Assembly (NCBI RefSeq): GCF_018977255.1
Contig: NW_024704742.1
Location: 102,798,001 to 102,862,000, forward strand
Direction: 5' to 3'
Origin: Callorhinchus milii
Taxonomy: Eukaryota
Length of the DNA stretch: 64,000 nt
Part shown: in pieces, positions 1-64,000 of the stretch
How positions within the stretch are numbered: the stretch's first letter is position 1
Layout: each line of letters starts with the position of its first letter
Notes under the pieces: generated by a model
Told to the model about the DNA's origin: nothing
Database searches by the model: none
Seen by the model: the letters and a program-made list of their open reading frames with translations, nothing else
Translations under genes and position numbers: made by a program

Positions 1-245
1 GTGCCTTTTACTTTGGGAGGATGTCACAAGGCACTCATTCTGTTTGGCACCCAAGCTGTGGTAGGAGCTAACAGGGGGAGCAGAAAGGTGAGTGAAAATG
101 TGATCAAAGAGGTAGGTCTTGAGAAGGACCTTTAACAAAGTGAGGGAGGGAGTCAGAGGGACTCCAGGATGGAGTTCCAGAGAGCAGGGCAGGTAGGCTG
201 AATGTCTTTCCACTGGGAGGATATTGTGCCTTTCACATCGGAGGA
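1..245 (-). mobile_element. Degenerate L2 LINE 3' end fragments
   Basis: Reverse complement resembles the L2 tail seen at 9000-9300. Confidence 0.6.
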
Positions 246-1827
246 AATCTGAAAGTGCTCCATAGGATTTAGTGTAAAGTGTAGTGACAGTATTTTGCAG
301 CAGTTGATTTGCACACAAACAGCCAAAAAGTGAATGAAAAATGTTCCCTGTGTCTGGAAATTTCAGTCTGGTTTGTAGACTCTTAAGCATAGTGTTAGGT
401 TTTCGCATGTATCAGATACCAGGCTTTACCAAAAAAAAATGCTATTCGTTTCACTTCACTATACATATGGAAAAGCTGTTTAGTCTGCATCTCAGACACT
501 CAGAGGTCACACCAAGCACAACCTAGATTGAAAAAAGTAATGTGTAGGTGAAATTAAGGCGTAAAGTCAGTAAGTGGGTTGAAGGTCAAATACTGTTCTG
601 TATATAACTAGAAACTATTCTTAATACATAAGAGTTCCCTTGTTCAAACTTATTCTTGTGTAAGGATATGCTTTCATGAACTCACTTCCTACGTTAAACT
701 CTAAATTAGCTAAACTCGCAGAAATAGTTTTAGCCACAGACATGATCAGGAATCATGTTTTTTTTAAATCATTTTTATGGCAAATGCAGAAGGAACGTAT
801 CTTTATGTCTTTCTCCCTAGTGGGTACCGTGCTAAAGAAGTAATTGCTGACTTTCTGTATTAAATCTGACAGTACACTGGCACTGGTGGAAAATTGTTAG
901 AATTGCTGTGGTATTCAGATGAATAAATAATACACCGCTTTGGATTGCAGTAAAATGAACCAAATCAGACCCATTTGTTCAGAAGAATAAAGCCCTAATT
1001 GAGAACATTTGCAAGGGGAATTGAAAGAGGTCTAGAAAAAGCCATTCGCATTTTACATCACCGCAGTCCCCTGGACAGACTGTTTTACAGCATGTGGCAA
1101 CTGGCTGATAGAAAGTTTAGAAACTTCATATTTGTTGGAATGGGATATACATTTGGGTACAATTCTGATTGAGGCTCACAGACAGGTCAAAGGAGAGCCA
1201 TTGCAGAGTCAATGATCAAAATAATTCTGTTATTTTACCATTTCTACCCTATCCTCTCACACAGTCCAAAAACTGGGACTGCAATTCGAAATCACAGACA
1301 TCCATCCCAAAGTCAACTAACGTATTTAATTGAAACGTGACAGAAGGCAATATTATTAGCAATCTGCATGCACTCACCAAATGGGTAAACTTGCAGGACA
1401 GACTGTGTGGGAGAGAGTGAGTGAGTGAGTGAGTGAGAAAGAGAGAGAGAGGGAGAGAGAGAATGAGAGGGAAAAACATTGCCCAGAAACGATTTGGGAG
1501 CTCTGAATTCGAAGCTGTTTCAGATTTGCAAACTTTTGCAACGCATTTTGCCACCAATTCGTGGCTGGATCGCAAAGCCTAAAAATCCTGAGAGCCCAGA
1601 GCTTCGGGTGGGAGGAAGAGTGACAAGTGACAAGCAGAGAGAGAGAGAGAGAGAGAAACCCTTGCAAATATTGGACCCATGCAAAACCCCGGAGCCTCCC
1701 ATTGACAATTCAGAAGGAATAACCCTCTGGAAATAACCCCAGAGGTTTGACATGGATTCACTTTACTGAGGCATTTTTGGTTTGGTTTTGCTTCAGTGAG
1801 AGCTGCACTTCTCAAACTGCAGTTAGT

Positions 1828-2256
1828 AGGTGTGTGTGAGTGGAGTGGAGTGAGTGGAGTGGAGTGAATGAGTGAGTGGAGTGGAGTAGAGTGAGTGAAA
1901 TGCAGTGGAGTGAGTGGAGTAGAGTAGAGTAGAGTAGAGTGGAGTGGAGTGGAGTGGAGTGGATTGGAATGGAGTGAGTGAAGTGAGTGGAGTGGAGTGG
2001 AGTGGAGTGCAGTGAAGTGCAGTGAAGTGGAGTGAAGTCAGTGAAGTGCAGTGAAGTGCAGTGAAGTGAGTGGAGTGATAATGCAGTGAAGTGCAGTGAG
2101 TGGAGTGATAATGCAGTGAAGTGCAGTGAGTGGAGTGATAATGCAGTGAAGTGCAGTGAGTGGAGTGATAATGCAGTGAAGTGCAGTGAGTGGAGTGATA
2201 ATGCAGTGAAGTGCAGTGAGTGGAGTGCAGCGGAGTGAGTGAGTGAGTGAGTGAGT
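1828..2256. repeat. GAGTG-type microsatellite with embedded 30-bp minisatellite in LVRN intron 1
   Basis: (GAGTG/GAGTA/GAGT)n. Unit gtgaagtgcagtgagtggagtgataatgca is repeated 4 times exactly at 2086-2205 plus partial copies. Confidence 0.95.
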
Positions 2257-2280
2257 TGGGAAGTTTCTCTGCTCACTTAC

Positions 2281-2870
2281 TTGTTGATGCCCTGGTCGAG
2301 GTAGTGGCTGATGTAGAGTCCTGTGGGCTCCTCGACCAGCTGCCCGCTGTAGTTGAGCTGGAGGGTGTAGTCCTGCCCGGGCTGCAGGTCGCTCTCCAGC
2401 TCGATCACCAGGAACTCATTCACAGCTTCAACCCAAGTGTCCTGGACGGCGGGAGCCCCTCTCGGGCTGATCCCCACCCCGGAGTATTTCAGCTCTTTGC
2501 TGTGGATCAGGACCACCCGCGTCTCCAGGCGGCATCTCAGTGTGACATTGACCTGTCCGCTGAACAGGTACACCCCGCCCTCCCCCGGCTCCAGCCTGGG
2601 CCAGACCTCCACCTGGTAGTGAGAGGGCATGAGGCTGGAGGGCAAACGGGAGTGGTTCCACACCCCAGATCGGCCAGTGGGAGTGGGCTGGGGGGCCGGG
2701 CTGGGGGGCTGCCCCACGGTGGGGGGCACCTCTTTGATGCCAGGCAGCCTGGCTCCGGCATAGAGAATCGCCAGCACAACCACTGCCAGCAGCAGGGCAA
2801 GCAGGAGCAGGGCAAGGAGGGACACCACCTTCCTGCTCACATAGAAACCAGACTGGGATTTGGGTTCCAT
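2281..2870 (-). CDS. LVRN: Laeverin (aminopeptidase Q, M1 family), coding exon 1; gene continues left of the window
   Basis: ATG at 2870 gives MEPKSQSGFYVSRKVVSLLALLLLALLLAVVVLAILY (short tail plus type II TM anchor), a Pro-rich stalk, then WNHSRLPSSLMPSHYQVEVWPRL...FSGQVNVTLRC...LIHS...GLYISHYLDQG. GTAAGT donor begins at 2280 (phase 2). The SGFYVSR start and the position downstream of AP3S1 favour LVRN over ANPEP. Confidence 0.9.
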
Positions 2871-3547
2871 ATCGTGGGGAGAGGTGGCAATCCGAGTCCT
2901 GTTGTGAGATCTGCTGCTCTCTTGGCTTTTATTTTTTTTTGTTACATTTTGCTCCAAGGGATGTGATGAGAAAGGGGCTGAGCCTAATCCCATTTGGACC
3001 AATATCCAATTGACTGGCAATCTGATCTGAGCAGCTTCGGTGAGGTTACACTTAGCGAGTCAACTCCCCCCCAGGATCCCACTTTACCAATGACAGCACA
3101 AAACGTAGTGTTTTCAAACCCCAGTGCCTCCAGTTAACTTTTTAACATAAAGGCTGGAAACTATTTCAGATGGATTAACGTTGCAGTGTGGAAAACAGGA
3201 TGAAAGGCAGCCAGGTTCTTGTTTAAATGAAATGGCCCACTGCAGGCAGCAGAACTGCACAAGAACAGTTTTAAAAAGAGTAAATGTTTATTCCAGACGT
3301 TTTATCAATTTTGTTATATGTACGTTTTTTGGTAAACTTCAGAAAGACAGTACTCTACAAATAGGGTGACGATATTTTGCAAACCAAATCCAGGGCCCAC
3401 ACACATATATATATATATGTTTTTATATGTACACATATATATATGTGTGTATATATAAAAAATTAAGTCACCGCATATCTTGGAGCTGGCAGTACTGGAG
3501 AAGTGTATTGGATTAAGGCTGTATTTCTCTGATGAGTGCATTTGAGG

Positions 3548-3746
3548 GGATTGCTATAGCGTGCTCACCTTGAAAGGTAGAGGACCCGGGTTCGATTCCT
3601 GGGCAGGGCGAAACCTTAGCCAGGTTTCCTTACTTCACATGCCTCTGTTTGCCCAGCAGTAAGTAGGAATCCGGTTGTTAGTCAATTGGAGGATCGCTTT
3701 CCGGGGCTAATAATCCCTCAAAAATAAATTTGGTCACGCAATGCAT
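3548..3746 (+). mobile_element. tRNA-derived SINE, 5' half (long variant)
   Basis: B-box ggttcgattcc, gggcgaaacctt..gtttccttact core. Continues at 9858. Confidence 0.8.
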
Positions 3747-4425
3747 TGAGTGCGAGGAGGTCATGGACTTCTTTTCATCTAAAATACATAACATCCGCCA
3801 GGTAGCCTCATCCACCTGCCTCTTATCGCCAACCACCATGCCCTTTTTGTCCCTCTCATCCTCCCCGTCATCTGCTCCTCCCACCACCCCCATCCTACAT
3901 TCCTTTCTCCCCATCTCTTCCTCTTCCCTCTCACCCACCATCACCTCCATGAAACCCACCATCTGCTGCCTCGACCCTCTCCCCACCAACTTGCTGGTCA
4001 TCCAGCTCCCCCTCCTTTGCCCACTACTGGCTGGCGTCATCAACCAATCCCTCTCCGGATCAGTCCCTGCCCCCCTCAAAACTGCTGTCATCACCCCCTT
4101 CCTCAAAAAAACCTCCTTAGATCCCTCAAACTCCAGCCACTGCTGCCCTATCTCTAACCTGCCCTTCCTCGCAAAAGTCCTAGAATGGGTTGTGGCCAAC
4201 CAACTTCGCGCACACCTCTCCTCCCACTCCCTCTTCGAACCCCTCCAGTCCGGTTTCCGCCCACAGTAAAGAAACTGCACTTGTGAAAGTCACAAACAAC
4301 ATCCTCTCTGTGACCAGGGCTCCTCTGCCTTCTTGTCCTCCTGGACCTCTCTACCACATTCGACACAGTTGATCACGCCATCCTTCTCCACCACCTTTCC
4401 TCCGTCATCCACCTCAGTGGGACCG

Positions 4426-5238
4426 TGTTCGAAAATAAAATCAGCCAAATCTGTAAGGAAATAACTCTAATTCCTCTAACCAGATATCAGACTGTTTTAT
4501 TACTATTCGTTCGTTATTCCCCAATATCCCGATGGGTCAGACCAAAGGCCAGTACAATCAACAGATCTTATAACAGAATAACACCACTATAGATATCTCG
4601 AGTTCAAGAGTTCAACACTGTGTCTTTACAGCACACAAGCTTGATTCTTCATGCTTTCAGTCTTCTTGCTTACAGCTTTCAATCTTCCATCTGATATCCT
4701 CAGTCTTAGTGTTTCCAGCTCTCAGTCTTCCATCTCCGTCCCTTGTCTCCCCAGCCTGAGACGGCTCCATCTCTCTTATCCTTGTCTCCGCGACCCGGGT
4801 CGGCTCCATCTCCCGTATCTTTGCCTCCGCGACCCGGGATGGCTCCATCTCCCGTATCCTTGTCTCCGCAACCCGGGACGGCTCCATCTCCCGTATCCTT
4901 GTCTCCGCGACCCGGGACGGCTCCATCTCCCGTATCCTTGTCTCCACGACCCGCGACGGCCCCGTACACAAAGTTATCGGAACTCTTATACCAATGTTCA
5001 TCCAATCATGGTGCGGACATTAGATCACCCGGTCGAAATCATGCTGGGTTCACGTGAACATCTCATGGGGTGTACCTGCCTCACACACACAAACACACTG
5101 TCCTTGAGACAGTCCGTTATCTCGTGTACGTGCAGGAAGTTTCAGTCCAGCTGCCCACAACACACTTAACTTAAAAGTTAACCCATTCGCAACATCTATT
5201 GTGATTCTAACATTATACAAAAAGTGTAAATTCTAACA
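4426..5238 (-). repeat. 3' LTR (813 bp) of the non-autonomous element
   Basis: Copy of 5807-6502 with about 17 substitutions outside the repeat array (manual count) and three extra 39-bp units. Confidence 0.92.
4741..4961. repeat. 39-bp tandem repeat (5 full copies plus partial) in LTR U3
   Basis: Unit ccttgtctccgcgacccgggacggctccatctcccgtat at 4741, 4780, 4819, 4858, 4897; partial at 4936. Confidence 0.95.
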
Positions 5239-5249
5239 GTCCCCACCTT
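5239..5249 (-). promoter_or_regulatory. Polypurine tract
   Basis: AAGGTGGGGAC directly before the 3' LTR on the minus strand. Confidence 0.7.
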
Positions 5250-5784
5250 GATACCAAATGAACATGAGGTATCACAAAACTACAAAAAGAATATAATATA
5301 AAATCAGAAAAATAGTACAAGGTCACACATCCTGGGAGTGAGGATGGTACTTCCAGGAGGCAAAGTCTCTTAATGAGCTTTCTCTCGAGTTTCACAGCTC
5401 AGTCGTAACCAACAGGTTATTTCCAGCAACCACAGTCACAATTGAAATCAACATTCAATTACTATTGGTCCCGGTCCCTCTCCTTACCGGAGGAACACTG
5501 ACTGTTCGAACGCCCGAAAGTTACTCCATCACTTACGCAATTTCCACATAAACACACAATATATCAACATATTCGAATGTCGTTCACACGCACATCAGCG
5601 CACTTAAATGCCTGGTGCGATCGCCAGCGTACTCAAACGCCTGACAAGGAGACAATCACAAACTTCCTAGGTAAGGTCAAATATTCAGCTTTAAAAACAA
5701 TCAGACGTTGATGTATTCAAACATGCAACATCATTAAACGTTCGTCAAGGCTTGATTGTACCTCCCTTGTCTGTTTACTGGGGA

Positions 5785-5802
5785 ATCCTGCCGACTACGC
5801 CA
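5785..5802 (-). promoter_or_regulatory. Primer-binding site, tRNA-Ser
   Basis: TGGCGTAGTCGGCAGGAT, 4 nt from the LTR end, complementary to the 3' end of vertebrate tRNA-Ser(AGA/TGA) ...ATCCTGCCGACTACGCCA. Confidence 0.92.
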
Positions 5803-5806
5803 AAAC

Positions 5807-6502
5807 TGTTAGAAAATAAAATCAGCCAAATCTGTAAGGAAATAACGCTAATTCCTCTAACCAGATATCAGACTGTTTTATTATTATTCGTTCGTTATTC
5901 CCCAATATCCCGATGGGTCAGACCAAAGGCCGGTACAATCAACAGATCTTATAACAGAATAGCACCACTATAGATATCTCAAGTTCAAGAGTCCAACACT
6001 GTGTCTTTACAGCACACAAGCTTGATTCTTCATGCTTTCAGTCTTCTTGCTTACAGCTTTCAATCTTCCATCTGATATCCTCAGTCTTAGTGTTTCCAGC
6101 TCTCAGTCTTCCATCTCCGTACCCTTGTCTCCGCAGCCCGAGATGGCTCCATCTCTCTTATCCTCGTCTCCGCGACCCGGGACGGCTCCATCTCCCGTAT
6201 CCTTGTCTCCGCGACCTGGACGGCCCCGTACACAAAGTTATCGAAACCCTTATACCAATGTTCATCCAATCATGGTGCGGCCATTAGATCACCCGGTCGA
6301 AATCATGCTGGGGTCACGTGAACATCTCATGGGGTGTACGTGCCACACACACACAAACACACTGTCCTTGAGACAGTCCGTTATCTCGTGTACGTGCAGG
6401 GAGTTTCAGTCCAGCTGCCCACAACACACTTAACTTAAAAGTTAACCCGTTCGCAACATTTATTGTGATTCTAACATTGTACAAAAAGTGTAAATTCTAA
6501 CA
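5807..6502 (-). repeat. 5' LTR (696 bp) of the non-autonomous element
   Basis: TG...CA with 8-bp terminal inverted repeat. On the minus strand, TATAA near 5950 and AATAAA near 5880. Two full 39-bp U3 repeats plus a partial copy. Confidence 0.92.
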
Positions 6503-7118
6503 ACCGCACCGCCTGATTCGAGTCATACCTCACAAACCGCCAGCAGTACATCTGCACAAATGGCTTCTCCTCCCGCTCTCACTCGGTTACCTGCGGGGTA
6601 CCCCAAGGATCCATCCTTGGCGCCCTCCTCTTTCTGATCTATATGCTCCCTCTTGGGGATGTCATCCGCAGACATGGGGTACATTTCCACATGTATGTGG
6701 ATGACACCCAACTCTAATTTCCACCTCTCTTTGCGACCCCCAGTCCCCTGATGTTCTGTCAGCCTGCCTGTCAGACCTCAGGGGCTGGATGAGGGCAAAT
6801 TTCCTTCAGCTGAACGTTGACAAGACAGAAGCCATACTCTTTGGCTCTCGTCAATGTCTAAAATCTCACGGCTCTCACCTCCTCCACCTACCCTACCTCG
6901 CATTAAAACTCTCCGAACCTGTACGCAACCTAAGCGTCAGGTTCGACCCCCAATTATCCTTCCTCCCCCACATCTGGTCCCTCATCAGCACCGCTTTTTC
7001 CACCTCCAATGCATCATCCGTCTCCGCCAATACCTCTCTCCGAAAGCCACGGAAATCCTGGTCCATGCCTTTGTCACCTCTCAGCTGGACTATTCTAACG
7101 CCCTCCTCGCCGGTCTCC

Positions 7119-9329
7119 TTGCCCCCATCACTTCCCGCACTGTCTCCTACTCCCGCTCCTCCCCCTGGTACACCACCCACCTCCGCTCACTGAAATGCCA
7201 GGTGCGGGCTGCTGAGCGCACCTTTGTCAAATCTGGCCTAACGGTCCACCGACAAATCTGGCTGGACCTCCTCAAAATTTACCGCTCCACTCTAGCCTCG
7301 GCCAAGTCGTCCTTCTACTCCAGGATAATCCTGGAGGCGAAGAACAACCCCAGGCTACTGTTTTCCACCACATCCCGACTCCTCCGTCCCCCCCGCCACC
7401 CCGCGCAGGTCATCTCCTCCAACCTTCACTGCGAGGAGATGCTGGATTTCCTTGAATCCAAGATCAAAGGAATCCGCTCCGCGGTCACTTCCCCTCCAAC
7501 TTCCACCCACCACCCACCCCTTCCCTCCCACACTCCGACTCCTACCCATCCTCCCCTACACACCTTCGTACCCGTTTCCCCACCCTCTGTCACTGAACTC
7601 ATCCTATCCCTAAAACCAACCACCTGCTCCCTTGACCCCATCCCCACTCCACTCCTTATCTCCCAGCTCCATTTTCTTGCCCCACACATCACTGACATCA
7701 TAAACCTGTCCCTCTCCTCTGGCTCTGTCCCCATTCCATTAAAAACTGCCATCATCACGCCCACCCTGAAAAAACCCTCCCTTGATGCGTCGCAGCTATC
7801 AAGCTACCGGCCCATCTCCAACCTCCCCTTTCTCTCCAAGGTCTTGGAAAGAGTTGTCGCCTCCCAACTGCGCTCTTTCCTCTCCACCCATTCTCTTTTT
7901 GAACCCCTTCAGTCAGGTTTCCGTGCTGCTCATAGCACAGAAACTGCCCTGGTCAAGGTCACCAATGATATCCTGACCATCTGTGACCAGGGCTCCCTCT
8001 GTCTCCTCGTCCTCCTCGACCTATCGGCAGCATTCGATACGGTCGACCACGCTATCCTACTCCACCGCTTGTCCTCCCACCTCAACCTTCAAGGCACTGT
8101 CCTTGAATGGTTTAGCTCTTACCTTTCCCACCGTCTTCACTTCGTCTCAACGAATGGCTTCTCCTCCACCCCCCGTACTGTCTCATGTGGTGTCCCTCAG
8201 GGCTCTGTCCTCGGTCCCCTCCTCTTCACCCTCTATATGCTCCCCCTTGGTGACATCATCCGCAAACATGGGGTTAACTTCCACATGTATGCGGATGACA
8301 CCCAACTCTACCTTTCCTCCTCTACTCTCAACTCCACGACCACCGATGTCCTGACAGCCTGCCTGTCCGACATCGAGTCCTGGACGAGAGACAACTTTCT
8401 TCAGCTCAACGTGCGAAAAACCGAGGCCCTCCTGATTGGCTCACGTCAGCGCCTCCGCACCTCAGGCGCTGACACCATCAGCATCCAAGGCTGCACTCTC
8501 CACCTCTCAAAGCCAGTCAGGAACCTCGGCGTTTTGTTCGACCCTGAGCTGTCCTTTCTCCCTCACATCCGCACCACAACTGGCACCGCCTTCCATCACC
8601 TCCGGAATATCGCCAGATTACGGCACTACCTCACCCCTCACGCTGCTGAAACCCTGGTTCACGCCTTTGTCACCTCAAGGCTGGACTATGGGAACTCTCT
8701 CCTCGCCGGCCTTCCCGCACCTCCCTCCACAAGCTGCAGGTCATTCAGAACTCTGCAGCTCGTGTACTGTCCCGCACCAGGCTTCGCGACCACATCACTC
8801 CCACCCTCGCTCGCCTCCACTGGCTCCCCATCCCCCAGAGGATTGATTTCAAGATCCTCATCCTCACCTACAAGGCCATTCACGGCCTTGCTCCCTCCTA
8901 CCTCTCCAACCTACTATCCCCCTACCTACCTGCCCGTACCCTCCGTTCCTCTGGCTCCGGTCTGCTCCACGTCCCCCGCCCCAACCGCCCTACCATCGGT
9001 GGTCGGGCCTTCAGCCTCTCAGCCCCAGGCTCTGGAACTCCATCCCCCAGTGCCTTCGCCTTGCTTCCTCCCTTTCCTCCTTCAAGGCCGGTCTCAAAAC
9101 CTTTCTCTTTGACCGTGCCTTCAGCTCCCCTCTCGACTCTCTTCCTCCTCCTCGCTCCCTCCCTTCCCTCCCCTCACCCTGACCATTTCCCCCCTCCTCT
9201 CTCCCTCCCTTCCCTCCCCTCACCATTTCCCCCCTGCTCGGGTCATGACCCAACTGTGCAGCGCCTTGGGACGTCCTCCTGACGTGAAAGGCGCTCTATA
9301 AATGGAATCTTGTTGTTGTTGTTGTTGTT
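7119..9329 (+). mobile_element. Young 5'-truncated L2 LINE with near-intact reverse transcriptase
   Basis: [59 protein letters not shown]. One frameshift near 8718. Stem-loop tail plus (ttg)n. Probable TSD GTCTCC at 7113-7118 and 9330-9335. Confidence 0.92.
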
Positions 9330-9857
9330 GTCTCCCATCCACTACCATCCATAAAATCCAGATTATTCAAAACTCTGCCGCCCGCATTCTCACCTGCACC
9401 AAACTCCACTCCCCCGATCACCCCAGTTCTTGCCAGACTGCACTGGCTGCCTGTCCCAGAGAGGATCGATTTCATGATCCTCACCTTTGTATTGAAATCC
9501 CTCCACTCCTCTGCCCCCCCCACCTCTCTGACCTCTTCTCTCCTCAAAACAGTACCCGTTCCCTTCATTCCTCTGGGTCTGGCCTCCTCCTTGTCCCCCG
9601 AGTCCTCTGCTCCACCCTTAGCTGCCATGCCTTCAGCCACTATGCCCCGAGGCTCTGGAATTCCCTTCCTCACTCCCTTCGCCTTGCTCCCTCTCTTCCT
9701 ATTTTCAGGTCTCTGCTGAACACCTTTCTTTTCAACTGCACCTTTGGTCACCTTCCTCCCATTCCCCCTGGCTAGGCCCCGGGATCCGTTACTATGAAGT
9801 GTTCTGAGATACCGTCTGGTGTGGAGGGCGCTATATAAATCCAAGTTGTTGTTGTTG

Positions 9858-10009
9858 ACTGTTTGTGGGACACTGCTGTGCGCAATTGGCTGCCGTGTTT
9901 TGCCCACACAATATATGGTCAATTCATTTTACAGTATATACTGTGAAGTGCTTTGAGACGTTTCAACGGCATGATAAGGAGCTATATCAAATGCAAGCAT
10001 TATTATTAT
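9858..10009 (+). mobile_element. tRNA-derived SINE, 3' half (continuation of 3548-3746)
   Basis: ctgtttgtgggacactgctgtgcgcaattggctgcc...aaatgcaagcattattatta. Confidence 0.8.
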
Positions 10010-11004
10010 CTGTTTTAGAATTTTATTGTTTTTGCTTAGTTTGTTGCTGAGCTCAAGTTAGGGCAAATTTGGCCAAGGACACAATCCTTAATACTGAAAA
10101 TCAGGGACATATGATCATCCTAACTACAAACCCACCGTTTATCGATCATGATGATTTTCTTTGGTTTACAATTGTGCATGCTCCTCTGTCAAGATGCACA
10201 TGGGTTGAGATGAGCACACATTCTTTTTATTTAGTTGATAAACATAACTCCTTCCTAAACTCCTAGTAGAACGACAATTATCGGCATTCACATTTTATGG
10301 CTGCAAGGAATTATAAACGAATCAGTCCATTCTGTGTTCTGGCAGCAAACTGGGGAAAATGGTAAGAAAATAAGCCACTTCCACATGTTCCACCAGACTT
10401 TTATTTTCTTTAAGACTTTGTGAATCCCCACATTACATTTTCCCAAGCTCATGGAAACTACAAGAAAACTTATTTTTCTTGTAGTTTTAGGAGAGAAAAC
10501 TTATATCAAAGGTTATGAGGAAGAGCAGAGGGATTAGAGCAGATAGCTGTAGTTGGGAGAATTAGTAGTAACAGCCATAAAGAGCCAAATGGTCTCATGT
10601 GCACATGTGCTGTAAACTTTCTATGACTATATTTAAAGCATTGTTAGCCCCAACCTAATGAAACAATGAATTAAATATTGCTTTAATTGCAGTCATTTGC
10701 ATCATTGGGTGGGGGGCAGGCGGGCGGCGGGAATCAGAGACCTAAAAAAAATGTTGAACTGGATGGCTGTTTGTAGGATTTTGCTGTGCAAAATCATGCT
10801 GCCATGATTGTCTACAAGTACAGTCACAGCACTTTACAGTAAAGAAAATCCTGTGAAGCACTTTAAGCCATTTTGCCAATGTGGTAAACACTAAGATTAT
10901 TGTTATTACTGCAGTCCTTTGTGCTTCTTTGACATGTCTAATTGGATTTTTCTCAATTGGAATCTATTGTTGGCCATCCCCAGAGTATACAACTATTTAT
11001 ATTG

Positions 11005-11320
11005 ATGTAGTGCTTAGTGCCTTTCATTGGGGAGGAAAGATGACAAAAAGTGTGGTCAAATAGTTATAGCTTGAGATGGGCCTTGAGTCAGGGGAGAGAC
11101 GGAGGAAGTCAAAGGGATCCCGGGATTGAATCCTCGGGAGTAGGGACAGAATGGTTGAAAGCCTCCCTACTGACAGTGGAGGGGAGAGGACAGGGGACAT
11201 GAAGCAGGTCAATGTTCACTATGCGAATGGAGCATCGGGGTCAGTAGAGTTGAAGGAGCTCACAGAGGTAGGGTTAGATGAGACCATGCAAGAAGGTGAG
11301 AACAAGGATCTTTAATTCGA
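11005..11320 (-). mobile_element. Degenerate L2 3' fragment
   Basis: Similar to the reverse complement of 8850-9300. Confidence 0.6.
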
Positions 11321-11924
11321 GCTACCAAATTCGATCAACAAGAGTTCTGCAGTCAAAAATATAATAGATTCATGCCTACATTTAAATAGTAAAATGTTAT
11401 AATGTGCAGCTGCTGAATCCCCAGTGAGTGCTGAATTTATTATTTGTTGCAAAACTTATAAAGGTCAAACCAGGGCACCAAGAAGTGGTGCAAATCCATT
11501 TGAGATGTTAATTAAAAACAGCAATAACACAAACGGTAATTGTCAAGCAGATGTTTGTGAAAGGGGTTAGAGGCAAGTTAGATAACACACGGCCATACTG
11601 CAATTGGTTTTGAATTTTTCTTTGTGTGTTCAGTTCATATTTTCTGTGCAGGATGAAAGTGTTGCCAAACGAATTGATTTTCTCACATGCACGGGGATAA
11701 TCAGTTCCGAGGATAAAAAGAGAAAATGTCAGAAGCCACTTCAGGTCAGTCAGTAACTGAAATAAAAAAAATAGATTAATATGTTGGGTTTGACTAAATC
11801 TCTATACCTGGTTCACGTCCGATCTCTGTCTTAAATATTTCTTAATGTTGGTGTGTAACTTACTGAATAAATCGAATATTACAACATGGAAACTGGTCAT
11901 TCAATCCAACTAATGTGCACTGGT

Positions 11925-12391
11925 TTATGATACTAAGCTAGGAAAAGTAGTAAACAGTGAGGTGGATAGTAGCAGACTGCAAGAGGACATAGACAGACTG
12001 GTAAAATGGGCAGACACGTGGCAGATGAAGTTTAATGGTGAGTAATGTGAAGTGAGGCATTTTGGGAGGAAGAATGAGGAGAGACAATATAAGCTGATGG
12101 TACAATCTTAAAGGGGGTGAAGGAACAGAGAGAGCTGGGGGTTCATATAAGTAAATCTTTGAAGGTGGCAGGACAGGTAGGTAAAGCTGTTAAAAAAAAG
12201 CATACGGGTTACAAGTCTTTATAAATAGGGGCAAAGAATACAAAAGTAAGGAAGTTATGATGAACTTTTATAAAACACTGGTTAGGCCTCAGCTACAGTA
12301 CTGTGTTCAGTTCTCAGCACCCCAATTTAGGAAGGATGTCAATGCATTGGAGAGGGTGCAAAGGAAATTTACCAGGATGGTACCAGGAATG
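11925..12391 (+). mobile_element. CR1 LINE ORF2 C-terminal fragment
   Basis: DDTKLG...WADTWQMKFN...YKTLVRPQL.YCVQF motifs. Confidence 0.85.
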
Positions 12392-15300
12392 AGTAGAGAG
12401 CCCAGCAGCATGAGGAGGGAATTGAGTGAGGTGTAATAGAGTGCGAATTCTGTTAAGGAATTGGGTGAGAATGGAAATTTGGTGCAGAAGGGCAAAGGGG
12501 TGCAGAATTATAAAATATATTAAAATAATATAAAACATGTCTGGGAATATGGCAGGGCAGCTGAGACTGGTTGCATGTATAATGTGTGCCATGTGGGAAC
12601 TCCAGGATGATTTGTGTGTCCCGGACAGACACGTGTGCAGGAAGTGCCTCTGGCTGCTCGAACTTGAGTTTCTGAGCTTGAGGAGCGACCAGTCTCACTA
12701 CATAGTATACGAGAGGCTGAAGACTTCATGGGTGTTCACCCCACAGCCACAGAGAGTTCAGAAGGAAAGTGAGTGGGTGACCATCCAGCATGGTAGGAAG
12801 AGGGGAAGGGCAGTGCAGAAATCCCCTGAGAGTGTGGCACTCACAAACTAGTTCTCTGTACTGAATACTGAAATTTTCAGTATTTTCAGTCAAATTTTCT
12901 CTTTGACCGAGCCTTCAGCTCCCCTCTCGACTCTCTTCCCCCTTCTCACTCCCTCCCTTCACCCTGACCATTTCCCCCCTCCTCGCTCCCTCCCCTCCCC
13001 TCACCCTGACCATTTCCCCCCTGCTCGGGTCATGACCCAACTGTGCAGCGCCTTGGGACGTCCTCCTGACGTGAAAGGCGCTTTATAAATGGAATCTTAT
13101 TGTTGTTGTACTGATGAGGGTAATGACACCTCTGTGGAGGGGAGTCAAAAGCAAATGGATGCACAGGGGAATGCAGAGAAGACTGTCAATGCAATTGTCA
13201 TTGGGGACACAATGATGAAAGAAGTAGACAGGCATTTCTACAACTAAAGGCGTGACTCTCATATGGTGTGTTGCCTCTCTGGTGCCAGGGTTGAAGACAT
13301 CACGGAACACATGCAAGACTTTCTACAAGGGTAAGGGGAACATTCAGAAGTTGTGGTCCATGTTGGGATCCATGACATAAGGAAAAAAAGGGCTGAAATC
13401 CTATAGGGAGAGTATCAGAAGCTAGGGAACAAGCTAAAGAGGAGTACCTCAAAGGTAGTGATCTCTGGCTCACTCCCAGTGCCTCATGCAAGTAGTGCAG
13501 AAAGGAGGGCTTCAGGTTCCTGGATCATTGGGACCAGTTCTGGGGCAGCTGGGAGCTGGACAAGGTGGATGGGTTACACCTGAACAGGGTTAACAGGTTA
13601 ACTTGTGCTGTGGGGAAGGGTTTAAACTAATTTTGAAGGAAGAAGGGAATCAGAATGTGCCAAATTAACAAACAGCTGGGAGAGACAAATAGCAATGTAA
13701 TCAGGAGTAATCCAGAAAAAGGAGGGATTAAATGGGGGAGAAATGCAGAACAGACTAAGTTGGTCTTGGAGTGCATGTGCGTAAATGCATGGAGTGTGAT
13801 AAATAAGATTGGTGAGCTTCAGGCTCAAATTGCCACATGGGGCTATGATGTAGTGGCAATAATGGAGACCTGGCTCAAACAAGTGCAGGAATGGGAGCTG
13901 AATATTCCTGGCTACAATGTATTCAGGAGGGATAGAGAAGGAAAAAACGGAGGGTGGGGGGTTGGCAATATTGATCAAAGACACAGTTACAACCCTGGAA
14001 AGGGATGATGTGCTAATGGGTCCAAAAAACAAATCTATTTGGTTAAAGTTAAGAAGCAGAAAAGGAGTTGTTACTCTGTTAGGTGTATACTATAGACCAC
14101 CAAATAGTGGGAAGGAGATAGATGAGCAAATCTGCAAGCAGATTTCAGAAAGTTGCAAAACCAATAGAGTAGTGAAAATGGGGGACTTTCAATTATCTTT
14201 ACAGAGACTGGCAAAATAATAGTGCAAAGTCCAAAGAGAGGAAAGGATTCCTGAAATGTGTGCAGGATAATTTTCTGGATCAGGATGTTTCCAGTCCAAT
14301 GAGGAAGGAAGCAGTGCTGGATCTAGTTCTGGGGATGAAGTGGAGCAGGTTTTAGCAGGGGAGCATCTGGACAACAGTGATCACTACATCATTAGGTTTA
14401 GAGTACTTATGGAAAGGGACAAGGAGCAATCAAAGGTGAAGATACTCAACTGGAAGAGAGCTAATTTCAATGGGTTTAAAAGGGAACTAGCCAAGGTGGA
14501 CTGGAAAGAAAGATTGGCAGGTAAAACAGCTAATGAGCAATGGGAAGCCTTCAAGGAGGAGATAATTTGGGAACAGAACAAATACACAAAGGGAAAAGGT
14601 AGGGCATCCAAACCTCCCTGGATTAATAAGGAAATTTGGATTAAAATAAAACAGAAAAAGGAAGCTTATGATAAATGTCACATCCAAAATACAGAAGATA
14701 ATCAAATAGAATATAGAAAGTACAGAGGAGAAAACTGAAAAAGGAAATAAAAGAGGTAGAGGAAATAAAAGAGAGTATGAAAAAAGATTATCGGATAACA
14801 TAAAAGGGAAACCTAAGGTATTTTATAAGCATATAAAGAATAGGTTAGTCAAAGGTAGGGTGGGTCCAATTCGGGACCAAAGAGGAAATCTTCTTGTGGA
14901 GGCAGAGGGCATGGCTGATGTACTGAATGAGTACTTTGCATCTGTCTTCACAAAAGAAGAGGATGAGGCCAAAGCCACAGTGTCAGAGGAGAGGGAAGAG
15001 AATTTGGATAAGAAAAGAATAAACCGAGAGGCGGTACTAAAAGGATTGTCGGTGCTCAAGGTAGATAAGTCACCCGGTCTGGACAGGATGCATCCTAAGT
15101 TACTGAGGGAAGTAATGGTGGAAATAACGGAGGGTATGGCCACAATCTTTCAATTCTCCTTGGACACTGGGGTGACGCCAGAGAACTGGAGGGTTGCAAA
15201 TGTTACTCCCCTGTACAAAAAGGGCAGAAGGATAAACCCGGGAATTACAGGACAGTCAGCCTAACGTCAGTAGTGGGGAAACTTCTAGAGACTATAATCC

Positions 15301-15652
15301 GAGACTAAATAAATTTTCACTTAGAAAAATATGGGTTGGTAAAGGACGGCCATGTGGGTTTGCTAAAGGCAAATCGTGTCTAACAAACCTGATAGAGTTT
15401 TTTAATGAAGTAATGGAGAGGGTGGATGAAAGTAGTGCAGTTGATGTAATTGATATGGATCTTCAAAAGGCGTTTGATAAAGTGCCACATAAGAGACTTG
15501 TAAGCAAATTAGAAGCCTACGGTATTAAAGGGACAGTGGCAGCATGGATACAGAACTGGCTGGGAGACAGAAAGCAGAGAGTCGTTGTGAATCGTTGATT
15601 TTCTGACTGGAGGGAAGTGTGCAGTGGTGTCCCCCAGGGATCAGTATTGGAA
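12392..15652 (+). mobile_element. CR1 LINE, 5' three-quarters: ORF1 (CxxC zinc finger plus esterase-like) and ORF2 (APE endonuclease, RT), disrupted
   Basis: ACIMCAMWE..VCRKC; CVNAWSVINK, GVYYRPPN, MGDF, SDH; KSPGLDRMHPKLL, DLQKAFDKVPH, GVPQGS. Confidence 0.92.
12897..13108 (+). mobile_element. Young L2 3' tail inserted in CR1 ORF1
   Basis: Near-identical to 9105-9320. TACTGA occurs on both sides. Confidence 0.9.
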
Positions 15653-15725
15653 CCATAGAGTCATAGAATTATACAGCACAGAAGCAGGCCATTCAGCCCA
15701 TCATGTCTGTGCTGGTTCTTTTAAA

Positions 15726-17097
15726 AGGATTGATCTTTTGACACGGTACACATCTGTCCGCCACATTCTGGGCATGCTTCCTGAAGCCTTTTCCACATTA
15801 ATGTCTCGCAAATCTAGCTACCATCTGCTGAGGGGCTAGATGTCCCCAAGAGTGGATCTGTTGGGCCAAAAATGCCATTAAAGACTGGGGAGCTACTGTT
15901 CTTTGAGTGTCATGTTGTCGCCATATTCCATCTGAACCCAAATGCATTCCTTCTTCCATCCACATCCATATCTCTTCCTTAGTAGGCATAGTAAGTTTCA
16001 CCAACTTAGCAATCTCCGTTTTCAATCCGGCCATAAAAGCCGCTTTTAAAGATCCATCAGCCACTTGGTCCAACGCATCTGGACCGTTGTTACCAGCCAA
16101 TCCGGAATGTTTTATCCATACAGCCCGAAATCTATCGTCATACTGTCGCACCGACTCGGTATTTTCCTGCTGACAAGCCGTAATTTTACTCCAATCAATT
16201 CGAGAAGGACCTTGGTTACGGAGCCAAGTTTGAATAGCCGTCCATCCTGCTTCCAGTAAAGCCCCTAATGGCCCCAGGGCTGCTGTTGCTTGATCTTGTA
16301 GTAATCTAGCATCCCTGCCAGTTGCCATAACTGTTAATATTTGCACCCCATCTTGTGGGTGTAAGCCGTAAATAGTACAAAGACGGTTAAGCTCCTCCCA
16401 AGTCTTCAGCGCACCTTTTCGAGGATCAGATAGCGATTTAGACCATTTGCTAATTTTTTCAGGTTCCGCCGGCAAATGTTCGTGATGTCCTACGCATCCG
16501 TCATGAGCTCCTTCCACAGGGAGCGCGGCATTTCCCGGCGGTACCTCACCGTGACTTAGCTGGTATCTCGTCCTTACGGGTCTTAGTTGGACTGACGGCA
16601 GAGGGGGTCCCCATGGGTTGGGGCAGCAAGTTGACAGATCCCATGGATCACACTCGTTCTTTCTATTATAAGCCAGAGGGGCTGACGCAGACAGCAATGG
16701 TGGATACAACGAGCCACTTTTAACAGGTCTTCCACCGACATTACTTTTACCAGCCGCTTCAGCTTTAAGCTTTTCAATCTCAGCATTTTTACTGTCGATT
16801 TGCTTGTTTTTTGTGTAGTTGTTCTGCCATTGCAGCCAACTGCTTCTTAACTTTATTCATTTCAGCATCGTGTTGAGTATCTTTCATTGTTTCATTCCGC
16901 TGTCGCAACTGACTTGTTGTAATCATTGCCAATCGGGTTTGAGACTTCCCTTTTAAACGGGTCATCTTACCCCATACTTTCTGAATGTTTGGCAGGGCCC
17001 ACTGGCTGCTGCTTATGCCATACTTTTTTTCAATGCTTTCCTGTAATTCTTGGAGCTTTAAATTGGTCTGCAAAGTCTTAGTTAATGTTTCCAACAT
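15726..17097 (-). pseudogene. gag: Retroviral gag (coiled-coil N-terminus, late-domain-like LYPPL, capsid) fused in frame to the integrase N-terminal HHCC region
   Basis: ORFs 16789-17139 and 15798-16709 join if one base is removed from the A6 run at 16807-16812. MHR QENTESVRQYDDRF (Q-x3-E-x4-Y-x2-RF). After LTMPT the frame reads KEEIWMW...QIHSWGHL...RH*CGKGFRKHAQNVADRCVPCQKIN. Confidence 0.85.
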
Positions 17098-17316
17098 TTC
17101 AGTCGCGTTTATCCAAAATCCGAAAAATAGGCTATTCAATTTTTATCAAGCTTCAGTCTCGACCTTCGCACACAATTCTTTCAGGGATCACAAGAAAATT
17201 CAAACAGCTCAACACCCGAGACGAAGGAATTTTTCCAGAGGATTCTTTACCTCAAGTCACGTCTGACTTTGTTACTGGGTCTTGGGATATCTATGTCGGT
17301 TTCCTTGTCTTCAGTG

Positions 17317-17334
17317 ATCCTGCCGACTACGCCA
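17317..17334 (-). promoter_or_regulatory. Primer-binding site, tRNA-Ser
   Basis: Identical 18-mer to 5785-5802, again 4 nt from the LTR end. Confidence 0.92.
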
Positions 17335-17793
17335 GAATTGTTGGGTTACTTCTCAAAGCGTCTTTATGTGTGTAAAATAATCTTCAGACTTCAGGTAGAT
17401 TTCAAAAGTTCTTCTTTATTACCGCACTGCAGAAAGGTTACAGTCCAGGCACACTCTTGTGGTTCGAACAAAGAAAAACTTGGCACACATTCCATATATA
17501 GGTATAATGCTCCGATCACAATGCTGTAATTAAGTTTTGTGCCTACCACTCTAATACCATCCCCTTCTAGCTGTCTCTCGTATCCCTGACTCGGCCTCTT
17601 TAACTGTTCTAATATGAACTTGTTATTCAGTTACTCTTTCCTGTCTTTGTTCCCCATCCTTGGGCAGCTCTCTGGTCCATTCCAGTTTAACCTACTCTAT
17701 GCTGATTGTAAGACCACGAGCCTGAGTAGTTTTTGTACAGGGTCACTATCAGGCATTCAGGCCAGAACTCCTGTTCTGCTTCAGGAGCCCTCA

Positions 17794-18420
17794 GATTATC
17801 GATCCACCCACCAGTGGAAATACTTTCTCCTTGTTCACCCTATTGAATCCCCTCATAGTTATGGAAAACTTATATTAAGTCTCCTCTTAACCTTCTCTGC
17901 TCCAATGAGAATAATCCTAGCTCCTAATCTCTCCTGATAACTGAAGTCTCTCATTCCTGGTAAATCTCCTTTGCACCCTCTCCAATGCCTTTACATCCTT
18001 CCTAAAGTGTGGGGCCCAGAACTACTCTAGCTGAGGTCTAACCAGTGTTTTATAAAGGTTCATCATAACTTCCTGACTTGTGTATGCTATGTCCCTATTT
18101 ATAAAGCCTAGTATCCTGTATGCTTTTTTAACAGCTTTATCTTCCTGTCCTGCCACCTTCAAAGATTTACTATATATAACCCCAGGTCTCTCTGTTCCTT
18201 GTACCATCAGTTTATATTGTTTCTCCTCATTCTTCCTCCCAAAATGCCTCACTTCACATTTCTTCACATTAAACTTAATCTGCCACGTGCCTGCCCATTT
18301 TACTAGTCTATATACGTCCATTTGCAGTCTGCTACTATCCTCCTCATTGTTTACTACTTTTCCTAGCTTAGTATCATCTGCAAACATGGAAATTGTACTC
18401 CCTGTATCCGAGTCCAGGTC
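17794..18420 (-). mobile_element. CR1 ORF2 3' part (inverted); its extreme tail is at 15653-15722
   Basis: FADDTKLG...YKTLVRPQLE on the minus strand. Colinear with the CR1 at 59659-60222. Confidence 0.9.
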
Positions 18421-18474
18421 TCCCTAGAGTACACAGCAAGTTTTCTCTTAAAGATGGTGATGCTTTTAAAGATT

Positions 18475-19290
18475 ATTGGCTGCCGCGTTTTGCCTATATT
18501 ATACAGTCAATTCACTTTACAGTATATTCTGTGAAGCGCTTTGAGACAGCTAGAAGGCGTGAAAAGCACTATATCAAAAATGCAAGGATTAATATGCTTT
18601 CTGCTTCAACCACAACTTCTAGCAGTAAATTCCACGTTCTCATGACCCTCTGCATGAAGAAGTTCCTTTTAAACTCCATAAAATCTGCTATGGCTATCTT
18701 AAATGAACGCCTCCTTGTTTTGTACACGCCAAACAATGGAAACAGTCTATTAATATCTAACTTATTGAATCCTTTCATCACTTTTTAAACACCTCTACCA
18801 GGTCCTCTCTCAATCATCTCATCTCCAGAGACAAACATTAATTGTCCAGTCATTTACTCCACCCTGGTAACATCCTGGTAAATTTACACTGCTCTCTCTC
18901 CATTGGGATAGTATCCTTGTTCATCATATTAGGTCAGTGTCCCTCCTATGATTGCAGCACCAGCAGTAAATCATTAGCCTGTTGAAAAATGTGAGCAATT
19001 ACCCTCAGTGAGGGATATTGTAAGGAGATAGATACAAATTTTAAAGAACTTCTTCACTCAAAGGGTGGTGAATGTATGGAACTCGCTATCCCAAAGGGCT
19101 GTTGATGCTCAGTCCTTGAACATATTCAAGACTGAGATAGATAGATTTCTTATTGCAAAAGGGGTTAAGGGATATGGGGATAAGGCAGGGTTATGGTATT
19201 AGCTGGAGTTAGATTAGGAGATCAGCCATGATTGAATGGCGGGGCAGGCTCGAAGGGCCGAATGGCCTACTCCTGCTCTTACATGTTATG
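18475..19290. mobile_element. Cluster: SINE 3' end (18475-18590,+), CR1 fragment (18592-18920,-), CR1 tail (19020-19290,+)
   Basis: SINE tail motif; RGHx.K/FFxQRV..WN motifs; ggctcgaagggccgaatggcctactcctgctc tail. Confidence 0.75.
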
Positions 19291-19514
19291 TTAAAAATGC
19301 TTAAAGTACCATTTGCTGCCTTTCAAGAACTTTTGCTGACTATATAGGTGACAACTTGACTCAAGCCCCATGTGTCTTGGCCAATAGTCTTCCAGAAAAC
19401 TTGGTCATTCACTTAATGGTCATTTGTGGAAAATTTATATTGATATATAAACACACAAGTCACTGCACTTTACAGTAAAATCCTTTGAGACGTGATAAGG
19501 TACAATATAGCACA

Positions 19515-20405
19515 GTCTCCACTTTGTCTCCATGAACAGCTTCTCCTCCAACTCCCCCAGCGTCTCCTGCAGTGTTCTTCGGGGTTCTGACCTTGGTCTC
19601 CCCCTCTTCGATATCTACATGTTCCTTCTTGGTGACATCATCCACAGACATTGTCAGACCCCGCCACTGTGAAGCACTCTGGGATGCTACCTCATGCGAA
19701 GTGCGCTATATAAATGCAAGTTGTTGCTGTTGCCATGGGGTCAACTTCCACAAGTTTGCGGATGACACCCAACTGTATCTCTCTGCCTCAACCCTCAACT
19801 TCAGGACCACTGCTGTCCTGACGAAATGTCTATCAGACATCAAGTCCTTGGATGAGAGCTAACTTTCTACAGTTGACTGTCAACAAGACCGAGGCTCTCC
19901 TGATTGACTGCTGTTAGTGCCTCCACACCTCAGGCAATGGCAACATCACCATCCAAGGATACACACTCCATTTCACTGAGCCAGTCTGGAACCTTGGTGT
20001 CTTGTTCGATCCTCAACTGTCCTTTCTACCCCACGTCTGTGCAATGACCCGCTCTGCCTTCCCCACCTCTGCAACATCGCCCAACTCCACCATTGCCTCA
20101 TCCCTCAGGCTCCATGTCCCCCACCTGACCCACTGCACCATTGGAGGTCGGGCCTTCAGCCTCTCTGCCCTCACCCTTTGGAACTCTATCCCACAGTCCC
20201 TTTGCCTTGCTTCCTTCCTTGCCTGCATCAAGGCACTTCTTAAGACCCTTCTTTTCAATCACACCTTCGGTCACCCTCCTACCCTTACCCTCCCTGCCTT
20301 CCAACCCTCCTGATCCCAACCCCGAGGTCCAAATCCCTGACTGTCCTTAGGACATCCTCCTGAAATGAAAGGCACTGAACAAATATAATTTTTTGTTGTT
20401 GTTGT
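19515..20405 (+). mobile_element. Degenerate L2 RT and 3' end with small nested L2 tail (about 19655-19732)
   Basis: [28 protein letters not shown], tail (ttg)n. Confidence 0.8.
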
Positions 20406-20579
20406 TAAAGCAAACAAGAGGAATAATATTACTTGATGCTGCCTCACTCTCCACTGGTCATTATATCAATACTACTTTCTAGTTCTTCCAAAGCTTCAAA
20501 TGCATCATCTCACATCCTATTCCTCCTCCTGCTCAGATTTCTGCAGCTTTTTATTTCTACAAATCAATAATTATTATTA

Positions 20580-21890
20580 ATAATAATAATTTTTGCATTT
20601 GATATAGAACCTTACATGTCAGGAGGATATTTCAAAAGGCTGCACAGATCTCACTGTAAAGTATAATGACTACTTTTGTAGATGAGCACAGCAACAAATC
20701 TGTGCAGAGCAATTTCCCACAAACCATCCAGCATTTTTGCATCTGCCTGTTCAGGTGGATGCTAAAGATCTCATGGCACTATTCGAAAACAGAAGGGACT
20801 TTCTCTCTTCTGGTGTCCTGACCAACAGTCCCCCCCAAAAAATTGGTCACTCACTCCATGGCTGTTTGTGGGACATTGCTGTGTGCAAACTGGCTGCTGT
20901 GTTTCGCTCACAAATACAGTCATTGCGCTTTACAGTATATCCTGTAAAGTGCTTTGAGCAGTCGCGACAATGTGATAAGGCACTATATCAAAATGCAAGG
21001 ATTTAAACAACCTTGGAACAATTTTATCTGGGGGATTGTTGGCCAGGACACCAGGAGAAACAGCTTTCACTTTTCAAGTAGTGCCATGAGATCTTTAATA
21101 TCCATCTGAACAGGCAGTTGGAACTTTGATTTAACATCTCATCCAGAAGACGACATCTCTAATAATGCAGCATCCCCCCCACCACCCCCATCTCTGCATT
21201 GGACTGGCAGCCTAGATCATACAAATTCAAAGTCCCAATGTGAAGCTTGAACCCACAAGCTGAGATTGTGCCTTTCACCTCAGGAAAACATCCCAAAGAA
21301 CGTCACACGATATACTGCAAAGTGTGAGGCCTGTGTTTTGTGGGTGAATGTGGCAGCCAATTTTTGCACAGCAATATCCCATAAACAGCCATGAATTTTA
21401 TTTGTTTGGGGGATTATTGACCAGATTGTTTCTCTTTTCAAATAGTGCTAAGGGATCTACAACATCCGTTTGAATAGGAAGACAAAGCCTTGGTTTAACG
21501 TCTCATTTGAAGGGCGGCACCTCCATAAATAGAGACAAACGCTAGACAAACACCTCAAAGGACGGCACCACCAGCACTGCATTGAGATGTAGGTTAGACT
21601 ATATGAATTCCAGGCCTGCAGTGAGGCCTAAACCCACAACTTTCTAAGTCAGAGATGAGAGTTCTACCAACTGAGCCAGGATGATATAGTCATGTGAGTT
21701 TTAAAGTCCACTTGCACAGCCAGATTGAGATTTCAGTTTAATTTCTCATCCAAAGGATGGCACCTCTAACAATGGAGTGCTTCCCCAATACTGCCCTGGA
21801 GTGTTATCCTATCCTAGACTATGAGCTTCCACTTGGGGCTTGAACTCAAAGCTCTCTAACCTAGAAGCATGAGTGGCACTTACTGAGCAA
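20580..21890. mobile_element. Cluster of old Deu-domain SINE fragments in both orientations
   Basis: gcctgttcaggtggatg..aaagatc.catggcactatt.gaa...ctgtttgtgggacattgctgtgtgcaaa.tggctg and its reverse complements. Confidence 0.65.
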
Positions 21891-22939
21891 GACTGCCACA
21901 CCTTTTTAGTGCTATTAAGTCAACAGCCACAAGTGGTTAAATATGAATCATACAGTGAAGCAACAGTCATTTGTAGTTGCACATTTCAGAGTTCATGTGC
22001 AGCTATTGTCTATGCCAGCAAAGTATAATGATTGATTTAATTATCACCTTAAAGTAATTCAGTCAGACAAAACTAGCGTACATTCCCTTCACCATCTCAC
22101 ATTCCCTTCGCCTCATTCCCTCTTTTGCCTCCTTCAAGGCATGACTCAAGACCCTCCTCTTCGCCCTCCACCCTCCCTGATCCCAATCCCCCCCCCCACC
22201 CCCGACTCAGGTCCTAATGGACCCTAATCCTTGACTGTTTAGTGCCTTGGGATGTCCTTCTGACATGAAAGGCACTTTTTAAATGTTATTTTGTATTGTA
22301 TTGTACATTGCTGGAATTTATTATTGTTATGATTCAACTGATGGAAGTTGGCCAGTGTAAGAATGGAGCTTGCTAATCTCTAGAAGAGAAAATCTGGCTG
22401 GTTAGTTTTACAATTGGACTTTTTCATCTTGGAAACATTTTTAAAACAATTTATATTTTGAAAAGTTGCAGTGTTAATTAAAGGGATAACACTCTTATGC
22501 CCTGTGTCCTGATAGCCTAATGAGTAAAGGCACCACCAAACTATTTAGATTGGAAAATTGCAGATTCAAAACCTGGTTTGTGTTGAGGCGGTTGATCTCA
22601 GCGTGAACAGTAGTCAGCACACAGTGTATCTGTATGATGATGTGACTGATGAGTCTGACTCTTGCTAGAAGGTCTGCATGCCTGGATGTCAGATGAGGAC
22701 TTATTTGTGAATACTTCTCCCTCCATCCTATGGTGGGATCGTCTGCCACACACTCCCAAGACCTGCAAAACTGCACCAAGTAGAAGGAAACAAAGTTAAA
22801 GAATCAAAAAGATGATGAAAAACAATTGGAAAAGAATTACATGCAAAAATCCACATACATTCTCTGCTGCAACAGCTATTCTGATTCATTGTTCATTCAG
22901 GGTTGACTGCAGTGTACCAACAAAACAGAGGGAATAGTC

Positions 22940-23560
22940 ATAGTGTGTGTGGTGTGATTATAGGCTTCTCATAGGAATTTTATACCACAACTGAAGGTAA
23001 GCAACATCACGCAACAGGGATATAATATGGGATAATATTAATAACCACTTGGAAGGATACAAGTTGTTTAAAGACAGGCTGCATAGATTTGTTAAGGCAA
23101 GTTTTGCTTGACAAATCTAATAAAGTTCTTGGATGAAATAACTGAAAGAATAGTTGAAGGTAATGATGTCCATTTGGTATGTCTTTTGATAAGGTGCCAC
23201 ATAGGAGGCTTGTTAAAAAAAAAGGGTGAATAGTATTAATGGAAAGGTAGCCGCATGTATAGAAAGATGGTTAAATAATAATAATAATAATCCTTGCATT
23301 TGATATAGCGCTTTTCACGTCTTCTAGACGTCTCAAAGCGTTTCACAGAATATACTGTAAAGTGAATTGACTGTATATAAAGGATAGAAAACGTAAGGTG
23401 GGACTATAGGATTGTTATTCACAATGGAAAGATACAGTAATGGTGTCCCCCAAGGGTCAGTGGTAGACCACTGCTTTTCTCCATGTATATAAATGATCTG
23501 GATTCTGGTATAAGGGGCACAATTTCTAACTTTGTAGATGTCTCAAAAATCTATGAGCTG
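22940..23560 (+). mobile_element. Degenerate CR1 RT fragment interrupted by SINE 3' piece (23275-23378,-)
   Basis: FDKVPHRRL, GVPQGSV motifs; (aat)n-ccttgcatttgatatagcgc insert. Confidence 0.75.
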
Positions 23561-24244
23561 TTTAACAAATGGCCTCCAACTTTTTTTTAATTGAAGGAAA
23601 AGTTTGTTCAGATCTGTAAAATTGTGACATTGATAATGTATGAAACTAGATTTAATAGTCTTTGATGGAAGGTTAATTAATCTTAATAATAAATAAAATT
23701 GTATTAATTAGAAGCTAACACTTACCTACCCGAAAGGAAAGCCCATACATTATGTTTAGTAGTTTGTATGAGAGTAATGGCTTTATTAATTTCATAAATA
23801 ACTTTAGAGGCTGAAGGGCTGTATTCATCAAATAGTGGAGGGCAAGACTGGGTAACAAAAGGCACAATGTTTGAGCTTTTTTCCATTTTTAAAAATGAGT
23901 TAAATAACATGAAATATTGTTCGGGATGGCACCTAACAATGGATTAGGCTGCATGTCTATTAGTGGCCAATTGTGGACAGAAGTAATTTATTGTTAAACT
24001 GGAAGATGGGAGTAGCCACTGTACTATCTTTTCTCATTGAATTGAAGGTGACAGTTACTAACAGTAAACACCTGTTTAATCCGTTTCATGAGACAAAGTG
24101 TCTGTAGGCAACAGCGGCATGATGGGTGACCTTTATCCTTCAATTCTATCTCTTGACAAAATATTATTATTTTTAACAAGAAATCAATGCGACAATTATA
24201 GATGTGAATTTCCCAGAGGTAGAGTGACCAGACCAGACCATCAA

Positions 24245-25010
24245 CAACAACAAGATTACATTTGTATAGTGCCTTTCACGTCGGGAGGACGTCCAAAGTG
24301 CTGGACTGTGTACAGCATTTCAGACCTGAGCTGGGGAGGAGGGAGGGGAAGGGGGGTGGCCAATGGCATGGTCGAAGAGGGGGGTTTTGAGGTGGGACTT
24401 GAAGGAGGCTAAGGAGGGGGCGAGGCGCAGTGGTTGGGGGCAGAGTGGCTGAAGGCTCCCCAGCCAATGGTGAGGCAGGTGGGTTGGGGGACGTGGAGCA
24501 GGCCGGAGCTGGCTGAGCAGAGGGGGTGGGCGGGTTGGTAGGGATTTAGGAGGTCATAGAGATAGGGTGGGCCGAGGCCATGGAGGGCTTTGTAGTTGAG
24601 GACCAGGATCTTGAACTGGATCCTCTGAAGGATAGGGAGCCAGTGGAGTCGGGCGAGAATGGGGAAGATGGGGATTATCTGCAGCCTGTGGAGGGAGGAG
24701 TTGGGAAGGCTGACAAGCAGGGCGTTTGCATAGTCGAGCCTGGAGGTGATGAAGGCATGAACAAGAGTTTCAGTGGCCTGAGGGGTGAGGTAGTGGCAGA
24801 GTCGGGCGATGTTACGGACTTGAGGGAAGGCAGAGTGGATCATGGCTTGGATGTGAGGAAGAAAAGACAGTTGAGGGTCGAACAAGACACCTAGGTTCCT
24901 GACTGGCTGGTGAGTTGTAGTGTGTAACCATGGAGGTTGATGCTGCCAGAGCCTGAGGTGCAGAGGTGCTGGTGCGAGCCGATCAGGAGGGCCTCAGTCT
25001 TGTTCACAAG
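24245..25010 (-). mobile_element. L2 3' fragment
   Basis: [37 protein letters not shown]. Confidence 0.9.
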
Positions 25011-25016
25011 CAATCT

Positions 25017-25334
25017 GTGGAGTCCTGTAGCTCAATGCTTAGAGCACTCGCTTTGCAAGTGAGAGACCTGAGTTCAATTCCAGGCAGGGCGAAACCTTGG
25101 GCAAGTTTCCTTACTCCACACGCCTAATAATAATCCCTCCAAAACCAAAAACAATAATAAATTGGTCATTTTCAATCTACGACTGTTTTTGGGACATTGC
25201 TGTGCGCAATTGGCTGCCGCGTTCGCCCACAAATATACAGTCAATTCACTTTACAGTATATTCTGTGAAGCGCTTTGGGACGTCCTCCCGACGTGAAAAG
25301 CGCTATATCAAATGCAAGGATTATTATTATTATT
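25017..25334 (+). mobile_element. Young full-length tRNA(Ala-like)-derived SINE
   Basis: A-box tagctcaatgct, TGC anticodon loop, B-box gagttcaattcc, L2-type tail, (tta)n; AATCT on both sides. Confidence 0.92.
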
Positions 25335-26574
25335 AATCTAGTAATGAGCAGATATAATATCACATTTAGTATTTATCAGTCCAATAGTACAGGTAATGTC
25401 CCGGAACGGTGTGAAATTTGGACTCAGTTGAACATTGCAGAAAGGTATGGGGTGCACTTCCACGTTTACGCAGATGACACCAACTCTTTCTCTCTGCCTA
25501 TAACCTTGATTCCAGGATCACTGCAATCTAATTGACTACTATTCAGACATGAATTGTGTGGATGAGTTCTAACTGTCTCCAGCTAAATGGCAGCAAGTAT
25601 AAAAATAGAAGGTTCATCACTCCAAAGTTTAGAGCTATAAGAAGAGCTTGGAAGTATTACGTGATTTGGGGGGAACTATTTTACTGGGTAGGGTGAGAAG
25701 AAAATACAATCCCATGAGAAAAACGGAGAAACATAGAGTGACCTAGACCACACTGGTTAGCACGGGTCAAAATAACCAAAAGACCAACCAGACACGTTTT
25801 TCAAAGGCAAGAAAGAAAAATTAGAGAGAACTAGGAGTTATAAAAAATTGCAGTTGAGGTTAACCAAAAGTAGTGTCAGAGCAAATAAGAGGGCATCAGA
25901 AAAACAGATTGCACACTGCAGCAAATTGGGTTTGAAAGAAAACATTCAAATATGTTTAACAATAGATGGAAAGTTATAGAGTTTTGTGAACGTTGCTAAG
26001 GATGCAGACCTCATTGGGCTCGTTTCTAAAGGAAGTTGAAACACAGTATTCTTACAGAGTACTTGCTAACGTTCACTCAACTCTGAAAGATGGTTATGTA
26101 GTCTGACTTTCCTGAATGAGCATGGTGCAAGATTATAGAAGAGAAAGGGGGACCACTGTTCAGTGCTCCATAGATGGAGTTGATGCATCTTTCAAAGGTT
26201 CACCGCTATTGGTATGTTGGGGTATAAACTCTACGATTCATGTCTATATATCCTAGTTAAACGTAATCATAAAGGATTGTTGCAACAGCCTCAGAGAATC
26301 CCAGTGCTCTGTATTCACACAGAATATTGGGTATCTCGAGAAAATTTCTTCCAACACTAAATTGGTCTCTGATTCACAAAACACATTTTGCATCATGTAT
26401 TCCAGATTAAGTGACAGTGGAACAGAGCCTAATTCACAACAGACATCAGGTGTAGTTGCATAATGCTCTTCTGTGGTTTGATTTTATGCTAAATAATTGA
26501 GGAAGTGAACATTATTTTGCAAAAAAGATCCAAAGGCATGTTGTGAAATCTGCTGTTGTGCAACACTACTCACT

Positions 26575-26895
26575 GTGGAGTCCTGTAGCTCAGTGGTTAG
26601 AGCACTCGCTTTGCAAGTGAGAGACCTGAGTTCAATTCCAGGCAGAGGGCGAAACCTTGGGCAAGTTTCCTTACTCCACACGCCTAATAATAATCCCTCC
26701 AAAAAACAAAACAATAATAAATTGGTCATTTTCAATCTACGACTGTTTGTGGGACATTGCTGTGCGCAATTGGCTGCCGCGTTCGCCCACACATATACAG
26801 TCAATTCACTTTACAGTGTGTTCTGTGAAGCGCTTTGGGACGTCCTCCCGACGTGAAAAGCGCTATATCAAATGCAAGGATTATTATTATTATTA
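26575..26895 (+). mobile_element. Young full-length SINE
   Basis: Near-identical to 25017-25334. Confidence 0.92.
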
Positions 26896-26964
26896 CAGTT
26901 TATGAACAGATAGGTTGCCATATTATTACCATGAACAATTTGCCTTTTGTGTGGCTTCTGTAAG

Positions 26965-28196
26965 TCCTCATGTGACTATCTTCCTCGGTCATTCTTCTCC
27001 CCAGCTCTCTCTCCTCCACTCTCAATTCCCTTGCTCCCCTCTCTTCCCAAACCGTCTCTTATACACGCAAGTCACCATGGTACACCAGCCACCTCTTCAC
27101 GATCCCCTCCAATCAGGTTTCCATGCCACCCACAACACAGAAACAGTGAGGAGTTCCTCAGGGCTTCCTCAGTCCTTGGTCCCCTCCTCTTCAATATGCT
27201 CCCTCTCAGTGAAATCATCTGCAGACATGGGGTCAACTTCCCCATGTATGCAGATGACACCCAATTCTATCTCTCTGCCTTCACCCTTGACTCCAGACCC
27301 ACTGCTGTGCTGACAGATTGTCTGTCAGACATCAAGTCCTGGATGAGAGCTAACTTTCTTCAGCTGAACATCAACAATACCGAGGCTCTCCTGATTGGCT
27401 CCGGTCAGCGCCTCCACACCTCAGACGCTGACAGAATCACCATCCATGGTTGCACACTCCACCTTGCTAAGCCAGTTCAGAACTTTGGCGCCTTGTTTGA
27501 CCCTCAACTATCCTTTCAACCCCACATCTGCGTCATGACCCGCTCTGCCTTCCTCGCCTCCACAACACCATCCGGCTCTGCCACTGAAGGCCACCGAAAC
27601 CATCATACACGTTTTCATTACATCCAGGCTTGACTATGCAAACTCCCTGCTTGTCGGCCTCTCCAACTCCTCCCTCTATAGGCTGCAGATCATCCAGACT
27701 TCTGCATCCTGTTACCTCTCCTGCACCAGGCTCCGTGACCCTATCACCCCCATCCTCGCCCGACTCCACTGGTTTCCCATCACACAGAGGATACAGTTCA
27801 AGATCCTGGTCCTCACCTTCAAAGCCCTCATGGTCTTTCTCCCCCTTACCTCTGTGACTTCCTAACCCCCTACCACCCTGCTCACTCCCTCCGCTCAGCG
27901 GGCTCCATCCTGCTTCACGTTCCCCGCCTTACTTGCCCCACTATTGGCGGGCGGGCCTTCTACCTCTCTGCCCTGACCTCTGGAACTCCAGCCACAGCCC
28001 CTCCATCTCGCCCTCTCCCTCACCACCTTCAAGACCCTCCTCTTCGACTGTGCTTTTGATCTCCCTGCTTCCCCTCCCTGCCCTCCACCCTCCTGACCCC
28101 GAACCCCAGCTTGGTCCAAAACTCTTGTCGGTCCAGTGCCTTGGGACATCCTCCTGATGTGAAGGCTGCTATACAAATGTAATTTTGTTGTTGTTG
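26965..28196 (+). mobile_element. L2 fragment (RT to tail) with internal deletions
   Basis: [24 protein letters not shown], tail. Confidence 0.88.
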
Positions 28197-30574
28197 TATT
28201 AATTGTTCAGTTAAATACCATCAACAGAAATATTAATGAATTCAAGTCCTCAAGTATCGCTCTCATACTGTGATATCAAACCTTCTTGTGTTCTGGTGTC
28301 ATAAAGTTCTATACCAAACTTATGTGGAGTCAATACCCTGAGGAAGAAATTGAAAGGGAAAAATAATAACTTACAAAACAAATTGTTTACTGTTAAGCTG
28401 AAGGACGTGGGAGACCTTTTGAACAGAAAAAANGAGCTTCTGCTCTGCCTTTGACAGGCTACTGGAGAGTGTTGCTCTCCTCAGCGACACTGAATAGATG
28501 CTGCATGAGGGCATACTTGGAAAGAGCATTTCCCACAGTTACTAATGCACAAAACACATGGATATGGAGAACAAAAAGCATCTTTATGCATAGAACCAAA
28601 AAGGCCTCCAATAAGCATCAGATTGTAATATATATGACTAAAAATGAGTGGTGCAATTGTATCTATTTTAATGTGTCTGACAACAAATGAATAATGCTTG
28701 TGCGTATCCTCTGATGTAAGAGCTGATGCACTATATTAGCACCTTTTGCAATGGAGTGCTGAACATATCTTTGAACAGATTTATTGTGCTAATGAACACA
28801 CCAAATCTATTTAGAAACATGCCAATTTTCCCAGATACTGTTTGGCCATCAATTGCTAAGCCACAAACTCTAGCCCAGTGTCCGTTAAATAGTAAGATAT
28901 ATCTTGATACAGTGATGGCAGTGCACTGATGATTTTCCACAGCTTGAGCTTTTCCTCGTATATTTTGTTTGGATAACATCTGAGTGATATGTCAGTGCCC
29001 TGTCACCAAAGCTGAAACAGTCTGGAGCTAGAGCTAAGATGTACTCTGCCCAAAAGGCAAAAATCTATTTTTATTAATCTTTATGAATAGGTTTTGAATT
29101 CGCATTAACTGTAGGCCAAGAACAGCAGCTAGCATTTTTGTTGTACACTACTATATCGTTTTCATTGCCCTTTACTATTCTGTATTGATCAGTTGGCTAT
29201 CACAGAAATAAATGGACTGAATGCCGATTCGCAACATTTAAACAGAAAGGCAGGGAAAATACTAATTACAGGATATAAATTGCCATTATATCTTCTTATT
29301 CTTGGTCATTACATGTTAAAGTAATTTCATTGGCATTTGAGTGAGTTGCCAAAGTAAAACCATGGGGATTTTTGCCTAGTGTAATTTCACCTCAATTAGA
29401 AGGGAAGCTTCGATAATCCTGTTTACAGCTGTTGTGGCTAGAACAGCGTTTTACTAAGAATGATGGATTCGTACATACAATAACAAGTCTGAGGCATTCA
29501 GGCTCCAAGGCACTCGAGAGCCAGTGAGTTAGACTGCTCTACATGGGGGTAATGTAACCACACATTTACTGCTGAATGTGGTAAGTTACACTGATGGTTA
29601 CCCAATACTTGCGGTAATGACTCTGAATCTCTGTGGTCCAAATATCACATTTTCCGTGAAATACATCAGGTTTTGCAATAGATCAACTGAACCCTAGATT
29701 GTCACAAAGGAAATTCCTGCATCCTGGCAGGAAATTAGTGAGAACTCTTTTCAGGTCAATGAAACATTGAAACACACGCTATTGGAGAAATTCCACCCTG
29801 GTCTAGATTTAGCTCTGTTTTTGCAGCATTTTAGGGTGTCCAGAATTTGGAAAATTCTTGGATTCAGTGTCAGCTTAGAAGCCTGTTTTCTGTAGCTCTT
29901 AATAAAATAACTTAGAGAAAAACAGTTTCAAAATTAAGGTTGCGTTTACATTTATACGCTGCAGAAATAAGTGTAACAATAACAAGAACAATAAAATTTC
30001 ATTTGTAAAGCACCTTTCACATTGGGAGGATGTCCCAAGGCACTGAACAGTCAGGGATCGGGACCTGAGCGTTTGGTGAGGAGCAGGGTTTTGGTTAGGG
30101 AGGACAGAGATGTAGGAGGGTGGCTGAAGGCACGTTTGAAAAGTTAATCTGGACCTAGGTGAAATTTCTTCCCAGATATTTTGCAACAAACCTATTCAAA
30201 TCTCTGGAGCTTTTTCAAACTGCAATAATAATCTCATACTTTTAAAATAAACATTTGAAATACCACTTTAAATTTAAAAAAGGGAAAACTTTTTTTTTGG
30301 CTTGCCCTGCTTTCCTTTCTTCTATCTATTGTCTTTCCTTCCACTTGTTCATTTACTTTATTTTAACTTTAGTTTCTACTACATTTCTATCAAATGTACC
30401 TATTTCCATCTAATCCAATATTTAGTTTTGAAATGCTTTTCTTCCCAGGTTTCATTGTCTACTTTAAATTAGATATAAATATCAAATGATTCCCAAATAT
30501 CATCTTTGATATTAGTTTTGCATTAATATGAATCGACTGTGAAACATACAATACAATTTAATACAGATTTATAT

Positions 30575-30950
30575 TCACCTAATGCCTTTCACATTGGGAG
30601 GACAGCTCAAGGCACTTAACAATACTAGCTTGACACCCGAGGTGGCAGTGGGAGCTGAGGTGGGTGGGGAGACAAAAAATGACCATTGACCGTAGAAGTA
30701 GATCTTGAGATAGACATTGAACGAGGGAATCGGAAGGATTCGGGGCATGGAGTTCCAACGAATGGGGGTAGAAAGACTAAAAACCTACCAAATTGTGGGG
30801 TGGGCAGGGCAAGGACATGGAGCAGATTGTTGCCTGGATTCGTAAAGTTTGAGGAAGTCACAAAGGTAGGATGGAGCAAGACCATGGAAGGATTTAAAGG
30901 TGAGAACGAGAATTTTGAACTTGATCCTCTGGGTCCGTGGATGCAGGTGA
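30575..30950 (-). mobile_element. Degenerate L2 3' fragment
   Basis: [23 protein letters not shown]. Confidence 0.75.
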
Positions 30951-31329
30951 TAGGCTTGCAGAGCCATACAACAATAGACCTTTTATACTATTAATTCCTG
31001 AAACAATTTAACCTCCTTAGTTTGTCAAACTCACTTACCTGAGATCAATGAATCATTTTCTTCTGCAGCTTTCAGTTCTAGGACGTGGCTGGAAATTTGG
31101 GCAGGTGAAACTTTAATAATCATAATCAGCTTTCCTCAAGGTCACAATTTTCATGGTCACAATCAATTTGATATGTTATGGTTGCAGCTGAGAAAATGTT
31201 TGGGAAGATTAGTGGAGGCTGGAGATAAGCTACATTAATAAAGCCAAAGGAGAGTAAAAAAAAGCGAAACAGGGGAATGAGTACAATAAAAAGAACCTGG
31301 AAGAGAGGAAACCATTCAGGACAGCAGTA

Positions 31330-31800
31330 TAGTAAAACTCACATAAATCGCAGCAGTCGGGTCTATAACATTTAATATAATTTATGTGAAGTCCAGGTTA
31401 CAGGCAAACTGTATAAATCATATAAAATTGGTTTTAATCAATAATCTACATTGCGCGTACATATTTCAATGCAGCTGGCAATTGCGCATGAGGTGACGGG
31501 TCAAGACTATGTTTCCCGCCTTGACCCGTCGCCGAATGCGCACTTACTGACAAGCATTGGAAACGCATGGGGCGATGGATCAAGACTACGTTTCCTGTGA
31601 TTCAATGCAGCCAGTAAGGTCGGGTGTAAATGGAGGATAGGGGAGCAGTGTTACGAGTTAGGAGCTGATTTACTTTATAAAATACGACTTTTGCAAAGAA
31701 ATCTAAGAGGCTTTGATAGGAAACTGAATGGGACTTGGGTGCATGTATGACCTAGGCAATTATACGATTGATAAAAATAAGACTTATGAAAGTTTTACTG
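31330..31800. mobile_element. Tigger/pogo-type MITE (471 bp)
   Basis: TIRs (t/c)agtaaaactcacataa / ttatgaaagttttactg, flanked by TA on both sides. Non-coding. Confidence 0.8.
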
Positions 31801-33387
31801 TACTGTTTTAAAATCAGTTAATTGATGAATAATAGCTGCTAGTAGGTGTTGACTAAACAGGGAGTCTTTGTCATGTTGAATATACTATGGAGCAGAAGAC
31901 AAAAAGAGAGAGAGGAAAAGAGAGATAGCAGTGAAGACAGAAAGAGAGAGGCAGACTGAGTGAGAAAGAGTTGAAGAGAGTGGAATTCAAAGAGAGAGTG
32001 CGAGACTCAATTAATTATTACCAATAAGGACTGATACTAGGAATCCAGTTTATATCTATAGCATTATTGAAACATAATGTTAGTATACAGTAATAGCTGA
32101 TAATGTTTCAATGTTGAACTACTAGTGTGTAGAAACAAATTTCGAAGACATGCAGTTTGAGTAATCACTGCCTGTGGTAAGAGGAACAGATGGATACAAA
32201 CTGTGCTGAGAACTGGTAAAGAGTGCACCCTCCACGCTAAATGGAAATTTCCCATGTATATTTTCGAAGGTGCTGTGTATATGTGGAGGAAACCTGATAA
32301 TCCTTGCCTTTTTTGATTTGCAGTGGTGTAAATCTTGCTACAAGCAAACCCCATTGTAGTTTGACAATTGTAACTGACTTCTAATTGTTGAGGGTGTCCA
32401 AAGTACTTGGCAGGATATTGGCTGAAACATGCATAAATTAGAAGAGAAAACGTACCAGCTGCTGCACACAAATACCAAGGGAGAAAGAAGATTAGTTCAT
32501 GAGAGGAACACATTAACGCAAAACCAGATGCAACACAAGACAATAAGCAATCTTAGATCCCTGTCCAAGTGAGTGCGTGTAAACTCTGTAACTGAATGTA
32601 ACATACCTTACTTAACCCTGACATTCTGCAGGCAACTCAACATGTTTGACCAAGTTGTTTTGTCAAATTTTCCAAAGTAAAACCACATGTTAGGGGATAA
32701 GAGTATAACTGCGTGTGAGAGCTTTGTTAATGGTGGGTAACTGTTTCAACCAGAAAACATTGAAAGGATGAATAAACCAGGATGTGTGCAATGATGTGCT
32801 TCTGAATATACGCCACCTGCTTTGTGCCCTTTTCAGAGCATTGCAAGATTGGACCTAGTGTATGTAACATAGAGCGGCTTTAATCACTTAAATATACATC
32901 TCAGTAATATGAATTAGCAACTTCTAACAAGTTCCACGAAGAAATTGGCCATAAATGCACACTGGCTTATTGCAGCTGTTTACAATTGGAGTATTCTGGC
33001 ACAGTAGGAGGTCATCAAATAAGGAAGATAATACAGAATATCCCTTGAGCGTTTGTGGGAGCATTAGTGTAGGTAGTTCTGGAGTAACAAGAGGTCCTGC
33101 CTGGGGCTTAGGAAGGCCCCACAACATATTACAGAGGAAGGAAGAGTGGGAGGAGGTAACCTCATGGGTCAACTTGGTCTCTCCCACTTGGAGGACCTCC
33201 TTGAGCGATCATGAAGAAATGTAATAATATTGACAAGAGAAAAGTTAGCAATTCAGTCATTGGACCTTCCAATCAGCAATGTCTCGGTAGACTGTGCATA
33301 AAATGCTTTGATGAACACCTGCTGCATTACTAAGGGGAATTAGTAAATTGGGAGTTTTGCAAACAGTATTATGCAATGTGGAAAGTC

Positions 33388-34100
33388 AACAACAGCAAAT
33401 TGTATTTAAATAGTGCCTTTCATGTGGGAGGAATTCACAAGACACTGGACAGTCGAGGGTTTGCATCAAAGTTGGGGATTGGATTTGAGAGGGGTGGGAG
33501 CCAATGGAGTGGAGGTGATAAGGTGACCAAAGGCACGGTCAAAGTGAAAGGTCTTAAGATGGACCTTGAAGGAGGCAAGGAAGGGGGCGAGACAAAGGGA
33601 TGGAGTTCCAGAGGATGGGAGGGAGAAAGGCTGAAGGCTACTAATGGTGGAGTGGGCAGGGTGGAGGACGTGAAGCAGGCCAATATCTGCTGAGTGGAGA
33701 GTGAGGGCAGATTGGAATGGTTTTAAAGCCCACAGAGGTAGGTTGGGGCAAGACGTGAAGGCCTTAAAAAGTGAGGATGGGGAGAACTTGAACTCAATCC
33801 ACTGGTGAGGTGGAATGTGGATCCATGTAGATTGATGCTGATTGAGGTGAGAAGGTGCTGGTGAGAGCCAAGCCGGAGAGCCTCTGTCATATTGATATTC
33901 AAAATCACTTATCCAAGACTTAATATCCGTCAGGCAATCAATCAGTGCAGCAGTGGTCCTGGAACCAAGGATGAAGGCAGAGAGATAGAGTTGGGTAACA
34001 TCTCTATACATGTGCAAATTAACCCCATTTCTGCAGATACATCACTGAGAGGGGCATGTAAATATTAAAGAGGAGAGGACTGAAGATAGAACTCAGAAGA
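33388..34100 (-). mobile_element. Degenerate L2 fragment
   Basis: HMYRDVTQLY..CLTDIKSW..FKVHLKT. Confidence 0.75.
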
Positions 34101-34779
34101 ACGCTCCACATATATATTCATTATATCACTTCATATTCTAGGATTATTTTCATTAATGCATTTTTTTGTCAATTCTATTTTACAACTCCATAATAATAAT
34201 AATAATAATCCTTGCATTTGATATAGCAAAGAAAGCATTAATATTAACACTGACAATTATTTGATCTCTTTTTAAACATAACAACTAGGATTTATAAAGT
34301 GCCCTTCATTAGGGGTGGAGTCTTGGAAAACTGAATAATGGCGTAGTTTGACACCGAGCCTGGGAGTAAGCGGAGGTGATCACAGGCACAGTCGAAAAGG
34401 AAAGTCATCAGGTACAAGTTGACATTTAATCTGAAGTTGCAAAGGCTGGCTGAAGACATGATGCTCTGCTAAAGAGGGATATTAAAGGATATGTGGAGTG
34501 AACAGGAGAGTTTTTGCAGGATAGGGATTACATTAGGTGCCTCCCATGTTAATCCTGCAAGCCAAAAGATAAAAAGTAGGGTGCCAGCATTACCCCAACA
34601 CTCACTATGGGGTCTACAAGCTCTTGCCAATGGAATCTAATACTTTCCATGATTAGGTGAGCGGGGTGCGTACTTCCAGAAAGATAAATTGCATTTCATT
34701 CCAAGCAGATGGTTTGGATATTCTTAAGCATAGCAATAGGTTTCTTTGCATATGTATTCCATTCCAGACACAGGGAAAT

Positions 34780-35436
34780 TTACAATGCTCGATAGCAGTG
34801 AGTAAGGAAACCCAGATGCTGGGTTGTATTAAAAGGGAAATATTGAGCCAAAATAGTGGGGAATCCTGACACGTTATAAATCATTGGTGACTGCACTTGG
34901 AATACTGTGTGCAGTTCTGGTCACCACAAAAGGGATATTGCAGCGATTGAGAGGATACAGAGGAAGGCAACCAAAATGATTGAGGGGATGGAGGGACTGG
35001 ATTATGAGGAGCAATTAGATAAACTGGGCCTGTACACATCAGAGAAGAAAAGGTTGAGGGGCGATATTATTACAGTCTTTATGATTCTGAAGGGAATAGA
35101 TAGTATAGACTATGATAAGCTGTTTCATCTTGTACTGAACAGTAGAACAAGAGGACACGGCCTGTGATTGAAGGGGAGTAAATTCAGAACAAATCTGCGG
35201 AAATGCTACTTCAGTGAGCGAGTAGTAAACTTATGGAACAGGCTCCCTAGGGAGACAGTGGAAGCAGAAAATGTTGTTTGTTTCAAGAACAAATTAGATA
35301 GATTTCTGCTAGAAAATAATATCTTGAGATACAGTGTATAGTTTGGGACATGACATGTCAAGCAACTGCCAGGAGAGTGGAAGGCAAACTAGATGGACCT
35401 TGATCTTCTTTCAGCTAGCAAATTCTTAAGTTCTTA
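34780..35436 (+). mobile_element. CR1 3' end
   Basis: IERIQRKATKMIEG..LRGDII..TRGH, WNRLP, ttcttaagttctta tail. Confidence 0.85.
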
Positions 35437-36860
35437 TAGGTGGTGTACATATGTGGAACACTGTGTTTAAACTTTTGGTTTGGTTATTTTTAAACACAGT
35501 GATTGGTTTCCACATGTGTCAGACACCAGGCTGACCAAACAATAAAATCAATAAAAAATTAAATTAAGTGAGAATTTCTTTTTATGGGTGCTCCAATTCA
35601 TATTATATTTTAATGAAAAGAAACATCATTCATCTTATACCAGACTGCTGGGAGCTTTTCCTCAACAACTCACATATTTAATACTGACTACAGCAATGGT
35701 GACCAACCTTTATGATTGGCCAACAGAACACATTTCTTGATTGAATATTCCTTGATTTATGGCATAAATCAAGAAATATTCCATCAAGAAAAAAACTGCA
35801 AATACACAACTAATGGAACACGGGCTTAGCTTGACCTGTGCAAATGTTCAGGGGTCCGTTGTTTGATGGCCCTGCAGGCCACTTCCAGCCCACTACAAAT
35901 TAACAGGACAGCTTCGAAGAAAAGGAAGATAGCAATAGCTAATAGGAACATAGAAAAACAAAAAATAGGAGGAAGCTATTCAGCCCATCAATCCTGGTTC
36001 ATCAGTTTATTATATCTTGGCAGTGCTTTTAATCTCAATGTCCTGCCCGTTCACCAAACCCCTTAATACCTCTACTGCCCAAGTATCTGTCTGTCTCTGT
36101 TCTAAACATTCCTATTGACTCCACCTATGTAACTTTCTGCAGCAGAGCATTCTCCTTCAAACTGTACTTCAATGAGGTCAAATGGAGAAGCACTTCTTTA
36201 CTTTTACATTCCAGATTTTAAAAAAAAGGCAGCATCCCATTTGTTTTATTGACTGCCTTTTTTTGTAAAGTTGTCAAACACCAGGACAAGTTGTTTTAAA
36301 CATGTAAAGGCTGACACAAACAAACCATTCCAGTCAGAGTGGCCAATGTTAAGAGTCCTAACAGTCCTGTATGTTAACAGCTCAGCCTTTCTCGCTTTCT
36401 TTGCTAATGTGTTTTAAATTTTTGTCAGTCTGTCAGCTTTAAGTGATATGATTCACAACAACTGCTTGTTTTATGCACCACTGAAAAAAATAATCTGCAT
36501 TTTGTATTATTGCCTTATTATGTTCAAATGTTTCAAGTGTTTTAGAAGTACAGTAATTGCTGTGAAGTATAGCAACTTTATTTGTAGGTAACTTTGAAGC
36601 CATTTGTACCAAATGCCCTCAAATACCCATGAAGTGAATAACCAATTACACCAGGAGAAACTCCTGTCTCTTATCAAATGGTGACATAGAACCTTCAACA
36701 TCCACTTGATGAACCAGCAAACAAAACCACACCTTAACATCACATCTGAAAGATGGCATCTCCAACAATGCAGCACCTCCCCAGTACTGACTGGATTGTC
36801 AGTCAACACTAAGAGCTCAAGTCCTGATCATCTGACTCAGAAACAAGAAAACTATCAAAT

Positions 36861-36992
36861 GGCAAAATACTGCAGATGCTGGAAATCTGAAATAATAACA
36901 GAAGTCGCTGGGAACACTCAGTAGGTCAGGCAGCATCTATGGAGAGAGAAAAGCGAGTTAACATTTCAGGTCGATGACCTTTCATCAGAACT
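36861..36992 (-). mobile_element. Penelope-like terminal repeat fragment with hammerhead-like core (36956-36992)
   Basis: Minus strand AGTT-CTGATGA-A-AGGTC-ATC-GACCT-GAAA-TGTT-AACT followed by ctctctccatagatgctgcctgacct.ctgagt.ttcc.agc, a repeat typical of cartilaginous fishes. Confidence 0.65.
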
Positions 36993-39340
36993 TTTATCAG
37001 AAAGCTACCAGTTGAGCTATCCTGCCTACAAATGTGTCGTTGGCTAAGGAATCACTAGAATAAATCCCTGAAGATGATATTATGGCTGTCAGCTCCACAA
37101 AAATATATGTTGTATTTGCTGTAAGAGTTAAAAACATCATTTTGGTTTCAGAAGGTAAAAAGCCATTTCATAAATATGCGCACTCAATACTTTGTACAGA
37201 GTCAAAATTGTGGTATTCCGACACATTTCTTTCCTTATTCATCGAACTGTATTAAACGTGTACCTGAAATACCCCTGATTTTCGAATAATGATAGCACCC
37301 AACCCCTGGCTCAAAACATCTGGGCACCACCACCTTAGATTCCCATTTAGCCATGATCGTTTCAAGACCCGAAAATGTCCACTCTGTGCTTGTTCAGGGC
37401 TCCTAGCCTAATTCAGTCATGTTCTGTTCTATATTGAATTTTATTCATCCTATATTAACTGCTTATGTAGATTAGAAAGATAACTTTTCTAGAGAAATGT
37501 AATGAAAAGATAGGCAGAGGTGTTAGTTTTAACATGATTTTCCTAGAAGTGGATCCGACTACATAACATTACAAAGATAGGATTTATTTTGTTTTCTGTT
37601 TACATTGTGTATTTTGGATATTTTTATTCTAATAACAATAATCTTTACATGTAGTTAAGCCCTTTCATATCAGGAAGCCACCTGAAAGGGCTTTGTCATA
37701 TATACTATAAAGTCACGTCACAGTGTTTTCTGGGTGGACACATTTTAGACAAACTTTCGGTTGTTAAAGTCTCTTTGAAAAGTGGCAAGCGGTTTGACAT
37801 GTGGATTGATCCCGATATTATCGTGCTGGCCAGCGGTGATCATTGGCTAGATCATGGCTGCCTTTGATGTTTCCTAGTTGATTGTAGCTGTGTGAGTATT
37901 GCTGCTTCCATAAGCTGACGGGTTTCAGCATTGACTTTTTAAAGGTTTTGTTTTCATTGGAGGTACTGCTGTATGCCCTGTTTTTTCTCCTGCTGCAGCT
38001 TGGATTATAAATGAATTTGTGCTGAATGAATTATTTTTAATATAGAATTTTTTTGGGGGGAAAGCTTAATGTCATTGGCCTTTTTTATATGGAGTTGTGA
38101 AACTTTTACGAGACTCTGGGCCCCACCTGTGGTTACAAATTCCAAAAGTGGAGAAGTGGAGAATGTTCCACAGTGTTTCTGAGTTGGAGGAGGTCCTTTG
38201 TGGTTTAGCAGTATTTTAAAATATTATTTGTAGGTCAAGCAATACATTCTCATTCATGTTAGCTTGAATGCCTTGCAGGGCTCCTTCAAACAGTCCCACA
38301 ACTCTCAGACATAATAAAAAGGAACTTACCTTTACTTCCTTACCTTTAAGATTGTTAGGAGTGAAATCTGCTACGGCTTCATTTGTAGTAACATTAACCG
38401 CATTAGGTAGAAGAAGTCAGATAAGAAAGCAAGTGTCTAACTGAAAGTGTTCACCTCACTAGGTAATGGAGTATATATTAACAAAGAACATGTTATGTTA
38501 AAACACAGTCGTTCACAGTTTTCCACTCTCTCCTAGTTGACTGATCTTTATACATAATAATATTAAACAAAAGAAACAACTTGCACTCACACAGAGCACA
38601 CTACGCAGGATAGCGTCTCAGAGCCTTTAACAGTGGCGAAGCCTGACGGCCGAGCCGGAGGGGGGGCGTGGCAGGTAAGCACTAAGGTATTTACCTTAAA
38701 TAATTAAGGTATTTAAAAAATGTAACGACATTTACTGTATTTACACACGTTTATTTAGTCCAGATTAAGTTTCAGTGTTTGCATGTGGACCATATTCAAC
38801 ATACAGCTTAGTCTTTCTTACCACCTACAAGTGAATCACTTAAAAAAGATGTTGTATGATGCTTTTAACCTTCAAAAAAAGCAGTTCCTTTCTCTAATGT
38901 GTTCCCTGCATTTTCTCCTGTGAAATGTATTTTTTTTGTACAGCTTTTTCTGCCTCGCCTAGATTTTGTTGGTCTCTGGCAAAGTTTGCACAGGACGTGT
39001 TTCTGTTGCCTTCTATTGTGGATTTGAGTTTGAGTTTAAGATGTTGTCAGCAGGCAAAACGGGAAGGAGTTTAAAGACTCGACATCAAGATATTTCTGTT
39101 TTTTCTAGCTTTGCATGTGAATGAGATACACAGGCAATTGAGGGAACCAGAGAAGGCTGGGGAAGTGTTAGAATCTGACAGTAAAAGCTATAAAACCCAG
39201 AGATTGTACATGGTGTCCCTGTATTCTCCCTGTGCACATTCCATTTTGCTGTCTCTTCCAACAATCAGACGTCAAGTCCCGTCAGTCACTAAGTGCTGGT
39301 CTGTCTCCCTCCCCGCTCGGGCTCCCGCTCACTTTGTAAA

Positions 39341-39640
39341 GTGGAGTCCTGCAGCTCAGTGGTTAGAGCACTTGCCTCGCAAGTGAGAGTTTGATTCCCG
39401 GCCAAGCGAAACTTTGGGCAAGTTTACTTACTCCACACGCCTGATAATAATGCCTCAAGAAAAAAAACAATAATAGTCACTCAACCCATGATTATTTGTG
39501 GGACACTGCTGTGCGCAATTGGCTGCCGCATTTCGCCCACAAATACACAGTAAATTCACTTCACAGTATATTCTGTGAAGCGCTTTGAGACGTCTCGAAG
39601 ACGTGAAGAGTGCTGTATCAAATGCAAGGATTATTATTAT
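39341..39640 (+). mobile_element. Full-length SINE, older subfamily
   Basis: Same family; tail loop gagacgtctcgaagacgt. Confidence 0.88.
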
Positions 39641-39641
39641 A

Positions 39642-39950
39642 TAAGGTGGATGAGGGAGAGCATGGTGGAGGAGGATGGTGTGGTTGGCTGTGTCAAATGC
39701 AGCAGCGAGATCCAGGAGGACGAGGAGGCAGAGGGAGCTCTGGTCAGATAAGAGAGGACGTCGTTTGTGACTTTGACGAGTGCTGTCTCTGCTATAGGCA
39801 GGGTGTAAACCCGGCTGGACGGTCTGGGTGGAATGGAAGGGGGGGGCGCGGAGGACAATGCAGCCAAGTGGATGTTTTCAATCTTTGAGGCAAAGAAGTC
39901 TAGGATCTCTTCGTAATTGGCATTTGATTTGAGGATAGACACATCAAACA
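39642..39950 (-). mobile_element. Deleted L2 ORF2 fragment
   Basis: [24 protein letters not shown]. Confidence 0.75.
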
Positions 39951-41216
39951 CATCAACTGTGAAAGAACCTCAAATATGGTAGCATCGAATAGATTTGATT
40001 GATCATAAAAAAAATCACCACAAAGTGTCCTGGTGAATAACATTTATTTGATGAGCTATTACTATTTCCTTGCCATTTATGTTGACTGCTTGAACTATTT
40101 TCATGTATATAGTGAAAACAAAAGATATGTTAAAGCATTTTCTTACCTTTTATAATATTAATTCTAGTTTCTTGTATTTTTAGTGGCTTCTTCCACCCCG
40201 CAAATATTTATGGCATTTTAGACTGAAAAGAGTATTTGCCTGCCCAAAAATCCCCAACAGATGAAATTGAGCACAGTGGTGCCTTGCAACCTTCAATAAT
40301 AAATAAAAGTGCCTGTATAAACAAGTTCAACAAAAAGTAAAGTGAGATCTTGTTTATCTACTATATTAGCTCCCACCACATGGATATTTGAAATTGGCAA
40401 AGACTCAAGGTCCAACACATCATTAGTAATTTTTTTTATGTCAAAACTAACATTTTAGGTAGTAAGATGTTAGTGAACAAAGTTCTAGGCAGCTTCAGAA
40501 CTGAAAACCAATAAATCAATTGCCAGGATAGAAGATCTCAATACTAAAGTACTAACATGGCTTCAAAAAGGATATCTCATGCCTGATCAACCTGCCATTT
40601 TGGAGGCAACTTCAAATTTGACAACAGGAATCTAGACAATAGAGTGCTCTGACTTCGAAAAAGCCTTCAATAAAGTATCAAAAGAACTAGATAAATACCA
40701 AAAAACGAATCAGCTACAGGATATGATGGAAGAACACTGAGAGAATTGCTCTTTAAAGAGCCAACACAGACGTGATTGACTAAATGGCCTTCTAAGCTAT
40801 AATGGTTATATATGACACTTTTACAAATTGTCCAAGTCTGTTCCTGCACCCTCCTCCCCCACCCGGCTCAGAGTCAGGCTCGGCCACTGTTAAGCGCTCT
40901 AAGATGCTACCCTGCGTGGAGGGCACTATATAAGTGCAAGTTGTTGTTGTATAAGACATGGATGTGGATTTGTAACTAATTGGTGATTGAGGAATCAGAT
41001 AACACCCAGCTTTATTGGGGGGGGAGAGAGAGAGAGAGAGAACTGGAATCCGAGAAAGTAAGTTCAAATGGCAATGCACCTATCTGGGCTGATTGCCAGC
41101 AAAGTAAAATTAATCTGGAGAAATGCAATTACTGCATATTGGAAGTAAAAATAGGTTAGAAGTTTCTAAGGGTTAAGTCTAAAGAACAATTCTTTGAGGA
41201 AACGGAAGGTTCCCTT

Positions 41217-41538
41217 ATAATAATAATAATCCTTGCATTTGATATAGCGCTTTTCACATCGGGAGGACGTCCCAAAGCGCTTCACAGAACACACTGTAAA
41301 GTGAATTGACTGTATATTTGTGGGCGAACGCGGCAGCCAATTGCGCACAGCAATGTCCCACAAACAGTCGTAGATTGAAAATGACCAATTTATTATTGTT
41401 TTTGTTTTTGGAGGGATTATTATTAGGCTCTGTGTGGAGTAAGGAAACTTGCCCAAGGTTTCGCCCTCTGCCTGGAATTGAACTCGGGTCTCTCACTTGC
41501 AAAGCGAGTGCTCTAACCACTGAGCTACAGGACTCCAC
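41217..41538 (-). mobile_element. Young full-length SINE
   Basis: Reverse complement near-identical to 26575-26895. Confidence 0.92.
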
Positions 41539-43059
41539 AGTGACCTCATGGTGACCATAGCTGTACTCAACACGTCAGATAGTTTGACTAGAGCAGTGGT
41601 GGCTGACAACATATTTTTTTTTGATTGAATATTTGTTGATATATGGCCATACCATAAATATTGCTACTCAGTAGCTACTGGAAACAACATATTGATTTCA
41701 CATAGACTTACCTAGACCGGTGTGATTGTTCAGCAGGCAACTTCTTGACACCCCATGGGCTACTTTAGTCCTATGGGCCAAAAGCATGACTTCTAGGAGT
41801 TTGAACTCAACTCATTTTGTGGAATGTAGCCCAGCATCCTATTCACTTTATGTTTACCACACTGTTGCTCAGTATCAAGCGGATAAATGCCCCTAAACTG
41901 CCCAACAAGTGGATACACTTACGAGAAGCGCAACAAAGCTTCTCTCTAGTCAGGGCAAGGGACTCGTGTAAGAAACACTTTGATGCTATAAGTGGAAAAC
42001 TTTTGGGTTGGTATTCTGGAATAAAGAAGTTGAATGGGCCTAACATCCTCTTCATTCAAATTGCTCTTGTTGTCTTGTGAACTGTTTGTGGATGGCTGTA
42101 GTAAGACTGTGCAGACTGGCACTAAATAAATCAACCTCCCTCCACCAAAAGTACACAAAGTAGGTTTTTGTTTTACATAAAGACCCTCACAGATTACTTA
42201 CTGTACAATCAACCACTAGGGGGGAATCTAAAATGCAGGAGAATCTGAACTAAAATAAGGGGAAAAGAGTCAGGAAGCAAGCAAAGTTAGTATGCCCAGA
42301 GTGAGAGAAACAGAAACAATACTTAAGATTTATTTATAATATCCTGTAAAAATAATGTCAGATAATCAAACTTCCACTGATATACTGAAAAGAAAATGCA
42401 GAATTATTTTTAGTTTTAGCAAGTTGAACAAGAGTTCACATTCCTTATAGATGTTATCTGAACCCATTGATTGCTTCACAGCACTTGTTTTAATTCATTT
42501 CAGACTGTATGTATACACAAATGTAGCAGTTGGGAGTTTAACTTTTGAGGAATAGCTCAAATCATGCAGAACAGTATACAAAGCAAATCAATGATCGACA
42601 CCTTTAGTGAATTTGTTTCTTGTATTATCTGCACACCTTCAGTGTGATTAGGAAAAACTTCCAGGATATTGGCTCAATTCCCAAATCATCTTCCACTTTG
42701 TTGGGTGATCCTGGAATCAGAGAGCTAATTCACCAGCTGTGATTTTCATTAAGTGACTCATTTTCTGAGGCATTACCTGAATATCTGTATATGTATTTCA
42801 AGTTACCAGATGTGTTTGTGCTCCAATTTCAAAATGATTGACCTTATTAAGAGTCCTTGCATCCCAGAATCTCTGATCAGATGTTAGTTTCCAGTGAGTT
42901 TCCATTGTGCAATGTCATTTAAATCGCAGGTTGCAAATAATGTATGGAGATAACATTCAAGGTTTTGTTTCACCAGGAAAGACCTAATTACTCAAGCTGA
43001 TTTTTTATCAAACCTTCTCCGGTTTTATGCAGATAGATACCAATGAATACAAATCACAA

Positions 43060-44511
43060 AGCATCAAGACAAAAGTAAACTTTATTGATCTGGTAAAAGG
43101 GTAATACAGGTACAAGCCATTCATTTTGCTGTAAGATACAAATGTCTCCACTACTTGGTACATAGTCCAATAGAAGTAAAAGGAATTTCCGTTTAGCTAG
43201 CAAGTGTGATGACTTATGAACTAGTTACGATAATTGACCACCACAAAGATAACCCGCATCTTTAATCTATGTAAACATTCCTCACATATTTGAATTTCAT
43301 TTCAGCTGAATCTGCAATGCATCAAGTGAATTCTTCCCATTTCCCTACCCCCAGAAACGGTTTTACATCACACCTCAAAATTTAGAAGCCAATTTCAAGT
43401 ATTTTTCCAATCATACACATGTTACAATTTTACCAGTGCATGTATCATAATTGTATTTTAGTTGTTGCATAAGTAATGCATAGAGCAAAACATATTGTGC
43501 TTAGTGGACTACAGTTTCTATTGTAAAACTCAAATTACGTTAAAAAATCATAAACCAAATGCTAAAAATAAACATAATGAAGGATCCCTCCCACCAGAAG
43601 CTTGGACTTTCACAAGATGAATGCCTTGTTCTGCATTTCTAGCAGGTTTTCTTTTTATGCAGCATGTAGTGGTTTGTCATACAATTGGCAGCGATAGAAC
43701 AAACTACAATTTGTCCTTTTCATCCCAGACAACTTAAAAAGTCCAAAAGATAGCTCTTTATGGTGAATCCAAACACTGCAGCGATTTGTGAGTGAGATGA
43801 TCCAAATTGGTTTCTACCATGTTATATGTTAGAAATCCAGGCTACAAAACATTATAAATGACTACAAAGTGCAAAGTTGGTCAGATAATGCTAAATACTT
43901 GGTAAACGAGGGGGATGAAACGAGAAAGGAATGCTGGAATGGAAAAGCTGACGACGTTCTTCATGAAGTTCTGTTAAAACATTTGTTTTAGTTGTCATAA
44001 TACTGCAACAGCAAAAATCATCCTACAAGCTTATGGTGGCTCCACTATTCAACAGACATCTAAATAAATACAAAATACCCCCAAAAATAGTTAGTGATCT
44101 CTTTTTACTGTTTATAAGGTATAATCAGATATACAAAGAATAGTTTCAGAGCACAGATTGTACAAAGTTACTGTTTTGTCTTAAATAATTCACTTAAATA
44201 GTAGCAAGTGGACAATAGTCCCCTCACAAAAGGTACCGGAATGTAAATGGAAAATTGTACAGGAAACACGTTGAATTTAAACATAAATTAAACACAAAAT
44301 AATCCATCTTTTTCTATGTCTGTGGGGTGGGGGTGTGGGGGGGAGGGGAGAAGGGAGGCTTTGCTGCAAAATACATCAGAGTAAATTATCCCCATCAAAC
44401 TTTTTTTTGCAATTAAACAATATCAATTGATTCCTTTTATCTATTTGGTAAACAATTGGTGTGGTAAGCTTTTTTTGAATAAAAAAAGTTCCAAACTGGA
44501 AGCCGTGAATT
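43060..44511 (-). other. AP3S1: Probable AP3S1 3' UTR with polyadenylation signal AATAAA at 43081-43086
   Basis: AU-rich, repeat-free stretch after the stop. AATAAA on the minus strand is followed by GT/T-rich sequence. The exact end is inferred. Confidence 0.6.
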
Positions 44512-44640
44512 TTATTTAAATGAGGGCAGGTTTGGCACTTTTATGCTGATGTCTCCGATGTTAATATTTCGAGGAATTTCGGGAAGGTTGATATTCTTTA
44601 CTGCTGACACAGCTCTGGCTGGAGCTCCTGCTAGACCAGC
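44512..44640 (-). CDS. AP3S1: AP3S1 last coding exon
   Basis: Acceptor ttatgtag, then AGLAGAPARAVSAVKNINLPEIPRNINIGDISIKVPNLPSFK-TAA. Confidence 0.95.
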   Translation of the reverse strand, partial: AGLAGAPARAVSAVKNINLPEIPRNINIGDISIKVPNLPSFK

Positions 44641-47162
44641 CTACATAAAGATGCAAATTAAAAAAAACAATTGTGAATAAGAGTGCTGAACACAAAAGTG
44701 GAATTCAGAAACTGATCCAATGAAACAAGCTTAAGAACTCTTGCGTTTTTTAAAAATGGGTTTCTAAAGTTTATAATGCAAGTTATCACCACTTAATCCT
44801 CAGACTGGAAACCATACCTCAGGCACCTGAAATATTTGAGTATTGTAAGTCTGTTTAGTTAGTGGACTAAGATAGTTTGAATATCAATTTGCTTAAAAGC
44901 CCAAGAAGGTTTCTAGAGAAAAATATAGAAAAGGTTTGAGTTTTTGCATTCGTGTAGAGTTGAACCATAAGATATTATGCCTCTGTATATTTATGGTCAT
45001 CTCTACAAAAACTGGCAACAACTTTATTTTGTTTTGGTCAAAAATATTTTAAGATATGAAGCCCAGAATATTGCTTCAAAGGAAACTGGAAGTATTCCCA
45101 CCTTTCTCCCCCCATGTATATTCCATATCTGTATTAACAGATTCAGAACAAAATATGTCAAACGTGGGAGATCTAACTCTTTGGTAGTTAATCTATTACT
45201 GTGTGGATATTTGTTAAACTGGGGTGCACAGAATTAATACTTTATATGAATAAAAGATATGCTGAAAATTCATTTGGATCCGAATGGTATGAAGCATTAA
45301 CATCTTAGTGATTTGTAGGGGATTCATGATATTACAGATTTATTCCGAGATAACAAAGGTGATTAAAGTTCTAGGCAGCCAATTTAAATCCATGGAGCAT
45401 TCAACAGAGTATGTCAGAACCCACATAATTGTTAAATGCTAACCTGCATAAATATCAATGTCAGACAAATTAAAGGAAACATTTCTGGGCTTCAATTGGG
45501 CTATTTCTGCCACAGATAGAGGTAGGATTTCTGTCCTGAACCACAGTTGCACCAAAACCCTTTTGTTATGCTTTCCTCGATTTATCATAGGCTTGGGTAA
45601 AAAAAAAGTTCAAAAGAGCAAAAGTATTACTTTACGAAATGTTACTAACTACATACAGTCTGAAATGGTTTTGAATGCAACGTATTTATTTGAAACCTTC
45701 AATTGGCAATAGGAATTGAGAAGGAAAAAGAAAGTACTTGATTCCAGTTAGCTTCCTCTGTAAATCGTACCGCAAAGCAGCTCTCTGAAATCACTTGGTT
45801 AAAAATGGAAAGGTGGCACAGATTAGGAAAACATCAACCCAGCCGACTGCATCCCAGAACTTTTAGGTTAAAGTGTTACAGCACATCTTGAAAGATGTCT
45901 TCAAGTACAATAAAAAAAACGAAGAAAGCAAAACAAAACAATGCATCAATACTAATGTGAATCTTAATAAGGCAAACTTCTACACATAATTAAGCATTTT
46001 TTATAACTCAAAAAAGAACGACATTTTTCCTATAAGACCTTGTTTCACATATTTATATTAAATCAAACAATCTCTTGAAATCATGCACTAAAAGCAAAAA
46101 AGAATGAATTATTGTTGGGCAAGTTCATGCAGTGTTCAAGCAAGGAAGGTTGCAATTACCAACAGCATTAAAGTCTATTTGTGTATATGTAAGGGTTCAT
46201 ACAACACACTAACAAGCTATGCATAAAACTAATGCTTTGCTCACAGCAAATGAAAAATATCAAAAACAACATTTAGAAAAATGTCAATTTTGAAATCACA
46301 GAAGATACTAGCTATGTGAACGGTACATAGTTTTATAGCACTACTGTAATTTACTCTTCATGCTTATGAAATGGTTTTATATTATATGAAACCTTAAAAG
46401 TGTTCACACATTTTTAAAACAATGTATTTAATTGCATGCGTTGTTTGTGGAATTATATGTAAATAAATGATAAAGTAAACTGAACCCTTTTGTATCGTAA
46501 AATTGAGAATAATGCACAATTGACTGGAGGAAAACTACAAGTCATTATGTAAAAATATTATGCTAAAACTTGTCTGGTTTCAAACGTTATATGGATTTAA
46601 AGAAACTGTAAATCTGGTGATTCAGGCAAGGTGACTGAGGTTTTAGACAAACAGCTTTGGACCAATATTATTGCAGTATCTTGCCACTTCTTCCATTGCT
46701 TTTGTTAAGGTAATGGATGGATGAGAAACATTGTTCATGAATTATTATAAGTTATACCTCTCTCTCCCTCTCCCCCATCTTTAATTTTAAGATTATGGAA
46801 AGAGAATTTTGTTAGGTAAATGATGGATGAAAATTGAGATTTGCAAGAAAGATTAGTGTAGCTAGTCAGAGTTCTCTACGGGATATACTGCAATGCATGC
46901 AACTACTAGAAAGAGAAAACAAAATGAAGTCTGCAAGTAGGAGAACAAAATGAGGAGAAACCTGTAGGAAGAACTAAAATCTTTGGAATTTAGTTTCTAA
47001 ACCAAGGAAAGTCCCTAGTGGGAGGTGCATAACAATAAGATGTCTTCTTTCATGGTTCCCCCCAAAGTAACCTATTGTTCTTGTGACATCATTTTGCTTT
47101 CTAGTGGTGAGGAGCAACAACAACAAAAGAAATTATGTCTGTCCATTTAGAGGCAGCAGTAC

Positions 47163-47221
47163 CTGAGGAATTACAGTAACAGTATCTATCTGTCCTGTCT
47201 GGGAGACTGAAAGATAAAGGT
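47163..47221 (-). CDS. AP3S1: AP3S1 alternative cassette exon (59 nt) encoding C-terminus TFIFQSPRQDR* (coding 47186-47221)
   Basis: Strong polypyrimidine tract ctctttccattcttctctcttgcag, in-frame peptide then TAG, donor CAG|gtactg. I recall the same peptide from mammalian AP3S1 isoforms. Confidence 0.8.
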
Positions 47222-49871
47222 CTGCAAGAGAGAAGAATGGAAAGAGCTAGAAAAGGTCACACGTTTTGGAAAGTGAGGAATGATTTCAAGACCACATTTA
47301 GCAAAACAAAAATGTACCATTTATTTTTACACACAAATAGTGGAGAATGAACTGCTCCTACCACAAATAAAAACCATTTTACTCCATTCTGCGTCTGCTA
47401 ACAGTGCTTTACTGATAGAATCTTAGAAACTCAAATAGTTGCAAATCTTTTCAGGATCGCACACAGTGCATTTCAAAACTAATTTTACGTTTAATTTTAT
47501 CTTTTAAATTGCCAGCTGCAATTTGAAAACTGGACATTACAATGAAGGCAGTCAATGTCTAAGGTATAGGTATGTCTGTGGGAATGGGTGGGCACATGGG
47601 GATGAGGAAGAGGAGGGGGTAAATCTAATAGTGAAGTGAAACACAAGGGCAAATTTGAACTATCGTTTTGTATCTCTGTTCCTCTTTTCAATAGTCAAAT
47701 TACTATGGATCATGAGAGTTTAAAATCATCTTTCTTCCCGCCAATTTTCATGACTTGAATGCAGACACATTTCATCTCAGAAGATTCAACACTGTACCCA
47801 GCAGTTACCAAAAAAAATTGCAGAAGACTCACGTTGACTTACAATGGGGGTCCATCAATCTGGATATTAATCTGGGCAACACAACTTTCACACATGCATC
47901 TTCACCAATTCCAATGGGAGACATCGGCGTGAGCCACTTCCAATACATGGTCACCTAACTAAACAAACAAGTACCCCTGCCCTCTTCATCACCCAAAACC
48001 TTTTCATTCTACATACCATCAAACAGAAAGCTTTACAAAATAACACTAAGATGCAGTTTTGGGACAGAGCCAGATTACATACATCTGCCACTTTAAAGAA
48101 TAAAGAGCAGTCAGTTTTACTCTGACTGAAGAGCAGCAGTTAAGTCCCATTGAAAAGCAGTTAGAATGAGAAAGACACATATTTTAGCTATTCTTCAAGA
48201 ACAATTAGTTCATTCACAAGTGCACTAAGACATCCACCTCAGGCAGGAAAAATAGCACGCTGAATCCGAATTGCGAGCTTGCATACTCACAAAAATCTAA
48301 ATTGGCCCCAAAGAGTGAACAGGGCACTTTTAAAATAAAATATTCCAAATCATCGAAGCAAGCGGCTTCCATTGTAGAAGATAATCACAAAAAACATAAA
48401 TCGGAGAATTTAATATCCAATTAACAGGTCATGTAATTTAGTAAGTGGTTCTGGTGAAGTGAAAAGCAACTGAAACCTTCAAATATGTTGATGCCGAGCA
48501 AGGTTAGTCTGTCCAAAGCCATCCTAAGGTGGCACTTTTCTGGTTAGCAAGAGCTCAACCATGTGCTTGTTAGATATCCAACAATTGGCTGTCCTCCTTT
48601 AGGGAGGGGGCGAAATTTAGTTGGGTCTCTTTGGAACTGAGTTGGCTCCAAGGTAACATCTGGCAATGGAATATCAGAATTAAGTACAGTACTTATTAGA
48701 GGACTTGGAGATGGGGTGGGTGGTTCTTTGCACTCGCCTCCTGTTAATTTTTCAAAACAAACTCTAACAGACAGGGTGGTCCAAGCTGCAAAAACAGCAA
48801 GACTCTTGCAAGAATCAATAAGTGTTAGCAATGGCAAGCTGTGCAGTTTTAGCTGGTTAAATTCCAGTAGATCTCCCTATTGCACTCTCTGGGATCTACG
48901 TGCCTTGGCTCTTGCTAACCTGTACCTAAAGTGACTGGGATTGAGCGAACAGGATGTAGGGGAGAGTACGCATTACACAGCAGACAAACAGAAGCTCTTT
49001 TTGGGTACTCATGAGGGTAGTCATGGGTTTGGGTGGGTGTCAGACATTTAGCTGGCCAAAAAAAATGGTTAATGAACCACACTGTAGTACATAAAAACAC
49101 ACCAGGCCCTCAAAATAAAAAGAAACAGATTACTATTCTCTGTAGGCGATACAAAGAACATGAAACCAACGCCTAGCTAGGCAACATGACACCAACCCTT
49201 GGCACAAATCCATCAAGAACTTTAAGGCGCCATTAAAACTAACAAACCAGGCACAGTGATTTCCCATTCCAAGGGAGCATCCAGTTTCAAAAGGAATTCA
49301 TTAAAAATAGATTGAAATTCGTGCAAAGAAAATCTTTCAGAAATCACTAACTAGGGGGCATATCCACAAAGTCATCTTCACTTTCCAAAGACTCCTTTTC
49401 TTAGAGGAATCCCTGGGGTAATGAAAAGTCTACAGTCTGAATGTAAGGTAACCTTGTCAATATTTCTCAGGTTATTCAAGAGGTCATGAAATTGAGCAGC
49501 CAATTTAATGTTTCAGAGAAGCAAACCAGATTTTCAAGACATTTACACAATCCCTGGACAGATGGAAAATAATCAAACGCAAACACAATAAATTCTTTAT
49601 ATTAAACAGGAGCATTAGTGTGATGAGATTTCCTGCAAGGAAGACAATTGTATGAAAAAGAACAGCACTTTGATTCTCTTTAGGTTTACGGATTTGAAAC
49701 AATTTTAATTTGGACAGCAGCACCTTTTCCAACTGTAAAGATTGGATTCTAACATCTTGAAAAAAAGAGAATTATGGTCCATTATATTTGGTTGAGGGCA
49801 CTGTCTGTAAGAAGTAAAGAATATGTTGATTGAGATGTTGAAGTTGATAGTTCTGAAAATCAGTATATAAT

Positions 49872-50240
49872 AGCAGTATTTATGGAGTGCCTTTCATGTC
49901 AGGAGGACATCTCAACCGCTGGACAATCGTGGGTGACAATCAAGCTGGAGGTTGGATTTGGGAGGGATGGGGGCCGGGGGGAAATGACTGAATACGCAGT
50001 CAAAGAGGAAGGTCTTGAGATGGACCTTGAAAGGGGCGATGGAAGGGGCAAGGCAAAGGGACTCCAGCATGGAATTCCAGAATGGGGGCAGAAAGACTGA
50101 TGGCCTGACTACTGATGGTGGGGCGGGCAAAATGGTAGGGTTTTAGAAGATCACAGAGGTAGGCAAGACTGCAGAGGGATTTAAAAATGAGAACGAGGTT
50201 CTTGAACTCATGCCTCTTGGGTATGGGGAGCCAGTGGAGC
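49872..50240 (-). mobile_element. Degenerate L2 3' fragment
   Basis: FWNSMLESL..FKVHLKTFLF, tail. Confidence 0.7.
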
Positions 50241-51826
50241 CAGGCAAGAATGCCCAGTATGGAAAATGTATAGTTTAAAAAAAAATCTGTTCAATTATTT
50301 TTAAAACCATCTCCCCAGTGGCATACACCTCTCTGCTCCTGGTCTGGCCTCCCCTTGCTGGGGTGAGATACCATGGGCACTGGCTACCCTCCAGTATCCC
50401 ATCGAAGTGGCCATTATTCATGTGTTGACACTAACTGTTAAGGCTCACAAGCCTCTACTGAACTATAGAGGGCATCTTGCCAAGCCTGACCTTCTCAGTC
50501 GGCCGCCAGGAGAAGGTGCTGAGAGGGAGCAGGCAGGTTTTATCCTCCCCAACCCTGGGAAGCCAGGACTAGCTTAGCCTCCTCATAAAGCCCAACTGCG
50601 GCAATCAACCTCAAACATGAAACAGCAAATTCTTGGTCTGTAAGATGCAGCTCTATCCGCATCAGCATCTGTACTGCCTGTTTTATAATGTGATTAGTTT
50701 ATATTTCAGGACAACTTCTGTTGCATGGTAACTCCATTTCCTTAAAAATCTCATTTTAATTTTTAAAAAAAACTCTTAGATATTGTACTTCTGTGCAAAT
50801 TTTCTGGAATCCTGTCATTAGCCTACCCCGTTACACATAACTGGCACATTCTCCAACAGACCACTTCCCAGCTACATGAAGGCTCCTCTAACCGTGGACC
50901 AACAAACAAATCAAAGTAAGCTCCATTCAGAGATAATCTAGACTGTAGCAAGACATGATGTTCTAAAATGTCTGCTGGGCTATTGTAGAGTGGCGACCAT
51001 GATAACACTCATGCTCTCAGTGAACTCTCCATTCTGATGAAGGGGCTCTGTTACCATCTGACCTGAATTTTAGGTGGAAATGTGTAGCTTAATGCCAACA
51101 TTCCTGCAATTCTATTAGTAAATTTTGCCACTAGAGACGGTGTGAGGTCATAGCGATCGTAGATTTAAAACAGTGCAAAACGAGATGGGCAATGAGAGCT
51201 TGACTATTACAAACATAACATGTAACATGAATGCTTCATGACTTTAATGCAGTTGAGAATTTTCCTAAGAAATACAATAAGATTCAACTTCCTTCTGCAG
51301 AGGTAGTAATGAAAAGTACTATATAAAATAACTCTGGAGGTCAAGTCCAAAAAATTGGATTGGCACAATGAGACCTTCCTACAAAATGTAAGGATTAGGA
51401 TTGTTATCATCATCATAAAGATGCTCATTTTTTTTAAAAGTATAAACAATTGTTTAAGTAAGAACAGAAGCAACTCTGGGTTCAAAAAAAACTTGTGAGA
51501 TTGATGTGAGGTTTTGAAGCAAACATGTGGATGTTTTTATGAAACATGATGTAGACAAGAAAGTGCAGTTGGCAAAGTGCAAACAAAAAGGGATGATGAG
51601 CACAACAGGCTGACACTTCCTGTCGATGTTTTGCTTGCTGACCTACTTTCGACCAATTTGGGGATTCTCAATTCAACACACAAAATTTGTCCCTGGTGTG
51701 AAGCAGAATAACTGATTGACTAAGCATCCTGTTTAAAGTTTCAATTAAAGGCTGCCAGGAATTGTTCTAACATTATTTGATCGTTGTGTTTCCAAAATAA
51801 ATTAATGCACATTTCAAACCGCTGGA

Positions 51827-52132
51827 AATAATAATCCTTGTATTTGATATAGCGCTTTTCACATCTTCTAGACATCTCAAAGCTCTTCACAGAATATACT
51901 GTAAAGTGAATTGACTGTATATTTGTGGGCAAAATGCGGCAGCCAATTGCGCACAGCAGTGTCCCACAAACAGCCGTGGATTGAAATGACCAATTTATTA
52001 TTGTTTTTTCTTGAGGGATTATTATCAGGCGTGTGGAGTAAGGAAACTTGCCCAAGGTTTCACCCTGCCGGGAATCGAACCCAGGTCTCTCGCTTGCAAA
52101 GCGAGTGCTCTATCCACTGAGCTACAGGACTC
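51827..52132 (-). mobile_element. Full-length SINE (tctagaaga tail loop subfamily)
   Basis: tRNA head, Deu-like body, tail. Confidence 0.9.
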
Positions 52133-52333
52133 ATAATAAAACCAGATTTATACTTTTCCATTGCAAATCACTGTTCTTGAGGGCCAGAGTTAGCTCTGCT
52201 ATTTGTGCAGAGCTAGGCTAACTGGTGCCAAATGTAGTTTACTTTTTAATCTTGTTAAAGAGCCACAAGTGAGACCGACTAATAGCATGCCTCAAGGTAT
52301 TTTCAAAATGTTTATACAGGGTATGTCTACTCT

Positions 52334-52511
52334 AAATAAACTCCTGATAACTCGACCCTAGCTTAATCTGTCACTACCTCTTAAGTCATCATGCTGTCAA
52401 TTTCCCGGCTGCATTTATTTATGTACTTATACATATGTCTAACTCGTCACTACGGGTAACTCGTGAATGAGATGTTTTCCCTTGGAGTGACGAGTTATCA
52501 GGAGTTTACTG
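52334..52511. mobile_element. Small Tigger-type MITE (about 178 bp)
   Basis: TIRs taaactcctgataactcg / cgagttatcaggagtttactg|TA. Confidence 0.8.
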
Positions 52512-54439
52512 TATATTGTGGCTGTGGAATCAAAGAAACACCACTGGAAATTAAAAGTACTCAGTATCAGCAAGACAGCAAAATAATAAGACACTACGTA
52601 GCCTTTCTTTCTTGGATTTTTCCAATTACTGTTTCTGTGTATTTTATTGATAAGGATCATTAAAAACATTTATCCACTTTGTCAGAGTCTATTCTTTATG
52701 TCAAAAAGGAGAAAAAATTGTGTGTGTGGGGAGGGGGGAGGAGAGAAACTGGATACAAAAAAGGTAAGGGTTTTATGTTGGGAGACTCAATATCTCAAGA
52801 AAACAAGCCAAATTACGAACAACAGACCACAATTAGTGACACAGTAAATAATTCATTAGAGTATTCTTATTAATTGGTACATTAATTAAGTACATACGAA
52901 AATTGAACAAAACGCAAAACACGACTTGGCTACAGTGTTAATGAAAAAAATGTTCTTTCAAGGGTTACACTATCACTGCAGTATTACAATGAATCAACCC
53001 CCCTTCTCTACCTCTCCATCTCCCCACAACTACCCACTCCACCACCTTTCTCTGCAGCTCTGACTGATTTTCAACCTCCCTTACTCCAGGTCTGATTTTC
53101 TGTCTCTATGAGTTTTTCTATTTCCATACTGTACACGATTAAGTAACAAAAGTTCAACTTTGTACTCCATCGACAAAAATCTAATCATGCATGAGATTAT
53201 TAGACACAACTTGTGATTTTAGCAACCGCATACTTGCACAACTAGACTCACAATGCAGTGAGCACGCATTCCTAGAAGCTCAAGCATGCTGCACAACAAC
53301 TTGCATTTATATAGCGTCCCTCACACAATGTAGCGCCCCAGAGCGCTTACACACCACACCACTGGGAGAAAAAAANGTTCATTTGGGGTTGTTTTTGGTT
53401 CAAATTCAGGAGAAAACGTGTTCATTGACTGGCACCAAAGAAAGTGACCATTTATCAATGTAAATCATTAAAAAANTTGACCTACTGATCCTTATATATT
53501 AATTCTCTCTGGAAACACTGTTCGATTCTATGAGCAACATTTAAATTGACGCTGCTTTACATTCTGCAGTTTTTAAATAAACATACAGATTTACCAATTT
53601 TAAATTTTAAGCTGAATTGTGATTTTGTGAAGTTTGTGACTTGTTGCACAAAAGGGGATCTGCTTGACTAGATCCCAGGTTTCTAATTTCACAGGTGTGA
53701 AATTGAATACTGTACCAGATAAAAGTAGGAATTTGTTTTGGGGAAAAAGAGCTATAAAGTTGCAGCAAAGCTCAGCAAGTTCTTCAGTTGCTGAAATTCC
53801 ACAGTCCTCCACCTTGATGTAGATGACTGCTGTGCCCCAGTTGATCTGTGAATGATTCCAAATAGTGCAAAGTGCGAGAACCAGATGTTAACCCAGTCCT
53901 CTCACTGCTGCTACACAAACCTCAAGGGGCAAGAAATGAAACCAGGATTTTTAATTAACAAGGCGGGTGGGGGGTGGGGGGGAGGGGGAAGGGAGAAAGG
54001 AGGAGGAGGAAGAAACACTATTAGAAACATTACAGGTTTTTTTTAAAAAAGACAAGGTTAGCGTGGGATAGTACAAAACATGCTTTAGTATAGAGTCACA
54101 TGCTATAAAGTGGTTGTTATGATCCAGAAAATTCCAACCTGAACTCATTAGATTATTCTTATTAATAAGTCATCACCAGACATCGCTTCTGGGCTCATGA
54201 CATCACTGTAACACCCTGAGGGTTGGGGGTAAAGAACGGCACTGTGTGGGAGTGCAGAAGGCCAGCAGCTTTTGTACAATGTACTGCACTTCTCGTGACT
54301 CACGTGCTCAACCTAACCTTACTTCATGCTATTTTCGTGCTAATGGGCTGATGTCACAAATATTACCTGCCTTATAAACAAGGCAGTGCTACGTTGAAGT
54401 GTTACAAAGGTTAACATGAAAGCATGTTAACATGAAAAT

Positions 54440-54609
54440 CTGGTTAGAGCACTCGCCTTGTAAGCGAGCAAGAGGACCTGGGTTCAATTCCCAGGCAGGG
54501 CGAAACGTTGGGCAATTTTCCTTACTCCACATGCCTCTGTTTACCAGCAGTGAGTAGGAATCCGGTTGTTTGTCGATTGGCGGATATTATTCCCTTCAAA
54601 AAATAAATA
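54440..54609 (+). mobile_element. SINE 5' part (long variant), cut by Tigger insertion
   Basis: ggttagagcactcgccttg..gggttcaattccc..gcctctgtttaccagcagtgagtagg. Confidence 0.8.
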
Positions 54610-55960
54610 CAGCAGAAACCCGTTTGCAGACACCTCGGCAGTCCAACCACCTCACAATTGCAGGCACGTTTTCACAGTCTCTTTCACTGTCCACTGTTTG
54701 CTTCAGTAAACCGGGGACCTCACTATTCAGGACAATGATCATTGACTGCAGACTGTCAGCTACAAACACTCCTCTGCTACAAACCTGTGCACAAACCCGG
54801 GCCTCTGCGCACTGTTTACGCAATGCTGCTAATGTGGGCCAAGTAGGCTCTGGTCGCACATGCATGGCGCGGGCAGTGGTAGGATTCCAGAAGTGGCGCG
54901 ATCGGGAAATTGGCTTCGCTCGGCGCCTGCGGCCTAAACTGAGCTCCTGAGACAAATTCTTGGTAAATGCTGTATTCAGAGCATGTGGTTTGTGTTTACC
55001 ATCGTTTGTTTTGATTTAGTGACTGTTAACAAGTGTTGTAAACATGCCACCATGAAAGGAGTTGCTATCACCTGAGGGAGAGGACTTGATCAAGAACACT
55101 GAGGCCAAAAGTCATAGACAGTTACCTGTGATCTATGGCATTGACAGAACACAAGTTGAATGCATTCAAGGAAGGCTGAATATATGACAGCTTTTGAAGA
55201 AAATCAACAACCTGATAGAAAATGTATGTGATTGAACTCTCAGTATGAAGACATTGATAAACTGACATGGGAGTGGTTCCAGCCTGCCCGTGATCTCAAC
55301 ATGCCTGTGTCTGGCTCTTGATGAGACTGGCTTCAAGGCATCAAATGACTGGCTTGAGCCTTTCAAATCCAGACACAATATTGGATCTACAATTGTGTCT
55401 GGTGAAAAGGCTGACACTGCGCCTGCTATTGTTGACAACTGGAAACAGAAACTCCCTGAGATTACAGCTGGCTATGCACCCAAGGACATCTTTAGCACGG
55501 ACAAATCTAGTGTTTTTAGGGCTCCTCCTGACAGGAACCTTCATGGTGATGGCTGCACTGGTGGGAAGAAATCTGAAGACCGTATCACCATATCTTTGAC
55601 AGTCAACATGGAGGAAGATTTTGAATGGACAGTTGTGATAGGGAAGGCTGCCAAGCCCCATGCCTTTAGGAACTTGAACAGCAAGACTCAGCTTCCCATC
55701 ACATGATACAGCAACCAAAAGGCATGGATGACCTGTGCCATTTTTTCTTAAAAAACAGAGTGACCTCAGACCTTCAATAGAAAGATGCAAACACAGAGCA
55801 GGTGCTGTTTCTGGACAATGCCCCAGCTCAACTTCACAATATTTCTACTCTAACCAATGTCAAGTTAGTGTTTTTTCCCAGCTAACACCACATCCATCCT
55901 CCAGTCCCTTGACCAAGGCATCCATCTAGAAGATTAACCTGTATTAGAATGCTGCTTCGC
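54610..55960 (+). mobile_element. Tigger/pogo DNA transposon, 3' truncated, with transposase pseudogene (about 55045-55950)
   Basis: TA|CAG start. CENP-B-like FKASNDWLEPFKSRHNI, DIFSTDKS, GGKKSEDRIT, VIGKAAKPHAF, *YSNQKAWMT, LFLDNAP, LQSLDQG motifs with stops and frameshifts. Confidence 0.88.
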
Positions 55961-56669
55961 TTGGCAGAGAAGGGAAAAAAAGCCCCTTCTCAACAGGATC
56001 CCCCAAAATGGTTTCCACGTCCAAGCAGATGTCTAATAGAAAACCTAGCTATTAATCTGAATCAATATATGGTACAAATAGCTCCACATGTTCTGATCAA
56101 TACTTCTAAGACCATCCCTTTAGCTACGTAAAGCCAGAATACCACATTTAGGAACACAAATTGCCATATCTCATTCAATACCCCATCGTTAAAATAGTGG
56201 ATAGCAAAGGATTCCTAGATGAATCTGCAATCAATACAAAATCATCAGCAAAATAAACCCAATCAGAAATGTCTGGAACAGAGTCTAAAATTCTCTCTCA
56301 CCTTCTCTGTGAGAACCTTCCCTGGTTGATCCATGGTGTTTTATAAGTGCAACTTGAATTTACAGCTGGAGTTGCAACAAGCTTGTCCAATCTCCTGGCT
56401 TGGACAGTGGCCAGATGATACAATTAGGGTTAATGCCATATACAAAAGCCATGGTAATAAGTAAAAAGCCCATTTCATACTCACTCAACGATGGTTCCAT
56501 ATTGTGCAATCCCAAATGCTAGGCGAGATGAAAATGTTATGCCAACATCCCTATCATTAGATCTGAAATGAGCTGAACTTAAGATTTTTTCAGCCAAAGA
56601 CAGCCTGAAGTGGCAGTAAATTGCCTCCTCAGAAACTTTGCCCTTGAGAGAGTACGGAAACAATTCAAT

Positions 56670-57450
56670 CAACAACAAGTTGCATTTATATAGCACTTCT
56701 CAAGCAGGGTAGCATTCCAGAGTGCTTGACAGTGGTGGAGCACAACACAAGCTGGGGGGAGGGAGAGGTGACCATAGGCATGGTCGAATAGGAAGGTCTT
56801 CAGGCGTGACCTGAAGATGGGGAAGGAAGGGGCAAGGTGGAGGGATAGAGGAAAAGTGTTCTAGAGTTTCAGGGAGCAGTGGCTGAAAGCATTGCCACCA
56901 ATGGTGGAAAGAAGACAGGCAATGTGGCAGAGCTGGAGGAAGGCAGTCCTGGTCAGGGACTGGATGTGGAGAAGGAAGGACAGCTATGGGTCGAACCTGA
57001 TGCCTTGGTTGTATAAGTCTGAGGGATAGGCCATGGAAATTGAGGTCAGATCCTCAGGATAGAAGACTTGACTGGAGCCAATAAGTATGGCTTCTGTCTT
57101 GTCAACAATAATTGTACAAAGTTTTCGCTCATCCATGCCTGCGTCCGCCAGATAATCCGAGAGAAAATCGCCAGACATGGAGTCGCAACTGGAGAAGTAG
57201 ATTGTGTGTCATCTGCATACATGTGGAAGTTCACCTCATGTCTGTGGATGAGGGAGCATATAGATGAGGAAGAGGAGGCGGCAAAGGATGGAGCCCTGAG
57301 GCCGGAAGAGAAACAGTTTGTGGAGATAAAGTGATGGCGATTTGTTAGGTAGGACTCGAACCAGGCAAGCGGGGTTCCACTGAGGTGGATGAGAATGGCG
57401 TGGTCGACTGCGTCATACACAGCAGAGAGGTCCACAAGGACGAGGAGGTA
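56670..57450 (-). mobile_element. Degenerate L2 fragment
   Basis: [19 protein letters not shown], tail. Confidence 0.8.
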
Positions 57451-57828
57451 GTAAAGACGATACCAGCTTTTAGGAATTTAAGTTACAAGGAAAGATTAAC
57501 AAAGATTACCTACCTGTACAGTGCTCCTCATTCTTCAAATTGAAGACATCCTCCATCTAACATAGCATGAGGGTTGGATCGCTACCAAACATTTAGGGGA
57601 TAACTTTTAAGACACTTTTGATGTTATGGGGGTGTCATGTCCCTGGAAGATGACCCCAAATGCCCCCCACCCCAACACACACCCACACACAACTCCCACA
57701 AAGAGTCTCTATAGGTACGAGGACACATTGGCTTGTAAACATTGTTGAATTCACTGGAAGTCATGGAGACTGGTACGTGGAGAATATCTAACTGTGTCCA
57801 GCTTGGTGCTGCAGGAGTATTTTCAGAT

Positions 57829-57829
<1 letters not shown>

Positions 57830-57859
<30 letters not shown>

Positions 57860-57956
57860 AATATTCACATGAAACACTGTTCATGTGAATATGGCAGCCG
57901 ATTTCTCTTAAATTTTTCCCCATGTGGAGAAACAAACTAAAATGCAGCACTGCCAT

Positions 57957-57989
<33 letters not shown>
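57830..57989. repeat. (CT)n/(CA)n microsatellites
   Basis: Runs at 57830-57858 and 57961-57989. Confidence 0.9.
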
Positions 57990-57991
<2 letters not shown>

Positions 57992-58284
57992 GAATGGTGG
58001 TTGGGGTGGTCACACAAGAGCACATTGCAACATCTTATAAAAAAAAGTATCTTAAAGGAAAGGTTTACCCATCACCTCTGTTTGGTAACGGTACCGATCT
58101 CATCCTACACTGTGTGGAGAATGTCCGGAATGAAGAAAGGAAGTTGGATTTTCCTGGAATCTCAAATGGGAAGTGCTCTCTTGAAAATGTTTCTTGATTA
58201 GTAAAAGGGGAAATGATGTGGGCAAATTGATGAATGTGGTGAAAGTTTCAAACAAATGGGACACAAGTTAACAATTAATGCATT

Positions 58285-58520
58285 AGATGCAAGAAGGAAA
58301 GATAAGCAGAACGTTTTAACACAAAGGTAACAGGATTGTATAATAGTTTACCCATAAAGGCCATGGAAGCAGACAGAATAAAAGGGTTTAAGAGGCAACT
58401 GGATGAGTTTGTGGAGAAAGAAGGAATTGGGGGAATATGATGAGAAGGCAGGTAGGTACCTGGGGGTTGATACCTATCAAAAAAGGCAGCCTTGATTGGC
58501 CCAATATCCTTTTCCTGTCC
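58285..58520 (+). mobile_element. CR1 3' tail, degenerate
   Basis: FNTKVTGLYNSLP..FKRQLDEF. Confidence 0.6.
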
Positions 58521-59093
58521 CAATCATGGTTGTCATGATGAATTAAATCCTTGCTTCAACTGCAACATTTTTGAAATGGAAAACTATTGCGTAGAAAAGC
58601 AGTCACCGCCTACAAAAGCTGATAAACCCGAATTTAAAACTGAACTTGCTGTCACAGTATTTGCTTTAACAGTTAATGTTTACATACAGTACATCTATTT
58701 GCAGAAGGCTACCTCCTAGACACACATAAGCTTTACTAGATTAAGTTGCAATGCCCAAAACCTTCAAGGTAAGTAAACATGCAGATTAATTATTGCAGTT
58801 TCCACCTCCAATAATAATATCAAGTCTTGGGGCATCTGAAGTTCGATCACCACTATTTGTGTAAGCAGCTCAGTTACTATCAAACTGATTGATCGGCACA
58901 TTACAATCATAACCAATGATTTGTCACACGGTAAAAATGCCTCAATCATTAATCTGTACGTTCATTTAGCAAACTGAGCAAGCTGGCTGTTGGCATTAAC
59001 GGGCGAGCTACTAAAGGAAGATTGAAAAGACATGCAGGCTCCATAATCATGCAAGTTATCAAAACGCTATGTTACTAGTCACAAGATTCTTAC

Positions 59094-59201
59094 CTCAGAT
59101 TTTTCCAGTTTATTCTGAGCATCGATCTGAGTAACTATTTCATTCATATTGGTCTCTAAAACCATTCCTCCCATCACCATCTCAGCCAAAATATTGTGAA
59201 C
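59094..59201 (-). CDS. AP3S1: AP-3 complex subunit sigma-1, penultimate constitutive coding exon (108 nt)
   Basis: Translates VHNILAEMVMGGMVLETNMNEIVTQIDAQNKLEKSE. Acceptor ...cctttaaaaaag, donor gtaag, phase 0/0. Residues match sigma-3A (AP3S1) rather than sigma-3B. Confidence 0.95.
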
Positions 59202-59658
59202 CTTTTTTAAAGGAAAAAAAAATATTAAAATTCAAATACAGCACAGGAGTTTTTCAGCATTAAAATGTTTCAATACAACAACAATCTAAAAGATTCAGCA
59301 CCCAAAATCACTGCATAACTTTCAATACACATTTAGAAGTGAAAATGAACTTGTGAAGGGACTACATAAAAAATCTGCGGTTTTACAGAACTCCGATCAA
59401 TTTTTCAGTTCATGACACACAAGCAACACACAAGAGATGCACGTACTTGGCAGAACTTTGCATCATTCAAAATAACCTGTAGCCTTCGTAAAATATTGTT
59501 TAAAAGAAAAAGATCAGACGGCTCAATTGATAAAGCCATCACAGTGTTGAAACTGAGCCCACACAGACCAGGAAGGTCCCTGGTTCCTTCCCTAGTTCAG
59601 TGGTGCTACCCCCACCCCCCCACCCGAACATAAGTCTAGGTAAGTCCGTGTTTGATCA

Positions 59659-60222
59659 TAGAATCAAAGAATTATACAGCACAGAAGGAGGCCATTCAGC
59701 ACATTGCGTCTGTGTTGGCTCTTTGTAAAGAGCTATCCAAATCAATCCAACTCCCCCGCTCTCTTCCCAATGCCCTGCAAACTTGTCCTCCCCAAATAAG
59801 TATCTACTTCTCTCTTAAAAGTTGTTATTGAATCGGCTTCCACCACCTTTCAGGCAACGCATTCCAGATCCGAACAACTCGCTATGTGAAAACATTTCTC
59901 CTAATCTCCCCTCTGTTTCTTTTAACAACTATTTTAAAATCAGTGTCCTTGGGTTACCGACCCACCCGCCAGTGGAAATAATTTCTCCTTATCGAATCCC
60001 CTCATAATTTTGAAAATTTCTATTACGTCTCCTCTTAACCTTCTCTGCTCCAAGGAGAATAATCCTAGCTTCTCTAGCCTCATCTGATAACTGAAGTCCT
60101 TCATTCCTGGTACCATCCTGGTAAATCTCCTTTGCACCCTCTCCAATGCCTTGACATCCTTCCTAAAGTGTGGTGCCCAGAACTGAACACAGTACTCTAG
60201 CTGAGGCCTAACCAGTGTTTTA
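59659..60222 (-). mobile_element. CR1 3' end
   Basis: KTLVRPQLEYCVQFWAPHFRKDVKALERVQRRFTRMVPG. Confidence 0.9.
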
Positions 60223-63200
60223 GAACCATAAAACCAAATAGGCACCAGAGTCAAAGAGCCTATCAAATCAAAATATTCAGATTAGTAATGTGTCTTCAGT
60301 TTTTTCTTCACTGAATATTTCTTGATTAATGGCATAAATCAAGAAATATTCAATCCAAAAAAAAGGATTTTGTTGGCCAACCATGAAGGTTGGCCACCAC
60401 TGCCTAGTTAGTGGCCAGTTACTTGATCTGAGCTGGACAAAGAGGGAGTAGGGGTGTATGTATAATTGGCCTCTGAGCTGCAGGGAGAAGGAAAAAAATA
60501 AGTAGCCGGCTAAATTTTCTACTCCCAACTATGTGATTCCAGCTGGAAAGCACACTTGTGTGGACTTCAGGTGAACATAGAATTGGATAGAGTAGCTGCA
60601 CCATAGTCAAAGAGCCTAGCAAATCAAAATATTCAGATTCACACGTGACTAACAGCCACTTGAGCAAAGTGTCGAAGGGCAGCTGGTGTTAGTGAATAAC
60701 ATGGGTCAGCACTCTCAGAAGGAGAAGAGAAGAGAAAATTGAAGGGGAGAGTAAGGGAAACAGCAAATTTAGTGGAGTTGCCCGCTACCCAATTAGGAAA
60801 GTTTCTTGTTCATGTTTCAATTGGAAGTTACACCATTGTGATAATTGTGAATTCTATTGTTCGGTCTAGTATTGTGTGAGAAATTACAATTTGGTCTATA
60901 ATTAAATTGAGGAGCTAATATCATGTGATGTTAATGAAACTGAAGTTATAGCTGGCAACAAAACAGTAACTTATCATATTGAGAATAGAATGCTTGTACT
61001 CAGCATTTTTTGTGTGTTAAATGGTTAACAAATAAGGCAATAAATTGAACAACCAAGGGCATTATGGCAGCAAAGAAGGGCTTGTAAGCAAGGAAAATGT
61101 AGAATAGGTTATAAGTTAGAAGAGGCAAATGTGTGCCAGATGTGCTAGATAATCAAGCTTTACACTCACCATTCACCACTGACCCAAGAAGAGAAGAGGC
61201 AGGTTGTATATATTGTATATTAAGAAGTTTCATAAAGAAACTAATACGTAACGTGTACGCTTGAGAAATATATACAGAAGTAATAAACATTTAAACTTGA
61301 TGTTGTACCTGACCCCCTCTGTTCCCAAGTCTCACCCAACATCACAATTTAAATTGGATTTAGTCAAACGGTGACAGGGTTTATCCCTTGTCCTGGACAA
61401 AATTAATAAAACACAACACCCTGGGATCCTCTGGGGTGGAAGGGTGATGTGGAGGAAGCAAGACATTTGCCCAGTGTCATGAAGGAACCAAAAACAAACA
61501 TCAAGTGAGATTCCTTCCTGCCTGTACAACTAAGGGGCATCCATCTGGACAACTTCACCCTCCCAACAAAAGAAGATGGGAAGAGAGAGCAAGTAAAAAC
61601 AGAGAACGTTTTAATTCAGCAAAGGAGTTTGCACAAATTGTTTCGTATAATTGCACAACCACCGTTCTTGGACTTATCCAAATGGGGGATGAGGATTGGC
61701 TGATCATACTTTACACGTGAAGGGGACAACCAAGAAATGTTTATTCCATCAGGAGGGTAAATAAAGAGCAAACATGTTACTAGCACTTCTGTTTAATCAA
61801 ATACGCAGTACGAGTAAAAAGGACAAAATGCTATTGATGCTGAAAACTTGGCTTCTATGCACAATGTGATGGGAAACAGATCTTTAGTGTGTTATTAAAA
61901 ATTACGCCACAAATGGGAGTGCATTCCAATCTTATATACTGATAAATGCTGTCCATATCATGTGCTTTCAAACACTGACAACTTATAGCCATGTAAACCA
62001 AATGCAAACTTTTGTAAATAAACTACAACCTTTAACGTCTTACTTGCTAAACATGACTAGGGCAATTATGAAGAATAACAGAATAGTTCACTGAAATATA
62101 GCAGTAGATTTCCTACATCACGTTCAGAATATAAGCATTGCACCAAAAGGTAAGATTCATCTGCATCAATCCAGCAATACAATTTTCAGGTAGGAGTAGA
62201 CCATTGCTCCACCTAAATTCTATCCAAACTACCCAAATATTCTTTCAACACATCATCATCAACATCTAATTGTTTAAAATCCTTTAAATTTCCAGGAACT
62301 AGATCCAAATCATTTTATTGCTCCTTGTTCCATGGTCTGTGCTGGTACACAGCCCTTTACTGAACACAATTCTCCTAAATTTCCTATTTGCTTTGGTTGT
62401 CTTTTTTTTTGATAACTTTAATTTTTTATATGGAAGTAAACTTGATTTGCATCCAAATTTAATAAGAATTCCTGAATTTGATAAAGAGTCTTGTATATCA
62501 GGAGGATATCTCAAATCACTTCACAGAATACGCTCTAATGTAAAGACTGTATTGTGTAGGCAAATGCAGCAGCCAATTTTAAGTGCAGGAATGTCCCACA
62601 AACAGCCATGAAGTGAATGACCATTTTAACTGGGGATTGTCGCCAAGATATCGGGACAGACTCCCTTGTATTTTCGAGTAGTGCTATGGAATCTTTAAAG
62701 TCCACTACGTACTGTAATACAATCAAAATGTTTCACCATGATAAGGCACTATAAAAATGTAAGTTCTTCCTATTTTTAGATAGCTTACAGGAGAGATTGG
62801 TTGACTGGCTCACTTTTATTCTCTCCTTTCGAGAAAATTCTCAGTGGTGCAGCTGCAATTAGGTACTCACCACTTGAGAAAAATACAGATGCCACATATT
62901 ATCTAATCTTTCCTCAAACTGTGCTTTCAAGCTGCAATTTTTTAAAAAAAAAACTTGTGTAAACCTATTGATTAATCTTTAAAGAAAGAATATTAATTAG
63001 CTTGTCCTTTTCAACCCAAGTTAGAGTAATCCAGAATCAAAAATAACACCGAGCATTATTCACAGTTCAGTGATTTGAATTCTCTGCCAATAACGTGATG
63101 TGAATCGGCTTCAACAAATCCCAGCAATGCAGCTGCCGGTACTGAATGGAAAGGCTTCAGTCAAACCACAGTGCAAATAAAGCCATACAGATTCCAGAGA

Positions 63201-64000
63201 AGGTAACATACACACTCCAAGATGACAAGACAATGAAACAAACCACTAGAAGCTGTACAGGCTGTGTCCTTGCTAGAATGCACATCTGTAAATAGAATTA
63301 ATATTTGAAAGGCAGCAGGGAAAGCTGTATACAAGCACGTTGCAGACAGTAGAACATTTAAACCGGACTACAGGATTGATGGAATAGAACAAATTAGGAC
63401 TGGCTATTTTACAATAGATTTTACAAACATTATAATCCTAGTTAAATCTTCCAGATATCATTTAGCAAAGAGTGTTTTAATTCATCTTCCTCCACTCCAT
63501 CACTTAATCTGACAAGAAAGGTGCGTGTCTGTAATATGTAGACACCTGTGATTTCTCAGTGGGTAAATGCAGTGGTGTGGCACTTACAAGATACTGTGTT
63601 GAGAAGACCGAATCTCACCTCAGGTCACTTGCCAACATCCACTGAACATAGGCTCTCAATTGCAAGCTTCAGAAATAATTTGTAAAAAGTCTGGAACTGT
63701 GCTTGGTCACAGATCTCTTACTAGGTGCTGAGATTACAAATTGGAAGTCAAAACCTAGATTCGAATCAACAGAGTTCCAAGGGGGCAAAACCAGGATGTG
63801 CAGGCTTTGCTATTTACTAATTCGGCTATAAATTCACCCACTTCAGCATTAGCAAATTGATCCAATGGGGATTTTCTTTTAGTCTTTGGATCTTAGCCAG
63901 TACAACATGTTGCCAAATTTTAAATAATCCCATTGTTTTAAAACAAAACAAGCATATAAAGCACCACTGCATTACCACAAAAATGGTTTCAGAAAGATAA

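Follow-up and report, generated by a model that had tools for sequence, protein, structure and literature searches.

A gag-integrase fusion in the Callorhinchus milii genome as a probable decayed deletion derivative of a small endogenous retrovirus family

Our analysis of a 64,000-nucleotide stretch of the Callorhinchus milii genome (hereafter the window) supports the identification of a minus-strand locus as a retroviral gag joined in frame to the integrase zinc-finger region and lying behind its own long terminal repeat (LTR), as a preliminary description of the sequence had proposed (Table 1). We consider it very probable that the locus arose from a small endogenous retrovirus (ERV) family as a non-autonomous deletion derivative and that this copy is now dead, having decayed neutrally. 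The locus bears the marks by which such derivatives are recognized: the same breakpoint occurs at independent insertions, and the elements that act in cis are kept (LTR, primer-binding site and leader), with the enzymes lost and the parental type present in the genome as the sister copy C28.

Table 1. Features of the element and its flanks in the window, in the order in which the element is read
Feature	Position	Strand	Description
Host LINE, upstream part	17784..18423	-	18055-17796 matches window 60225-59954, part of the same sister LINE as the 3' tip
5' LTR	17339..17783	-	445 nt, TG...CA; 85-95% to 17 further LTRs (all 18 candidates scored)
Primer-binding site	17317..17334	-	Complementary to tRNA-Ser(AGA)
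5' leader	17114..17316	-	89-92% to sister copies
Scar of ~110-nt deletion, gag start lost	17105..17113	-	Pairwise alignments with four sisters; private to the window copy
Gag N-terminal remnant, coiled-coil-rich	16789..17097	-	Internal ATG, 102 codons open, then stop
Frameshifting indel	16795..16805	-	Directly downstream of the A6 run; C28 copy in the same state
LYPPL, late-domain-like motif	16695..16709	-	Seen in translation
Capsid (CA), MHR-like motif	15981..16520	-	AlphaFold2, Foldseek and homologues; C-terminal end removed by the junction
Gag/pre-integrase deletion junction	15980..15981	-	In frame, within imperfect donor homology; identical in G000:C2:2180452-2182593
Integrase N-terminal region	15726..15980	-	H-x3-H; premature stop 15798-15800; CxxC beyond the stop
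Host LINE, 3' tip	15654..15727	-	Matches window 59730-59657 of the sister LINE; brought next to the provirus when a later deletion occurred

The retroviral architecture of the locus can be read from its 5' end onward. The LTR contains an AATAAA near 17417, read from the sequence, and the complement of the primer-binding site corresponds to the 3' end of genomic tRNA genes, which ARAGORN called as tRNA-Ser(aga) at all three of the loci inspected. Two overlapping frames follow on the minus strand, one of 102 codons from the ATG at 17097 and a stop-to-stop frame of 352 aa from 16856 to 15798, the latter containing LYPPL, a capsid with an MHR-like motif, the in-frame junction, pre-integrase sequence and H-x3-H. 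These motifs, and the CxxC past the stop, had all been recognized at the outset, and we see them as well; LYPPL is a putative late-domain-like motif. The earlier reading that nucleocapsid (NC), protease (PR), reverse transcriptase (RT) and RNase H (RH) had been deleted without breaking the frame was also borne out, as all four are missing from the window copy and present in C28. The upstream part of the interrupted LINE holds an RT-like frame at 18423-18022, and the N calls previously remarked on in the assembly number three within the window (28433, 53376 and 53476).

Profile searches recognized the proteins faintly. For the capsid, the Pfam family Retrotrans_gag reached E 3e-4, under its cut-off, and Integrase_H2C2 scored E 0.031 for the window piece beyond the stop and E 2.2e-8 in C2, where the frame is uninterrupted. 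No match to the capsid came from word-seeded protein searches or from phmmer against solved structures; an unindexed protein search gave 47 Gag-like homologues of the capsid region at E up to 0.001, and among ten that were looked up eight could be named, all of them from sharks or bony fish. The capsid is 39-43% identical to Scyliorhinus and Pimephales proteins, the catshark proteins being the best Gag matches, and its best protein homologues, at no more than 43% identity, belong to multi-member clusters. Gag_p30 clusters from the ESM Atlas, none above 0.89, gave no more than a lead. Structure prediction from the single sequence was unusable (pLDDT 40), and an AlphaFold2 model from an alignment of 27 sequences, including 26 homologues, is all-helical with a pLDDT of 86.8. 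The comparison with retroviral CA suggested in the preliminary description placed this model closest to the MLV capsid (Foldseek; 6hwx, E 2e-4, and 6hww, E 5e-4), followed by the HTLV-1, BLV and HIV-1 capsids, so that the capsid of the window copy is predicted to adopt an orthoretroviral-type fold.

The element belongs to a family whose other members reveal what it has lost. A DNA search of the species' own genome, in which 40 of 195 candidates were scored, found at least seven other loci that retain internal sequence; with the window copy counted, the family comprises at least eight such loci and 18 LTRs. A 5-bp target-site duplication is perfect at three of four solo LTRs, carries one mismatch at the fourth, and is also present at C28 and C2; at the window locus, with its 3' end deleted, it is not readable. 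The sister copies carry a zinc knuckle, a retroviral protease, RT, a tether, RNase H and integrase. C28 (L013, G000:C28:782585-789025) keeps both LTRs as well as gag-pro-pol, all of whose frames are broken, and is the only copy to hold the PR-RT segment among the 40 of 123 candidates scored; its Gag has one CCHC knuckle, its protease frame continues straight into RT-like sequence, and the roughly 250 nt between its integrase remnant and 3' LTR hold no env. In C2 (G000:C2:2180452-2182593), capsid, zinc finger and integrase core can be read through without interruption. Three further copies, C5, C10 and C30 (L015, L016 and L017), share a second, different internal deletion with a common breakpoint, and deletion derivatives are therefore usual in this family. 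C5 and C30 carry an LTR unlike that of the window copy over the same leader and gag, a pattern that points to LTR swapping by recombination.

Several observations on the sister copies stand apart from the history of the window copy. The two LTRs of C28 differ at 4 of 445 sites, and over 1331 sites of its interior there are 37 private changes (~2.8%) along with several insertions; because the LTRs are far more alike than the interior suggests, probably through LTR gene conversion, dating by LTRs would mislead. L016 (G000:C10:22105311) and L018 (C10:21596040) differ at one of 253 sites in the integrase segment, which may reflect a recent duplication, gene conversion or an assembly duplicate. Downstream of the C30 copy and in the opposite orientation lies a 222-aa frame (L019:2169-2834, plus strand) that has no Pfam match and resembles a viral surface protein by eye only. 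Five more distant genomic matches to the capsid (37-39%) belong to another lineage and were set aside.

From its sequence, the family is best explained as a small, fish-type ERV family related to class I. Its Pol is 42-51% identical to its nine best hits, teleost ERV Gag-Pol proteins (Astyanax, Alosa, Coilia) with which it groups at an SH-aLRT of 100, and teleost ERV Pol proteins are also the nearest to its RNase H-integrase region. These teleost proteins, and the catshark and minnow ERV Gags, are unnamed annotation products and not a described family, and the window copy differs from them in lacking NC, PR, RT and RH. In a quick tree of RNase H-integrase regions from 45 chosen rows, the family forms a clade sister to, and not within, the gamma/epsilon group, at an SH-aLRT of 90, below the starred level. 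Likeness to class I retroviruses extends to the best structure matches, which are the MLV capsid and the RT-RNase H of MLV/XMRV (E 4e-45), and to the presence of a tether with RNase H; the family differs from them in its 5-bp target-site duplication, that of gammaretroviruses being 4 bp, and in that C28 lacks an env between integrase and 3' LTR. Compared with gamma/epsilon-like records, Pol is 31-35% identical (E 1e-57 to 1e-73). Its best segment against L060, a 10,688-nt viral record that we take from its length to be snakehead retrovirus, is 28% identical (E 5e-14), and the two are separate in the tree; on these grounds we rejected membership of the snakehead-retrovirus (SnRV)-like CmiERV lineage I.

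Published surveys offer partial points of contact. The study of elephant shark CmiERV lineages I-III, in the sections we drew on, counted only env-bearing elements (PMC4422223). The CmiERV of scaffold 2, placed there in the snakehead-retrovirus-like lineage I, has the same primer-site text and spacer as the window element, but its LTR end and leader, as printed in those sections, are different, and the capsid motif of the window element gave no match in the portion of the CmiERV dataset consulted, in which line breaks could hide it (PMC4422223). For cartilaginous fish, the consulted part of PMC4977317 lists SnRV-like and epsilon-like lineages. The family was not found in the freely accessible literature searched and is apparently uncatalogued.

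The junction carries most of the argument for a copied derivative. A search of the genome for the same gag/IN junction, as had been advised, found it in C2, one of the seven other loci with internal sequence, and at 15981/15980 the two copies agree to the base. Since C2 has its own flanks and its own duplication, the deletion must have preceded at least one round of copying, and these flanks also argue against C2 being a segmental duplicate of the window locus. Both copies further share a 15-nt gap at 16759, against four other copies that cover the site, but the informative sites do not group them (one of twelve two-versus-three splits). In C28, the two donor stretches are alike along some 40 nt, in the same reading frame, with a local alignment score of 23 that only 20 of 3000 random pairs of positions reach. 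Retroviral reverse transcriptase is known to switch templates at homology of this sort, and the homology at the breakpoints suggests such a switch here; the in-frame resemblance of the donor sides may also explain why the frame was kept. The second deletion, that of C5, C10 and C30, has a donor score of 14, reached by 1013 of 3000 random pairs, and template switching at homology was thus not the family's only route.

In the history that we favor, a template switch during reverse transcription of a gag-pro-pol parent would have carried synthesis from near the end of the capsid to just before the integrase zinc finger, dropping NC, PR, RT and RH, and the in-frame similarity of the two stretches may have saved the frame. 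The shortened RNA, retaining LTR, primer site and leader, would then have been copied, presumably in trans by the enzymes of a helper, to the at least two sites, window and C2, that share the junction.

The fused Gag-integrase might instead have been useful to the element or its host while the family was active, by packaging in cis or by interference with the parent virus, and have decayed only later. We regard this as very improbable: the frame kept at the junction, the continuous reading of C2 from capsid through zinc finger to integrase core and the arrival at two sites are what it would lead one to expect, but one random deletion in three keeps the frame, the donor homology supplies a mechanical reason for it, the more often copied derivative of the family (that of C5, C10 and C30) drops most of the capsid, and neither branch shows an excess of synonymous change (ratios 0.93 and 0.66, neither significant). 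We give almost no credence to an origin of the junction from back-copied spliced viral RNA, or at a recombination hot spot through gene conversion or two separate deletions, because, even if donor homology could favor recurrence and the frameshift common to C28 means sequence exchange between copies or parallel mutation, no GT..AG is found at the junction, the breakpoint is base-identical in both copies and the 15-nt gap is common to them as well. A deletion derivative copied onward, as we prefer to read the locus, recalls recKoRV, a defective ERV derivative mobilized again in trans, which also lost coding capacity by recombination, kept its cis-elements and was copied on with a common breakpoint; according to the portions of that report consulted, recKoRV arose by recombination with another element, whereas the window element arose by internal deletion, is old and has two copies only (PMC6112702).

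The preliminary description had called the gag near-intact, taking the ATG at 17097 as the start of the protein and one extra A in an A6 run, perhaps a read error, as its only lesion; the sister copies contradict each of these points. At 17105-17113 the window copy lacks about 110 nt that all four sisters covering the site possess (C2, C28, C5 and C30), and in these the gag frame begins further upstream. Because the gag start lies in this lost segment, the ATG at 17097 is internal; it aligns with about residue 33 of a fish homologue, and the N-terminal remnant is 36% identical to the fish ERV Gag P0003 from residue 28 of that protein onward. A 148-nt contig, reaching past the scar on one side by 31 letters, the minimum for a bridge, spans it with 0 differences in sequencing runs X1 and X2; both runs belong to a single study, and the source of the assembly may be among them. 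The A6 run has equal length in three of five sisters (C2, C5 and C10) and contains substitutions in the other two. The frameshifting indel lies instead at about 16800, outside the homopolymer, and its presence at a second locus tells against a read error: C28 shares the shifted state and four sisters do not. At this site about half the depth of run X1 (21.7 of 42.8) is without the sister state and X2 has the sister state only, though contig depth is not informative on zygosity; the frameshift common to C28 may have arisen twice or before insertion.

Further lesions follow downstream. The stop at 15798 is private to the window copy in the assembly, C2 reading on into the integrase core, and its state appears in no contig of the four runs, which, the contigs being filtered, is weak evidence either way; neither this stop nor the frameshift is confirmed in other individuals. 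In the family profile the window copy extends to position 223 and the MLV capsid match spans positions 150-252, so that the end of the capsid was removed by the junction; the sampled profile positions 228-252 are filled in 19 of 26 homologues. The first AUG of the capsid frame comes at 16328, when roughly one third of the capsid has already been passed. The two flanks represent halves of a single LINE tail, of which about 210 nt are gone together with the 3' end of the provirus, and a later deletion must therefore have taken the rest of the integrase and the 3' LTR. No intact ORF over the capsid is present at the window locus, and the copy most likely makes no capsid protein today.

The substitutions are in keeping with this picture of decay. 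Private changes number 50 in 1403 sites (~3.6%). Those in coding sequence, scored where two or more sisters agree and with the break region excluded, comprise 24 nonsynonymous and 9 synonymous changes over 704 and 247 sites, a ratio of 0.93 (p 0.50 against neutrality) in a test that rests on 33 changes, and six sisters give ratios of 0.60-1.43; the private changes in the window copy are neutral. G-to-A editing was considered and not accepted: 17 of the 50 private substitutions are G-to-A, with a Fisher p of 0.058 and no 3' motif, and outside CpG the window copy (15726-17330) has 16 G-to-A against 7 C-to-T changes, compared with 14 against 20 in the pooled sisters. No run on record as RNA contains the stretch; runs X5 and X6, guessed to be RNA, have only contigs over the element, those listed differing from it at 3-6 positions, and expression is not something that contigs can reveal.

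An earlier suggestion, that the locus is a recently copied deletion-derivative ERV, holds for the deletion derivative, whose junction recurs at a second insertion, and fails for its recency. The closest copy, C2, differs at 85 of 1351 sites (K2P 0.066, or 6.6%), the window LTR lies at a K2P of 0.054-0.079 from seven others, and gag differs across copies by 0.05-0.09 in a star-like pattern; judged by these divergences, the window copy is not recent. LTR-pair dating is impossible at this locus. A K2P of 0.066 corresponds to about 150 million years at the rate of 2.2e-10 per site per year assumed in the consulted part of PMC4422223, and to about 15 million years at a mammalian rate, both values being upper bounds because change during replication is included. 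In the last steps of the proposed history, the window copy would have inserted into the LINE tail and decayed without selection, through the loss of the gag start, the premature stop, the private substitutions and the deletion of the 3' half with host DNA that its sequence displays.

The preliminary description had entertained co-option as a capsid gene analogous to Fv1 or Arc. This record leaves hardly any room for such a gene, expressed from the LTR and broken only through assembly errors or in a null allele. It would account for a capsid that folds with confidence, an LTR and leader in place and a 352-aa frame without a stop, and neither the stop nor the frameshift is confirmed in run X2. 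The deletion of the gag start is nevertheless seen in two runs, the frameshift is common to a second locus, the capsid end is lost, no capsid-frame AUG precedes 16328, and neutral private changes mark what is one copy of a multicopy family; nor is the long frame special, since one of the sisters contains a comparably long frame interrupted by one stop. Fv1, Arc, PNMA and RTL are likewise retroelement capsid sequences in host chromosomes, but, in the parts of the sources consulted, they have intact ORFs, mostly under purifying selection, at orthologous sites, whereas the window copy is broken and neutral (PMC11011659, PMC4977317). In domesticated capsid genes that selection is mostly clear, with 0.03 for Arc and 0.04 for RTL6 in the portion consulted (PMC11011659). 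We also think it very unlikely that a Gag-integrase fusion without nucleocapsid, protease and RT mattered during the family's active period, perhaps as an interfering Gag, and that an unbroken, expressed Fv1-like allele or orthologue survives in further individuals or in related cartilaginous fish, with the assembled copy as a null allele, as such an allele would require several lesions to be absent at once.

Other elements share the window with the locus. On the minus strand at 4426-6502 lies a 2.1-kb non-coding LTR element (LTRs 6502-5807 and 5238-4426) with the same tRNA-Ser primer site at 5802-5785, a polypurine tract, a 4-bp duplication and an interior of about 570 nt in which no long frame is seen; three of four other primer-site loci inspected match it, and the genome holds 45 primer-site matches. 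Stretches of 17 and 21 nt in its LTR end and leader recur in the CmiERV from scaffold 2, as far as the consulted sections give that sequence (PMC4422223), and it may be a miniature non-autonomous partner of the SnRV-like CmiERV lineage. Both LTR elements lie upstream of, and in the same orientation as, the first coding exon of an M1 aminopeptidase gene (2277-3059, minus strand; Peptidase_M1_N, E 1.5e-14), at distances of about 1.4 kb and 12.7 kb, and a promoter role for them is without support. The plus strand carries a 763-aa open LINE ORF2 piece from a fairly young copy (6821-9112; RT domain, E 1.3e-36) and a Tc5/pogo-like transposase remnant (55266-55706; E 4.7e-5).

As it stands, the locus is one more decayed ERV derivative and matters little in itself. 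It adds a small, apparently uncatalogued ERV family to the Callorhinchus milii genome and illustrates cleanly how gag-pol homology may lead to an in-frame deletion resembling a designed fusion. Capsid-derived restriction factors have been proposed, and not shown, for fish in the consulted part of PMC4977317, and an intact allele under selection, if there were one, would be a candidate for such a factor in a jawed vertebrate that branched off very early.
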